Assembly: GCA_049591595.1 (NCBI GenBank)
Contig: JBAWFE010000027.1
Span: 149,812 to 213,811, forward strand
DNA length: 64,000 bases
Direction: 5' to 3'
DNA from: Candidatus Dormiibacterota bacterium
GTDB lineage: Bacteria; Chloroflexota; Dormibacteria; Aeolococcales; Bog-877
Positions 1 to 64,000 of this stretch are shown here, piece by piece. The number at the start of each line of letters is the position of its first letter. The stretch's first letter is position 1. A model generated the notes under the pieces. That model was not told where the DNA came from and ran no database searches. It saw only the letters and a list, made by a program, of their open reading frames with translations. Made by a program: the position numbers and the translations under genes.

Positions 1-1045
1 GAGATGGGGGGGTGCCGCTCTGCAGGATCGTGGTCAACCCGACGAGTACCGCCATGGCTCCCACCCCGGCAACTGCCATGCACGCTATCCCCACAATCAG
101 ATTGGGCGAGTTCGCCAGACCTGCTATGGCCAGTGCGATCACGAGACATCCTCCCGCCACCATGCGACCGGGACGGACGTGAAGGCTGCCCGCAGCGAGA
201 CCGCCGAGGATGCCACCCAATGCCTGGCCGGTCAGCATCAGTCCCAAGTCAGTAGCTGACCCGCCCAGATGGTGGCGCACCAGGGGCACCAGCATGACGT
301 TCAGCAGACCTTGACCAACGAATACGAATGCCACGACCGAAAAAATCACGCGCAACGGTCGACCCCCAGCAACCGTGGCCATACCCGACCACATCTCTCG
401 GATGACGCGGCGAACCGCGGTGCCCTCGAAGTCCGCCAGTAGTCCCGGCTGGTCCTCGTTTTCGGCACTCTTGCCGATCGGCCAGCTGGCGGCAGCAGCG
501 AATCCGAAGGTCGCGGCGTCCACGACCACGACTGCGAGCAGCCCGCCCGCGCCGAATAGAAGTCCGCCAATCGGCGGACCGAGAAGCCGGGCCAGATCGA
601 TGCCGAGAGCCTCAATGGCATTGGCAGAAACCAGAATCTCCGGCTCGACGATTTTGTGCACCAGCACCCCGGCGGCGGGCGCCGTGAAGACCGTGCCCAG
701 AGACTCCAGCAGCGCCACCAGATAGACGATCCAGATCTCACCGCTTCCGTGGACGGCGAGCAGGCTGAGCAGCATGAGGGCCTGGGCCGCATTGCAGAAA
801 ATCAGGACTTGACGGGTATTCCAGCGGTCGATCAGGGTCCCGGCCAGCGGTGCCAGCACCACCTGGGGCACGGTTTGGACCACGAACACCGCTCCCGTCG
901 AGACGACGGAGCCGGTGAGCGTGTAGACATAGAACGGAAGGGCGACGAACAGGGCAAAGTCGCCCAATTGGGATACCACACTGCCGGTCCAGTACCGGCG
1001 AAACTGCACGGTCCGCAAGGGCACCAAGAGTTGGGGGGACCGCAT
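1..1045 (-). CDS. MFS transporter, C-terminally truncated by the window edge
   Basis: The ORF track misses this gene. Reverse-strand translation from ATG at 1045 gives MRSPQLLVPLRTVQFRRYWTGSVVSQLGDFALFVALPFYVYTLTGS..., with many hydrophobic helices and typical MFS N-terminus motifs. The frame continues to position 1. Confidence 0.7.
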   Translation of the reverse strand, partial: MRSPQLLVPLRTVQFRRYWTGSVVSQLGDFALFVALPFYVYTLTGSVVSTGAVFVVQTVPQVVLAPLAGTLIDRWNTRQVLIFCNAAQALMLLSLLAVHGSGEIWIVYLVALLESLGTVFTAPAAGVLVHKIVEPEILVSANAIEALGIDLARLLGPPIGGLLFGAGGLLAVVVVDAATFGFAAAASWPIGKSAENEDQPGLLADFEGTAVRRVIREMWSGMATVAGGRPLRVIFSVVAFVFVGQGLLNVMLVPLVRHHLGGSATDLGLMLTGQALGGILGGLAAGSLHVRPGRMVAGGCLVIALAIAGLANSPNLIVGIACMAVAGVGAMAVLVGLTTILQSGTPPS

Positions 1046-1171
1046 CGGGCTAAGACGCCATCAGCGCGGACGCTCTTCGCCGGATCCGGTGGTGCCCAGC
1101 CACATTCGACAGTGCAGAAGAACTCGGATGTGAACCTGCACAATCGCCAAAAAACGATCGGTCACAGGCCT

Positions 1172-1825
1172 TCAGCCACCTCGCTGGGCGCGCTGACCGC
1201 CTCGGCTCGTCCCACGGCGCTGCTGCGGCTCGCTGAGGGGGTAGCTCAGGAGAAGCACCTCGACTGACCGGGAGCCGGCCGGCCGCAAAGTCCGGTCTGC
1301 TATCCGGTGGTCGAAACGATGCCAAACCTCCTGCTGGTCCTCGACCCACTTGGTGAGCTCAGTTGGAGTTACGAAGAGAACCGATTGTTGAATCGGCAAG
1401 GCCCGCCGCCATTTCACCGGGTAAGCACGGCGAGCGTGGAGCGACGCCTGAAACCGCGAAAGAGAGTGGTCGATGAAACGGTTGAGCAGTTCGTCCGTCG
1501 CCACCTCGAACCCGGGTTCTCCCTCGTCGTCCACGATGGCGAGAGAAACGTGGGACGCTCTCCACGGCCGTTCGCGGCCGCGACCGCCGGGCGCCGGTTC
1601 CACGAACCCGTACTTCGATAGCTGGCGGAGGTGAAACGAACAGCTCGAGGGGCTCTCCCCGACGATTGCTGCCGCGGCGGTGGCGGTCAGCGGTCCCTCC
1701 AGGGTGAGTTGTTGGAGTAGAGCGAGCCGGATCGGGTGGGCGAGCGCCCGGATCGAACGAGGATCGCTGAGTTGTCGGGCTGGCAACTCCTTCGACCGAG
1801 CGGGTCGGGGTTGGGGCTGTGGCAC
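1172..1825 (-). CDS. ArsR-type winged-HTH transcriptional regulator
   Basis: HTH segment IRALAHPIRLALLQQL...SPSSCSFHLRQLSKYGFVE. It lies directly upstream of the MFS gene on the same strand. The exact start is uncertain. Confidence 0.5.
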   Translation of the reverse strand: MPQPQPRPARSKELPARQLSDPRSIRALAHPIRLALLQQLTLEGPLTATAAAAIVGESPSSCSFHLRQLSKYGFVEPAPGGRGRERPWRASHVSLAIVDDEGEPGFEVATDELLNRFIDHSLSRFQASLHARRAYPVKWRRALPIQQSVLFVTPTELTKWVEDQQEVWHRFDHRIADRTLRPAGSRSVEVLLLSYPLSEPQQRRGTSRGGQRAQRGG

Positions 1826-2292
1826 TATTGAAAGATATCATTCGAAAGGTAGCGTGCGAAGGCCGAAGGGACTTCGGATGACCCCGACTGCCGAGATCAG
1901 GGCTACAGGGCCATGGGGTTGAGCATGATCCGCAGTGCTGAGCACTCACGCCGCTGCTCCGACAGCGGGCACTCCCACCCGAGTGCGGCGAACAGGCGAC
2001 CGCATCTGCATGTGGCTTGCGGTTTTGGGAGGATATCGTCCCGCACGTCGTGAACTCCTGGTCCACTCGGGTAGTGATGAACACAATCGAGCGGGCTCAC
2101 GTCTGGTGGTGGTCCCACGTGGATCGTTGCTGACTGCCGGCGCCAACGCGCAGCTCCTGTTCCGAGCGTGAGATTTATCGAACCGGTGCTGGCCCGCTCC
2201 AGACGGTGTAACGCGGCGCCGGCGATAAGTCGGTTGTCCAGTTCGGAATTGCCCTGAGTTGACCAATCGGTAGACGGTCGATAATTCCGGTT

Positions 2293-2991
2293 GTGGGCAG
2301 TCAAGTTGGCGAAGCGCCGGTCGCAGCCGCCGCCAAGCTGTTTGCGGACGGCACCCGCGCGGCCTTCTGCCTGGCTCTGCTCGACGGACGTTTCCGAACG
2401 GCAGGTGAACTGGCTCGCGGGGCCGGGGTCACAGCGTCCACGGCGAGCGAGCACCTTTCGCAGCTGGTAGCCGGAGGAGTCCTCGTCGCCGACCAGCAGG
2501 GCCGTCACCGGTACTTCCGACTCTCGGGGCCTGACGTCGCGACAGTCTTGGAAGCGCTGGCTGTGGTGTCGCCTGTCCGTGCTGAGTACCCGTCGCCGTG
2601 GGGCCGCGCCGTGAGCGCCTTACAGGCCGGGCGTACCTGTTACGACCATCTAGCAGGGCGCCTGGGGGTGGAGCTTACCGATGCCTTGATCGCTCTCCAG
2701 GTCATCACCGCCGAATTCACACTGGGTGACCCGGCCCGCCTGACTCCGTTTGGGATAGAGCTGCCGACCGGATCGTCTCGTCCGGTCGTTCGGCCTTGCT
2801 TGGATTGGACGGAAAGACGCCATCACGCGGCCGGGAGCTTGCCGGCGGCGCTCACTCGTCGATTCTTCGAGCTGAGCTGGCTGCATCGAGCAACCCGAGG
2901 TCGGGCCGTGCGCTTGACGGCAGTTGGCCAGCAAGGACTCAGCGAGCTTTTGGGAGTAGAGTTCCCGGTTCCGAGCGACCGCTTTACCTGA
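2293..2991 (+). CDS. ArsR-family HTH transcriptional regulator
   Basis: AAFCLALLDGRFRTAGELARGAGVTASTASEHLSQLVAGGVL is a winged-helix signature. It is divergent from the ArsR-like gene at 1825 and heads a small P450 operon. Confidence 0.6.
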   Translation: MGSQVGEAPVAAAAKLFADGTRAAFCLALLDGRFRTAGELARGAGVTASTASEHLSQLVAGGVLVADQQGRHRYFRLSGPDVATVLEALAVVSPVRAEYPSPWGRAVSALQAGRTCYDHLAGRLGVELTDALIALQVITAEFTLGDPARLTPFGIELPTGSSRPVVRPCLDWTERRHHAAGSLPAALTRRFFELSWLHRATRGRAVRLTAVGQQGLSELLGVEFPVPSDRFT

Positions 2992-3052
2992 AGCGGTTCA
3001 CTGTTCCGATGATTCGGTCCAGGCCGAAATAAACTCCGCTTACCATCACCCG

Positions 3053-4117
3053 GTGACCGGGATTGGCGAGAACGTCAAGGCGTCCCAAGCTCTTGGCCCC
3101 GCACCGTTGACGGCTGACGTCTTCTCGAAGCCAGCTGGCGCGAGTGAGTGGGTCGCGTCGCGCTACCGTGACGTGCAAGCGGTTCTGGCCGATGAGCGAT
3201 TCGAAGTGGGCACGGTTCCCCAGGTGGGCGCGGTGGGCAGCGTCTCATGGTTGCGCGCCTCGGTATCGCGGTTTGTCAACGGCGCCGAGCATCAGCGCCG
3301 CCGACAACGTGTGGAAGGTGAACTACGCCGGCTGGATCCCCAGCTTTTGCGGTCCGATTGCTATCGACGCGCGTGCGCTGCTATTCAGGAGGCGGGACAT
3401 CCGGGCGAACGCATGGACGTCATGGCGCTCCTGGCCCGGCAGATCCCGATGACGGCCGTAGCGGGGATGCTCGGTGTCGCGGATCCGACACGAGCCGCTC
3501 AGGCGGTGATCGCTTTATCAGCCGGATACTTTCCGGGATCCGATCCTGCGACTCAGCCGGCTGCTGACGTGGCGACCGCCCAGCTTGTGAGCATGCTGGA
3601 GCCCGCCGACCGGGAGCTGATCGTGAGCCGTATCGCGCTGATGGTTCAGGGCTGCGATGCGACCGCCGGTTTGATCGGCAACTCCTTGTACGTCCTGCAG
3701 GAAGCCCAGACGGCTAAATTGGCCGCGATCTGGTCCACCGAATCCCTCTTGTGGGAGACGCTGCGCCGCCATTCACCGCTGCGAGCCAGCCGGCGACTGG
3801 CCCGCGAGTCGGTGGAGTTCCAAGGGCGGCAGGTGGCTGCCGGCGCCGCCGTCGTCTGCGCCGTCGACGTCGCCAACCAGGACCCGCTCGCATTTTCCCA
3901 TCCAACCGGATTCGACCCCGACCGCGTGGGACCGGCGAGCCTGACGTTTGGATATGGGGTTCGACCGTGTCCAGGTCAGGCTCAGGCACTGGGGCTGGCC
4001 GCTGGCGTGGTCGACGCGGTCCGGGAGCACTGCTCTTTCGTACCGGGACAGCCCCTGGAATACGAACATTCGCCTGCCTTGCGGATCCCGGCGCGGCTCG
4101 AGGTGGTGTTGTCGTGA
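3053..4117 (+). CDS. cytochrome P450 (compact, 354 aa)
   Basis: Heme-thiolate loop FGYGVRPCPGQAQALG, ExxR motif (WETLRRHSP) and an I-helix-like GCDATAGLIG. GTG start at 3053. Confidence 0.75.
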   Translation: MTGIGENVKASQALGPAPLTADVFSKPAGASEWVASRYRDVQAVLADERFEVGTVPQVGAVGSVSWLRASVSRFVNGAEHQRRRQRVEGELRRLDPQLLRSDCYRRACAAIQEAGHPGERMDVMALLARQIPMTAVAGMLGVADPTRAAQAVIALSAGYFPGSDPATQPAADVATAQLVSMLEPADRELIVSRIALMVQGCDATAGLIGNSLYVLQEAQTAKLAAIWSTESLLWETLRRHSPLRASRRLARESVEFQGRQVAAGAAVVCAVDVANQDPLAFSHPTGFDPDRVGPASLTFGYGVRPCPGQAQALGLAAGVVDAVREHCSFVPGQPLEYEHSPALRIPARLEVVLS

Positions 4118-4914
4118 GCGAGCGCGGCGATGCCTTCGCGGAACTCCACCGACGGGGTGGGCCACTCTTCTTGCCCAATGCGTGGGACTTCGCTTCCGCC
4201 TGGATGCTAGCCCAGGCTGGCTATCCAGCGGTCGGCACCACCAGCCTGGGCGTGGCTGGCGCCGTCGGCAAGCCCGATGCCATGGGCTCGGTCCGAGAAG
4301 AGACGCTGGTGCTGACCCATCGGCTTGCCCGACTTCCCGTGTTGCTGACCGTGGACCTCGAGTCGGGCTTCAGTGATGACCCCGAGGAGGTGGCAGATTT
4401 GGCGGCCGAGATCAGCGCCGCCGGAGCGGTTGGCATCAATCTCGAGGACGGCACGCTGGACCAGACCATGGGGCCTAGCGATCTGCATTGCGCCAAGATT
4501 GCGGCCGTCAAGTCGAGGGTCCCAGAGCTGTTCGTCAACGCCCGCACTGATGCCTTCTGGCTCACCCACAAGGCCTCTCAGCCTGCACTCGATGACTCGC
4601 TGCGCCGGGCCCGAGACTATCTTTCAGCGGGCGCCAGCGGCATCTTCATCCCGGGACTCCAGGAGTACCAGTCGATCGAAACGGTGAGTGCCGAGATCGA
4701 CGCTCCTTTGAACATTCTGTACCAGCCGGGACGCCACACCCTGAGCCGACTGGCCCTTGCGGGCGTCGCCCGAGTCAGCACCGGATCGCTGCTCTTCCGA
4801 GCGGCCCTGCAGGCGCTGCTGCAGACCTCCCATGCGGCCCGCGATTACGCGGTACTGGAAGATCCTGAACGGCCGACCTACCGACAGATTCAGACCGCCC
4901 TGATTGGCCCCTGA
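4114..4914 (+). CDS. isocitrate lyase/PEP mutase superfamily enzyme (carboxyvinyl-carboxyphosphonate phosphorylmutase / methylisocitrate lyase-like)
   Basis: AWDFASAWMLAQAGYPAVGTTSLGVA ... LLTVDLESGF ... INLEDG ... NARTDAF. GTG start overlaps the P450 stop (GTGA). Confidence 0.7.
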   Translation: MSERGDAFAELHRRGGPLFLPNAWDFASAWMLAQAGYPAVGTTSLGVAGAVGKPDAMGSVREETLVLTHRLARLPVLLTVDLESGFSDDPEEVADLAAEISAAGAVGINLEDGTLDQTMGPSDLHCAKIAAVKSRVPELFVNARTDAFWLTHKASQPALDDSLRRARDYLSAGASGIFIPGLQEYQSIETVSAEIDAPLNILYQPGRHTLSRLALAGVARVSTGSLLFRAALQALLQTSHAARDYAVLEDPERPTYRQIQTALIGP

Positions 4915-4917
4915 CCG

Positions 4918-5526
4918 GTGAGCCGTCGCTTCCTGATAGTTCACGGCTTGGCCAACCATCGTCCGCCAGACCACTGGCAGTGGTGGCTCACAGATCAGCT
5001 TCGTCAACTCGGCGAGCAGGTGCGCTACCCGCAATTCCCCGACCCTGAAGCACCTTCCCTCGAGCCCTGGCTGGAGCTGCTAAGCGCGGAGTTCGCGATG
5101 CTGGGCGCTGGAGAGCGAGTCGCGGTCTGTCACAGTCTCGGTTGCGCTCTCTGGTATCAGGCGGCCGCTAGGGGCGTTCTCGACCTACCGGCGGACCGGG
5201 TCCTGCTGGTGGCGCCTCCCGGCCCTGGGATCCTGGCGCTGCCGGTAACCGCCGAGTTCCACAGTGGACCCTGGAACGCTCAAGCTCTCGCATCCTCGTC
5301 CCGGACCCCCATCCGGCTGGTCGCGTCTGATCTGGACACATACTGCACCGAAGGCCCGGCAAGTGCGGTCTACGGGCATCCTCTCGATCTCGATGCCGAA
5401 ACCATCGCCGGGGCCGGACACCTTAGCGTGCCCGACGGCTACGGACCGTGGCCACAGGCCCTTCGCTGGTGTCTCGACGGCACGGTCCGCTTCAGCGCTC
5501 CCCATCAGGTGCCGGCCGCCTCATGA
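4918..5526 (+). CDS. alpha/beta-fold serine hydrolase (RBBP9/YdeN-like)
   Basis: IVHGLANHRPPDHW and the nucleophile elbow CHSLGC. It starts 3 nt after the upstream gene. Confidence 0.55.
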   Translation: MSRRFLIVHGLANHRPPDHWQWWLTDQLRQLGEQVRYPQFPDPEAPSLEPWLELLSAEFAMLGAGERVAVCHSLGCALWYQAAARGVLDLPADRVLLVAPPGPGILALPVTAEFHSGPWNAQALASSSRTPIRLVASDLDTYCTEGPASAVYGHPLDLDAETIAGAGHLSVPDGYGPWPQALRWCLDGTVRFSAPHQVPAAS

Positions 5527-5643
5527 ACCGGAGCACCTCGGCGCGCATGACCTGAAGCACGAGAAGCACTCAGTCACTGCCCCGCTGTGCTGCGGGGAAA
5601 CCGACGGTCCGATCGCAGCGTTCCCTGGATCGGTATTTCGGGA

Positions 5644-6501
5644 CTACTCCCCGGTGGAGGCCACCCGTTCGCCAAGGGTGTCCAGCTCGACACGGACCAC
5701 GCCCGGCTTCTCAAGCCACACTATGTGGCCGCAGTCAGGTGCCACCGTGGTCTTGGCGTTCGGCATCAGTGCGGCGCTAGCTATCCCGTGAGCCACGGGG
5801 ATGGGGCTCTCAGCGCCGAGGAGAAAGCTGGTGGGGACCTGAGTGTGCGGGAGTTGCTGGACTAGAGTCTGGCGCTGGAAGTGATCCCGGATCGAGTCGA
5901 AGGTCTGGGAGTAGCAGGCGACTGAGATCTCCATCGGTGGCATCGGAGGCGCCTCAGCCGGGTGGGCGAAGTAGCCTGGCCAAACCAACGAGAGGCCTTC
6001 AACCTGGTCCGCATCGGTGCCCTCACCGCGAAGAGCCCGGTCGTCCAACTCCTTTGACCGAGCCGCCGCCTCGGGCGTAACCCGTTCTCCGAGGATTCGG
6101 CCCAGGTCCGCCTCCCCGCCGTCCGGCACCGCACCCAAGGGATCAATCACCAGAGCACCTGACACGCGCTCTGGGTGGGCTGCCAGGAGGTGCATGAGCA
6201 GATGGCCGCCCCAGGAATGGCCGATGATCAGCGGTCTCTCCAACCCCAGCTCATCCAGCACCGCGACCACGTCAGCCACCTGGGTTTCCACATCGAAGGG
6301 ACCCGCGGTGGAAGAGGGCGCCAGCCCGCGCTGCTGAAAACGCACCGCCGTGTAGCCGTCGACCAGTTCCGGCAGCAGACTCTCGGTGTATTCGGAGAGC
6401 CCGGGGCCGCCGTGCAGGATCACCACAGGTGGTCCGTGTCCGGCCTTCCATCCAGCGAGTCGGTGCTCTCCTGAGCCGACCTCGAAATCGGGGATTGGCA
6501 T
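5644..6501 (-). CDS. alpha/beta hydrolase (proline iminopeptidase/epoxide hydrolase-like)
   Basis: VVILHGGPG ... IIGHSWGGHLLMHL (GxSxG elbow). The likely start is ATG at 6501 (MPIPDFEV); the ORF is open up to 6666. Confidence 0.65.
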   Translation of the reverse strand: MPIPDFEVGSGEHRLAGWKAGHGPPVVILHGGPGLSEYTESLLPELVDGYTAVRFQQRGLAPSSTAGPFDVETQVADVVAVLDELGLERPLIIGHSWGGHLLMHLLAAHPERVSGALVIDPLGAVPDGGEADLGRILGERVTPEAAARSKELDDRALRGEGTDADQVEGLSLVWPGYFAHPAEAPPMPPMEISVACYSQTFDSIRDHFQRQTLVQQLPHTQVPTSFLLGAESPIPVAHGIASAALMPNAKTTVAPDCGHIVWLEKPGVVRVELDTLGERVASTGE

Positions 6502-6689
6502 GTCGACCGGAAGTCTACCGGTAAAGAAGAGCCCACGCGCATCGGTCCGAGCCCGCCTGGGCTCCGTGGCTTTCAGATCATGCCCTCGGCGTTCAGCGGA
6601 AGTACCAACAACAGGTGCCCCTCGAGTGCCCGGTACCCTGTCGGATGCGTCGCCTACCGTCGCCACACAACCGTTAGGAGAGTTGCCTC

Positions 6690-7103
6690 ATGGTCTTCAC
6701 TGACTCCGAGCTGGCGTACCTGCGCTCCCAGCGCCTCGGCCGTCTGGCGACGGTCGGACCGGACGGTGGACTTCAGAACAACCCGGTGGGTTTCCGCGTT
6801 GACGCTGCCACCGGGACAATCGAAATCGGTGGCTGGAACCTAGGTGCCAGCCGCAAGTTCCACAACATCGAAACGAATCCTCAGGTCGCCTTCGTCGTCG
6901 ACGATCTCGAGTCACTGGATCCCTGGAAGGTTCGCGGGGTGCAGGTCCGGGGGATCGCCGAGGCGCTCGCCAACCAGCCAGCCGGTGAAGCCACCCGGAG
7001 CAGCGAACTGATCCGTATCCATCCTCGCCGGGTCCAAAGCTGGGGCCTTGGAAGCGACGGCAAAGAGGGGTCGCGTCGGACCATTACCCAGCCTCGAATT
7101 TGA
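6690..7103 (+). CDS. PPOX-class (pyridoxamine 5'-phosphate oxidase fold) probable F420-dependent enzyme
   Basis: SELAYLRSQRLGRLATVGPDGGLQNNPVGF ... VAFVVDD ... IHPRRVQSWGL is typical of the Rv-type PPOX/F420 split-barrel family. Confidence 0.6.
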   Translation: MVFTDSELAYLRSQRLGRLATVGPDGGLQNNPVGFRVDAATGTIEIGGWNLGASRKFHNIETNPQVAFVVDDLESLDPWKVRGVQVRGIAEALANQPAGEATRSSELIRIHPRRVQSWGLGSDGKEGSRRTITQPRI

Positions 7104-7625
7104 GCGCACCTGAGAACCCGTCGCCGCTAGGTGAAGCCAAATCGGGCGCGCTTGCCAGATGGTCGGTGGGCAACGGTGTGGTGCACCACCGCCACGCGGC
7201 ACGGATTCTGCTCGTGGATGAAGCGGGACAGGTCCTGCTCTTCCGAACCGGCAATCCGGCCCGGCCCCGAAGCTGGCAGCTGGTGGATCACTCCGGGCGG
7301 CGGGGTCCAGGACCGTGAGTCTGCTGAGTCGGGCGCCCGCCGGGAACCGCAAGAAGAGACGGGGCTTGAGGTCGAGGAGATAGGAGAGGTGGTCCTGCGT
7401 CGCCACTTCGATCACCAGTTCGCGGGCATGCAGTTCTCTCAGGGCGAGGAGTACTTCCTGGTCCGCTGTGCGTCCTTCACACTCAACCCAGCCGAGTGGA
7501 CGGAGGAGGATCGCCGGCTTCTCGAGGAGCATCGGTGGTGGAGCCGATCAGAGCTTTATCAGACTCGAGACACCGTGTACCCGGAGGGGCTGGCCACGGT
7601 CCCTGATCGACTGGACGGGCAGTGA
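7100..7625 (+). pseudogene. NUDIX hydrolase interrupted by a +1 frameshift in a C4 homopolymer (7265-7268)
   Basis: Frame A (7100-7318) encodes ARILLVDEAGQVLLFRTGNPARP. Frame B (to 7625) encodes GSWWITPGGGVQDRESAESGARREPQEETGL, a full Nudix box GX5EX7REUXEEXGU. Removing one C restores NPARPEAGSWWITPGGG. Confidence 0.6.
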
Positions 7626-7714
7626 TTCCGGGTACTTCGGATGATCTCAATACCTAGTCCGCCGATCAGGGAGCTGAGCTAAAGGAGACGGTAGCCCCGT
7701 CAGCGACCTCCCCC

Positions 7715-8710
7715 TCAGGCCGGACGCGGCAACCTTGTAAAAGAGGAGAGGAGGCGCCGAGCCCAGCGCTGCATCCGCTCACCGCTAGGCGCGGCCGATC
7801 CGCTTGACAAGAGCACCAGACCGAGCAGAGCGAGGGGGGTCACCGCCTGCATTCCCGCGACCGCCCCTCCGACCATGGCCACTCCAGGCTCGACGGCCAT
7901 GATCAGCGCGGCCACCGAGCTTGAAACATGCTGCTGGGCCGCTGCCTGGACCGCGAAGGCGAATGCGGACGCGGCTAGGCCGCAGAACACGATGTCCGCC
8001 AAGACGGGAACTGACGGCACCGCCAGTCCGCCACTGAAGGGCACCGCCAGGCCGAGGACGGCGGCCAGCGCCAGGAGCTGCCAGGCGCCTAGGGCGACTG
8101 CAGGGACCCGGTGGCCCAGCCTGCCGACCAGCACCACCTGCACCGAGAAGGCGGCGGCGGCGAACACCTCCAGGCCCATCCCCAAGTCGGCATGCGGATG
8201 GACGGCGCCACCCTGGACGGGAACGGTCAGGCACACCAGCAAGGTGCCCCCGATCGCCAGTAACGCTCCCGCAGCCACGCGGCCCTCCGGAGCCTGGCCG
8301 CGCAGGGCCCACTCAAGTAGCGGAGTGATCACGACAACGAGGCTGGTGAGGGCCGCCGCGACACCGGGCCCAGCGCCCATCTCCAGTCCCAGCGTCTGGG
8401 CCAGGTAGGCGGTGGCCAGCACTGCGCCAAGCAGTAACAGCATGCCCTTGGGGGCTTGGCGCCAGTGACTTCGAGCAGCCGGGGAAAGTAGCCCGACCGC
8501 GACGAGGACGCTGCCCCCGACGGCGAAGCGCAAGAACAAAAATCCGACGAGTGGGTAGTCGGTGACCGCGCCGCGGGTGACCACGAAGCTGGTGCCCCAG
8601 GCGACCGCGGCCAGCACCAGGCCAAAGACGGCCAGATGGCGCGGGGTAGCCAGTGTGCCACCAATTATTCGCCAGTTATCCGTCCGATGCCGTAGGAACT
8701 TCTGTACCAT
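7715..8710 (-). CDS. EamA/DMT-family transporter (10 TM)
   Basis: Two EamA-like hydrophobic halves, with AWGTSFVV near the N-terminus. ATG at 8710; the ORF is open to 8746. Confidence 0.7.
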   Translation of the reverse strand: MVQKFLRHRTDNWRIIGGTLATPRHLAVFGLVLAAVAWGTSFVVTRGAVTDYPLVGFLFLRFAVGGSVLVAVGLLSPAARSHWRQAPKGMLLLLGAVLATAYLAQTLGLEMGAGPGVAAALTSLVVVITPLLEWALRGQAPEGRVAAGALLAIGGTLLVCLTVPVQGGAVHPHADLGMGLEVFAAAAFSVQVVLVGRLGHRVPAVALGAWQLLALAAVLGLAVPFSGGLAVPSVPVLADIVFCGLAASAFAFAVQAAAQQHVSSSVAALIMAVEPGVAMVGGAVAGMQAVTPLALLGLVLLSSGSAAPSGERMQRWARRLLSSFTRLPRPA

Positions 8711-8740
8711 GGAATTGATCATCGATCTCAGGAGCGCAGA

Positions 8741-9271
8741 TTGCAAACGAGCCGAAAGAAATTCGAAGAAAGCGCGTCGGACCCATATCTGGACGAATCC
8801 GATTCGGCGATCCTGCGATCCCTTCAGGCCGACGCTCGCACCACCCTGGCTCGAGTCGGTCGAGCCGTGGGGCTATCTCCCTCTTCCGTCCATGAGCGCC
8901 TTCGTCGCCTCCAGCGTGATGGCGTGATCCGTGGCTGGACTCTGGAACTGGACCCTCGGGCAGTCGGTCGGCCTGTGACCGCCTTCGTAGGGGTGGAGGC
9001 GGACGTGACCGGGGGAACCCTGGCCGCTCGATTGCGGGCCCGGCCGGAGGTCGACGAATTCCATAGCGTCGCTGGAGATCTTTCCTTCTTCCTGAAGGTC
9101 CGGACCGCCGACACCGAGGCGCTATTGCGGTTGGTCGACTGGATCAAGGAGCTGCCTGGAGTGCAGGCCACCCGAACCACGATCGTTCTCAAGATTGAGT
9201 TCGAACGCCACCTCTGGCTGGGTCCCGCGCCTGTCGTTGAGTCGCCCGGTGAGGATGTTTCGGATCTCTAG
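8741..9271 (+). CDS. Lrp/AsnC-family transcriptional regulator
   Basis: LDESDSAILRSLQADARTTLARVGRAVGLSPSSVHERLRRLQRDGVI (HTH_AsnC) plus a C-terminal RAM domain. TTG start. Divergent from the EamA exporter with only ~30 bp between the starts. Confidence 0.75.
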   Translation: MQTSRKKFEESASDPYLDESDSAILRSLQADARTTLARVGRAVGLSPSSVHERLRRLQRDGVIRGWTLELDPRAVGRPVTAFVGVEADVTGGTLAARLRARPEVDEFHSVAGDLSFFLKVRTADTEALLRLVDWIKELPGVQATRTTIVLKIEFERHLWLGPAPVVESPGEDVSDL

Positions 9272-9378
9272 CGGCGGCCCGCGGGAGAGTTGGGTCCTGT
9301 CTGGCGACGGGCCAGCCAGAAGACGACCGCCCTCCTCCAAACCCGTCGACTCGCTGACCAACGAGGCCCAGACTGACC

Positions 9379-9406
9379 TTGACAATTGAGCCTCCCGGTA
9401 TAACTT
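9379..9406 (+). promoter_or_regulatory. candidate sigma-A-type promoter (TTGACA-16 nt-TAACTT) upstream of the GNAT gene
   Basis: TTGACA at 9379-9384 and TAACTT at 9401-9406, seen directly in the sequence. Confidence 0.35.
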
Positions 9407-9425
9407 GGAGATGAGTCGTACCCCG

Positions 9426-9926
9426 ATGGAGGTCCCGATCCGGCCGGCGCGCCCGACTGACTGCCAGGCAGTCGCCCATTTGTACGGCGGTTACGTGCGG
9501 ACGTCGCTGGCTACCTTCGAGCTCGAGGCTCCGACCGTGGAGAGCTGGCAGTCCAAACTGGCCGAACTGGAAGAGGCGGGATTGCCTTTCCTGGTCGCCT
9601 TACACGGTGCCGACCTAGTCGGCTACGCGCTAGCGACTCCCTGGCGTCCCCGACCTGGTTATCGCTTTACCGTCGAGGACTCCATCTATATCGATTCTCA
9701 GCGCAAGGGCCAGGGTCTTGGGCGGCGGTTACTTGCGGAGCTCATCACGGAGCTCCGAGCATGGGGTGCCAAGCAGGTGATCGCGGTGATCGCGGATTCC
9801 GGGGAGCCCGCCTCGGCCGCGCTCCACCTAGGGGCTGGCTTTGTGGAGGTGGGCCGTCTGCGCCAGGTGGGCTTCAAGCAGGGACGCTGGGTCGACACGC
9901 TTCTGATGCAGCTGACGCTCGAGTAG
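9426..9926 (+). CDS. GNAT N-acetyltransferase (phosphinothricin/MSO acetyltransferase-like)
   Basis: IRPARPTDCQAVAHLY ... ATFE ... RKGQGLGRRLLAELI is a PAT-family layout. The start is uncertain (TTG 9405, ATG 9411 or ATG 9426). Confidence 0.6.
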   Translation: MEVPIRPARPTDCQAVAHLYGGYVRTSLATFELEAPTVESWQSKLAELEEAGLPFLVALHGADLVGYALATPWRPRPGYRFTVEDSIYIDSQRKGQGLGRRLLAELITELRAWGAKQVIAVIADSGEPASAALHLGAGFVEVGRLRQVGFKQGRWVDTLLMQLTLE

Positions 9927-9954
9927 CCCTGATGCTCGGGGCCGGATCGCGCGT

Positions 9955-10833
9955 CTACTTCAGCAGGCGCGAGAGCCGCCGGTCGGCGAGCCGCCGGCCC
10001 TTCGTCTGACAGGTCGGGCAGTACTGCAGCGACTTGGTGGCGAAGGCCACGTGGCAGATGGTGTCTCCGCAGGTCAGACAGGCCAACCCGGTGCGCCCAT
10101 GCACTCTCATGGCCCAGCGCTTCTCGCGCTTCAGACCGCCTGCCTCGAAGCCGGTGCGCTCTGCCACCGCCGTCGTCAGCAGCCCCACCAGCGCAGCGTG
10201 GAGAGCTATCACTTCCTTCTCTGAGAGGTTTTGCGCGGGTTTGAACGGCGACAGCCGGGCGGCGTGGAGGACCTCGTCCGAGTAGGCATTCCCGACTCCC
10301 GCCAATAAAGTCTGATTGGTTAGTGCCGATTTGATGTTCTCCGGGGCGTGACCGAGCAGCTTGGCCAGGGTCCCAGCGGTGAAGGACTGGTCAAGGGGGT
10401 CGACCCCGAGGCTCGCCACGGCCTCGATCCGTTCGGGATGTTCTACAACCCATATCGCGAGACGCTTCTCAGTGCCAGCCTCGGTGAGGTCGATGCCCGG
10501 GCCCCTTTGCGCATCGCCGTCAAGGCCGAACTCCATCCGAAGCGCCAAGGGTCCTCGGCCAAGTCGGACGGGGCCCACTGGAAGGTCGTCGTACCATCGG
10601 ACCCAGCCACTTCGGGCCAGATGTACGACCAGCCAGTTAGTTTCGGTCTCCAGGCAGAGGTACCTACCGCGGCGTCGCCACCCGACAACCGTGCGTCCGA
10701 CGAGGTCGCCCAGTTGGGGTTGGACCGTTTTGAGAGCTGCGAACGAGGCTTGCTCTACTCGGGCAATCTGGCTGCCGCTGGTGCGGAGGTCGAGATAGCG
10801 CACCAGGGCCTCTACCTCGGGCAGCTCAGGCAT
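9955..10833 (-). CDS. formamidopyrimidine-DNA glycosylase / endonuclease VIII family (Fpg/Nei)
   Basis: N-terminal MPELPEVE (catalytic Pro2/Glu3), an H2TH region and a C-terminal zinc finger CLTCGDTICHVAFATKSLQYCPTCQ. Confidence 0.85.
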   Translation of the reverse strand: MPELPEVEALVRYLDLRTSGSQIARVEQASFAALKTVQPQLGDLVGRTVVGWRRRGRYLCLETETNWLVVHLARSGWVRWYDDLPVGPVRLGRGPLALRMEFGLDGDAQRGPGIDLTEAGTEKRLAIWVVEHPERIEAVASLGVDPLDQSFTAGTLAKLLGHAPENIKSALTNQTLLAGVGNAYSDEVLHAARLSPFKPAQNLSEKEVIALHAALVGLLTTAVAERTGFEAGGLKREKRWAMRVHGRTGLACLTCGDTICHVAFATKSLQYCPTCQTKGRRLADRRLSRLLK

Positions 10834-11210
10834 CCGAGCGATCCTTGTCAGTGTCGGGAGAGTGCTTCAGGGTCGCTCCATGCCCAAGGCCGCGGCGCGG
10901 TGACCCGGCGCCGAAAGGCGGTCCTGCGCTGACCGGATCTCCGTGCCCATGGTATTGACCGAGATGTGGGTGGCCCCCACTTCGCGCCAGTTGTCAGCCA
11001 GGGGCGCAACCGTGGAGACGCCCGCCGAGCGCCAGCTGATGCGCTTGAATGCCGAGCCGCGAGGGATCCCGGCCCCATTCCCGAGCGCCTCAGTCAGTGA
11101 CAGTGCCTCTCGCACGAGCAGCTTACGTGTTGACCGCCCCGCCGTAACACGCGGCCCAGCGCTGCCAGTGGGGATTCTGGTCCGGTGAACGGTTGGCCCT
11201 TCGAATCAGA

Positions 11211-13271
11211 TCAGGGAAGGAGGTGGACCGGACTCCCGAGGTACTGGACTTCGACGCTGATGGTGTCTCCCGCAGTGGTTCCTGCCGCAACGTTGTAGTA
11301 CAGGTCCCAGTATGAGGCGAGAGTGGAGGATGGATCGTAATTGGAGGGCACCTGGATGTCGAACTGAACCCATTGTCCGTTGAACAAGGAACCGCCACCA
11401 ACGCTGGTTTCGACCACCGCGGATGTGGTGCTGAACGTGTAGGTGGCCGGGGACGGACCGTCCGTGGTGATTCGAGTGCTCGCACCTCCAGCTTCATACG
11501 CAGCCAGGCTTACACCAAGATTGTCGACCGCAGGCTCGTTGGTCGTGTCGAGAGCCAGCGTGGCGTAGTCCTCTGGATAAGTCTCCGACAATCCGGTGCT
11601 GGGGTTTATGCCCGTGTAGCTCGGCTGGAGGATCCCCAAGTAGGCCGTACCGCTCACATCACCGGGGTCGAAGACTCTGACGGCGATGGTCTTACCCGCA
11701 TATTCCACCGGCAAGGAGAAGAGGGGGACTTGGAAGGAGCCCCCTCCGGCGCCCGCCTGGATCGGGGTATAGATGCACAGATCGGCCATTGCCGAGACGG
11801 TGCAGGAGGTACTGCTGTCGTTGCAAGAGTTGTTCGTCAGACTACTGCTTCCCGGAGTGACGACCCGCAAGGCGTAGGCGTTGTGTGCGAGCGGATAGCT
11901 GTCGGGCAGGCTGGCGCTGTTAACTGGCGATGGGCTGTAGATGACGGTCTGACTCGAGTTGATCACGGCACCGTTCCACATGAGGGTGTCCACGCGCAGG
12001 CGGTAATAGCTGCCCGTGGTCGCGGCGCCGGTAAGAGCAGTAGATGAGCCGCTGCCACTCTCGTAGCTGGCCAGGCTCGGGCTGGTGAAGGAGGCGTTGA
12101 AGAGCTTGGTGCTGTTGCCTCCGGTGTAGCTCAAGAGAGAAACATAGTTCTGAAACACCGTCGGCGTCGTACCTGAAACGGTAGTCGGAGAACCGGGAAT
12201 CGATGAGTTGGGGTTGTTGCAGTTTGCGTAGTACGTGTAGCTAACCGCTCCGCCGTCCTCGATTCCGTAGGCGTCGAAGGGGCAAAAGATATCCTGCTTC
12301 AGGGGAACGTCATCTCCGCGGTTGTTGATATCAGGCACCGCGAAGAGGGTGAACCCCATCGCGGCATAGTCATATGCCGGAGGTTGGGTACCAGTCGTAG
12401 TGTCCGGGAAGCTACTGTCGTCGTCGTGGTAGCTGTTGACGTCAGCATCGTTGTCAGTCCCGGGATCGAAGCTAGGGTTGTAAATCTGAACGTCGTCGGT
12501 GTCTCCGGGTGGGACGTAGATGAGGTAGTCGTACCCACCAGTGTCATTCACGCACATGTTGCCGGTCGTCCCATTCGCGACCCCGCACTTGGTGTCAGTG
12601 GCACCCGAGCAGAGATCGTCGCCCTCGATGCAGCTGATTTGGTGTACGTCCGGACTTGAGACATCGGAGCAATTTCCGTTGCAGCCGGTCGTATTGTCGT
12701 CGTAGGGGGTGGGTGTGAAGGCATCACCCTCGGAACGAGGGTTGCCGTACCCTTCGGTCCGCAGGAAGTACTCACCGGTTTGATCCGCGATCTCCTGCTC
12801 GGTCGACCCGAGCGAGTTCCCGGGCTGACCGAGTTGTATCGGAGGCAGGTACTCCGCAGTGGCCGAGGACGTTACCTCATGCTGGCCAAACCCGAACAGG
12901 TCCAGGAAATACACCGGCGCGGGAGCCGTGATCGACACCGTCAGCTCGTTGGTGGTGTTCGCAGGTTCGGAGACCGACACGGTGATCGCCGAGGTGGGAG
13001 TGCCCGAGGTGTTGGTGTACCCGTCGCGCTGCGCCGTGAGCAACGCTTCGCGGGTGGCGTCAGTCATGTCGCCCGGAAGATAGGACACGCCCGAGAGGGC
13101 AGCGGCAGAGGCCGCCTTCTCCTGTTGGTCACTGTGGAGATAGGAGATGCCGGCGTCTATGGCCAAACCCATGATCGCAAAGAGCACAATGGCGGTCAGG
13201 GCGAAGATCAGCAGGACCTGCCCCTTTTGGGTATGGTGCCAGGACTTCCTGGGTGACTGGCGGCTGGTCAT
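11211..13271 (-). CDS. TadG-like Flp-pilus assembly protein (large, Cys/Ser/Thr/Asn-rich extracellular)
   Basis: N-terminus QKGQVLLIFALTAIVLFAIMGLAIDAGISY matches the Tad TadE/G-like signature (pfam13400-like). 686 aa, many Cys pairs. Lower GC than the surroundings. Confidence 0.6.
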   Translation of the reverse strand: MTSRQSPRKSWHHTQKGQVLLIFALTAIVLFAIMGLAIDAGISYLHSDQQEKAASAAALSGVSYLPGDMTDATREALLTAQRDGYTNTSGTPTSAITVSVSEPANTTNELTVSITAPAPVYFLDLFGFGQHEVTSSATAEYLPPIQLGQPGNSLGSTEQEIADQTGEYFLRTEGYGNPRSEGDAFTPTPYDDNTTGCNGNCSDVSSPDVHQISCIEGDDLCSGATDTKCGVANGTTGNMCVNDTGGYDYLIYVPPGDTDDVQIYNPSFDPGTDNDADVNSYHDDDSSFPDTTTGTQPPAYDYAAMGFTLFAVPDINNRGDDVPLKQDIFCPFDAYGIEDGGAVSYTYYANCNNPNSSIPGSPTTVSGTTPTVFQNYVSLLSYTGGNSTKLFNASFTSPSLASYESGSGSSTALTGAATTGSYYRLRVDTLMWNGAVINSSQTVIYSPSPVNSASLPDSYPLAHNAYALRVVTPGSSSLTNNSCNDSSTSCTVSAMADLCIYTPIQAGAGGGSFQVPLFSLPVEYAGKTIAVRVFDPGDVSGTAYLGILQPSYTGINPSTGLSETYPEDYATLALDTTNEPAVDNLGVSLAAYEAGGASTRITTDGPSPATYTFSTTSAVVETSVGGGSLFNGQWVQFDIQVPSNYDPSSTLASYWDLYYNVAAGTTAGDTISVEVQYLGSPVHLLP

Positions 13272-13273
13272 GG

Positions 13274-13948
13274 CTATGAGCCCTCCGGCGGAAAAGTGAT
13301 CGCGGTATATGAGCTATCGGTCTGCGAGTAGTAGGCAAGTCCGGGCGACGTGAAATGGAACCAGACGGCGACGCCGATTGCCTCCTCATCGTCCACGGAC
13401 TGGGAGCGCAGGTTGAGTGCGTACTCTCCAGTACCGCCTGTAAAACATCCTGATGCGCCAGACGCGCTGGCTCCATCGGTGGCATCGAGGTTCCAGCTTC
13501 CCGTCGTCGAGCAGAAGGTGTAATCGTCCTGCTCGGTGGCTCCGGCCGGGTTACCTTGCGCCACGGAGCAAGTGGAAAGGGCTGGGAGGACTCCGCCTGA
13601 CGGCATACACGAGGCCGGTTGATAAATCTCGATCAGGGTTGGGGTGGAGTTGGAGAGCTGGTTCAGTGACGGCAGCATCGCCGAGAGGATCTCTTCGTCT
13701 ACGGCACAGGGGTCATCAGCGGTCGTCTGGCACGTGGAGTCCTCCTCACATGTCAGCGAACCACTCTGCTCTCCGCAGGTGCTTCCGATTTCGGCGGCGA
13801 TCCTCGCGCCGTAGCCGGTCGCCTGGGCGACACTGTCGTTGTTGGCGATCAAAGCCGCCCCTGTCCACGCTCCGAGGAACACCAGCAGGATCACCGGAAA
13901 AATGATCACGAGCTCGATCAGGGCTTGGCCGCGTTCGCTTCGGCGCAT
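13274..13948 (-). CDS. TadE-like pseudopilin
   Basis: MRRSERGQALIELVIIFPVILLVFLGAWTGA is a TadE N-terminal motif. Its ATG shares a base with the upstream tadE stop (TGATG on the minus strand). Confidence 0.6.
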   Translation of the reverse strand: MRRSERGQALIELVIIFPVILLVFLGAWTGAALIANNDSVAQATGYGARIAAEIGSTCGEQSGSLTCEEDSTCQTTADDPCAVDEEILSAMLPSLNQLSNSTPTLIEIYQPASCMPSGGVLPALSTCSVAQGNPAGATEQDDYTFCSTTGSWNLDATDGASASGASGCFTGGTGEYALNLRSQSVDDEEAIGVAVWFHFTSPGLAYYSQTDSSYTAITFPPEGS

Positions 13949-14580
13949 CACAGGCTTTGCGGCTCCAAGCGGCAGACCACCGATGCGGTGAGGTGGAATG
14001 TCGCCCAACCTCCGATCGTGCTGAAGGTGTAGTCGACCTTGACTAGCGCGAAGTCAGGCGTGCCCACCAGGCCCGAGCTCTGGCTGGTGATGCGATCCTC
14101 GGCTGGCCAACTGCAAGTGGTGTTGACCGTACCGGTGCAGCTCCAGCCTGTCGGGTCGGTGCCGGTGACCCCAGTATGGGTGTAGATCATTTCACAGGGA
14201 ACGCCGCTACCGCAGCCGTCAGTGTCCAGGACGAGGTTCTCGCCCGAGGAACCACTCACCTGGTCTTCCCGTTGTACGGAGATCGAAGTGACTGTGGAGA
14301 GGACGGTATTGTTCAGGCCGGCTGGCTCCATCAGCTGAATGGCCAGTTGGTCCGCGTCCAAGGTGTTCGTCCCCTGGACCTCGGTGCCGTTGCCCTCAGC
14401 AGCGATCTCGGCTGCGCCGACATCGACGGCGTGTTGGAGGGCGTTCCTGGAGAACAGGAGAAGTCCGCCATTTATGATCGAAAAGAAGATAAAAAAGAAG
14501 ATCGGGGCCGCCAGGGCGAATTCGATCGTCGACTGAGCCCGCTGACCCCGTCCCGGACGGAGCAGCCGGTAGAAGAACAT
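13948..14580 (-). CDS. TadE-like pseudopilin
   Basis: RGQRAQSTIEFALAAPIFFFIFFSIINGGLLLF is a TadE motif. The ORF is open to 14607. Confidence 0.6.
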   Translation of the reverse strand: MFFYRLLRPGRGQRAQSTIEFALAAPIFFFIFFSIINGGLLLFSRNALQHAVDVGAAEIAAEGNGTEVQGTNTLDADQLAIQLMEPAGLNNTVLSTVTSISVQREDQVSGSSGENLVLDTDGCGSGVPCEMIYTHTGVTGTDPTGWSCTGTVNTTCSWPAEDRITSQSSGLVGTPDFALVKVDYTFSTIGGWATFHLTASVVCRLEPQSL

Positions 14581-14936
14581 CACACTGCTCCCAGCCCACT
14601 GGACCAATGTCGTTTGGTCGTAGCGAGTGGCAGGTAGGAAGTCGGCCGGGCCAGAGGGAACACGGTGCCGCTGCCCAGGCTCAAGGATGGCTCCTCACGT
14701 CCGCCTGATCGCTGCGCAGCGACGGCCGCGCAAGCAGGCTAGCGCCCGCCCCTGAGGGGCAAACGCAGCCGAGCCAAAATGGATGCTTCACATCCCCCAG
14801 TTTCATGATGTGGCTGGAGCGTATCCGGGCCTGGTCACACCGCGTCCGTACAAACTGTGACGCTTCGGTAACAGCTTCTTTCACTTGTCCAGTTCAGGCC
14901 AGCTGCAGGCTAGCACGCAAAGGGGGCACCGAGTTC

Positions 14937-15797
14937 GTGACGTTGACCCTAGTCGACATCCTGCGCAGCTCCTCCGCTTATTTGGGTCGAGCTGGCGTCG
15001 ATCGCCCACGACTGGAGGCGGAGTTGCTGATCGGACATGTACTGCATCTTGAACGTCTCCAACTGTACGTTCAATTCGAACGGCCTCTGGACGAGCCGGA
15101 GTTGGGCGTCCTCCGCTCCATCCTCAAACGACGGGCGGGAGGTGCGCCTCTGGCCTACTTGATCGGGGAGCGGGAGTTCTTCGGTCTGAGTTTTTTGGTC
15201 CGAGAAGGAGTTCTGATCCCTCGCCCCGAATCCGAACTCGTTGTCGAGCTTGGGCTGGCCCGAATCGCTGCCCAGGGCGGCCCTGTCCGAGCTGCCGACC
15301 TGGGCACCGGAAGTGGCTGCCTGGGGATCGCTCTGACAGCCAGGTCCAGTTACCTGCAGATGGACGCAGTGGATGTGTCGATGGTCGCAGTCGATGTGGC
15401 CCGCGAAAATGCGAGCCGACTGGGGGTGCGCGACCGGTTCACGGTGCTCCCGGGCTCTTGGTGCGATCCGCTGCTTGACCGCGGCCCCTACGACCTCGTC
15501 GTCAGCAACCCGCCCTACGTCACCACCCAGGAGCTGACGCTGCTGGAGCCCGTCGTCCGGGACTTCGAACCACACTTGGCACTGGAGGCTGGAGAGGATG
15601 GGCTTGACTCGTACCGGGCCCTTCTTGCCGAGTTGCCTAGGATCACCGCCCCCGGGGCGACCGTCCTGCTCGAAGTTGACCCGCGTCGGGCACAGGCGGT
15701 GGTTGAAGTGGCGACTCAGATTTGGGCAGGCCCCAATTCGGTCATTCACCGGGATCTCACCGGACGGGATCGGGTGGTCGAGGTCACTGTGCCGTGA
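14937..15797 (+). CDS. prmC: release-factor glutamine N5-methyltransferase
   Basis: SAM motif DLGTGSGCLGIAL and substrate motif NPPY (VVSNPPYV). GTG start at 14937. Confidence 0.85.
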   Translation: MTLTLVDILRSSSAYLGRAGVDRPRLEAELLIGHVLHLERLQLYVQFERPLDEPELGVLRSILKRRAGGAPLAYLIGEREFFGLSFLVREGVLIPRPESELVVELGLARIAAQGGPVRAADLGTGSGCLGIALTARSSYLQMDAVDVSMVAVDVARENASRLGVRDRFTVLPGSWCDPLLDRGPYDLVVSNPPYVTTQELTLLEPVVRDFEPHLALEAGEDGLDSYRALLAELPRITAPGATVLLEVDPRRAQAVVEVATQIWAGPNSVIHRDLTGRDRVVEVTVP

Positions 15798-16432
15798 GTG
15801 GCCAGCTGTGGAGAGCGGATCCCGCCGGGTTCGAGCAGGCGGTCCGGGCGCTCGAGGCTGACCATTCGATCGGCTTTCCCACCGACACCGTGTACGGCCT
15901 CGCCTGCTCGGCTGCCAGTGAAGCGGCGATCGCCAGACTCTGCGAGGTCAAGGGGCGCTCGGCCTCTCAGCCGCTCATCCTGATGGCCGCCGCCACGGTG
16001 GACCTTGAGGGATACGTCAGCTGGCCTGCGGCGGCCGCCAAGCTCATCGATCGATTCTGGCCCGGTCCCCTCACCTTGATCGTCGAGGCCAGACCCCGGG
16101 CCGCATTACTCGGGGGCCAAGGCACGGTCGGAGTGAGGATCCCGTCCCACTCCGTAGCCCTCAACCTGCTGCGCCGAACTGGACCGCTGGCCACCACCAG
16201 CGCCAACCGCCACGGGGAGGAACCGGCGGCGGACGCCATCTCGGCCCTGAGGCTCCTGCCGGGACTCCAAGGGGCGCTAGAGGACCCGCGACCAGCTACG
16301 GAGCCAGGCGCACCCTCATCTATACTCGACCTCACTCGGGATCAGCCCGTCCTACTTCGCGAGGGCAGGCTCAGCGCCCGCGAGTTGGGGGTATCTGCGC
16401 CAGCGCAGGACCCTGGGATTCGGAGGGACTGA
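15794..16432 (+). CDS. tsaC: L-threonylcarbamoyladenylate synthase (YrdC/Sua5 family)
   Basis: IGFPTDTVYGLACSA is a YrdC signature. The GTG start overlaps the prmC stop (GTGA). Confidence 0.8.
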   Translation: MSGQLWRADPAGFEQAVRALEADHSIGFPTDTVYGLACSAASEAAIARLCEVKGRSASQPLILMAAATVDLEGYVSWPAAAAKLIDRFWPGPLTLIVEARPRAALLGGQGTVGVRIPSHSVALNLLRRTGPLATTSANRHGEEPAADAISALRLLPGLQGALEDPRPATEPGAPSSILDLTRDQPVLLREGRLSARELGVSAPAQDPGIRRD

Positions 16433-16433
16433 G

Positions 16434-17693
16434 ATGGCGATTGCAGAACAGCGGCTCAGTGCCCTGCACGAAGCGGATCCCGAGCTCGCGGCCCTGCTGG
16501 AGTCTGAGCTAGATCGCCAGCAGTACACGTTGGAGCTGATCCCCTCCGAGAACGTCGCCAGCCCCGCCGTGCTGGAGGCGGTCGGATCGTGGCTGACCAA
16601 CAAGTACGCCGAAGGCACCCCAGGAAAGCGCTATTACGGCGGTTGCCAGTTCGTTGACCAGATAGAGATCTTGGCCCAGGAACGGGCCTGCGAGCTGTTC
16701 GGGGCGGAACACGCCAATGTCCAGCCGCACTGCGGTAGCTCGGCCAACATGGCCGCCTACATGGCATTCTGCCAGCCTGGCGACACGATCCTGGGGCTGG
16801 ACCTGAGTCATGGTGGACATCTGTCCCACGGCTCGCCGGTCAGCTTCAGCGGGATCGTGTATCACGCGGAGACCTACGGGGTCAGCCGCGAGACTGAGCA
16901 GCTCGATTACGAGGAGATCCGCCGCCGCGCCCGCGAAGTCAGGCCCAAGGTCCTGGTGGCCGGGGCCAGTGCCTATCCTCGGATCTTCGATTTCCCCCAG
17001 CTGGCCGAGATCGCGCACGAGGTCGGCGCGGTGCTCTTCGTGGACATGGCCCATTTTGCGGGGTTGGTGGCGGGGCGCGCCCACCCCAGCCCTGTGCCGT
17101 ATGCCGACGTGGTCACCTTGACCACTCACAAGACCCTGCGGGGCCCGTGGGGCGGCATGATCCTCGCCCCGGAGGAGCACGCCAAGGCGATCGACAAGGC
17201 GGTCTTCCCGGGGGTCCAGGGCGGCCCACTGCTGCACGCCATCGCAGGCAAGGCGGCTGCCCTGCGGGCCTGGGGGCAGCCCGAGATGGAGGGATACGCC
17301 CAACGAGTGGTGGCCAACGCCCAGCGGTTGGCGGCCGGGCTGCTCGGTGAGGGGCTACGCCTGGTCAGCGGCGGTACCGACAACCATTTGATGCTGATCG
17401 ATCTCCGGCCGCTGGGACTCACCGGGCGCCAGGTCCAGGAGGTCTTCGACCGGGCCGGGATCACGGTCAACCGAAATTCCATCCCGTTTGACGAAGCCAG
17501 CAAGTTCAATCCCAGCGGGATCCGGCTCGGTACCCCAGCGGTGACCACCAGGGGGATGGGGCTGGAGCAGATGGACGAGATCGCTTCGATGATCTCCCGC
17601 ACCATCCAGAATCTGGGGGAACCGGCGGTGGAACGGGAGGTGGCTGCTCGGGCGCGACTCCTGTGTGAGGCCTTCCCGCTGCCGTACCGCTGA
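16434..17693 (+). CDS. glyA: serine hydroxymethyltransferase
   Basis: LIPSENVASPAVLEAVGSWLTNKYAEGTPGKRYYGGCQFVDQIE ... TTHKTLRGPWGGMI (PLP-Lys motif). Confidence 0.95.
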   Translation: MAIAEQRLSALHEADPELAALLESELDRQQYTLELIPSENVASPAVLEAVGSWLTNKYAEGTPGKRYYGGCQFVDQIEILAQERACELFGAEHANVQPHCGSSANMAAYMAFCQPGDTILGLDLSHGGHLSHGSPVSFSGIVYHAETYGVSRETEQLDYEEIRRRAREVRPKVLVAGASAYPRIFDFPQLAEIAHEVGAVLFVDMAHFAGLVAGRAHPSPVPYADVVTLTTHKTLRGPWGGMILAPEEHAKAIDKAVFPGVQGGPLLHAIAGKAAALRAWGQPEMEGYAQRVVANAQRLAAGLLGEGLRLVSGGTDNHLMLIDLRPLGLTGRQVQEVFDRAGITVNRNSIPFDEASKFNPSGIRLGTPAVTTRGMGLEQMDEIASMISRTIQNLGEPAVEREVAARARLLCEAFPLPYR

Positions 17694-17707
17694 CCGGGGC
17701 GCTGCTC

Positions 17708-18805
17708 GTGCCCACCATCGGTGACCACTACCTCAGCGCTCTTCCCATCATGTTGGTGGCGGTGGTCGTGACCATGGCCAGCGTGCCGGTGGCGCGCTGG
17801 ATCAGCTTTCAGGTGGGCGCCGTGGCCGAGCCTGGTGGGCGCCACATCCACGAGCGGCCGACCGCCCGGCTGGGCGGTCTGGCGATCATGTCCGGCTTCG
17901 TGGTGGCGATGGCCATCTTCGGCCGCCAGGTCCAGGACTGGCTTCAGATTGTGGTGATCGCCGTGGCGGTCGCCGGGCTGCTGGCGGCCGACGACATCCT
18001 GGGACTGGCCTACTGGACGAAGCTCGTGATTCAGGCGCTCTGCTCATTGGCGGTGGCCTGGCTGTTCGCCATCAGCATTCACTCGGTCAATCTGCCGGGA
18101 CTGGCGATCCACTTGGCTTGGGCGACGATTCCCATCACCATGATCTGGCTCATGGGGATGCAGAACTCGATCAACCTGCTCGATGGGGTCGACGGCCTGG
18201 CGGCCGGGGTCGTTGCCATCGTGGGCGCGGTGCTGTACCTGGCGGCGGTGAACCGCCTCGGCGTCGAACCGAGCCAGGGAGGGGTGATCCTGCTCTCCTC
18301 CGCCTTGATCGGGTGCTGCATCGGCTTCCTGGTCTTCAACTTCGCGCCGGCCCGGATCTTCATGGGGGATTCGGGCAGCCATCTGCTCGGGATGCTGGTC
18401 GGAATCGTCACGATCCTGGGGGTAGCCAAGGTGACCGTGGCGCTGGCCCTCTTCGTTCCCGTGCTGGCGCTCGCCTTGCCCATTGGGGACACCGCCTTCG
18501 CAATCTTTCGGCGCCGCCGGCAAGGGGTGGGATTCGCCCACGCTGACGCCCGCCACCTCCATCACCGGCTGCTGGCGCTGGGCCTGACGGCCAGGGAGAC
18601 GGCGATCACCTTCTACCTTGTGACCGCCATCCTGGGATGTCTCGGCCTGGCGGTGTTCGGTCATCGCCGCATCCTGGCTGTGGCGCTCGGACTGTTGGTC
18701 GTGGCTCTGGGGCTACTCGGATGGCGGATCTGGCGCCGGGGCGGCTTCGCCTTTCAGAAACCGACTGACTCTGAGGCGACCCACCTGGACCGCCCCCATG
18801 TCTGA
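17708..18805 (+). CDS. wecA: polyprenyl-phosphate N-acetylhexosamine-1-phosphate transferase (MraY/WecA family)
   Basis: DDILGL, NLLDGVDGLAAG and FMGDSGSHLLG are conserved in the MraY/WecA family. 10-11 TM. Its position after tsaC/glyA matches the actinobacterial rfe locus. Confidence 0.7.
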   Translation: MPTIGDHYLSALPIMLVAVVVTMASVPVARWISFQVGAVAEPGGRHIHERPTARLGGLAIMSGFVVAMAIFGRQVQDWLQIVVIAVAVAGLLAADDILGLAYWTKLVIQALCSLAVAWLFAISIHSVNLPGLAIHLAWATIPITMIWLMGMQNSINLLDGVDGLAAGVVAIVGAVLYLAAVNRLGVEPSQGGVILLSSALIGCCIGFLVFNFAPARIFMGDSGSHLLGMLVGIVTILGVAKVTVALALFVPVLALALPIGDTAFAIFRRRRQGVGFAHADARHLHHRLLALGLTARETAITFYLVTAILGCLGLAVFGHRRILAVALGLLVVALGLLGWRIWRRGGFAFQKPTDSEATHLDRPHV

Positions 18806-20099
18806 TGCCCAGATCGGCGACGCCACCGGTGCCAACCAAGAGTTGGTGATCGTCGGACAGGCTCCACTGCGCGGCCGGGTGACCGTCAGCGGCAGCAAGA
18901 ACGCCGCTCTCCCGCAGATGGCGGCGGCGATCCTGACCGATGGACCGCTCCGGCTCAGCAACGTCCCGGCCATCGAGGACGTGGAGACCATGTGCCGTCT
19001 GCTGCGCGGGCTGGGGGCCCGGGTGGATCGATCCGACGGTGAGGTGGAGATCGATGCGCAAACCATCACCCGGACCGAACCAGACGCCGAGCTGGGGCGG
19101 CGGATGAGGGCCTCCCTTCTGGTTCTGGGACCACTCCTGGTCTCCCGTGGAGAGGCTGCCCTGCCGCTGCCAGGCGGCGATGACATCGGCATGCGGCGGG
19201 TGGAGCAGCACCTAGAGGGCCTGCGAGCGATGGGGGCGGAGGTGCTAGAGAACGAATTCGGGATCCAGGCGCGGGCCAGCCACCTCCACGGGGCCCACAT
19301 CCAGCTCGACATGCCCACTGTGACCGGCACCGAGAACCTGATGATGGCGGCCGCTCGGGCAGAGGGGATCACGGTTATCTCCAACGCCGCCCGGGAGCCC
19401 CACGTGGTGGATCTAGCCCTCTGCCTGAAGGCGATGGGTGCCCGGATCGCGGGGGCGGGTGGCGACCGCATCGTGATCGAAGGGGTGCCCCGGCTTCACC
19501 CTACCGAGCATCGGGTGCGGGCCGACTACATCGAAGCCGGTACCTTCGCGATGGCGGCGGCGGCCACCGGCGGCGAGGTCCTCATCGACCACCTCTTCTG
19601 CGACGACCTGGATCAGGTCCTGAACAAGCTGAGGCGGGCCGGTTGTGAGGTTGAGGAGGGGGGGACGTGGCTGAAGCTGTCGTGTCCTAACGGGCTGCGT
19701 GCGGTGGACATGACCACCTGGCCACACCCCGGCTTCGCCACTGACCTTCAGGCCCAGTTTGTGGCGCTGATGACTCAGGCCAAGGGCATCAGCACCGTAT
19801 CGGAGGCGCTCTTCGAGAACCGCTTCCAACACGTTGAGCAGCTTCTCCGCCTGGGTGCACAGATCACCCTCCACGGCAGAAGCGCGATGATCCGGGGCGG
19901 TGCTCCGTTGCGGGGCGCCCGCCTGAACATCTCCGACATCCGCTCCGGTGCGGCACTGGTGATCGGCGCTCTCTGCGCAGAGGGGACCAGCCAACTCACC
20001 AACGTGCGGCACCTTGACCGGGGATACGAAGACCTGGTGGGCAAGCTCACGGGCCTAGGGGCCAGCCTCGAGCTCAAGCCGACTGACGGGGCGGTCTGA
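18798..20099 (+). CDS. murA: UDP-N-acetylglucosamine 1-carboxyvinyltransferase
   Basis: RVTVSGSKNAALPQMAAAIL ... EPS-synthase fold repeats. The start overlaps the wecA end by 8 nt. Confidence 0.9.
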   Translation: MSDAQIGDATGANQELVIVGQAPLRGRVTVSGSKNAALPQMAAAILTDGPLRLSNVPAIEDVETMCRLLRGLGARVDRSDGEVEIDAQTITRTEPDAELGRRMRASLLVLGPLLVSRGEAALPLPGGDDIGMRRVEQHLEGLRAMGAEVLENEFGIQARASHLHGAHIQLDMPTVTGTENLMMAAARAEGITVISNAAREPHVVDLALCLKAMGARIAGAGGDRIVIEGVPRLHPTEHRVRADYIEAGTFAMAAAATGGEVLIDHLFCDDLDQVLNKLRRAGCEVEEGGTWLKLSCPNGLRAVDMTTWPHPGFATDLQAQFVALMTQAKGISTVSEALFENRFQHVEQLLRLGAQITLHGRSAMIRGGAPLRGARLNISDIRSGAALVIGALCAEGTSQLTNVRHLDRGYEDLVGKLTGLGASLELKPTDGAV

Positions 20100-20105
20100 G
20101 CGGTC

Positions 20106-20924
20106 ATGGCATTGCGCCGATTCGGCATCGATCTCTCTCCGGACCAGGTGGCCGTTTGGGCGAGAGGCGATGGACTGGTGATCGAGGAGCCGGCCGCCCT
20201 GGCCCGGCAGCGAGGAAGCGGCCGGGCGCTCGCCTTCGGGACAGCCGCGTTGGAGCTGGCCGCCGACCGTGGCGACGAGGTTGAGCTCAGCTGGCCGCTG
20301 GGGGTGGAACGGCTGGCGGACACCGCTGCCGCCGAGCAGTTTCTCCGCCAGGTGATTTTCCGGGTCGTCGGCCGGCTGCTCTTCTCGCGCCACGAGTTGA
20401 TGCTCGGGGTCTCAGCTGAGCTCTCTACCGGATCGCGCCGGGCCTTGCTTCAGGTCGCCATGGCGTCAGGGGCTCGGATGGCTCACATGATGGATCTGCC
20501 CTTGGCGGCGGCCCTCGGTGCCGGCCTGCCGATTGCCGCCTGGACACCGCTTCCATTGATCTTCCTGCTGCCGCAGTCCGCCCAACTGGCGGTCGTCTGC
20601 CACGAGGGGCTGCTGGGCCACCGGGCTATCGCGCCGATCGGTGGATCCTGGGAGAGTGAGGGCGGGATGCGGGAGCTCGCCGCCGTCGCCACCGGTCTGA
20701 TGGATGAGCTCCCACCTCGGGTGCGGGAGCAGGCAGCAGAATCCGGGATCGCCCTGGCCGGACGGGTTCAGGGTCTCGCGGCGATCGGGAGCGGACTGCA
20801 GGAGGCAACCGGAGTGGCCGTCCGCCTGATCGCCGACCCCAACCACTGCGTTGCCAAGGGCACCGAGGTGGCACTCGCCCGGATCGAGTCACTCGGCAGC
20901 GAGGGTCTCCTCTACCTGCGCTGA
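20106..20924 (+). CDS. MreB/actin-like fold protein with degenerate nucleotide-binding motifs
   Basis: Collinear with MreB: GIDLSPDQVAVWARGDGLVIEEPAALA, MDLPLAAALGAGLPI, IADPNHCVAKGTE. Phosphate-1 (DLGTANT becomes DLSPDQV), phosphate-2 (DIGGGTT) and adenosine (LTGGGA) motifs are lost. 272 aa. Confidence 0.4.
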   Translation: MALRRFGIDLSPDQVAVWARGDGLVIEEPAALARQRGSGRALAFGTAALELAADRGDEVELSWPLGVERLADTAAAEQFLRQVIFRVVGRLLFSRHELMLGVSAELSTGSRRALLQVAMASGARMAHMMDLPLAAALGAGLPIAAWTPLPLIFLLPQSAQLAVVCHEGLLGHRAIAPIGGSWESEGGMRELAAVATGLMDELPPRVREQAAESGIALAGRVQGLAAIGSGLQEATGVAVRLIADPNHCVAKGTEVALARIESLGSEGLLYLR

Positions 20925-20983
20925 GCGCCGCGGCGGTCGCTCCTGGAGGGACTGTTGTCCCGGGCCTCCGAGCCTGTTCCGAA

Positions 20984-21013
20984 TTGACAGCCTCGCCGAG
21001 CCCCGACTAAGCT
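20984..21013 (+). promoter_or_regulatory. candidate promoter (TTGACA-18 nt-TAAGCT) for the iron ABC operon
   Basis: TTGACA at 20984-20989 and TAAGCT at 21008-21013. Confidence 0.35.
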
Positions 21014-21024
21014 CAGTCTAAGAG

Positions 21025-21043
21025 CGAGGTTAGCCGGACCTAA
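21025..21043 (+). promoter_or_regulatory. DtxR/IdeR-like iron box
   Basis: cgAGGTTAGCCGGACCTAA compared with the DtxR consensus TTAGGTTAGCCTAACCTAA gives 15/19 matches, including a perfect left half-site AGGTTAGCC. It sits just downstream of the putative -10 and ~85 nt upstream of the Fe(III)-binding protein start. Confidence 0.45.
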
Positions 21044-21127
21044 CGCGAGAGTCGGCAGACCGCCCATCTGTCACCCCGCGCGCTCTCGGCGGCTTGCTGA
21101 ATGGGGCGCCCGTCCAACGGAGGATTG

Positions 21128-22171
21128 ATGGCAAGACCCACTGGCGCGACCAGCAAGTGGCTAGTGGCGACCGCCCTCGCATCCATCCTGGTGGCCGCCC
21201 TTGCCGGCTGCCAAGCCTCCCCAGGGTCGGCTCGTACAACCCTCATCCTCTACAACGGCCAGCACCCTCAGACGACAGATTCCCTAGTAACCGCCTTCGA
21301 GCATCAAACCGGGATTCAGGTGGAGGTGCGCTCTAATGATGAGGATGTCCTCGCCGACCAGATCGAAGAGGAGGGCTCAGCCTCACCCGCCGACCTGATC
21401 TACACCGAGAACTCTCCGGCGCTGGAATACCTACAGGGGAAGCACCTGCTCGCCCGAGTGCCCCGGTCGACGCTCTCCCACGTTCCGGCCAAGTACAACT
21501 CGCCGGCCTCCGACTGGGTCGGAGTCTCGGCGCGGGTTAGCGTCCTCGTATACAACACGACCCTGCTCAAACCGAGCCAGCTGCCAACGTCGGTGCTGGG
21601 CCTCGCGGACCCAAAGTGGCGGGGACTGTTGGCGATCGCACCCGGAGAGACCGACTTCCAACCGATCATCACCTCGATCGCCAGAACCTACGGTAAGGTC
21701 ACCGCACTGAAGTGGCTCGAAGGCGTCGGGGCCAACGCCGAGCAGCACGTCTACCCGGACAACGAGACCATCACCGATCGGGTTAACTCCGGTCAGGCGG
21801 CGATCGGGATCATCAACCAGTACTACTGGTATCGCCTCCGAGCCGAGACCGGCTCATCCCAAATGCACTCGGCGATCGCCTACTTCGCACCCCGCAACCC
21901 GGGTTACGTGGTGGACGTCTCCGGGGCCGCGGTGCTCAGGTCGTCCCGGTACAAGGCGGCGGCCGACCGGTTCCTGGCGTTCTTGGTTAGCCGCCAGGGC
22001 CAGGAGATCCTGGCGCACAGCGACAGCTTCGAGTACCCGCTTGGGTCGGGGGTGGTCACCGCCCGCGCCTTGCGACCCTTTGCCAGCCTGCAGCCGGCTC
22101 CACTCACCATCGCTGACCTGGGAGATGGAGCTGAGGCAGTCGCGCTACTCCACCAGTCGCAGCTGCTGTGA
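21128..22171 (+). CDS. Fe(III) ABC transporter substrate-binding lipoprotein (FbpA/SfuA/AfuA family)
   Basis: Signal peptide with lipobox LAGC, and a periplasmic-binding fold (YNGQH...YTENSP...). RBS GGAGG before ATG 21128. Confidence 0.8.
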   Translation: MARPTGATSKWLVATALASILVAALAGCQASPGSARTTLILYNGQHPQTTDSLVTAFEHQTGIQVEVRSNDEDVLADQIEEEGSASPADLIYTENSPALEYLQGKHLLARVPRSTLSHVPAKYNSPASDWVGVSARVSVLVYNTTLLKPSQLPTSVLGLADPKWRGLLAIAPGETDFQPIITSIARTYGKVTALKWLEGVGANAEQHVYPDNETITDRVNSGQAAIGIINQYYWYRLRAETGSSQMHSAIAYFAPRNPGYVVDVSGAAVLRSSRYKAAADRFLAFLVSRQGQEILAHSDSFEYPLGSGVVTARALRPFASLQPAPLTIADLGDGAEAVALLHQSQLL

Positions 22172-22186
22172 GCCGCAACTAGCCCG

Positions 22187-23773
22187 ATGGCAACACTTGC
22201 CACGGGGCTGAACCTGCCCGGACTGGTGCGTGCCCGTCGGCGCATCCCCCGGGCGGTGCTGGTCGCCAGCTGTCTGGTGGCTGTGCTGCTCCTGCTACCG
22301 CTGGCGTTTCTCCTGCTCGAGGCTCGCCAGGTCGGATGGGCCGATCTCTCCGGGCTGCTCTTCCGTCGAGTCACCGCCAACTTGCTGTGGAACATGGCGC
22401 AATTGGCGGTGGTGGTCACCGCGCTGGCGGCCGTCATTGGGACCGGAGCCGCCTGGTGTGTTGAGCGCAGCGATCTGCCGGGCCGGCGCCTCTTGGCGAT
22501 GCTTCTGGTGCTGCCGCTGGCGATCCCCGACTTCGTGGTTGCCTTTGGGTGGGTCTCTGTGCTGCCAGCGGTCAGCGGCTACGGCGGCGCCGTGCTGGTG
22601 ATGACCGCTGGGCTCTATCCGCTCGTCTACCTGCCGGTAGCAGCCAGCCTTCGGGGTGCCGATCCTAGTCAGGAGGAGACGGCTCGCACCCTGGGTCTGG
22701 GACCGTGGCGCGCCTTCTGGCACGTCACCCTACGGCAGACGAGGCCTACCATCCTCGCCGGCTGCCTTCTGGTCTCCCTGGCCCTGCTCGCCGAATACGG
22801 CGCCTTCGAGATCCTGGGCTACCAGACCTTCACCACCGAGATCTTCACTGAGTTCCAGGCGGCGATCAACGCCCCAGCCGCCTGCGCTCTCTCGTTGGTG
22901 GTGGTTTTGATCGGACTGATGATCCTGGCGGGGGAGGGGTCGCTGCGGGACCGGGGCCGGGTGGCCAGAGCGGCCCACAACTCGAGACGGGCGGCTCCCC
23001 GCCACCAGTTGGGGCGCTGGCGCTGGCCGGTCGCAGGGGCATTGGGAAGCTTGATCGCGGTGGCGCTGGGCATGCCGATCGGGGTGATCGTCTACTGGAT
23101 TGTGCGGGGGGGTAGCTCGACCCTGCCCCAGTCGGCTTCGGTCGCCAATGCCGCCGGTCATACCGTCCTCTACAGTGCAGCCGCCGCGGCCGTCGCCACC
23201 GCGCTGGCGACGCCAGTCGCGCTGCTGGCAGTTCGCTCGCCGATCCGCTCAGTCCGGCTCTTGGAGCGCAGTACCTACATAGTTCAGGGGCTGCCCGGCC
23301 TGGTCATCGCTCTGGCTTTGGTGTACTTCGCCCTGCACTACCTGCCCTTCGTCTACCAGACCAGTGGTCTCCTGATCGGTGCCTACGCGATCCTCTTCTT
23401 TCCTCTCGCCTACGTGGCCGTTCGCGCGTCCGTGATGCAGGCTCCGATAGCCCTCGAGGAGGTAGCCAGGTCGCTCGGACGCCGCCCCTTGGCGGTGCGA
23501 TTGCGAGTCACCCTGCCCTTGATCGCCCCGGGACTGGCCGCCGCATTCTGTCTGGTCTTCCTCTCGGCGGTCACGGAGCTCACCGCCACGCTGATCCTGG
23601 TCCCGACCGGTGTCCAGACACTGGCCACCCAGTTCTGGGCCTTCACCGGCAACGTCTCCTACGGGGCAGCCGCCCCTTACGCTGCCGCCATGGTCGCCAT
23701 CTCGGTGGTCCCGGGAATCCTGCTTGGTCGCTGGTTCGACCGCCGACCTGCTCGCTCGCTGGACCTCTCTTGA
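22187..23773 (+). CDS. Fe(III) ABC transporter permease (fused double BPD_transp_1, FbpB/SfuB-like)
   Basis: Two tandem permease halves of ~6 TM each (528 aa), with EAA-like loops. Confidence 0.8.
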   Translation: MATLATGLNLPGLVRARRRIPRAVLVASCLVAVLLLLPLAFLLLEARQVGWADLSGLLFRRVTANLLWNMAQLAVVVTALAAVIGTGAAWCVERSDLPGRRLLAMLLVLPLAIPDFVVAFGWVSVLPAVSGYGGAVLVMTAGLYPLVYLPVAASLRGADPSQEETARTLGLGPWRAFWHVTLRQTRPTILAGCLLVSLALLAEYGAFEILGYQTFTTEIFTEFQAAINAPAACALSLVVVLIGLMILAGEGSLRDRGRVARAAHNSRRAAPRHQLGRWRWPVAGALGSLIAVALGMPIGVIVYWIVRGGSSTLPQSASVANAAGHTVLYSAAAAAVATALATPVALLAVRSPIRSVRLLERSTYIVQGLPGLVIALALVYFALHYLPFVYQTSGLLIGAYAILFFPLAYVAVRASVMQAPIALEEVARSLGRRPLAVRLRVTLPLIAPGLAAAFCLVFLSAVTELTATLILVPTGVQTLATQFWAFTGNVSYGAAAPYAAAMVAISVVPGILLGRWFDRRPARSLDLS

Positions 23774-24828
23774 GCGCCATCAGCATCGCTGGACTGTACA
23801 AGGCATTCCGGGATACCGCGGTGCTTCGGGGCCTTGATCTGGAGATCGAGCGAGGCTCGCTGGCGGCGATCCTGGGGCCGTCCGGAAGCGGCAAAACCAC
23901 CCTGCTCCGAGTGATCGCGGGGTTGGATCGGTCAGACCGCGGTCAGCTCAGCCTGGCCGGTGAGGTGGTCGACGACGGCCGCCACTTCGTTCGCCCGGAG
24001 CGCCGCCGGGTGGGATACGTGCCCCAGGAAGCCTCGCTTTTCCCCCACCTCACCGTGGAGCAGAACATCGGATTCGGGATCTCCCGCCAGGCGCGCCGGG
24101 GTGCCCAGGTCCGCGGACTGTTGGAGATGGTGGGTCTGGGGGGGCTGGGGGGCAGGTATCCCCACGAGCTCTCCGGCGGACAGCAGCAGCGGGTGGCGCT
24201 GGCCCGGGCCCTGGCGATCGAACCCCAGCTTCTCTTGCTGGATGAACCCTTCTCTGCGCTTGATCCCAGCCTTCGAGCCAGCGTGCGCGAGGAGGTCCGA
24301 GGAATCCTGGCGACCACAGGCATCACCACCCTGCTGGTGACTCACGACCAGGAGGAGGCGCTCTCCGTGGCTGATCAGGTGGCCGTCCTGCGCGATGGCC
24401 GGGTGGCCCAGTTCGGCACGCCCGAGCAGCTTTATTCGGATCCCGTCGACCTTCAGATGGCCCGTTTCCTTGGGGATGCCAACCTGGTCGATGGCACCGT
24501 GGCCGGTCCCATGATCCAGACCCCGCTCGGGGCGCTGACGGTGCGCCCATCCGAGCGTGCGACCGTGCCGCTGTCGGGGGCCGCAGTGGTGCTGGTGCGT
24601 CCCGAACAGATCGTCATCTCCTCGGCTCTCGGCGAGGGAGCGCCCGGCCGGGTGCTGCACTCCGAGTTCCACGGCCACGACAGCGTCATCGAAGTGGCTA
24701 GTGAGACGCCACTTCTCAGAGGGGTCATCAGGGTCAGGGTTCAAGGCGCCGCGAACCTCAAACCTGAGGCCCGGGTGACTCTCTCTGCGAGCGGCGAGGC
24801 CCAGGCCTGGCCTACGCCGGCTGACTAG
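23770..24828 (+). CDS. Fe(III) ABC transporter ATP-binding protein (FbpC-like, with C-terminal TOBE-like domain)
   Basis: Walker A GPSGSGKTT, signature LSGGQQQRVALARAL, Walker B LLLDEPFSALD and a C-terminal beta-rich extension. Confidence 0.85.
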   Translation: MSAISIAGLYKAFRDTAVLRGLDLEIERGSLAAILGPSGSGKTTLLRVIAGLDRSDRGQLSLAGEVVDDGRHFVRPERRRVGYVPQEASLFPHLTVEQNIGFGISRQARRGAQVRGLLEMVGLGGLGGRYPHELSGGQQQRVALARALAIEPQLLLLDEPFSALDPSLRASVREEVRGILATTGITTLLVTHDQEEALSVADQVAVLRDGRVAQFGTPEQLYSDPVDLQMARFLGDANLVDGTVAGPMIQTPLGALTVRPSERATVPLSGAAVVLVRPEQIVISSALGEGAPGRVLHSEFHGHDSVIEVASETPLLRGVIRVRVQGAANLKPEARVTLSASGEAQAWPTPAD

Positions 24829-25948
24829 GCGAAACCGCCAGACGGAGCTCGCTGGCCAACAGCCCAGCATGGGCTCCCGCCGATCGGTCCCAGCTGTAGC
24901 GTGACGCCCGGGCCAGGCCGAGTTCTCTCAAGTGCTCTCGCAGTCCGGGCTCCTGAAAGAGGCGGAGCAGCCCGTCCACCCAGCCTGGGCCATCCCCGAC
25001 CGGAACCAGCAGGGAGGACCCCGCCCCGACCTCCTGCACTCCGCCGACGTCGTTGGCCAGAACCGGAGCACCGCAGGCCATCGCCTCCAATGCGGGGAGT
25101 CCGAAGCCCTCGTAAAGAGAGGGGATGCAGGCGGCGACCGCCCCGCTGTAGAGGGCAGCCAGACGCTCGCCAGAGACATGGTCAAAGGTGGTCACGCGGG
25201 TCTCGAGACCCACCTGGGCGGCCTGGGCGAGGAGCTCGTGGGCGCGCTGGCCACCAGCATTGGTGACCACCAGCCGCACTGGCGCGGAAGTTTGGGATGG
25301 GAACGCCCGGGCGAACTGCTCAATCAGGAAGGGGACGTTCTTGCGCGGGTGGTGCGCGCCGACGACGAGGAAGTACGGGGGCTCAACGCCCAGCTCTCGT
25401 AGCAGTGTCTCCCGGCGAGGGGATGCGAGCGGGTGCAGTTCCGCCGAGATTCCGTGGGGGATGACGGTGATGAGGGCGGGATCGGCCTGGTAGAGGTTCA
25501 CCAGGTCGGCTTTGGTGGTCTCAGAGGGGGTTATCACCCGGGATGCCCGCCGCAGCGTGTCCTGCACAAACGACTCCACCGCCTCTGCCAGCTGGCCGGG
25601 GTAGGCGCCCGGGGCGAAGCGGTGCTCCACTCCGTGCACCGTAACCACCGACCGGGGAAGCCGACCCGGAGGCAGGCGATAGGCAGGAATCCAGAGCAGA
25701 TCCGGAGCCTGGCGCTGTAACTCCCAGCGGAGGCGGAAGGCGGTCCAGCCCCGGGGCAGCGGAATGCAGCGCCACGCCGAACCCCGAGGCAACTCTGGGG
25801 CGGTCTCCGGAGGGCGCCTTTGATTGAGGTAGAGCCGCATCGGGGCTGGAGGCGATTCGAGGAGTCGGGAGATCACCTCGGTGGCGTAGACCCCGATGCC
25901 GGTGGGTTGTGGTTGAAAGGCCCGGCTGGCGTCGATTCCGATCTCCAC
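24812..25948 (-). CDS. GT4-family (GT-B) glycosyltransferase
   Basis: C-terminal EGFGLPALEAMACGAPVLANDVGGVQEV is the GT4 E-x7-E region. Convergent with the ABC ATPase gene, overlapping its 3' end by 17 bp. Confidence 0.75.
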   Translation of the reverse strand: MEIGIDASRAFQPQPTGIGVYATEVISRLLESPPAPMRLYLNQRRPPETAPELPRGSAWRCIPLPRGWTAFRLRWELQRQAPDLLWIPAYRLPPGRLPRSVVTVHGVEHRFAPGAYPGQLAEAVESFVQDTLRRASRVITPSETTKADLVNLYQADPALITVIPHGISAELHPLASPRRETLLRELGVEPPYFLVVGAHHPRKNVPFLIEQFARAFPSQTSAPVRLVVTNAGGQRAHELLAQAAQVGLETRVTTFDHVSGERLAALYSGAVAACIPSLYEGFGLPALEAMACGAPVLANDVGGVQEVGAGSSLLVPVGDGPGWVDGLLRLFQEPGLREHLRELGLARASRYSWDRSAGAHAGLLASELRLAVSPSQPA

Positions 25949-26064
25949 CGGGGCAGTTTACGAACCGCCGAGAAGCGGTCTTGGAAGGCGGTCGCAGGTG
26001 GCCCCGGCGGAAGCCGCACTCCCTTCGGTCAGGTGCCTGTTGGCCGTGATAAGATCCCGCCGAA

Positions 26065-26295
26065 TTGTCCCCGAAGGGCGATCCGCGGCGGCCCGGAAGA
26101 GTAGCGGGTCCCGGAGACGCCCTTGCGTTGGTAGGAGTCTTCTCGATCACGGTCGGAAGTGGGGTCGTGGCCGGGGTTCTGTTGGATGAGCACTTTCGCA
26201 CGCTCCCATTGCTGACCCTGGTCGGTCTGGCGCTGGGATTGGTGGGAGGAAGTCTGGCGGTGTACCGCGGGCTCGCGCCCTTCCGGGGGCAGTAG
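26065..26295 (+). CDS. AtpZ-like small membrane protein (ATP synthase operon gene 1)
   Basis: Two predicted TM helices (ALALVGVFSITVGSGVVAGVLL and LPLLTLVGLALGLVGGSLAVY). Its position at the head of the atp operon fits AtpZ. Start uncertain (TTG 26065 or a later TTG). Confidence 0.4.
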   Translation: MSPKGDPRRPGRVAGPGDALALVGVFSITVGSGVVAGVLLDEHFRTLPLLTLVGLALGLVGGSLAVYRGLAPFRGQ

Positions 26296-26299
26296 GTCG

Positions 26300-26665
26300 A
26301 TGATGCTGGAGGCGGACGAACTGGCGGGTGCGGTGCGCTCCGCATGGATTGCCGCCGTTGGCGCCGTGATCGTGGTGGTGGCCGTCGCCTTTCTGATTGC
26401 TGGCATTGAGGGAGCGGGACTCGCCCTTGGGGGAGGCCTGCTGGGCGTTGCCAACCTGCGGTTCGCGGCATTCGCCCTCGGTCGGGCCCCGATCGCTTTC
26501 CTGGGCTCCAGCCTGCCTCGGCTGGCTCTGATCACCGTGGTCTTGGTGGTGTTGGTGATGGCGCTCGGCCCGATCGGGGTCTGGGGGCTGGTAGGGCTTC
26601 TGGCGACCCACCTGGCCCAGGTCGGGGCGATGCTTAGGGTCGGGATCAAGGCGGCCAGCAAGTGA
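26300..26665 (+). CDS. atpI: ATP synthase protein I-like membrane protein
   Basis: ~120 aa, 4 hydrophobic helices, immediately before atpB with a 4-nt overlap. Confidence 0.5.
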   Translation: MMLEADELAGAVRSAWIAAVGAVIVVVAVAFLIAGIEGAGLALGGGLLGVANLRFAAFALGRAPIAFLGSSLPRLALITVVLVVLVMALGPIGVWGLVGLLATHLAQVGAMLRVGIKAASK

Positions 26666-27423
26666 GCCCCATGGTCCTGTCCCAGATCGAGGTGGGAAAC
26701 CACTGGACGGCCCACATTTTCGGCATGTCGCTCTACCTGGACACGTTGGTGAGCAGCCTGGTGGCTTTTGCCATTGTGCTGGGGGCGGGGCTCTATCTAC
26801 GCCACGTGGTGACCGCGGGGGTTCCCGGTCGGTTCCAGGCCCTGATCGAGATGGTCTGGGAAACCGTGGACGACTATGTGACCCGGATGATCGGGCCCTT
26901 CGCTAAGTGGGCGGTACCGCTGTGCACGGTGCTGTTCTTCTACATCCTGGTCAGCAACTGGTTGGAGCTGATCCCGACCGGGGACCGGCTGACCTCGGCC
27001 ACCGCCGACGTCAACGACACCGCCGCCTTGGCAGTAATCGTCATCTTTATGGTGCATTACACCTCGATCCGCCAGCGGGGATTCGGGGGCTACATCAAGA
27101 CCAACTATCTGCATCCGGCCGGGATGCCCAAGGCGTTCTACTTCTTGCTGGCTCCGATCAACGTGATCTCCCAGATCTCCTATCCCATCTCCTTGACGCT
27201 AAGGCTCTTCGGCAACATGTTCGCCGCTGCCTTGATGCTGCAGATCATCGCCCTGCTTCCGATCTACCTGTCCTGGGCCTTCAACGGGGTCTGGAAGCTA
27301 TTTGAGGGCGTCTTCGTCGACGTGATTCAGGCCTTCATCTTCGCCTTGCTGACGGTGATCTACCTCAGCATGGCGACCATGGAGCACCACGATGAGTCGG
27401 CGGCCGAGGCCGCCACAGCCTAG
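26662..27423 (+). CDS. atpB: F-type ATP synthase subunit a
   Basis: Conserved TM4/5 region [23 protein letters not shown] with the essential Arg in LRLFGN. Confidence 0.9.
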
Positions 27424-27460
27424 GGGCCTGGCCCCATACCGAGACCTGGGAGGAATTCAA

Positions 27461-27706
27461 TTGGCGCTCGACACGTCTCACGCAATCGTGTACGCCGGGG
27501 CCATGATCGGCACCGGGGTAGGCGCCGTCGGTGCGGCCATAGGTGATGGTCTAGCCGGGGCGCAGCTGATCGCCGGAATTGCCCGGCAGCCGGAGGCTCA
27601 ATCCCGACTGCTGACCTGGACCTTCCTGACTGTTGGTCTGGCCGAAGCCGTGTACTTCATCAACCTGGCGTTGATGTTCGTCTTCATCAGTCTGGCCGGA
27701 AAGTAG
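27461..27706 (+). CDS. atpE: F-type ATP synthase subunit c
   Basis: [62 protein letters not shown] with the ion-binding Glu in LAEAV. RBS GGGAGG is 7 nt before TTG 27461; the ORF is open from 27392. Confidence 0.85.
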
Positions 27707-27716
27707 GCGATCCCGG

Positions 27717-28226
27717 GTGCCACTAGTCGCCGCCGCCAGCCCGCTATCGCTCAACCTGACCTTTCCCGTCGAGATCGTCGTCTTCCTGGCACTCCTGTAC
27801 CTGTTGGCGCGGTATGTCTTCCCGCCGATCGTCAAGGCTCTCGACGCCCGGAAGCAGCAGATCGCCCTGGCCCTGGCAGAGGCCGAGGCGGCACGCCGCG
27901 AGGTCGAGGAGGCCCGCCGCCAGGAGAAGACCGATCTGGCGGACGCCCGGCGCCAGGCCCAGGAGATCCTCGACAAGGCCCAGAAGCTCGGTGAGGAGCT
28001 CCGCGAAGAGCTGCGCCAGAAGGGCCGGGAGGAGCAGGAGGCGATGCTCACCAGGGCCCGGGCCGAGCTCGCCCAGGAGAGAGAGCAGGCCGTCAGCCAA
28101 CTGCGGCGTCAGGTAGCCGACCTGGTGCTTTCGGCCACCCAGAAGATCCTTGAAGAGGAGCTCGACCCGAAGCGTCAGCGCCGCCTCATCGACGAGGCCC
28201 TGGCGGAGGTCGAGCTGAGTGCCTGA
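27717..28226 (+). CDS. atpF: F-type ATP synthase subunit b
   Basis: Single N-terminal TM followed by a long charged coiled coil (EAEAARREVEEARRQE...). Confidence 0.85.
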   Translation: MPLVAAASPLSLNLTFPVEIVVFLALLYLLARYVFPPIVKALDARKQQIALALAEAEAARREVEEARRQEKTDLADARRQAQEILDKAQKLGEELREELRQKGREEQEAMLTRARAELAQEREQAVSQLRRQVADLVLSATQKILEEELDPKRQRRLIDEALAEVELSA

Positions 28227-28785
28227 CGCCCCCCGGGTCCCCAGTACCGCCCGCCATTACGCGGAGGCGGTCTTCCAGCTAGCCCAGGACGAGGGAGCGT
28301 TCGCGCCATGGCTAGCACGGTTGGGGCGGCTGCGCCAGCTGCTGGAGTCGAGCGACCTGGGCAAGACGCTCGCCGACCCCTCCCTCAGGATCGCCCAGAA
28401 GCTGGAGCTCTGCCGAGCGATCCTGACCGAGGACCGGGAGATCGACAAGCTGGCTGGCAACCTGCTCTTGGTGCTGGTGAGTAGCCAGCGCCAGCGACTA
28501 CTACCGGCGATCGAAGCCGGCTACCAGCAGCTGGTGGACAAGCGCGAGGGCCGGGTCCTGGCCCAGCTGACGACCGCAGTCCCGGTGAGTCCCGCCGAGC
28601 AGACGGAGCTGGCGCAGAAGCTCTCGGAGCGGCTCCGACTCGATGTCAGATTCGAGGCCAAGGTTGACCCCGCCCTCTTGGGCGGGGCAGTGGTGCGGGT
28701 GGGAGATCGGGTTTTCGACGCGAGCCTGACCACCCGGCTCCAGCAGTTACGCCAGGACCTGCTTTCTCAAGTGCCAAATAGATGA
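28219..28785 (+). CDS. atpH: F-type ATP synthase subunit delta (OSCP)
   Basis: OSCP-like 188 aa protein between atpF and atpA. Confidence 0.85.
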
Positions 28786-28792
28786 GGAAAAC

Positions 28793-30328
<1,536 letters not shown>

Positions 30329-30336
30329 ACAGCCAC

Positions 30337-32836
<2,500 letters not shown>

Positions 32837-32837
32837 C

Positions 32838-33260
32838 TTGGCCGTCCCCACCAGGCTGCTGGCGGCCGTAAGGCCGCTCTTCGAGGGTGACTGCGACTTC
32901 ATCGTGGCCAGAGGCTCCGACGGCGAACTCGGGGTGCTGCCTGGCCATGCGCCGCTTCTCACCTGGCTCAAGCCCGGCGAGCTGATGCTGCGCCAAGGCC
33001 GTGACGAGCACTTTTTCTTCCTCGAAGGAGCCTACCTGGAGGTGCTCCGCGACCGGGTCTCGATCCTCGCCGATAGAGCTGTTCCCGTCAGCGAGATCGA
33101 CGCCGCCGCGGCGGAGGAGGCGAGGCGAGCCGCCCAGGAAGCCCTGGCCAGGACGACTAGTCCAGGGTCGGAGGAGTTGGCGGAGCTGCAAGGGGAGTTG
33201 GAGGTGGCGGAGTACCGGCTGCAGGCCGCCGAGCGCGACCGCCGGCGGCGCCGGGACTAG
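32838..33260 (+). CDS. atpC: F-type ATP synthase subunit epsilon
   Basis: GVLPGHAPLLTWLKPGELMLRQG is the beta-sandwich signature. C-terminal helical hairpin. TTG start 2 nt after the atpD stop. Confidence 0.85.
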   Translation: MAVPTRLLAAVRPLFEGDCDFIVARGSDGELGVLPGHAPLLTWLKPGELMLRQGRDEHFFFLEGAYLEVLRDRVSILADRAVPVSEIDAAAAEEARRAAQEALARTTSPGSEELAELQGELEVAEYRLQAAERDRRRRRD

Positions 33261-33320
33261 CGCTCTCCTCCGGGCTCGGTAACGACCCGGTCGCAGCCGG
33301 GCCCGGCAGGCAACCCGCCA

Positions 33321-33326
33321 TATACT
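33321..33326 (+). promoter_or_regulatory. candidate -10 hexamer TATACT placed 6 nt upstream of a GTG start (possible leaderless transcript)
   Basis: TATACT at 33321-33326 and GTG at 33333. TATACTC(C)GG also recurs at 40795 (upstream of flp) and 60038 (upstream of ftsE). Confidence 0.3.
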
Positions 33327-33332
33327 CGGCCG

Positions 33333-34124
33333 GTGCCAGGGGCCGGCGTCTCGCCCACTTCCATCTCTCCCGGTCCACTCACCGACGGCCCCGCGCGCCT
33401 GGAGGTGCTGGGGGTACCGGTGGACAGCTGCACCCTCCCACAAGCGCTGGCCCGCTGCGAAGCCGCAGCCACCCACGCACACGGTCCCTTGCAGGTGGTG
33501 ACCCTGAATCCGGAGATGGTCATGCAGGCGCGCCGGCAGCCCACCCTTGCTCAGGCGATCCGAGCTGCCGGGCTGATCCTCCCCGACGGTGCAGGGGTGG
33601 TCTGGGCAAGCCGCCGACTCGGGACGCCGGTCCCGGGGCGAATCGCGGGAGCTGACTTCCTGCACGACCTGGCGGGGCTGTCCGCCGACCGTGGCTGGTC
33701 GATCTTTCTGTTGGGGGCGGCTCCGGGAGTTGCCCAGGCGGCGGCCAATACGCTGGCGGAGACCCACCCGGGACTGCTGGTGGCCGGACTCTGGAGTGGC
33801 TCCCCAGACGAGAGTGAGGCGGTCGGCATCGCCGAGCGGATTCGGCAGTCTGGCGCCACCGTGCTGGCGGTCGCCTTCGGCGTGCCCCACCAGGATCTCT
33901 GGCTTGCTCACCACCTCGGCTCGACGGGGGCCCGGGTCGGAATCGGCGTGGGCGGCACGCTCGACTATCTCGCAGGCAGAGTGAGGCGGGCGCCCGAACC
34001 GCTGCGCAAGGCAGGGTTGGAGTGGAGCTTCCGACTGTTCCGCCAGCCCTGGCGACTACCGAGGATGCTCCGTGGTGCTCCCTTCTTTTGGGACGTGCTG
34101 AAGGAATCGCGGAGATCGTCCTGA
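33333..34124 (+). CDS. WecB/TagA/CpsF-family (GT26) glycosyltransferase
   Basis: LEVLGVPVDSCTLPQALARCEAA ... VVTLNPEMVMQARRQP ... ILPDGAGVVWASRRLG ... QDLWLAHH is GT26-collinear. Confidence 0.75.
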   Translation: MPGAGVSPTSISPGPLTDGPARLEVLGVPVDSCTLPQALARCEAAATHAHGPLQVVTLNPEMVMQARRQPTLAQAIRAAGLILPDGAGVVWASRRLGTPVPGRIAGADFLHDLAGLSADRGWSIFLLGAAPGVAQAAANTLAETHPGLLVAGLWSGSPDESEAVGIAERIRQSGATVLAVAFGVPHQDLWLAHHLGSTGARVGIGVGGTLDYLAGRVRRAPEPLRKAGLEWSFRLFRQPWRLPRMLRGAPFFWDVLKESRRSS

Positions 34125-34126
34125 CC

Positions 34127-34861
34127 TTGAGCGGAGGGCCGATCGAGCTCAGCCTTGTGCTGCCAGCCTATAACGAGGTGGTGCGGCTGCCGCCCTCTCT
34201 GGAGGCCATCCGCAAGTACCTGGACCTGGCGGGGAGACCGTACGAGGTGCTGGTGGTTGACGACGGGAGTTCAGATGGGACGCGGCGGATGGTGGAGCAG
34301 GTCATGGCGGACTGGCCCCAACTTCAGCTGATCGTCTTCGATCGCAACGAGGGCAAGGGGGCAGCCGTCCGAGCCGGCATGCTGCAGGCGGTCGGGCAGC
34401 TCCGGCTGTTCAGCGATGCCGACCTCTCGACCCCGATCTCGGAAATGGGAAAGCTGGAGACCGCGATCGCCAAAGGGGCGGGGGTGGCGATCGGGTCTCG
34501 GGCGCTTCCTGAATCCCAGGTTGAGCTACACCAGCCGCTCTATCGAGAGCTGATGGGCAAGACCTACAACCAGGCCCTGCGCCGACTGGTCCTTCCCGGG
34601 CTGAGGGACACCCAGTGCGGCTTCAAGATGTTCACTGCCGCCGCCGCCCAGAGCTGCTTCGCTCCGCTGCGGACGCCGGGCTTCGGCTTCGACGCCGAGG
34701 TGCTGCTGCGGGCGCGGCTGCAGGCCATTCCCATCGCCGAGGTTCCCGTCATCTGGCGCAACGCCGTCGGCACTCGGGTCAGTTCGTTTCGCGATGGGGG
34801 GCTGATGCTGGCAGATCTGCTGCGCCTGCGTCGGCGCGTCGGCTCGGACCCCACGGCGTGA
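34127..34861 (+). CDS. GT2 polyprenol-phosphate mannosyltransferase-like (Ppm/DPM1-like synthase)
   Basis: LSLVLPAYNE ... YEVLVVDDGSSDGT ... DADLS. The TTG start is 3 nt after the GT26 stop. Confidence 0.7.
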   Translation: MSGGPIELSLVLPAYNEVVRLPPSLEAIRKYLDLAGRPYEVLVVDDGSSDGTRRMVEQVMADWPQLQLIVFDRNEGKGAAVRAGMLQAVGQLRLFSDADLSTPISEMGKLETAIAKGAGVAIGSRALPESQVELHQPLYRELMGKTYNQALRRLVLPGLRDTQCGFKMFTAAAAQSCFAPLRTPGFGFDAEVLLRARLQAIPIAEVPVIWRNAVGTRVSSFRDGGLMLADLLRLRRRVGSDPTA

Positions 34862-36411
34862 GCCAGGAGCTGTCGCCTCGGCGCCAAGGGCTGGGGCCCG
34901 GGTTCTTCGACCTCGACCGGGCGGCCGGCTGGGCCCACGCGTTGCTTCGAGCGACCTCAGGTCGAGGGTGGTCGATCGCCGCTGCTGGGACGTTGGTCAT
35001 CGGAGGCGCGGCCGCCGGACTGCACGCCCCGACTTCGGGGGCGTGGTTCTGGCACGTGGCGAACGGAGAGCTGATCAGCCGCCACGGGCTAAGCGGCACC
35101 GCGCTGTCCCTGGCCCGACCGGGAGCGGTGCTCGACCTGCGCAGCTGGCTGGCCGATCTGGGGCTCTTCCTCATATATAGGAGCACCGGCCTCGTTGGTC
35201 TCGCGGTGACTGGCGCCGTCGCGGGCGCTCTGATCGGCGGTTGCCTGATCCTTGCGATCAGGGCTACCGCCAGGTCTCACCCGTTGGTGGCCCTCCTAGC
35301 TGGGGGGCTCGGACTTGGAGCCTTGGCACCGGTCATCACTGATTTGTCTTCGGAGCTGCTCGCCGTCCTCGCCGCCCTCTTGGTTCTCACCTTGACCTTT
35401 GCCGGGAGGCGGAGCTGGTGGGGAGCCGGTGCCGCGGTGGCGTTGATCGTCGTCTGGACCAATGCCCAGGCGGACGCCGGGATTGCCGTGGTGGTCATCT
35501 GGGGGTGGGTGGTCCTGGGCCACTGGGACGCCAACCGGCCGGGGCGCCCGACCGCGCCGAGCTGGTGGGTGATCCCGCTCGCCGGGGTGGCCCTGATCCT
35601 AAGTCCGAGGGGGATTGGTGCGGTCGCCCAGCTGCCGCTGAGCCTGGGTATGCAGGGCGAGAATCCGCTCTTGGCAGCGTGGTCCAGCATCAACTTCCAT
35701 CCCTGGACCGCCCGGGTGGCGGAGCTGGCGGGGATGGTGCTGTTGGTCGCGTACTGGCTCGCGGGTTCACGACTCCGCCGCACGGACGCCTTTCTGGGGC
35801 TCGGCACCGGCGTGCTGGCCCTCCTGTGGGCCAATTACCTGCCCTGGTTTCTGGTGGTGGCCGCAGTCCAGAGCAGCTGGTACCTGTCGGTAGCTTGGCT
35901 GCCGCGCGGGGCGGTCGATGGCTTGGCACCCACCTCCAGTCAAAGGGGAGGTGCAGGGAGTCACCGGGCCGCCGTGGCCGCGGCGATTCCGATCCTGATC
36001 GCGATTCTTGTGCTGGGATCCGGGTTGGCGGCTGTCTCAAGGCGGGGAGGGGTCAGCGGGCAGACTAAGGCTCAACTTCCGGTCCAGGCGGCGCGCTGGT
36101 TGGCTGTCCACCCGGCTCGCGGCGCCTGGTTCACCACCCCGAGCTTCGGAGACTATCTGAGCAGTCGGTTCCCCTCCGGTCACAATTTACTTTGCATCGA
36201 CGACCCCGTGCCCATGGCAGGCGCGGCGCTGGGTCAGTGCGAGGCGCTAGCGGAGCTCAATGCGGGATCCCTTGCGATCCTGCGGTCCCTGGGGGCGAAG
36301 CTGGCGGTCCTGCCCAGGGCCGCGCCGGCGGCCGCTTTCCTGCGAGCTGAGGGATGGGAGATCCGGTATCGTGACCCCACCACGGTGGTTCTAGCGCCCA
36401 GGAATCTCTAA
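34858..36411 (+). CDS. polytopic membrane protein (paralog of 37974-39566; possible GT-C-type glycosyltransferase)
   Basis: The GTG start overlaps the Ppm-like gene stop (GTGA). >10 predicted TM helices. WFWHVANGELI motif and a C-terminal soluble domain PVQAARWL...FGDYLS...WEIRYRD shared with the paralog. Confidence 0.5.
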   Translation: MSQELSPRRQGLGPGFFDLDRAAGWAHALLRATSGRGWSIAAAGTLVIGGAAAGLHAPTSGAWFWHVANGELISRHGLSGTALSLARPGAVLDLRSWLADLGLFLIYRSTGLVGLAVTGAVAGALIGGCLILAIRATARSHPLVALLAGGLGLGALAPVITDLSSELLAVLAALLVLTLTFAGRRSWWGAGAAVALIVVWTNAQADAGIAVVVIWGWVVLGHWDANRPGRPTAPSWWVIPLAGVALILSPRGIGAVAQLPLSLGMQGENPLLAAWSSINFHPWTARVAELAGMVLLVAYWLAGSRLRRTDAFLGLGTGVLALLWANYLPWFLVVAAVQSSWYLSVAWLPRGAVDGLAPTSSQRGGAGSHRAAVAAAIPILIAILVLGSGLAAVSRRGGVSGQTKAQLPVQAARWLAVHPARGAWFTTPSFGDYLSSRFPSGHNLLCIDDPVPMAGAALGQCEALAELNAGSLAILRSLGAKLAVLPRAAPAAAFLRAEGWEIRYRDPTTVVLAPRNL

Positions 36412-36460
36412 GCCACTTCGGCTACGATCCGGGCAGATCGATCGGCTCAGGCAGGAGAAC

Positions 36461-37432
36461 ATGTCCAAAAAGTCGATGGCCGCCCGGCGGCAGATGCGGG
36501 AGGCGGCGGCCGAGGGCCGGGTAGCCGGGTCCCGCCAGCAGACTCGCGGCCGGACCAAAGGCCGTAACTACCGCCGCAACACCTCCGGGCGGCCGTGGGG
36601 TCTGATCTCCGCAGTGGTCGGGGTGGTCGCGGTCTTCGTGATCGTGGTGGTGCTCATCGACGGCTCCGTCCAGGGCGCCTTGAAACAGGACACCCAGGTG
36701 CTGCCCGCGCCCGCATCTTTGGTGAGCGCGCTGGGTCACATTCCGGCGAAGACCCTGGACGCCGTGGCGGGGGGGAGTATCGCTAACTATCCGGTCAATA
36801 TCCCGGCCTCATACAAGCCGGTGGCGCTTAGCGCCAAGGGGCTGCCTGAGTTGGCCTTCGTCGGCGCGGAGTATTGCCCTTTCTGCGCAGTCCAGCGCTG
36901 GTCCCTGATCATTGGACTGAGCCCATTCGGCACGTGGTCGGGGTTACACATAATCCGGTCGTCGGTGTACGACACTCCGTCCAACCTGCCCACTTTCACT
37001 TTCGCCTATGGTGCGAAATTCAAGAGCAAATATCTAAACTTCTCGACCCGCGAACTCGAGAGCAACGTGTCAATAAACAAGGACGGTTCGCCCTACAAAT
37101 CCCTGCAAGCGATAACCGGCGAGCTGGAATCCGCCTTTACCAACATCGGCTCTGGGGGATACCCCTTTTTGGACTACGCCGGTAAAGTGGCCCAGGCGGG
37201 CAGCGAGGAGGGGAGCAGCTCGACCGACGTGGCCGCGTTGCAGGGCCTGAGCTGGAACCAGGTATTGACCCACTTGCGTAATAACCCCAATTCGGCGATA
37301 AGCCAGGTGGTCTTGGGCGGGGCCAACTATGTGACGGCGGCCACCTGCAGCATGACGGGCAATAAGCCCGCGGCGGTCTGCAACAGCTCGAGGATCAAGA
37401 CCCTGGAGAGTCAAGTGGCCGCGAGCGCGTGA
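36461..37432 (+). CDS. thioredoxin-fold protein with CPFC active site (DsbA-like; resembles DUF929)
   Basis: N-terminal Arg-rich cytoplasmic tail, one TM (LISAVVGVVAVFVIVVVLI), then FVGAEYCPFCAVQRWSLI (CxxC). RBS AGGAGA before the ATG. Confidence 0.5.
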   Translation: MSKKSMAARRQMREAAAEGRVAGSRQQTRGRTKGRNYRRNTSGRPWGLISAVVGVVAVFVIVVVLIDGSVQGALKQDTQVLPAPASLVSALGHIPAKTLDAVAGGSIANYPVNIPASYKPVALSAKGLPELAFVGAEYCPFCAVQRWSLIIGLSPFGTWSGLHIIRSSVYDTPSNLPTFTFAYGAKFKSKYLNFSTRELESNVSINKDGSPYKSLQAITGELESAFTNIGSGGYPFLDYAGKVAQAGSEEGSSSTDVAALQGLSWNQVLTHLRNNPNSAISQVVLGGANYVTAATCSMTGNKPAAVCNSSRIKTLESQVAASA

Positions 37433-37962
37433 GCAAATCTCGGAGTCGTCGACGGATGGTGCCGGCCACCGCCGGAGCCGACTCGGGAACTGAGCTCAGA
37501 TCCCCCGATGAGCGCTCTGAGTCGTCGCCGCTGGGGGCGGTGGCACTGGTCGTGCTCGCTCTCGTTGGAATGGGTCTTGCGGGGTACCTGACGGCGGTCC
37601 ACTATGCCCCCACGCTGTTGGTCTGCAGCAACAGCGGGGTGATCAACTGTGAGGCAGTACTGACCAGTAGCTTCTCGCTGATCCCGGGCACCTCGATTCC
37701 CATCACCGTGCCTGGGCTGGCCTTCTTCCTAGTCAGCTTGGCGCTGGCGGGGTCGCAGCTGCGTCGGCCGGAGAACTATCAGCTCCGCCAGGCCCACGCG
37801 GTGTGGGGAGGTCTGGGTCTGCTGACCGCGCTCTACTTGGTGTTTGTGGAAGTGATGGAGGTGCACAACATTTGCCTCTGGTGCTCCTGCGTGCATCTGA
37901 CCCTCCTGCTCACCTTCCTCATCACTCTATGGCGCCTCTACCCCAAGCCGAACGCCCGGTAA
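37429..37962 (+). CDS. vitamin K epoxide reductase (VKOR) family membrane oxidoreductase
   Basis: 4 TM. Loop cysteine pair CSNSGVINC and CxxC at the start of the last TM (CLWCSC). The GTG start overlaps the upstream stop (GTGA). Confidence 0.65.
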   Translation: MSKSRSRRRMVPATAGADSGTELRSPDERSESSPLGAVALVVLALVGMGLAGYLTAVHYAPTLLVCSNSGVINCEAVLTSSFSLIPGTSIPITVPGLAFFLVSLALAGSQLRRPENYQLRQAHAVWGGLGLLTALYLVFVEVMEVHNICLWCSCVHLTLLLTFLITLWRLYPKPNAR

Positions 37963-37973
37963 AACTGTGCTGG

Positions 37974-39566
37974 TCAGGGCAGGGCCCTGGCCTGGCTGGC
38001 ACAGGCGGCGATACCTCTGGACCGCCAGCTGGCCGCCGTAGGGTTGGCGGGCAGGTGCAGGGTGCTGAGCAGGCTGGTCCGCTCAAAACCCTCGACCCGG
38101 CGGTCCCGGTAGACGAGGGTCCACTCCTTCGATTGCTGAAGCGCATCCGGGAAGGCGGTGCCCCGTTCGAACACGACCACCTGGGAGGGGCTGGAGTCGA
38201 GGTTTTTGAGCCAGTTGGGGCTCAAGTCGATAATCGAGGCGTAGCGCTCCAGCAGCTGGCTGCCCATCAGCGCTGCGTCACCGAAGATGAACACCTTGTC
38301 CTTCGGCACTGAGTAAGCGAGGAAGCCACCGTCACCGTACTGGTTGAAGATGCGCAGCTGCCCCGGTGCGGAATCAAGCCACCTCGCGGCGCAGACGGGA
38401 AAGGAGTTGATGTAGGTCGAGGAGTTCAGCGCCGGGCTACCGCCGGTGTCCACCTGGACAGTCAGGAGGGCCAGTAGGAAGACGAACTCCAGCAGCTCGA
38501 CCAAAATCACCACCGGCGGCTGGCGCAGCCTCAGGTGGGGACGCCACCGTCGGGCCAGGTCAAGTCGGGCGCGGTCAGCCAGATTGATCCAGACAGGGGC
38601 GCCGGCCGCCAAGAGGAAGACACTGTTGCGTACCGACTGGAGGGTGAGGAAGAGGCTCAGGGCCAGCACTAGCCCGTCGCGCAGCGAGATCGATCGATAC
38701 CGGACCAGAAGCACCCCCAGGCTGAGGATGAAGATCAAAAGGGGGAGCAGCACCGCCGCGTGAAAGTCCGGGCTCTGCCACTCCTGGATCAGCGCCTGCT
38801 GGGCGGTGTTGAACTGTGTCTCGAAGGGGTAGGCGATGATCGCCGGTCCGTTGGGGTTGAGCAGGCATACAGCAACCGAGCAGCCGGTCGCCCATCCGAG
38901 TTGCACGATCCGATGTCGGTCTAGGGCGGACCGGCGCCGGGCCAGGACCAGGCCGCCCTCCACCACCATGATGGCCAGCAGGAAGATCAGCCCAAGGATG
39001 AATCCGGCATGCAGGTTGGACCAGATCAGGAAGATCGGGGGTAGCAGCCAGGCGGCGAACCCACCCCGCCGCAGTTGACGCTCCGCCAAGAGGAGCACCA
39101 ACGCCGTGAGCATGTATGAATCCATCTGGGAGCGCGGTCCCAGGATCGGATAGGCGGCCAGAGCTGCCAGCAGGATGCCCACCGCTAGGGTCGCGCCGTG
39201 GGCGGGTCCCAGCTCTCGGGATCGCAGCCAGATGAGCAGGAACAGGGCCAGGGTAATCAGCTCGTAGACGATCACCACACCTAAGCGGCCGGAGGCGGCG
39301 GCGACTGCCGCCATCCAGGACTCACTCAGCCACTCCTGCATCACCCAGTGGCGACCCACCGCCATGAAGGCGTACGGGTTGACGTGGATGAGAGCGTTGG
39401 TGGCCAGCAGGGTCTTGCCGTTCCGCAGGTGCCACCAGAAGTCCGGGTCCGAGACCTCGGGTCGTGCCAGGAGCATGGCCGCCAGGAGCCCACTCAGGGC
39501 GAGGAACCGAGGCAAGGTCAACCACTGGCGCCGCGTGGTCGCCCGCCTCAGCTGATCCGGTGGCAC
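37974..39566 (-). CDS. polytopic membrane protein (paralog of 34858-36411)
   Basis: DFWWHLRNGKTL / IHVNPYAF motifs, >10 TM, and a C-terminal domain PVCAARWL...YGDGGFLA...WTLVYRD matching the paralog. Confidence 0.5.
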   Translation of the reverse strand: MPPDQLRRATTRRQWLTLPRFLALSGLLAAMLLARPEVSDPDFWWHLRNGKTLLATNALIHVNPYAFMAVGRHWVMQEWLSESWMAAVAAASGRLGVVIVYELITLALFLLIWLRSRELGPAHGATLAVGILLAALAAYPILGPRSQMDSYMLTALVLLLAERQLRRGGFAAWLLPPIFLIWSNLHAGFILGLIFLLAIMVVEGGLVLARRRSALDRHRIVQLGWATGCSVAVCLLNPNGPAIIAYPFETQFNTAQQALIQEWQSPDFHAAVLLPLLIFILSLGVLLVRYRSISLRDGLVLALSLFLTLQSVRNSVFLLAAGAPVWINLADRARLDLARRWRPHLRLRQPPVVILVELLEFVFLLALLTVQVDTGGSPALNSSTYINSFPVCAARWLDSAPGQLRIFNQYGDGGFLAYSVPKDKVFIFGDAALMGSQLLERYASIIDLSPNWLKNLDSSPSQVVVFERGTAFPDALQQSKEWTLVYRDRRVEGFERTSLLSTLHLPANPTAASWRSRGIAACASQARALP

Positions 39567-39679
39567 GTCATATCCCGAGCGATCACGGGCGCCAGTGTAG
39601 GTGGGGCCGGCGGCCCCTCACTGTGGCGTCGCCTGACCAGCCCCGGGCATTTCTTTGGGCCACCACGTACCCTTTGGGC

Positions 39680-40741
39680 GTGGCCGCTCGACCCCAGTCG
39701 CCCGTCGCGTCTCCTCTCGGGGAGCTCCAGCTGGTCCTGGAGGAGGAGGTGCTCCGGGTGGAGAACGCCCTCCTCACCATCGACGAGGAGGTCATGCAGC
39801 TGCTCTCCGCCCTGGACCAGGTCGGGGACCGGCTGGAGGACTCCGACATCGTGCGCCGCCATGTCCTGCGTGACCACGCGCGCTTCACTTCCGCCGAGGT
39901 GGAGGCCGCCATCGGTCGCTGCTTCGCTTTGAGATCAGAGATGACCTTGGCTAGGCTGCGCCTCGCCCACTGTCGGAGCTGGGCGAAGGAGTTGCGCTAC
40001 TGGCACTCCCTGATGAAGGCAGCCGCCGAACAGTTGGAGGACCACCGACCTCCCGACGGCACCCTGGAGGAGGGTCTGGCGCGCTATCGAAGCGCGTCGC
40101 GGCAGGTCTTCCAGACCATCGACGAGGAGCGGATGCGGATTGCCCGGGATATGCACGACGGACCCGCTCAGTCGATGTCCAATCTGGTGCTTCGGGCCGA
40201 GATTCTCGAGCGCATGGTCGATCGGGAGCCAGAGCGGGCCAAAGCGGAGGTTCAGAGCTTCAAGGATGCGATGAAGGGGGTGTTGGACGAGACCAGACAG
40301 CTGATCTTCGACCTGCGCCCTATGACCCTTGACGACCTTGGGGTGATTCCGACTCTGCGACGGCTGGTCAACGAGTTCCGGGACGCGGAGGGGATCGAGG
40401 GCCGGCTCTCGGTGATCGGAACTGAACGGCGACTCCCGGCGGCCACCGAGGGAGCTCTCTTCCGGATCGTCAAGGAAGCTCTGGTCAACGTCCGCAAGCA
40501 CGCTCGAGCGCACAGCCTGGATGTACTAATTAATTTGCAGCCGCAGCGGGTGAGCGCGGTCATCAAGGACGATGGGGATGGCTTCGACCTAGCGGCGGTG
40601 GAGGTGCGGCTTGCTCGCGAACCACACTTCGGACTGATCTCGATGCGGGAGCGCGCCGACCTCGAGCAAGGTCAACTGGAAATCCTCTCCCAGGTCGGCC
40701 GAGGCACCGAAGTGCGAGTAACGCTGCCGATCGAACCGTGA
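39680..40741 (+). CDS. cytoplasmic sensor histidine kinase (HisKA_3 + HATPase_c, DegS/NarX-type)
   Basis: H-box RMRIARDMHDGPAQSMSNL, an N-terminal coiled coil, no TM segment, and an ATPase G-box region DDGDGF. Start uncertain (TTG 39674 or GTG 39680). Confidence 0.7.
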   Translation: MAARPQSPVASPLGELQLVLEEEVLRVENALLTIDEEVMQLLSALDQVGDRLEDSDIVRRHVLRDHARFTSAEVEAAIGRCFALRSEMTLARLRLAHCRSWAKELRYWHSLMKAAAEQLEDHRPPDGTLEEGLARYRSASRQVFQTIDEERMRIARDMHDGPAQSMSNLVLRAEILERMVDREPERAKAEVQSFKDAMKGVLDETRQLIFDLRPMTLDDLGVIPTLRRLVNEFRDAEGIEGRLSVIGTERRLPAATEGALFRIVKEALVNVRKHARAHSLDVLINLQPQRVSAVIKDDGDGFDLAAVEVRLAREPHFGLISMRERADLEQGQLEILSQVGRGTEVRVTLPIEP

Positions 40742-40868
40742 TTCCTGACAGGAAAGTTACGCAGCGGTTACACGGATTGCTGGCTACCTGACCATATACT
40801 CCGGCTGCCATAGCTAGGCCTAGGGATTCAGTTTCCTAGATTGAGAACGGCAAGGAGGTCTGAAAGGT

Positions 40869-41072
40869 ATGCTCGGAAGTTGGTACGTACGGCTGCGTGA
40901 CCGGATCGGTCAGGTAGTCTCGCACCGCGACTCGGACGAAGAGGGCCAGGGGATGGTTGAGTACGCGTTGATCCTGGTGCTGATCGCGATCGTTGTCATC
41001 GTTATCCTCACTGTGGTGGGACACCGCGTCAGCGACGTCTTCTCCAACATCAACACTGGTCTCGGCGGCTGA
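40869..41072 (+). CDS. flp: Flp-family type IVc prepilin
   Basis: GQGMVEYALILVLIAIVVIVILTVVG matches the Flp motif G/xxxxEY followed by a hydrophobic helix. AAGGAGG RBS 7 nt upstream. 67 aa. Confidence 0.65.
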   Translation: MLGSWYVRLRDRIGQVVSHRDSDEEGQGMVEYALILVLIAIVVIVILTVVGHRVSDVFSNINTGLGG

Positions 41073-41176
41073 TTCGTCGTAGCACTCAAGCGCGCGGCGG
41101 GGCGACCCGCCGCGCGTTTGTCCAATCCACCCAACGGCCCCGCGGCCCGCGGTAATCCCAGCGGAGGTTTTCGACG

Positions 41177-42328
41177 GTGACGACCGATTTGAAAGGACGG
41201 GTCAATCAGGTCTGGATCGCCATAGGGCTGATCCTCGCGATCCTCGCGTTCGGCGCGGCTTATTACTTCACTCGCGCCAACACCAATAACACTCGAGTGG
41301 CCCCGGCCACCGGCCAGTTGGTGGTGATCGCGAAGGTCTCGATCCCCAGCGGTACGCTGATCACCGCCGGCATGCTCGAGGAGACCCGGATCAAGGGTCT
41401 GCTACCCCTCGATTCGTACAGCTCGTGTGTGCAACTCGTGCGCACCGCCTGTGCTGCAACTGCCGGTGTGTCGGCATCGCAGTCGACGTCAACCTCCGCC
41501 TCGGACTATTACGCCGTCGTTCCGATCACCCCCAACACGGTGATCACTCAGAACAACGTCTCCGTAAACCGAGCAACCCAGTCACCATCTTTCGGCAACT
41601 TGAATCTGCCGGCTGGTGAAGTTGCCGTGGCTATTCCGATTACCGCCGCGGAGTCGGTCGCCGGCTACCTCCAGGTGGGTGACCGGATTGACATCATCGG
41701 TCTTGACTCGAGCGGAAACACCGACTTCACCTTCGAGGACCTTCCGGTGATCAGCATCGGATCTCCGTCGACGGCGACCGGGGCAGCGAGCAGCTCGTCA
41801 GGCGGCGGACTGATCGTTCTTCAGCTGACGCGCAGCGAGGCCCTTGGCGTGACCGAGATGGTCAACGACGGTTCCATATACACGATCGCGCTGCGGTCCA
41901 GTGCGGACTACGGCCACGGCTACATTCCGATCACTTCGACGCCGGCTGACGAGTACACCCAGGCCTGCGTGGCGGGGAGCTCCGTCAACCCGATCATCCA
42001 AGAGGACATGCAGACGGCTCAGCTGTCGGTCACGGCGGCGTCCAAGACCTACACCACCGCCCACAAGCAATACAACAAGGACAACACCGCGCTGCAGAGC
42101 ATGTCGGGCACCGGCTCGGCCGAGCAGGCCGCCAAGGCCCAAGTGCTCACGGATGCGGCCACCTTGGCCCAGGATCAGTTCGCCCTGATCGAGGCCCAGA
42201 ATGAGCTGGCTTCCGACCAAGCGGTCCTGTACTGCGGATCCACCAATGCCGCCAGCTCGTCATCGTCGGCGGGCAACAATTCCGGTAGCTCGCAGATGCT
42301 GCAGAACCTCTTTGGCTTCAAACCCTGA
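41177..42328 (+). CDS. cpaB: CpaB/RcpC-family Flp pilus assembly protein with C-terminal extension
   Basis: N-terminal TM (WIAIGLILAILAFGAAYYF) then a SAF-like region QLVVIAKVSIPSGTLITAGML. ~150 aa extra C-terminal coiled coil and Ser-rich tail. Confidence 0.6.
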   Translation: MTTDLKGRVNQVWIAIGLILAILAFGAAYYFTRANTNNTRVAPATGQLVVIAKVSIPSGTLITAGMLEETRIKGLLPLDSYSSCVQLVRTACAATAGVSASQSTSTSASDYYAVVPITPNTVITQNNVSVNRATQSPSFGNLNLPAGEVAVAIPITAAESVAGYLQVGDRIDIIGLDSSGNTDFTFEDLPVISIGSPSTATGAASSSSGGGLIVLQLTRSEALGVTEMVNDGSIYTIALRSSADYGHGYIPITSTPADEYTQACVAGSSVNPIIQEDMQTAQLSVTAASKTYTTAHKQYNKDNTALQSMSGTGSAEQAAKAQVLTDAATLAQDQFALIEAQNELASDQAVLYCGSTNAASSSSSAGNNSGSSQMLQNLFGFKP

Positions 42329-42367
42329 TCCTGAGGGACGAGCGCACCTCAGGGTAGCCGGTAGTTC

Positions 42368-43627
42368 GTGAGCACCACGGTGGCGGATAAGACCGTCATC
42401 CGCGTGGTGGTGGTCGACGACATCGCCAGCACCCGAGAGAACCTCAAGAAGTTGCTCTCCTTCGAGGAGGACATTGAGGTTGTCGGGACCGCTGGCGATG
42501 GCCGGACCGGCATCGACGTGACCCGGCAACTCTCGCCGCACGTGGTGCTGATGGACGTCAACATGCCGGGAATGGACGGGATCGCCGCGACTGAGACCCT
42601 GGCAGTGGAATCGCCCAACTCCCCGGTCGTGATCATGTCCGTCCAGGGGGAGCGGGACTACCTGCGCCGCGCGATGCAGTCGGGTGCTCGGGAGTTCCTC
42701 ATCAAGCCCTTCACCGGCGACGAGCTGGTGTCCAGCATCCGCCGGGTCTACGAGATGGAGGAGAAGAAGGGATCCTACCTGCCGCGCCAGCCTCCCCCCC
42801 AGGAGCAGGTAGGCGACCTGCCCCCAACCGGTTGCCAGGTGTGTCTGGTTCTCAGCGGGAAGGGGGGCTGCGGCAAGACCTTCTTGGCCATCAACCTCGC
42901 CGCCGCCCTGCGGACGGAGACGGGCGGTCGGGTCTGCCTGGTCGATCTCGATCTCCAGTTCGGCGACATCGGCGTGATGCTCAATTTGGACCACGCCAAG
43001 ACGATCACCGAACTGGTGGACAGCGAGAGTGCGTTGGACTGGGAGTTCGTCGACGACATCCTGGCCGATGGTCCAGAGGGGATTCGGGTCCTGCTGGGTC
43101 CCTTCAGCCCGGAGTTCGGGGACCTAGTCCGGGCGGAGCATGTGCGCGCCATCGTCGACGTTCTGCGACGAGAGTTTGACTATGTCGTCGTGGACAGTGG
43201 GAGCCAACTATCGGAGGCTACCCTCGAAGCAACCGAGTTGGCCGATCACGTGATCGTGGTCGGTGAGCTCACTATTCCCGCGATCAAGGACACTCGCCTG
43301 ATGCTGAAGATGCTGGAGTCGCTCAAAGTGGACCGCTCGCGGGTCATGGTCGCGGTCAACGCCCATGACGCGCATGCCGTCTATGACGCAGCCAGCATCG
43401 AGCGCAATCTGCGGTTCCCGGTCAAGCTGCAGATACCCTCGGAGCCTCGCCTGGTGGGCGGATCGATCCATCGGGCGATCCCGCTGGTCGTCTCCCACCC
43501 GGATTCCGACATCTCCTTGCTCTTCCGCAACCTGGCCCGAAGCCTGGCACCGGAAGGGGCAGCTCAGCCTGAACTCAAGGCCGAGGCCAAGGCGCCCACC
43601 GCCCGTCGCTTCGGGCTTCGGCGCTAG
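42368..43627 (+). CDS. tadZ: TadZ/CpaE: response-regulator receiver fused to a MinD/ParA-like ATPase
   Basis: REC domain with an intact phospho-acceptor region (VVVDD...VVLMDVNMPGMDG...FLIKPF), then a deviant Walker A LSGKGGCGKTFLAINLAAAL. Confidence 0.75.
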   Translation: MSTTVADKTVIRVVVVDDIASTRENLKKLLSFEEDIEVVGTAGDGRTGIDVTRQLSPHVVLMDVNMPGMDGIAATETLAVESPNSPVVIMSVQGERDYLRRAMQSGAREFLIKPFTGDELVSSIRRVYEMEEKKGSYLPRQPPPQEQVGDLPPTGCQVCLVLSGKGGCGKTFLAINLAAALRTETGGRVCLVDLDLQFGDIGVMLNLDHAKTITELVDSESALDWEFVDDILADGPEGIRVLLGPFSPEFGDLVRAEHVRAIVDVLRREFDYVVVDSGSQLSEATLEATELADHVIVVGELTIPAIKDTRLMLKMLESLKVDRSRVMVAVNAHDAHAVYDAASIERNLRFPVKLQIPSEPRLVGGSIHRAIPLVVSHPDSDISLLFRNLARSLAPEGAAQPELKAEAKAPTARRFGLRR

Positions 43628-43653
43628 GCCCAGTCGAGGAGTACTGCCAGGCC

Positions 43654-45225
43654 ATGTCACTGCTGGAGAGAGTTCGGACCAAGGACGGATCGGAGCCGGA
43701 GCCCGGCCCCGAAGTGTCCGCGCCAGTCGAGGAGAAGCCCAAGGCCAGGACGCCTGAGCCGGCAGCTGCGGCCCCCCCCGCTCCACCTCCCGCTGCTCCT
43801 TCTCGCCTAGCGGCCGCCCTGGCTGCCGCCAAGCCTCCGGCCGTAGCCGCCCCGGCCAAGTCGCCAGGATGGCGGGAGCGGTCCCAGACCAATCGGGAGA
43901 ACCCCTCGGCGGTGGTCGAGCCCCGGGCGGCTCATCACCCGCAGTACATGTCGATCAAGGCGCGGGTGACCCAGGCCCTACTGGAGGAGTACACCGACGT
44001 CTCCCAGGCGCCCCGCGAGCGGTTGGTCGCCAAGATCGGGGAGCTCTGCAATTCGGTCCTGGAAGAGCTGAGCATTTCGATCACCCGCACCGATCGGCAG
44101 CGGATGGTGGAGCAGCTGATCAGCGACGTGCTCGGCCTGGGCCCGCTGGAGATGATTCTCAAGGACCCGGAGATCAGCGAAATCATGATCAACGGCCCGG
44201 AGGATGTCTACGTCGAGCGCCAGGGAAGGATCTATCGCTACCCGGCCAAGTTCGACAACACGGACCACCTGATGCAGATCATCGACCGGATCGTCAGCTC
44301 GATCGGACGCCGAGTCGATGAGAGCTCGCCGATGGTGGACGCCAGACTCAAAGACGGCTCCCGGGTCAACGTGATCATCCCGCCGCTGGCGCTCCAGGGA
44401 CCGACTTTGACCATCCGGCGCTTCTCCAAGGACCCCTACACGGTGGAGGATCTGATCAACTTCGGAACTCTCACCGCTGAGATGGCGACGTTCATCCGGG
44501 CCTGCGTGCGGGCCAGGTTCAACGTGCTGATCTCAGGAGGCACCGGGTCCGGTAAGACGACCACTCTGAACGTGCTCTCCGGCTGGATCCCCGACGACGA
44601 GCGGATCATCACAATTGAGGACGCAGCCGAGTTGCAGCTGCGCCAAGACCACGTTGTGACCCTGGAGTCGCGCCCCTCCAACATCGAGGGCCGAGGACGG
44701 GTCAGCATTCGTGATCTGGTCATCAACAGCCTGCGGATGCGGCCGGATCGGATCGTCGTCGGTGAGTGTCGGGGAGGTGAGGCCCTGGATATGCTCCAGG
44801 CGATGAACACAGGCCACGACGGCTCACTTACCACTGTTCACGCCAACACTCCAGCCGACGCTTTGACCCGACTGGAGACCATGACGTTGATGGCCGGCAC
44901 CGACCTCCCGTCGCGGGCCATCCGCGAGCAGATCGCGTCGGCTATCCACCTGGTGGTTCAGCAAGCTCGCCTTCGCGATGGCACCCGGCGCATCATCGCC
45001 ATCTCCGAAGTCCGGGGCTTCGACGGGGAACGGGTCGAGATCGCGGACATCTTCCAGTACCGCCAGAAGGGCCTCGATGACCAGGGGATGGTGATCGGCC
45101 AGTTCGAAGCGGTCCAGGTTCCCAAGCGCCTCGATGATCTGGCCGCCGCTGGCGAGGGGTTGGAGGAATCGCTGTTTGCTCCTCCTTCCAAGGGCAAAAT
45201 AGCAGCAGGAGAGACCGCCGCATGA
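43654..45225 (+). CDS. tadA: CpaF/TadA secretion ATPase (VirB11/PilB superfamily) with Pro/Ala-rich N-terminal extension
   Basis: Walker [24 protein letters not shown], Asp/His boxes [17 protein letters not shown]. ~130-aa low-complexity N-terminus. Confidence 0.9.
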   Translation: MSLLERVRTKDGSEPEPGPEVSAPVEEKPKARTPEPAAAAPPAPPPAAPSRLAAALAAAKPPAVAAPAKSPGWRERSQTNRENPSAVVEPRAAHHPQYMSIKARVTQALLEEYTDVSQAPRERLVAKIGELCNSVLEELSISITRTDRQRMVEQLISDVLGLGPLEMILKDPEISEIMINGPEDVYVERQGRIYRYPAKFDNTDHLMQIIDRIVSSIGRRVDESSPMVDARLKDGSRVNVIIPPLALQGPTLTIRRFSKDPYTVEDLINFGTLTAEMATFIRACVRARFNVLISGGTGSGKTTTLNVLSGWIPDDERIITIEDAAELQLRQDHVVTLESRPSNIEGRGRVSIRDLVINSLRMRPDRIVVGECRGGEALDMLQAMNTGHDGSLTTVHANTPADALTRLETMTLMAGTDLPSRAIREQIASAIHLVVQQARLRDGTRRIIAISEVRGFDGERVEIADIFQYRQKGLDDQGMVIGQFEAVQVPKRLDDLAAAGEGLEESLFAPPSKGKIAAGETAA

Positions 45226-46253
45226 ACGCTCTAGTACTGGTCCTGGACGGGGTCGGTGCCTTGGCCTTGGGAGCCGCGGTCGCCTACCTGCTCGCCTCCT
45301 GGCGCTCGAAGTCGGGAAGTGCCGACATGGATGAGCGGGTGCGCCGCTTCGCCGAAGCCGGCGCCGGACTGGCGATCTCCGTCCCCGGTGATGAGGACTT
45401 TGGCGAATCGGCCGGCAGCCTGCAGGATCGAGCCAAGAAGCTGCTGGCGCGGCTGCGCCGCCAGGTTGAAGGAGGCAGTAAGGCGGCGGGCGTAGCCCAG
45501 CGACCTAGGTCGGTGCAAGTGGCGGAGGCGTTGGCGCGGGCTGATGTCAAGCTGCGACCGACAGAGTGGTATCTGATTCGAATCGGGGCGGTGGTGCTGC
45601 TGGCGCTGATCGGTCTCGCCCTCTACCGCAGCCTCATCTTCGCGCTCATCCTCGGAGTGATCGGTGTCTTCGTTCCTCCGTTGGTGCTGCGCTTTCGAGC
45701 CCGACGCCGCCTCGGCCGCTTCAATGACCAGCTCGGGGACACCCTGATCCTCCTCAGCAACGCGCTCAAGGCCGGTTACAGCTTTCCCCAGGCGATGGCC
45801 AGCATCGCCCGCTCGGCGCCACCGCCGACCTCGGAGGAGTTCGCCCGGGCAACCCGGGAGGTGCAGCTGGGGGTGACCACCGACGCGGCGCTCACCCACA
45901 TGGTCCATCGGATCCAGTCCGACGACCTCGACCTGGTAGTTACCGCCGTGCAGATTCAGCGCGTCGTGGGCGGCAATCTGGCCGAGATCTTCGACAACAT
46001 CGCCTTCACCATCCGGGAGCGTATCCGGATCAAGGGTGAGATCAAGACCCTGACCGCCCAGGCCCGGGCCTCGAGCTTCATCATCACCGGATTGCCGATC
46101 GGCTTGGGACTGATCCTGGAGGCGATCAACCCCAACTACATCGCCCCCCTGCTCTCCTTCAAGGGCCCTGGTCCGTACATCCTGATTGGATGCCTGATCT
46201 CCATTGCCTTCGCCTTCTACGTGATGCAGCGCATCGCCAACATCGAGGTCTGA
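45222..46253 (+). CDS. tadB: TadB (T2SS-F domain inner-membrane platform protein)
   Basis: T2SSF-like domain. 4-nt overlap with tadA. Confidence 0.8.
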   Translation: MNALVLVLDGVGALALGAAVAYLLASWRSKSGSADMDERVRRFAEAGAGLAISVPGDEDFGESAGSLQDRAKKLLARLRRQVEGGSKAAGVAQRPRSVQVAEALARADVKLRPTEWYLIRIGAVVLLALIGLALYRSLIFALILGVIGVFVPPLVLRFRARRRLGRFNDQLGDTLILLSNALKAGYSFPQAMASIARSAPPPTSEEFARATREVQLGVTTDAALTHMVHRIQSDDLDLVVTAVQIQRVVGGNLAEIFDNIAFTIRERIRIKGEIKTLTAQARASSFIITGLPIGLGLILEAINPNYIAPLLSFKGPGPYILIGCLISIAFAFYVMQRIANIEV

Positions 46254-46256
46254 GCG

Positions 46257-47174
46257 ATGTCTTATGAAGCGCTGATCGTCGGTTTGATCGCCGCCGCCGC
46301 GGTCTTCCTGGTCTTTGCCGGGCTGATCAAGCGCCAACCCCAGGTGAACCTCCTGGACGCGCGGCTCGCCGTGTATGACGAGCCAACAGGTCCCAGGACG
46401 CTCGATGAGATCGAGATGAGCCAGCCCTTCACGGAGCGCTTCCTGCGCCCCTTCTTCGACCGCATCGGTCGGCGGGTGGCGGCTCTTCAGCCGCGGGACC
46501 GCGCCCAGAAACTCCAGATTCTCATCGACCTGGCCGGCCGGCCGATGGGGATGAACGCGGGTAGCTTCGTGGCCGCCCAGATCGTGCTCGCAGTGCTGGG
46601 GGCCGTCGTGGGTCTCGGCCTGGCGGTCCTGCTTTCCTTGCCTTGGTTCCTCGGCTTGGTCTTCGGCGCCGTGCTCGGTTACATCGGCCCGCAGTACCAG
46701 CTGAAGCGGATCGTGAGCGCAAAGCAGAAGGAGATCTCGCTGGCGCTACCCAACGCCCTCGACCTCCTCTGCATCAGCGTGGAGGCCGGTCTGGGATTCG
46801 ACGCCGCCTTGGCTCGGGTGATCGAGAAATTTGATAACGCCCTCTCACGGGAATTCGCCTTCGTGCTCAACGAAATCCGGCTGGGGCGACCCCGCCACGA
46901 GGCGCTCGAGGATCTCGGCAAGCGCTCAGGGGTTCAGGAGCTGGCGTCCTTCATCCAGGCGCTGGTGCAGTCCGATCAACTTGGGGTGGGCATCGCCCGC
47001 GTTTTGCGCATCCAGTCCGACGAGATGCGCCGCCGCCGGCGTCAGAAGGCGGAGGCCAAGGCTCAGCAGGCGAGCCTGAAGATGCTCTTCCCGATGGTCG
47101 GCTGCATCTTCCCGGTGCTGTTCGTGATCCTGCTGGGTCCGCCGGCTGTGGCGTTGATCTTCCATGTCACCTAA
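46257..47174 (+). CDS. tadC: TadC (T2SS-F domain inner-membrane platform protein)
   Basis: Second T2SSF-like protein, 3 nt after tadB. Confidence 0.75.
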   Translation: MSYEALIVGLIAAAAVFLVFAGLIKRQPQVNLLDARLAVYDEPTGPRTLDEIEMSQPFTERFLRPFFDRIGRRVAALQPRDRAQKLQILIDLAGRPMGMNAGSFVAAQIVLAVLGAVVGLGLAVLLSLPWFLGLVFGAVLGYIGPQYQLKRIVSAKQKEISLALPNALDLLCISVEAGLGFDAALARVIEKFDNALSREFAFVLNEIRLGRPRHEALEDLGKRSGVQELASFIQALVQSDQLGVGIARVLRIQSDEMRRRRRQKAEAKAQQASLKMLFPMVGCIFPVLFVILLGPPAVALIFHVT

Positions 47175-47637
47175 TTCGGCTCCGGCGAACACCGCCGGTC
47201 CCCGTTCGCGAACGGTGGTGGTGCGCGCCGCCGACGGCGCGGTGGTGGCCCGTCGGGTGACCGTGGCGGATCGCTTCGGACCCCGCCTGATGGGGCTGAT
47301 GGGTCGCGCCCAGCTCGACCCTGACGAGGGACTGTGGCTGGTGCCGTGCAACAGTGTTCACATGTTCTTCATGCGGACCCCGTTGGACATTGCCTATCTC
47401 GACCGCCAGCTGCGGGTGGTGCGCTGCGTGCCGGAGATGCGGGAATGGCAGGTCAAGCTGCTGCCGGTGCGGCATGCGCATAGCGCCCTCGAGCTGGCCC
47501 CGGGCACCCTGCGTCGCACGGGAGTCAGCGAGGGCGATGAGCTAAAGATAGGGTCGGAGCCCGCGAGTGTCGCGGAGTTAGCCCCGGAGATGTCCGGCAC
47601 CGGTTCAGCGGTGTTCAGTTCCAGTGTCAGGGAGTAG
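47164..47637 (+). CDS. DUF192 (COG1430) domain protein
   Basis: GLMGRAQLDPDEGLWLVPCNSVHMFFMRTPLDIAYLDRQLRVV ... ALELAPG follows the DUF192 consensus. It overlaps tadC by 11 nt. Confidence 0.55.
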   Translation: MSPNSAPANTAGPRSRTVVVRAADGAVVARRVTVADRFGPRLMGLMGRAQLDPDEGLWLVPCNSVHMFFMRTPLDIAYLDRQLRVVRCVPEMREWQVKLLPVRHAHSALELAPGTLRRTGVSEGDELKIGSEPASVAELAPEMSGTGSAVFSSSVRE

Positions 47638-47640
47638 TCA

Positions 47641-48834
47641 ATGAGTCCGGTCCTTACCGAAGAAGAGAGGCTGCAAGGCATGGAGGGATACCTCCAGGCC
47701 CTCGGTCCGCTGCGGGTTCTAGTGGAAGATGACAGTCTCACCGAGATCATGGTCGTCGGTCCGGACATGGTGTACGTGGAGGCCCAGGGCAAGATCGTGC
47801 TCACCGACGTCCGCTTCCGCGACAACGAGCATCTCCTCAAGGTGATCGACCTGATCGTCGCCGCGGTCGGACGCCGCGTTGACGTTCGTCAGCCACTCTG
47901 TGACGCACGTTTGCTGGACGGCTCCCGCGTCAACGCGGTGGTGCCCCCGGTGTCTATCGACGGACCAATTCTGACCATCCGTAAGTTCGCCAAAGAGCGC
48001 CTGCGGATCACCGACCTGATCCATTTCGGCACCATCGATGAGGCGGGTGCATCGTTCATGCAGGCCTGCGTGCTGGCCCGCGCGAACATCCTCATCTCGG
48101 GAGGCACCGGCGCCGGCAAGACGACGCTGCTGAACATCTGCTCAGGCTTCATTCCTCCCGACGAGCGCATCGTCACCATCGAGGACGCCGCAGAGCTGCA
48201 GATGCACCAGGAGCATGTCTGTCGGCTGGAGTCGCGTCCCCCGGACGTGCGTGGCGAGGGCCGGATCAACATCCGCGACCTGGTCATCAACGCCCTCCGG
48301 ATGCGACCTGATCGAATTGTGGTCGGTGAGGTTCGAGGCGGTGAGGCTCTGGACATGCTTCAGGCCATGAACACGGGCCATGACGGCTCCATGACCACCG
48401 TCCACGCCAACACCCCTCGAGACAGTCTCTCCCGTCTGGAGACCCAGGTATTGATGGGTGGCGTGGAGCTGCCCTCGAAGGCGATTCGTCAGCAGATCTC
48501 CAGCGCCATCGACATCATCGTGCAGCTCAACCGCCTCCGCGACGGCAGCCGTCGGATCACCGCGATCAGCGAGGTGGTCGGGATGGAGGGCGACACGATC
48601 ACGATGCAGGACATCTTCGTGATGAAGGCCGAGGGCATGGATCAGCAGGGCAACCTGAAGAATGAGTTCGAGCTGACCGGGGTCAGGCCGCAGATCCTCG
48701 ACCGTCTCTTCGACATGGGCTTGGCGGTTCCACCCGAGATCTCAAGGCTCTTCCCGGACCGGCGCACCGACCAGGTGGCGGCGATCAAGTTGCCGACACC
48801 ACCCCCCGGTCCATTGCAGAGGCGTCTTGGCTGA
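47641..48834 (+). CDS. second CpaF/TadA-like secretion ATPase paralog (N-terminally shorter, 397 aa)
   Basis: [40 protein letters not shown]. ~80% nt identity to the tadA core over ~100 nt (44758-44850 vs 48319-48420). Confidence 0.85.
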
Positions 48835-49666
48835 TGTCCGGACTCGGCGGGGGGCGGTAACCCGCCGACTCGCAAAGGGGTTCGGTGGCGTCTTTTTGGG
48901 GGCAATCCTGACTTTGACGCTGCCCGGCCTCCTGGCGGCCCCCGTGTTTGCCCAAACACCAGGCAGTGGAACTGGGTACAACGAAGAGCTAGTCAGTCTC
49001 ACCAACAACGACCGCACCAGTAACGGATTGGCGGCCCTGGCGGAGAACGGCGCCCTCGACGACATCGGAGAGAGTGGGGATTACGGTGGCTGCTCTCGAC
49101 CTATCTACGGACGGGCGGACGACATGATCACCAATGACTACTTCTCCCACGTCATTCCGGGATGCAGCGCCGACGGGGGCTACGTCTGGCCGATCATGTC
49201 GGCGTACGGAGTCGATTTCAGTTCAGCAGGCGAGAATGTCGGCTGGAACAGCGGCTACGCGGACCCGGCGGCCGGGGTGAACACCCAGTTCATGGACTCC
49301 GCTCCCCACCGGGCAAACATCCTGGGGGCATTTGACGAGCTTGGAGTCGGGTCCTGGTACACCTCAAGCTCCTGGAACTACCCGGGCAGCGGTGGCGGAC
49401 CCTGGACCGGCGTCTACATGTTCGCCGAGGAGTTCGCCCAGGTCGGCGGGTACACTCCGCCTCCGTCGTCGGGTGGCGGAGGTGGTGGCGGTGGTGGCGG
49501 TACGGCACCTAGCCCACCGGCAACGCCGGCTCCCACTCCGGTCCCGACCCCGACTCCCACCCCGAAGCCCCCTCCGCCCGGAGTGGGGTCAAAGTCGCCG
49601 AAGCTGGCCCAGGGATTGCTATCCAGCACAATTGACCAGGTGATCAGCAGCTACCTAGATGAGTGA
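48827..49666 (+). CDS. secreted CAP/SCP/PR-1-domain protein with Gly10 + Pro/Thr-rich linker
   Basis: Signal peptide (...LLAAPVFAQT), a CAP core (NNDRTSNGLAAL ... GENVGWN ... HRANIL) and GGGGGGGGGGTAPSPPATPAPTPVPTPTPTPKPPPPG. Confidence 0.6.
   Translation: MADVRTRRGAVTRRLAKGFGGVFLGAILTLTLPGLLAAPVFAQTPGSGTGYNEELVSLTNNDRTSNGLAALAENGALDDIGESGDYGGCSRPIYGRADDMITNDYFSHVIPGCSADGGYVWPIMSAYGVDFSSAGENVGWNSGYADPAAGVNTQFMDSAPHRANILGAFDELGVGSWYTSSSWNYPGSGGGPWTGVYMFAEEFAQVGGYTPPPSSGGGGGGGGGGTAPSPPATPAPTPVPTPTPTPKPPPPGVGSKSPKLAQGLLSSTIDQVISSYLDE
49468..49582 (+). repeat. low-complexity Gly10 / (Pro-Thr)n coding repeat
   Basis: ggtggcggaggtggtggcggtggtggcggt... followed by ccgac/ccgactcc-type PT repeats. 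Confidence 0.7.
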
Positions 49667-50474
49667 GGCGCCCGCCCCAGTCGAAAAGGGCGAGGTGGCA
49701 GGCCAGGCAGTGTTGGAAGCGACGGGACTTCACAAGAGCTTCTCCATCAGCAAGACCCCTCACGAAGTGGTTCGCCAGGTCTCACTGACGGTCAACCCCG
49801 GGGAGTTCTTCGCGGTGATGGGCCCCAGTGGATGCGGCAAGTCGACGCTGCTGAACATGCTCGGTGGGCTGGAAGCTCCCGACCAGGGCAAGGTGGTGGT
49901 AAGGGGGACCGATCTCTACTCCTTGAGCGAAGGCGAAAGGGCGGCGTTCCGACGTCGGCAGATCGGGTTCATCTTCCAGTTCTTCAACCTGCTCCCCAGC
50001 CTGACGGCCGCCGAGAACGTGATGCTGCCCTACCGCTTGGAGCGCAATCGCGCGTGGCCGCTGCGAGGGCTGGGACGAGACCGAGACGCGCGGGCCCGGG
50101 CCCACGATCTGATGGCGATGCTGGGGCTGAAGGGGCTGCAGGGACACCGACCTGACGAGATTTCTGGTGGTGAGCAGCAGCGGGTCGCGGTCGCCCGGGC
50201 CCTAGTCTCCGACCCGGCCATCCTGCTGGCGGACGAGCCCACCGGTACCTTGGACTACCACGCCGGTCGAGGCGTGCTGGAGCTGTTGCTGCGGCTGAGT
50301 CGGCAGGAGGGTCGGACCATCGTCCTGGTGACCCACGACGTCCGGACCGCCGCCTACGCCGAACGGGTGGCGATCATGCTCGACGGGGAGTTCAAGGAGG
50401 TGGTGCGGTTGGGTCACCGGACAGTTCACGACACCGCCCCACTGCTGGAAAGGCTCGGGACTCATGGTCTCTGA
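49659..50474 (+). CDS. ABC transporter ATP-binding protein (MacB/LolD/FtsE-like)
   Basis: [37 protein letters not shown]. 8-nt overlap with the CAP gene (ATGAGTGA). Confidence 0.9.
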   Translation: MSEAPAPVEKGEVAGQAVLEATGLHKSFSISKTPHEVVRQVSLTVNPGEFFAVMGPSGCGKSTLLNMLGGLEAPDQGKVVVRGTDLYSLSEGERAAFRRRQIGFIFQFFNLLPSLTAAENVMLPYRLERNRAWPLRGLGRDRDARARAHDLMAMLGLKGLQGHRPDEISGGEQQRVAVARALVSDPAILLADEPTGTLDYHAGRGVLELLLRLSRQEGRTIVLVTHDVRTAAYAERVAIMLDGEFKEVVRLGHRTVHDTAPLLERLGTHGL

Positions 50475-50489
50475 GGTCGGCTCCGGGAG

Positions 50490-53000
50490 TTGATCCCCCT
50501 CCTTTGGCGCCGAGCGGCGCTGGCCCGCCTGGCCCTCGGAGTGGCCGCGCTGGCGCTGGGTGGCGGGGCGGTCCTGGGTACCCAGCTGACCTCGGGTGCG
50601 CTCCATCAGCAGGCGACCGCGGCGGTACAGCAACGAGCGGGTGCCGCCGAGTACGACATTCAACCGTTTGCCCGTCAGGGCTTCACGACTGCCCAGCTCA
50701 AGGCCATAGCCAAGCTCAAGGTGGTCACCTCGGCATCCCCATTGGAGGAGAAGGCCGATCTGGCCCGCCTCCCTTCCAAGGCCTTCCGGGAGGTGGTCCT
50801 GGTGGCGACCAGCGCCAGGGGGGTGGCGCTGCGCCCGCTGCCGGTAATTAAAGGGAGCAGCCCTCGGTCGGAGGATGAGGTGGCGGTGAGCCAGAACCTG
50901 GCCCCGGGCATCTCGCTCACCTCGGGTGCGGCTACCCCGGGCAAGGTCAGGATCGGCCAGCAGCTGCAGCTGGTCGAGTCCAAGGGGGTCAAGAAGTTCA
51001 CGGTGGTGGGAGTTGTCGCCAACTCCAGCTTGGGAGCGCCGTTCACCGCTGACGCCGTCTACATCAACCAGGCGACAGCCCAGAAGCTCTTCTCCTCGGG
51101 GCTGCAGGTGACCGAGGTCGCGGTCAGGCTCCGGCCCGGTGCGACCGTGCCCCAGCTGCTCAGCGAGCTCTCCCACTCTGTCCACACCCAGTACACCGTC
51201 AGCAACCCGAGATCAGTTCCGGAGGGAGATCCGGTGGGGGAGTTGCAGCCCATCCTTGACGGCATCACCGCGTTGAGCCTGGTGCTCGCCTTCGCGGTGA
51301 TCGCGGCGACCTTCAGCTCCCTGGTCCTCGACCGCCGCCGCGAGATTGGTTTACTCCGGCTAGCCGGAGCCAGCCGAGGTCTGATCTTCCGCAGCTTCTT
51401 GCGCGAAGCGATCGCCGCCTCGGCGCTGGGCGCCGCGATCGGGGTCGGGGTCGGGTACCTGCTGGCCCTGGTGCTGATCGCGGTCTCCACCCCCTCCGGG
51501 GTGAGCCCAGCGCCTCGAATCCAGGCCGACGTTGGTTGGACGGTAGTCGCCTTCCTGCTGGTACTGCTTCTGGGGGTGCTCGCGGCCGCGTTCCCGGCGG
51601 TCCAGGCAGCCCGGATACCGCCCCTGGTTGCGGTGCGACCGCCCGGCCTTCGACTCGGGCGGGGGTGGGCCTGGCAGCTTCCGCTGTTTGTGCTGGGAGT
51701 GATCGGGGCCGATTTCTTCTTCGAGAATGGAGGAGCGTTGGGAGTGGGCCTGGGCGCCGGTTTCGCCTACCTGGCTGTCTGCGCCGCCCTGGGGTGGATC
51801 GGTCCCCGCCTGGTGCGCATCCTGAGTATGGTCTTGGGCCCGCTGATCGGCACGCCGGTGGCAGCCATCTCCGCCCGCGGACGTACCCGTCCTGCCCGCA
51901 CCTCGCTCGCCCTGGCGGCCCTCTTCGTCAGCGTGGCGACGGCCATCGGCCTGGTGGGGCTCTCCAGTGCCGCCCTCACCGCGGGTCAGGTCTGGGTGAA
52001 CCACCTCTTCGTAGGCCAGTACCTCCTGGTCAGCCCGGTCGTCCAGACCACCAAGGTGGAGCAGCAGGTGCTGACCGCGATCTCGGCCAAAACCAGCAAC
52101 ACCACCGTGGTTGCTTCCGCCCCAGTCCGATTCGTGGCGGGGCGGGTGGGCCACGAGGCGATCTCCCTGGCGGCCACCTCGGCCACGGCCTACGGAATCA
52201 GCGGGGCGCTTCAGTTCATTCATGGCGACCGGGACTCGGCTCTGGCCCATCTCTCCGCCGGTCAGGGGGTGGTGCTGCCTCTTGAGCTCTCCGAGTCTCT
52301 GCACGCCTCGGTCGGCTCCAAAATCAAGGTGATCTCCGCCAGCGGATCCGGGTCGTTCCGGGTGGTCGGCGTGGTCGCCCACAGCCTCCCTGGCCCCTCC
52401 GGAGAGGAGTCGGCGGTGATCGACAGCGCCGCTGCCAAGAAGGACTTTGGCGCCGCCGCCGAGGGCTTCAACCTCATCCAGCTGGAGCTGCGGGGCGGGG
52501 CAGACCTTCAGCATCAGGTGGCCTTGGCCGCCTTCCGATACGGGTTGGAGGAGGAGACCGTCTCTACCGTGCGCCGGGGGGTGGACCTTGGCGTGCAGCA
52601 CGATATAGCGGCTCTCTCGGCGCTGGCCCTGGTGGGAGTGGTGATCGGCATCTTGGCCGCCATCAACACGGTCGTCCTCGGAGCCCGCGAGGGAACTCGA
52701 GACATGGCGCTGCTGCGGGTGGTGGGACTCAGCCGGGCGGAGACCCGTCGGGCGGTGATAGGGGAGGCGCTGGCCACCGCCATCGCCGGCTGTGCGGTCG
52801 GGATCGCTGTCGGGATCGGCCTGATCTCGCCAGAAGTTCACGTGGCGAACTCGGCCGCTCTGCCTCTCAGCTTCGGAGTCCCAGTCCTGGTGATCCTCGC
52901 GGTGGTTCTGGCGGTGGTCGTGGCCATCGTGCTGGCCGCCGTGATTCCGGCTCGCCAGCTCAGCAATCTCGATCCGGTGGCGGCGCTGAGCGTGGAGTGA
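50490..53000 (+). CDS. ABC transporter permease with two FtsX domains (MacB-type, 836 aa)
   Basis: Two repeats of one N-terminal TM, a ~200-aa extracytoplasmic domain, and 3 TM of FtsX type (LRLAGASRGLIFRSF... / LRVVGLSRAETRRAV...). Confidence 0.85.
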   Translation: MIPLLWRRAALARLALGVAALALGGGAVLGTQLTSGALHQQATAAVQQRAGAAEYDIQPFARQGFTTAQLKAIAKLKVVTSASPLEEKADLARLPSKAFREVVLVATSARGVALRPLPVIKGSSPRSEDEVAVSQNLAPGISLTSGAATPGKVRIGQQLQLVESKGVKKFTVVGVVANSSLGAPFTADAVYINQATAQKLFSSGLQVTEVAVRLRPGATVPQLLSELSHSVHTQYTVSNPRSVPEGDPVGELQPILDGITALSLVLAFAVIAATFSSLVLDRRREIGLLRLAGASRGLIFRSFLREAIAASALGAAIGVGVGYLLALVLIAVSTPSGVSPAPRIQADVGWTVVAFLLVLLLGVLAAAFPAVQAARIPPLVAVRPPGLRLGRGWAWQLPLFVLGVIGADFFFENGGALGVGLGAGFAYLAVCAALGWIGPRLVRILSMVLGPLIGTPVAAISARGRTRPARTSLALAALFVSVATAIGLVGLSSAALTAGQVWVNHLFVGQYLLVSPVVQTTKVEQQVLTAISAKTSNTTVVASAPVRFVAGRVGHEAISLAATSATAYGISGALQFIHGDRDSALAHLSAGQGVVLPLELSESLHASVGSKIKVISASGSGSFRVVGVVAHSLPGPSGEESAVIDSAAAKKDFGAAAEGFNLIQLELRGGADLQHQVALAAFRYGLEEETVSTVRRGVDLGVQHDIAALSALALVGVVIGILAAINTVVLGAREGTRDMALLRVVGLSRAETRRAVIGEALATAIAGCAVGIAVGIGLISPEVHVANSAALPLSFGVPVLVILAVVLAVVVAIVLAAVIPARQLSNLDPVAALSVE

Positions 53001-53007
53001 CTCGGCG

Positions 53008-54474
53008 GTGACCGCAGTGCCCGAGGAGGGGAGCCTAGAGGATCTGCTGGGCAACCGCGGCCGCCGGCTGCGGCGCCTGGTGTTGCTGGTCTCCCTGGGC
53101 TGTGTATTGGGGCTGGCCGCTTTCGCCATGCCTCACGAGTTTCCCCCCCGTCCGGGCGGACTGGCCTCCGACTACCGCGTCTTCTACGCAGCCGGTCAGC
53201 TGATCGCCAAAGGTGTGAACCCCTACCACCTCGGCACTCTTCAGGCGGCTGAGCAGGCGGCATACCGGTACCCGGGCCTGAACGCGGTCCTGGACAGCTT
53301 CGTGGATCCTCCGATCGCAGCCTGGGTGCTGGTGCCGCTGTCCCACCTTCCGTTCTGGGTCAGCTACGCCCTGCTCAGCGCCTTGGGCTTGATCTTGATG
53401 GTGCTCACAGCCACCTTGCTGGCGCGGGATCTCGGCTGGCGACACACGGGCATTCTGGCGGCGGCTGTGGTCTGCTCTTGGATCGGACTGCTGGGGTTGA
53501 TTGACGGTCAGTTCGATGCAATCCTCTTCGCGGCCCTGGCCGGCTCGATGCTCTTGGCTTGGCACGAGCGTAGCCTGGCCGCAGGATTGGTCTTGGGGCT
53601 GACCTTGCTGAAACCCACCTTGCTCTGGCCCGTCCCGATCTTCATGTTTCTGGCGCTCTGGCCGGACCGCCGGCGGGCTGTTCACTTCGCCGCCGGGTTC
53701 GTGTTGGTGGCCGCGGGTTTCCTGCTCGCCAGCGGGACCTGGCTCGGTTCATGGTGGCACCAGTTGAGCGTGTTTGGGGGGGCGATCGGGACGCAGCAAC
53801 CGGACCTCTCCGGTCTTCCCGGACTGCTCGGGGCAGCGCCGCACTCATGGCGGCTGGGCACGGGGTTGAGCTCGCCAACCACGATCGGACTGGTGGTTCT
53901 GGCCCTGGCATCGATGGTGGTCTTCGCTGTCTGGATGATGTTCTCTCCGGACTGGCGTCGGGTGAGCCCCGTGGGTCGGGTCACCTGGGCGGTTGCCCTG
54001 CCGGTCGGAATCTGGCTGCTGGCGATTCCCTACGCCCATCCCAACGACGACCTGTTGCTGCTGCCGCTGTTCATGCTGACGGTCGGTCGCGATGCACGAC
54101 GGGTCCATGGGCTAGGACTCGGCCTCTCGGCGGCAACGCTGGTGCTGCTCTTGCTCATCTGGCCGGCTAACGTCGTTCCTTGGCCAGCTGGATTGCTGGC
54201 GCTGGCGCTGCTCTCGGCCGCGGTCTGGCATTGGCGGACCGACATCCGACTGACCGGCTTCGGGGCGGGCCTATGCGTCCTGGCCTTGGCGACCCTGCCC
54301 CCGGTCTGGAGCTTTCACCTACTCGCGGTCGGCCTGACTCCGATCGCGGTACTTATCGTGGTGGTGGAGGGTGCGCGAACCTGTTGGATGGAGGTCGGCG
54401 GCGCGGGCACCGGCCCTGCTTACTTCGAAGAGCCTAGTGCGCTGGGGATTGCCCAGCCGGTAGGCGGGGCATAA
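53008..54474 (+). CDS. GT87/DUF2029-family polytopic membrane glycosyltransferase (polyprenol-P-sugar dependent type)
   Basis: DYRVFYAAGQLIAKGVNPYH matches the DUF2029/GT87 loop motif. >10 TM. Confidence 0.5.
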   Translation: MTAVPEEGSLEDLLGNRGRRLRRLVLLVSLGCVLGLAAFAMPHEFPPRPGGLASDYRVFYAAGQLIAKGVNPYHLGTLQAAEQAAYRYPGLNAVLDSFVDPPIAAWVLVPLSHLPFWVSYALLSALGLILMVLTATLLARDLGWRHTGILAAAVVCSWIGLLGLIDGQFDAILFAALAGSMLLAWHERSLAAGLVLGLTLLKPTLLWPVPIFMFLALWPDRRRAVHFAAGFVLVAAGFLLASGTWLGSWWHQLSVFGGAIGTQQPDLSGLPGLLGAAPHSWRLGTGLSSPTTIGLVVLALASMVVFAVWMMFSPDWRRVSPVGRVTWAVALPVGIWLLAIPYAHPNDDLLLLPLFMLTVGRDARRVHGLGLGLSAATLVLLLLIWPANVVPWPAGLLALALLSAAVWHWRTDIRLTGFGAGLCVLALATLPPVWSFHLLAVGLTPIAVLIVVVEGARTCWMEVGGAGTGPAYFEEPSALGIAQPVGGA

Positions 54475-54486
54475 TCCACTGAAGTA

Positions 54487-57186
54487 ATGAGTGTCTTCAG
54501 TCGGATCTACGACCCCACCCGCCGCGAGGTCCGCCGTCACACCGGCGAAGTGGAGGAGATTGGCGAGGTCGGAGAGGAGCTCAAGCCCCTATCGGACGAC
54601 GAGCTGCGGGCCAAGACTGACGAGTTCAAGGGCCGCCTCGAGGAGGGTGAGACCCTCGACGACCTCCTCGTCGAGGTCTTTGCGGTAGCTCGAGAGGCGG
54701 CCCAGCGTCACGTCGGGATGCGACCCTTTGACGTGCAGTGCCTGGGGGGCATTGTCCTGCACCAGGGGAAGATCGCCGAGATGAAGACCGGCGAGGGAAA
54801 GACGTTGGTGGCGGCCCTGCCCCTCTACCTGAACGCCCTGTCGGGAAGAGGCTGCTTCTTGGTCACCGTCAATGACTTTCTGGCTCGCCGTGACGCCGGC
54901 TGGAACGCCCCGATGTTCCATGCCCTGGGGATGCAGGTAGGGGTGATCATCCCCGACCAATCTCTGGTCTATGACCCGGAGTACACCGACGAGGCGCATA
55001 GCGATGTGCGGCTTCGGCACCTGCGACCGGTGTCGCGTGGCGAGGCGTATCAGGCAGATGTCGTGTACGCCACCAACAACGAGATGGGATTCGACTACCT
55101 GCGCGACAACCTCGCCAGGTCGCTCGACCAGAAGGTGCAGCGAGACCGCTACTTCGCGATCATCGACGAAGTCGACTCGATCCTCATCGACGAAGCTCGC
55201 ACGCCTCTGATCATCAGCGGACTGGGTGAAGAAGCGCCGGAAAAATACTACCAATACGCGCGACTTATTCCCCGGCTGACGGCGGAGGTCGACTACACCA
55301 TCGACGAGAAAACCAAGTCGGGAAGCCTCACTGACGAGGGGATCGAGAAGATCGAGCGGATGACCGGGGTGGCCAACATTTATGACATCGAGCATGTGGA
55401 GGAGGCGCACCACATCAACCAGGCCTTGCGGGCCCACGCGCTCTACCTCAAGGACCGCGAGTACATCGTTCGGGATGGCGAGGTGGTGATCGTCGACGAA
55501 TTCACTGGACGCACCATGCCCGGCCGACGGTGGTCGGACGGTCTGCACCAGGCGATCGAGGCCAAGGAGGGGGTCAAGGTACAGCAGGAGCAGCGGACGC
55601 TGGCCACTGTGACTTTCCAGAACTACTTCCGCACCTTCGAAGTGCTGGCCGGGATGACCGGGACGGCCATCACCGAGGCGGAGGAGTTCCACAAGATCTA
55701 CCGCCTGGAGGTGGTGCCGATACCGACCAACAAGCCGATGGTGCGACTCGACGAACCGGACCTCATCTTCCGCTCGGAGGAGGTCAAGTTCAAGGCCATC
55801 GCCGACGAGATTGAGGAGCGTAGCCGGAAGGGTCAGCCGGTGCTGGTGGGCACGGTGAGTATCGAGAAGAGCGAGCGCCTCTCGCGACTCCTGGAGAAGC
55901 GGGGCGTCACCCACGAGGTTCTCAACGCCAAGCAGCACGAACGCGAGGCCGAGGTGGTGGCGGCGGCAGGTCAGCGGTCAGCGGTAACCATCGCCACCAA
56001 CATGGCCGGTAGGGGTACTGACATCGTGCTCGGGCAGGGTGTCCAGGAGCTGGGCGGTCTCTACATCATGGGTACCGAAAGACATGAGTCACGGCGGATC
56101 GACAACCAGCTGCGAGGCCGTGCGGGACGACAGGGTGACCGCGGTGAGAGTCGCTTCTTCCTCTCCTTTGAGGATGACCTGATGCGCGTGTTCGGTGGGG
56201 AGCGGATGCGGGGATTGATGGCGCGGTTCGGAATGGACGAGGACGTGCCCATCGAATCCGGAATGGTCAGTCGCCAGATCGAGTCGGCGCAGTCACGGGT
56301 GGAGGGCGCCAACTTCGATAGTCGACGTTACGTCGTTGAATTCGATGACGTGGTCAACATGCAACGCGCCATCATCTACGCAGAGCGGGACCGAATCCTG
56401 GAAGGTGTCGACACCCGCGACAACATCAATCAGTGGACCGAAGAAGTTGTCCGGGACCTGATCACGGTCTATTGCCCCGGCCGACACCAAGCCCAGTGGG
56501 ACCTGGATGGGCTGTGGAATCGTCTGCGCTACGTTTTTCCCTTCCCACCTGCTGAGGAGGTCGAACTAGAACAGCTCGGCGAAAGCCCGGAAGAGGTGAC
56601 CGACACCCTGATCCACGAGGCAGAGCGCCTCTATACGGAGAAGGAGGCGCTCTACACCGAGGACGTGGTGAGGATTGCCGAGACGCAGCTAATGCTGCAG
56701 TTGATCGACCAACGGTGGGCGGACTATCTCACCACTCTGGAACATCTCAAGGATGACATCCGCTGGCAGTCGTTGGGTCAGCGAGACCCGCTCGTCGAGT
56801 TCAAGGCTGAGGCCTTCTCCGCTTTCTCGTCCTTCCAGGAGTCGCTCAAGCAGGAGATCGTCCGCTACCTGTTCCATGCGGAGATCCAGGTCACCCCAGC
56901 GGAGGCAGCCCCGCTCGAGGGGGTGGCTGTGCATCCTGATGCAGGACGGCCCGGAGAGGTCGGCTCCGATCCTAGGGCCATGCTGACGAATCCCGCTTCC
57001 TTGGAGGAGGCGCCCCAAGCGGTGGCCGGGCCACCAGCCAGGTCGATGACTAGTCCTAGCCAGCCCCTCCGCAGCGGTGCGACAGCTCAGGTAGCCGCGG
57101 CCGGCGGGGCTCCAGTCAGCCGCAATGCTCTTTGTCCATGCGGTTCTGGCCGTAAGTACAAGCGGTGCCACGGAGCGACCGAATGA
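54487..57186 (+). CDS. secA: preprotein translocase ATPase SecA
   Basis: DEAD-motor motifs (MKTGEGKT, IIDEVDSILIDEARTPLIIS, TNMAGRGTDI). C-terminal zinc-binding CPCGSGRKYKRCHG. Confidence 0.97.
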   Translation: MSVFSRIYDPTRREVRRHTGEVEEIGEVGEELKPLSDDELRAKTDEFKGRLEEGETLDDLLVEVFAVAREAAQRHVGMRPFDVQCLGGIVLHQGKIAEMKTGEGKTLVAALPLYLNALSGRGCFLVTVNDFLARRDAGWNAPMFHALGMQVGVIIPDQSLVYDPEYTDEAHSDVRLRHLRPVSRGEAYQADVVYATNNEMGFDYLRDNLARSLDQKVQRDRYFAIIDEVDSILIDEARTPLIISGLGEEAPEKYYQYARLIPRLTAEVDYTIDEKTKSGSLTDEGIEKIERMTGVANIYDIEHVEEAHHINQALRAHALYLKDREYIVRDGEVVIVDEFTGRTMPGRRWSDGLHQAIEAKEGVKVQQEQRTLATVTFQNYFRTFEVLAGMTGTAITEAEEFHKIYRLEVVPIPTNKPMVRLDEPDLIFRSEEVKFKAIADEIEERSRKGQPVLVGTVSIEKSERLSRLLEKRGVTHEVLNAKQHEREAEVVAAAGQRSAVTIATNMAGRGTDIVLGQGVQELGGLYIMGTERHESRRIDNQLRGRAGRQGDRGESRFFLSFEDDLMRVFGGERMRGLMARFGMDEDVPIESGMVSRQIESAQSRVEGANFDSRRYVVEFDDVVNMQRAIIYAERDRILEGVDTRDNINQWTEEVVRDLITVYCPGRHQAQWDLDGLWNRLRYVFPFPPAEEVELEQLGESPEEVTDTLIHEAERLYTEKEALYTEDVVRIAETQLMLQLIDQRWADYLTTLEHLKDDIRWQSLGQRDPLVEFKAEAFSAFSSFQESLKQEIVRYLFHAEIQVTPAEAAPLEGVAVHPDAGRPGEVGSDPRAMLTNPASLEEAPQAVAGPPARSMTSPSQPLRSGATAQVAAAGGAPVSRNALCPCGSGRKYKRCHGATE

Positions 57187-57290
57187 TGTGGCGAGTCCCC
57201 CGCTGACCGGCGCGTAATCCAGCGCCAGGAAGGTGGCACCGACGATCCGGCGACTCCTGAAATAGACGACCGCCTGCTAGTCAAGCGACG

Positions 57291-58673
57291 TCAGACGGCC
57301 GATGCGGTTGCCTGGCCGACCGGCGCAAGTGCCGGGGCCGGTGCACTGCCGGGTACCTCTTCGAGTTGCCAATCTCCTGACAAGGCGGAACTCCCGGCCG
57401 CCAGCGCTGCCCACATGGCGGCGAAGGCCACGAAGTAGTAATCGATGAAGGCGAACTTGGCAAAAAACATGGCAAAAATCGTGACTACCGCGGCATCGGT
57501 GAGAATCCCCCCGAACCCCTGAGTGGGCCGGGTCATGATCAAGGCGAGGACCAATCCGGCGGCGGCGATGCCGAGGAACCCCGGGAGGGGATGGTGACCA
57601 ATCAGGGTCAGGATCCCGGCCAACGACAGCGAACCGGTACCCACCTGGCCATGAAAGTGGACGCCGATCGTGTAGTACCAGTAGCGGCCAATTCCTGTCC
57701 ACAACGCGAAGCACGCGACGATCACCAACCCGATGCCGACCGCCGCCACTATCTCCGTCATCATTCGACGGCTGCGCAGAAATAGGACCAGCAGGAGCGG
57801 GCCGGCCTGCACCGGCGCACACCCCATGGTCAGGCCAAGCACGATGATGGAGGCGGTGCGGTGGGAGCGGCGCAGCACCAACCACCAGGCGATGCCGGCG
57901 ATGACCACCAGCATCGGCCAGGCGTTGATTACCATCGCAACCATCAGCGGCGCCAGGCAGACCGTGACTGCAACCCGCAGCCCCTCAGCCCGGGAGCCGG
58001 CCAGCCGATACAGCGCGGCAGCCAACCCGGCGGCCGCCAGCACTGAGATCACCCGGGGATCCCCGAAGAGCAGGCCCACAGCGGCCAGTACGGCCACGAT
58101 GGGGCCGTAGGTGAAGTGAACTAGACGGGGAGCTCCGATGGTGGTGGAGCGGTGGACGGCCAAGTAGGGGTCAGCGCCGTGGAGTAGAGCATGCCCGGCT
58201 GAGCGCAGCCCGAAGAGCACGTCGATCTGGGAGGGGTCCCACCGCCAGGTCAAGGCGAGGAAGGTCAGGGCTCCCACGCCCGCCACCACCAACGCGACTT
58301 GGTCATGACCTGTGGCGATCAACGCCGCTGCCGCCAAGGCTGCCAGCACGTAGACCCAGACCGACCAGCCGTGCGGCCATGCGCTGAAATTTGCCAGCAG
58401 CAGAGAGAGACCGAGCGCGGCCACCGCAGCCGCCCAGAGCCATGTCGGGGGCGAGCCACTGGGCAGGCTGCGGCAGATCAGGAGGAGAGCGACGGTGGCG
58501 CCCAGGGCAACCAGCGCCAGGTCGCTGATGTACCCAGCGTGATTGACAAGCGCCAGATCCAGGGTGAAGAGAGCCAGCAGGAGGGCGCCTTCACGAGTCA
58601 GCGACGGCAGCGGTACTGACGAGGGCCAGAACCTTGCCAGGGGCGACCTGGGCACACCCGCCGGGGCCTCCAT
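57291..58673 (-). CDS. DUF2029/GT87-like polytopic membrane protein
   Basis: HALLHGADPYLAVH loop motif and ~12 TM. The likely start is ATG 58673 (MEAPAG...); the ORF is open to 58826 but that would overlap the prfB start. Confidence 0.45.
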   Translation of the reverse strand: MEAPAGVPRSPLARFWPSSVPLPSLTREGALLLALFTLDLALVNHAGYISDLALVALGATVALLLICRSLPSGSPPTWLWAAAVAALGLSLLLANFSAWPHGWSVWVYVLAALAAAALIATGHDQVALVVAGVGALTFLALTWRWDPSQIDVLFGLRSAGHALLHGADPYLAVHRSTTIGAPRLVHFTYGPIVAVLAAVGLLFGDPRVISVLAAAGLAAALYRLAGSRAEGLRVAVTVCLAPLMVAMVINAWPMLVVIAGIAWWLVLRRSHRTASIIVLGLTMGCAPVQAGPLLLVLFLRSRRMMTEIVAAVGIGLVIVACFALWTGIGRYWYYTIGVHFHGQVGTGSLSLAGILTLIGHHPLPGFLGIAAAGLVLALIMTRPTQGFGGILTDAAVVTIFAMFFAKFAFIDYYFVAFAAMWAALAAGSSALSGDWQLEEVPGSAPAPALAPVGQATASAV

Positions 58674-58789
58674 CCGGCGATTATCCGAGGCGTGAGAGGG
58701 GCATCGGTGACGGCAGGGTCGCAAATCGGCAGCTTTACGCCGCGTCAGACGGCGGACCGTTGATCGGAGAACGGTAGACTCAGCTGCAA

Positions 58790-59906
58790 ATGGATGAGTT
58801 GAGCACCCGCGCCCAGCAGCTAGCACGACGAGCCGCTCAGCTCAAGGAGCATCTTTGACTTCGCGGGCAAGGGAGCTCGGGCTGAGCTCCTAGAGGAGGA
58901 ACTAGGCCGCGAGGGAGCGTGGGACGACCCTACCCGCGCCCAGGAAGCGTCGCAGGAGCTGAGCCGGCTGCGCGGCGAACTCCAGGAGCTCTCCACGCTG
59001 GACAGACGGGCCCAGGACGCCATTGAACTGGCCGAGCTTCTGGAGGAGGACGCCTCGGGAGCGGACGAGGTGGTGGCCGAGTTGACGCTGATCGAGAAGG
59101 AGCTGGACCGCCGCGAGCTGGAGCTGCTGTACCAAGATCCTTACTCCAACTACCCCGCCCTGCTCTCGGTCCATTCGGGTGCCGGCGGTACCGACGCCCA
59201 GGACTGGAGCGAGATGCTGCTGCGGATGTATCTCAAGTGGGGTGAATCTCACCGGATGGAGACCCATCTCCTCGATCAGTCCGAAGGCGAAGAGGCAGGT
59301 ATCAAGAGCGTGACCGTGCGCTTCACGGGAACCCACGCCTACGGCCAGCTGCGGGCAGAAAAGGGAGTACACCGACTGGTGCGGATCAGTCCCTTTGACG
59401 CGGCACACCGGCGTCACACGGCGTTCGCGCTGGTAGAGGTCTATCCCGAGATACCCGACGAAGTTGAGGTGGAGATCGACGAGAAGGACGTGCGCGTCGA
59501 TGTCTACCGGAGCTCGGGCGCCGGAGGCCAGCACGTCAACAAGACCTCGTCGGCGGTCCGGCTCACGCACATCCCGACCGGGATCGTGGTGACCTGTCAG
59601 AACGAGCGCTCACAGCAGCAGAACCGGGAGGCCGCCTGGCGGGTGCTGCGCTCTCGGTTGCTGGACTACCAAAGGGCCCAGCGGCTGGATCATTTGGCCG
59701 ACCTGAAGGGCGACCTGATCTCCCCCGAATGGGGCAACCAGATCCGCTCCTATGTGCTCCAGCCATACACCCTGGTCAAGGACAACCGCACCGCGGTGGA
59801 GGTGGGGAACGTGGAAGCCGTGCTGCAGGGCGAGATCGACCCGTTTATCGAGGCTTACTTGCGCCTGGAGGCCACCAACCGCGAGCAGGAAGGCGGGGCG
59901 GCGTAG
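58790..59906 (+). CDS. prfB: peptide chain release factor 2, requiring a programmed +1 ribosomal frameshift at 58853-58859
   Basis: The zero frame MDELSTRAQQLARRAAQLKEHL stops at TGA 58856-58858. The +1 frame from 58857 continues DFAGKG... through SPF and GGQ (SGAGGQHVNKTSSAVRLTHIPTGIVVTCQNERSQ) to 59906. The site AAGGAGcatCTTTGAC has the same architecture as E. coli prfB. Confidence 0.9.
58844..58859 (+). promoter_or_regulatory. prfB autoregulatory +1 frameshift site (internal SD AAGGAG, 3-nt spacer, CUU UGA C)
   Basis: aaggag cat ctt tga c, read directly from the sequence. Confidence 0.85.
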
Positions 59907-60183
59907 GTTCCCACATCAGTTCGCCGATTTTGGCTTGCGGGAACGCGAATGCGTGTGCAGGTGACGGCCCAAACACGCCATGTACCGAGACTGACCCCTT
60001 CGGTGGGTCGCGGGTCGCAGGTACCGGTCACGAAAGGTATACTCGGGCCAAAATCGAGAACGGCCAAGGGCTTCAACACTCTCCCATTTTGGGGGTCCGC
60101 CCGTCGGCTGCCAGTCCGCCTGGCACGAGGACCAAGCCTCCCCTGATGTCGATTTCCACCAGCCCGCCGGTACCGGTCGTGAT

Positions 60184-60925
60184 GACCGGGGCTCGGAGCA
60201 GTGACCTGGCTCGGAGCGAGCCACCGATCATCGTCTTCGAGCAGGTCACCAAGATCTACGCCAACGGTCAGGCGGCGATCCGTGACGCCTCGTTCACGGT
60301 GCGGCCGCGCGACTTCGTCTTCGTGGTGGGGGCCAGCGGGGCCGGCAAGTCCACCGTCATCCGGCTCCTGATCCGAGAAGAGCGGGCGACCCAGGGCCAC
60401 GTCCTGGTCGAGGGTCAGGATCTGGCCCGGCTGAAGCACCGTCACCTGCCCCGGCTGCGTCGCAAGATGGGCATCGTCTTCCAGGACTTCAAACTGCTTC
60501 CCAGCCTCACCGTGGAGCAGAACGTCGCATTCGCCATCCAGGTAACCGATCCAGGTCGACCCCATCTCAAAGAGAAGGTCGGGGAAGCTCTCTACATCGT
60601 CGGACTGGAGGACAAGCTCAACGCCTACCCCACGGAACTCTCCGGTGGGGAGCAACAGCGGGTGGCCATCGCCAGAGCGCTGGTGCATCGGCCCCGAATA
60701 TTCCTGGCCGATGAGCCCACCGGAAACCTTGACCCCGACGCCGGCTGGGGCATCGTCCAGTTGCTCCAGCAGATCAACCACCGGGGAGCCACCGTGGTGA
60801 TGGCCACCCATAACCGTGAGGTGGTCGACCTCTGTCGCCGCCGAGTGCTAGCGATCGAGGACGGCCGGATCGTCCGAGATGAGGCTGAAGGGGCTTATCT
60901 CCGGGATGGGGATGCCATCTTATGA
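60184..60925 (+). CDS. ftsE: cell-division ABC ATPase FtsE
   Basis: [45 protein letters not shown]. Start uncertain (ATG 60184 or ATG 60146). Confidence 0.85.
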
Positions 60926-61818
60926 ATCCCATCCCCGCCCTCAAGTTCGTCACCCGGGTGGCGATCCAGAACATCCTGCGCAACCGCGGCATCGCGGTGG
61001 CCAGCGTCCTGACGATCACCCTCACCCTACTCGGAGCCGGCGTGGCCGTGGTGGTGGTGCACGCCCTCGACGGGGTGCTCCACACCGAGGAGTCGCAGGC
61101 TTCGGTCTTGAAGGTGTTCATGGCGGACCACGTCGCATTCGCCAGTGAGGTGAATCTGGAGCAGAACCTAGGCAACTCGCCCTCGGTCGCCAAGACCACC
61201 TTCGAGAACAAGGATCAGGCGGCCCAGCAGGCCGGCAGCAGCCTCGGTCTCACCCAGGCGATCAATCTGCTGGAGAAGTCGGGAGCCGGCAACCCGCTGC
61301 CCGCATCGATCAACTTCCAGCTGCGCAACATCAAGGCGGTCTCGCAACTGAACCGCGAGGTCCGGACGTCGGCTCTTCTGGACAGCGGACCTCACCCCAC
61401 CGACTACAACGCCGACGTCGTCCCCCGCCTGGAGCGCTACATATTTGTGGCCCAGCTGGGCGGCGGGCTGGTGGTGGGCGTGGTCGGCGCCGTGGCACTG
61501 GTGATCATCACCATCTCGGTGCGAACGGCGGCCTACGTCCGACGGCGAGAGATCGAGATCATGAAACTGGTGGGGGCGACCGATTGGTTTGTGCGCTGGC
61601 CCTTCGTGCTGGAGGGAGTCATCGTGGGGGTGATCTCGGCGCTGGTGGCCTCGCTCATCCTGCTCGGGGTGGGCTTCGGATTCGGCGGCGGCCAGGGCTT
61701 GGCCCTGGGGGTGGGGGCCAGATTTGCCCTCCTCACCGTCTTGGCCCTGGTGGTCGCCGGGGGCGCGCTCGGTTCGGTCGGTAGTTTCGTCGGGGTGCGG
61801 CGCTCGCTGGCGACCTGA
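60922..61818 (+). CDS. ftsX: cell-division permease-like protein FtsX
   Basis: The ATG overlaps the ftsE stop (ATGA). FtsX topology and the motif EIEIMKLVGATDWFVRWPF. Confidence 0.85.
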   Translation: MNPIPALKFVTRVAIQNILRNRGIAVASVLTITLTLLGAGVAVVVVHALDGVLHTEESQASVLKVFMADHVAFASEVNLEQNLGNSPSVAKTTFENKDQAAQQAGSSLGLTQAINLLEKSGAGNPLPASINFQLRNIKAVSQLNREVRTSALLDSGPHPTDYNADVVPRLERYIFVAQLGGGLVVGVVGAVALVIITISVRTAAYVRRREIEIMKLVGATDWFVRWPFVLEGVIVGVISALVASLILLGVGFGFGGGQGLALGVGARFALLTVLALVVAGGALGSVGSFVGVRRSLAT

Positions 61819-61912
61819 TCCAGCCGACCTGCCCGACTTCGACCAGCCGACCCGATTGCTGGCGGCGCTAGGATGGCGCGGGTCCTCGCGAGTTGATGGA
61901 GGCAGGCAAGCG

Positions 61913-62917
61913 ATGGCACTGACCGAGTCGGCGCCGGTGGGGGTAGCGGGGCTCACGCGCGACCGGCTGCGATCGATGTATCGGGACATGCTCCTCGGCC
62001 GACTCCTCGACCAGCGGGTGCTGGTTCTCAATCGGCAAGGAAGAGCGCCGTTCGCGATCTCAGGACAGGGCCACGAAGGAGCCCAGGTAGGAGTCGGGTA
62101 CGCCCTTCGGCGGGACTACGACTGGATCATTCCCTACTACCGCGACATCTCCCTGGTGCTGGTGATGGGAATGGAGCCGCGAGACCAGCTGCTGGCAGCT
62201 CTCGCCAAGGCCGGGGATCCCAACAGTGGCGCCCGTCAGATGCCCGCTCACTACTCCTCGAGGAAACACAACATCGTGACTGGCGGGAGCCCGGTGGCGA
62301 CCCAGATCCTGCACGCAGTCGGAGTCGCCCAGGCATTCAAGTACCGCAAGGAGGACCGGGTGGTGGTGGCCTCGGTGGGAGAGGGGGGCACCAGCGAGGG
62401 TGACTGGCACGAGGGACTCAACTGGGCCGCCATCCACCAGCTGCCGGTGATCTTCCTGGTCGAGAACAACTCGTTTGCGATCAGCGTCCCGCAGTCCCTG
62501 CAGATGGCGGTGGAGCACGTGTCCGAGCGAGCGTCCGGCTACGGGATGCCCGGGCAGTGGGTGGATGGGGGCGACGTCCTGGCGGTGTACCGAGCGGCCA
62601 GCGAGGCGGTCGCGCGTGCCCGTCGCGGAGGCGGCCCGACGCTTTTGGAAGCGGCCTGCGTCCGGCTCCAATCCCACAGCAGCGACGACGACCAGCGCCG
62701 CTACCGCAGCCCCGAGGATCTGGAGGAGATGCGCCGGCACGACCCGCTGGAGCGCTTCCGAGCGGACCTGGAGTCAAGCTCGATCCTCGCCGAGGGAGAG
62801 GCGGATCAGATCCGCCTGGAGTGCCAGAGCCTGATCGACCAAGCCCAGGACGAAGCCGACCAGGCACCGGCTCCGGACCCGTCGACCGCCCTTCAGCATG
62901 TCTACGGCGAGGCCTGA
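61913..62917 (+). CDS. 2-oxo-acid (pyruvate/branched-chain/acetoin) dehydrogenase E1 component alpha subunit
   Basis: TPP-binding region SVGEGGTSEGDWHEGLNWAAIHQLPVIFLVENN. ATG 61913 after GGAGG; the ORF is open from 61724 but that overlaps ftsX. Confidence 0.85.
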   Translation: MALTESAPVGVAGLTRDRLRSMYRDMLLGRLLDQRVLVLNRQGRAPFAISGQGHEGAQVGVGYALRRDYDWIIPYYRDISLVLVMGMEPRDQLLAALAKAGDPNSGARQMPAHYSSRKHNIVTGGSPVATQILHAVGVAQAFKYRKEDRVVVASVGEGGTSEGDWHEGLNWAAIHQLPVIFLVENNSFAISVPQSLQMAVEHVSERASGYGMPGQWVDGGDVLAVYRAASEAVARARRGGGPTLLEAACVRLQSHSSDDDQRRYRSPEDLEEMRRHDPLERFRADLESSSILAEGEADQIRLECQSLIDQAQDEADQAPAPDPSTALQHVYGEA

Positions 62918-62920
62918 TAG

Positions 62921-63910
62921 GTGACGGAAATCACCTACGTGGAGGCCGTTCGCGACGCGCTCCGAGACGAGATGCGCCGTGACGACCGGGTCATCGTCAT
63001 GGGGGAGGATGTGGGGGTCAAGGGCGGGGTGTTCGGGGCCACCGCGGGACTCTTTCAGGAGTTCGGGGAGGAGCGGGTGATAGACAGCCCGCTCGCCGAG
63101 GCGGCGATCGTCGGCGTGGCGATCGGCTGCGCCTTGGCGGGCCTCCGGCCGGTGGCGGAGATTCAGTTCCTGGACTTCATCCCGCCGGCCATGGATCAGC
63201 TCATCAGCGAGGCCGCCAAGATTCGTTACCGATCCAACAACGACTGGAGCTGCCCCATGGTGGTGCGTGCCCCCTGCGGTGGTGGGGTCCACGTCCATGG
63301 TGCCCTCTACCACTCTCAGATGCTGGAGGCGCTCTTCGCCCACGTACCGGGGCTCAAGGTAGTGCTGCCGTCCAATCCCTACGACGCCAAGGGCCTGCTG
63401 CTGTCAGCGCTCCGCGATCCCGATCCGGTCTGCTTTTTCGAGCACAAGGGTCTCTACCGCTCGATGCGCCAGGAGGTCCCCGACGAGGAGTATCTGGTCC
63501 CCATCGGCAAGGGCCAGATCGTGCGCCCGGGCCGCGACATCAGTTGCTTCACCTACGGGGCTACCGTGCACGAGGTGGTGAGCGCGGCTGAGAGTCTTGG
63601 CCGCGACGGGATTGAGGTCGAGGTGGTGGACCTTCGCACGGTCCGGCCGTTGGACCGAGAACTGATCGTCGAGAGTGCAACCAGAACTGGCAAGGTGCTG
63701 GTTGCTCACGAGGCCAACCTGTCGGTTGGAGTAGGGGCCGAGGTCGCGGCCCTGGTTGCCGAGGAGTGCTTCGAGACGCTTGACGGCCCGGTGATGCGGA
63801 TTGGTGGACCTGAGATCCCAGCCATCCCCTTCGCCGAGTCCCTGGCAGAGGTCTACTGCCTCGGACCTCAGAAGATCGAGAGAAAGCTCAGGGAGTTGGC
63901 CGCGTACTAA
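62921..63910 (+). CDS. 2-oxo-acid dehydrogenase E1 component beta subunit
   Basis: VIVMGEDVGVKGGVFGATAGLFQEFGEERVIDSPLAE (transketolase-like pyrimidine domain) and a C-terminal transketolase_C. Confidence 0.9.
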   Translation: MTEITYVEAVRDALRDEMRRDDRVIVMGEDVGVKGGVFGATAGLFQEFGEERVIDSPLAEAAIVGVAIGCALAGLRPVAEIQFLDFIPPAMDQLISEAAKIRYRSNNDWSCPMVVRAPCGGGVHVHGALYHSQMLEALFAHVPGLKVVLPSNPYDAKGLLLSALRDPDPVCFFEHKGLYRSMRQEVPDEEYLVPIGKGQIVRPGRDISCFTYGATVHEVVSAAESLGRDGIEVEVVDLRTVRPLDRELIVESATRTGKVLVAHEANLSVGVGAEVAALVAEECFETLDGPVMRIGGPEIPAIPFAESLAEVYCLGPQKIERKLRELAAY

Positions 63911-63937
63911 GCCGGCCAATTAAGGTAAGAAGAGCAC

Positions 63938-64000
63938 ATGGCGATCACCGTCAAGATGCCCCAGCTGGGCGAGTCAGTCACCGAGGGCACAATCGGTACC
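63938..64000 (+). CDS. dihydrolipoamide acyltransferase E2 (N-terminal lipoyl domain start; truncated by window end)
   Basis: MAITVKMPQLGESVTEGTIG is the classic lipoyl-domain N-terminus. Confidence 0.5.
   Translation, partial: MAITVKMPQLGESVTEGTIGT

Follow-up and report, generated by a model that had tools for sequence, protein, structure and literature searches.

Does the segment at positions 58790 to 59906 (plus strand) of the DNA studied here hold a truncated gene for release factor 2 (RF2), or a complete prfB gene that is divided between two reading frames? We refer to the whole analyzed stretch, which is 64,000 nucleotides long, as the window. A sequence-only reading of the window had proposed the second answer and had warned that the gene might be annotated as truncated. 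It had also stated that the open reading frame (ORF) list contains, for this segment, only the downstream piece and a spurious antisense ORF. This is the case: the list holds a GTG-started piece of 278 aa (59070-59906), an antisense ORF of 222 aa (58902-59570), and nothing else. Our analysis leaves little room for doubt that the segment is a single prfB gene in two frames, belongs to a Candidatus Dormibacterota genome and is expressed via a canonical programmed +1 ribosomal frameshift.

Layout of the prfB locus

The DNA from position 58790 reads ATG GAT GAG ... CAG CTC AAG GAG CAT CTT TGA C. The frame opened by this ATG (frame 0) ends after 22 sense codons at the TGA in 58856-58858. A TAG is located in frame upstream, at 58775-58777, and ATG 58790 is therefore the sole possible start of the leader. 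The locus comprises the following features, among which the leader ending at TGA, the heptamer CTTTGAC at 58853-58859 and the AAGGAG run 3 nt upstream of it all lie exactly where the sequence-only reading had placed them.

58775-58780, plus strand: TAGACT, a -10-like hexamer and tentative promoter element, 9 nt upstream of ATG 58790
58790-58855, plus strand: prfB frame-0 leader, 22 sense codons, MDELSTRAQQLARRAAQLKEHL
58844-58849, plus strand: internal Shine-Dalgarno (SD)-like stimulator AAGGAG
58850-58852, plus strand: spacer CAT, 3 nt, a His codon
58853-58856, plus strand: slippery CTTT, consisting of the P-site Leu codon CTT and the first base of the stop codon
58856-58858, plus strand: premature in-frame, RF2-specific stop TGA, codon 23 of frame 0
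58857-59906, plus strand: prfB +1-frame body, 349 sense codons from GAC 58857, stop TAG at 59904-59906
58859, plus strand: C after TGA, giving the weak-termination context TGA-C

Within the heptamer, the CTT codon occupies 58853-58855. AAGGAG, which matches the general bacterial SD consensus, stands 3 nt before CTT and 6 nt before TGA. The +1 frame is open from 58824, directly after a TAG at 58821-58823, through the TAG at 59904-59906, so that prfB itself terminates in TAG. No ATG, GTG or TTG is present in the +1 frame between 58824 and 59069 (82 codons), and the first such codon is GTG 59070. For this reason a mechanical ORF list shows the 278-aa piece alone. It also bears out the earlier statement that no downstream start gives a full-length RF2.

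The prfB frameshift motif has been described as an SD-like run 6 nt before the stop codon, a CTT (giving CTTT), an RF2-specific TGA, and a C following it (PMC12421855). Every sequence-defined element of this motif is present at the locus, with canonical spacing. Judged by its sequence, the site belongs to the known class of prfB recoding sites, which has been described already, and it brings no new biology.

By itself, the heptamer CTTTGAC does not identify a shift site, as the window contains 10 copies versus 4.3 expected. The composite GGAG-N3-CTTTGA occurs once in the window versus 0.15 expected, and this sole copy is in the correct register, at codon 22-23 of the RF2 gene. A second CTTTGAC lies inside prfB at 59393-59399 (plus strand), in the codons for SPF and the following Asp (AGT CCC TTT GAC). 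No SD-like run precedes this copy, which is also out of register, and it is thus a coincidence of coding SPFD.

The joined frames encode a full-length RF2

Translation of 58790-58855 joined to 58857-59906 yields a protein of 371 aa. This joined product matches the NCBIfam model TIGR00020 (prfB) with 469 bits (cutoff 370) over profile positions 2-353 of 353, in agreement with the claim that a complete RF2 needs the +1 join. Models for prfA (RF1) score far under their cutoffs on the same protein. Pfam places the PCRF domain at residues 30-215 and the RF-1 domain at residues 223-333, and the top PDB matches are RF2 chains. The RF2-specific tripeptide SPF is found at residues 200-202 (nt 59388-59396), and GGQ at residues 245-247 (nt 59523-59531).

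The two frames make separate contributions to this match. Taken alone, the 278-aa piece scores 417 bits and covers profile positions 91-353 only, and the +1 frame alone covers positions 12-353. The frame-0 leader contributes positions 2-11, with position 2 reached by the joined protein only. Since full coverage of the profile (2-353) is obtained only when the frames are joined, both frames are, by this measure, needed for full-length RF2. In one respect the sequence-only reading was imprecise. It held that alignment of the SPF and GGQ motifs depends on the N-terminal extension, but both motifs fall within the 278-aa piece. The part that the shift adds is the stretch of 93 N-terminal residues, made up of domain 1 and the beginning of PCRF.

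The joined protein aligns without gaps from residue 1 with the uninterrupted RF2 of four loci (L015, L032, L048, L077) from Rubrobacteraceae, Microthrixaceae and Ca. Moranbacteria, and the frame-0 leader has its homologue in the N-terminal helix encoded by uninterrupted RF2 genes. The translate-and-align check that had been proposed for the locus thus gives a protein that is collinear, through the junction, with RF2 structures as well as with uninterrupted RF2s. No second RF2 gene and no RF1 gene were found in the window.

Conservation of the shift site among Dormibacterota

The nearest proteins and loci are from metagenome-assembled genomes (MAGs) of Candidatus Dormibacterota, with up to 95% identity. 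We compared 13 Dormibacterota loci, namely the window, ten close loci (L001-L009 and L017) and two distant ones (L081, from Ca. Aeolococcus gillhamiae, and L082). The relatives counted were those containing the prfB 5' end, 12 in number. CTTTGAC is present in register after a 22-codon leader in all ten close Dormibacteria loci, and also follows a 22-codon leader in L081 and L082, at about 61-62% identity. The conservation of CUU UGA C, which had been named as a check, is therefore found in the same register in 12 of 12 relatives. Across all 13 loci the leader is 22 codons long and the columns C-T-T-T-G-A-C are invariant.

Positions close to the site are less constrained. The His codon of the spacer is CAT or CAC across the relatives, the spacing being constant and the third position free, and the Leu codon before the SD-like run and spacer region alternates between CTC and CTG among the loci. 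CTT accounts for only 6% of the codons used for Leu in these prfB genes, and for the same share in 37 long ORFs from the window. Because so rare a codon is nevertheless present at the site in 13/13 loci, selection must have fixed it there for its nucleotides rather than for the amino acid that it encodes.

The SD-like run is kept in 12 of the 13 loci, as AAGGAG in nine and as CAGGAG, AAGGAA or CGGGAG in three. In L081 (1552-1570) it is degenerate and reads CTCGGC, with CAT-CTT-TGA-C and the 22-codon leader kept. The shift site of L081 may need little help from an SD-like element in order to function, and the stimulator may perhaps be unequal in importance across the phylum.

Codon-position variability follows the change of frame. 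Upstream of the site, the mean column entropy in frame 0 is 0.71, 0.60 and 1.15 at codon positions 1, 2 and 3, respectively. Downstream of the site, the corresponding values in frame +1 are 0.68, 0.70 and 1.23. The site marks the exact point at which third-position variability passes from frame 0 into frame +1, and the peak at position 3 on either side indicates that both frames are under protein-level selection, each on its own side.

Outside Dormibacterota, loci from Chloroflexota, Acidobacteriota and other groups have CTTTGAC with GGTG, GGAG or GGGG stimulators. Uninterrupted prfB genes were found in most Acidimicrobiia loci and in all Rubrobacteraceae loci.

Proposed mechanism and alternative readings

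Shifting at this site, and its response to the level of RF2, are carried over from work on E. coli and B. subtilis. By analogy, ribosomes would initiate at ATG 58790 and read 22 codons, until CUU occupies the P site and UGA-C the A site. With RF2 abundant, the UGA would be read and a 22-residue peptide released. With RF2 scarce, the ribosome would pause, and AAGGAG, 3 nt upstream, would pair with the anti-SD tail of the 16S rRNA, presumably also in the case of the organism's own 16S rRNA. The peptidyl-tRNA-Leu would then slip from CUU to UUU, with GAC decoded next. The expected product is the 371-residue RF2 with the junction ...QLKEHL-DFAGK..., and the net effect would be that RF2 limits its own synthesis.

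The alternative that survives best accepts a genuine and obligatory +1 site, but regards it mainly as a fixed attenuator of expression, not as RF2-responsive feedback, in a TGA-rich, high-GC lineage. The composition of the window fits such a view, as its GC content is 65.5% and TGA ends 25 of its 37 long high-GC3 ORFs by a crude count. High TGA use has also been linked to loss of the motif, and shifting of about 6% is reported for Mycobacterium smegmatis (PMC12421855). The degenerate stimulator of L081 points in the same direction. However, the stop codon is the RF2-specific TGA followed by C in 13/13 loci, a pattern that is the signature of RF2-dependent competition (PMC12421855). No other data presented here separate attenuation from the canonical reading. 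We consider a predominantly fixed attenuator very improbable and favor the canonical, RF2-responsive frameshift, with the reservation that, given the high-GC, TGA-rich profile, the feedback here may be strong or weak.

RF2 could also be imagined to be made without any shift, from GTG 59070 (as the 278-aa protein) or from a non-canonical +1-frame start (ATC 58851, or CTG 58959 and later ones). The substantial TIGR00020 score of the 278-aa piece, which includes SPF and GGQ, would be consistent with such a scenario, and AAGGAG is conceivable as an SD sequence for initiation. However, the 82 start-less +1 codons before 59070 encode the conserved domain 1 of RF2 and the start of PCRF, and the frame-0 leader is conserved as a protein, homologous to the N-terminus of uninterrupted RF2. 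In addition, ATC 58851 is only 1 nt past AAGGAG, too near for SD-directed initiation, and GTG 59070 has no SD-like run upstream. Non-canonical +1-frame starts were therefore ruled out by spacing and by the conserved frame-0 leader, and synthesis of RF2 without a shift has in our judgment hardly any probability at all.

A frame break caused by an assembly or sequencing error, or by a recent pseudogenizing 1-nt insertion without recoding, is just as improbable: an indel error would look like a single extra base, and the window is probably a metagenome-derived contig, as are its nearest relatives, but conservation across those relatives effectively refutes this explanation, since the identical extra T in CTTTGAC recurs at one and the same codon in 12 MAGs that different studies assembled independently, is accompanied by an SD-like run at fixed spacing and by the rare CTT codon, and separates two frames that show purifying selection on their respective sides.

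Upstream region and RNA structure

The flanks upstream of prfB cannot be aligned among the Dormibacterota loci apart from a TAnnnT hexamer, which 12 of the 13 loci have at a distance of 6-9 nt before the prfB start codon. It reads TAGACT in eight loci, TACACT in two, TAAACT in one and TACGAT in one. The exception is L009, where GAGGAG stands 6 nt before the start codon and no such hexamer is present. TAGACT occurs three times in the whole window, and at prfB its TAG doubles as the in-frame stop that bounds the leader ORF. TAGACT may act as a promoter element. A scan of 58500-60300 for sigma-70 consensus promoters returned nothing. No SD-like run was found near ATG 58790. The conserved -10-like hexamer, together with the missing SD before this ATG, suggests that the prfB mRNA is leaderless or nearly leaderless.

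A hairpin is predicted at 58835-58887 (plus strand; -31 kcal/mol, z = -2.2), with GCUCAGCUC...GAGC...UCUUUG paired to CAAGGG...GCUC...GGGCUGAGC, and it would bury the SD-like run and the shift site. The consensus fold of 11 sequences (the window and 10 relatives) reaches -3.5 kcal/mol without covariation. We rejected the hairpin as an extra stimulator of shifting, because it is not conserved in the 10 relatives and is probably a lineage-specific chance structure.

The terminator scan gave one terminator-like site, on the minus strand inside prfB and at chance level. Rfam searches of the whole window at gathering thresholds gave 0 matches and no rRNA gene, and ARAGORN detected no tRNA or tmRNA in the window.

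Neighboring genes

The genes around prfB are the following.

49659-50474, plus strand: ABC ATPase
50490-53000, plus strand: FtsX-like permease, 836 aa
53008-54474, plus strand: GT87 glycosyltransferase
54487-57186, plus strand: secA
57291-58826 at most, minus strand: membrane-like hydrophobic ORF of up to 511 aa, between secA and prfB
59729-60925, plus strand: ORF containing ftsE (FtsE model, 274 bits; cutoff 265)
60922-61818, plus strand: ftsX
downstream of ftsX, plus strand, in the neighborhood 59729-63910: alpha and beta subunits of a 2-oxoacid dehydrogenase E1

The ABC ATPase and the FtsX-like permease form a MacB-like pair. The order prfB-ftsE-ftsX recurs in both distant relatives, L081 and L082, and in L082 secA is also found upstream. 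The ORFs of ftsE and ftsX overlap by 4 nt (60922-60925). As listed, the ftsX and E1-alpha ORFs also overlap, at 61724-61818, and the start of E1-alpha is therefore probably downstream of TTG 61724.

The hydrophobic minus-strand ORF has no match in Pfam or NCBIfam. At its full listed length it shares 37 nt with the beginning of the prfB leader. This overlap is probably an artefact of choosing the most upstream GTG start. Translation probably begins more internally, for example at a Met near 58670, which would leave a divergent intergenic region of about 120 nt.

The 222-aa ORF antisense to prfB has no Pfam match either. It is a shadow ORF of the kind usual in high-GC3 genes, and the sequence-only reading was right in calling it spurious.

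Annotation of orthologous genes

The concern that the gene might be mis-annotated as truncated is a real one, as public calls of its orthologues are often truncated or in the wrong frame. NCBI orthologue genes are already annotated with the shift and have a gene length of 3n+1. We checked the junctions of five proteins (P0005, P0015, P0019, P0021 and P0001) against the loci L017, L009 and L001. In the NCBI proteins P0005, P0015, P0019 and P0021 the junction is placed 1-3 codons too early, giving KSIFDF or KEIFDF and not KEHLDF. For instance, P0005 reads ...QLKSIFDFAGK, whereas the DNA of L017 predicts ...QLKEHLDFAGK. The JGI protein P0001 begins with VPSNWTDVPPNSGSIFDF... in the +1 frame, a false N-terminus. 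Many gene calls from JGI, ENA and Logan are cut to 255-341 aa or started in the +1 frame, and only some records, such as P0006, have the junction predicted by the mechanism.

The main value of the present analysis is therefore one of annotation. When recoding is ignored, gene calling yields a 278-aa fragment or a protein with a false N-terminus. The junction ...QLKEHL-DFAGK... predicted by the mechanism would also provide a testable tryptic peptide, EHLDFAGK.

Comparison with known systems

The locus shares its essential features with prfB of E. coli, namely an early in-frame TGA preceded by CTT (CTTT) and followed by C, a purine-rich SD-like run separated by 3 nt from CTT and by 6 nt from the stop, and a +1 frame that encodes the remaining RF2. 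The spacer is TAT in E. coli and CAT here. The SD-like run is AAGGAG here versus AGGGGG in E. coli, and the TGA is codon 23 here versus codon 26 in E. coli (PMC12421855).

Among solved structures, B. subtilis RF2 (PDB 9fy1, 6szs) is the best match, with E = 3e-102 over residues 3-359 and thus through the junction. The window segment 'lkehldfagkgar' is aligned opposite 'frgsldleskear' of B. subtilis, with Leu22-Asp23 on the Leu-Asp of the B. subtilis sequence ('gsLD'). In B. subtilis, too, secA is located upstream of prfB, as is the case here. Unlike in B. subtilis, secA and prfB are separated here by the minus-strand membrane-protein ORF, and the SD-like sequence differs from that of B. subtilis prfB.

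The RF2 proteins of other Dormibacterota MAGs, such as P0006 (from DATDII010000136.1, locus L003) and P0069 (from L081), are orthologues with 61-95% identity. They have the same 22-codon leader, CAY-CTT-TGA-C and prfB-ftsE-ftsX context. Nothing specific came up in a literature search that combined Dormibacterota with frameshift, leaderless or release factor.

The uninterrupted prfB genes of Actinomycetota (L014, L015, L020, L032, L048 and others, from Rubrobacteraceae and Acidimicrobiia) belong to the same family, are likewise high in GC, and are collinear with the gene in the window from residue 1. They differ from it at the corresponding position, where the premature stop, CTTTGA and the SD-like run are all absent. 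These loci agree with the phylum-wide absence of the motif in Actinomycetota that was reported in 2025 in a survey of 2,658 genomes (PMC12421855).

A possible functional analogy exists with Flavobacterium johnsoniae, whose prfB keeps its internal SD-like stimulator even though initiation does not rely on SD sequences (PMC10798248). The reason in Bacteroidia is sequestration of the anti-SD tail, whereas the reason suggested here would be a leaderless mRNA.

In the 2025 survey, high GC content and high TGA use correlate with loss of the motif (PMC12421855). The lineage of the window is apparently TGA-rich and high in GC, yet has retained the motif, and so runs counter to this correlation. We tentatively entertain, at rather less than even probability, a combined scenario in which the prfB mRNA is leaderless or nearly so, has the frameshift stimulator as its sole SD-like element, and has retained autoregulation despite high GC and TGA use. 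If this were true, Dormibacterota would be a natural counter-example to the model that attributes loss of the motif to high UGA demand, and 70S-type leaderless initiation would be coupled to SD-stimulated recoding. The RF2 feedback device has been viewed as predating the bacterial radiation (PMC12421855), and the locus adds a data point that fits this view, an uncultured, high-GC, TGA-rich phylum that retains the ancestral RF2 device.
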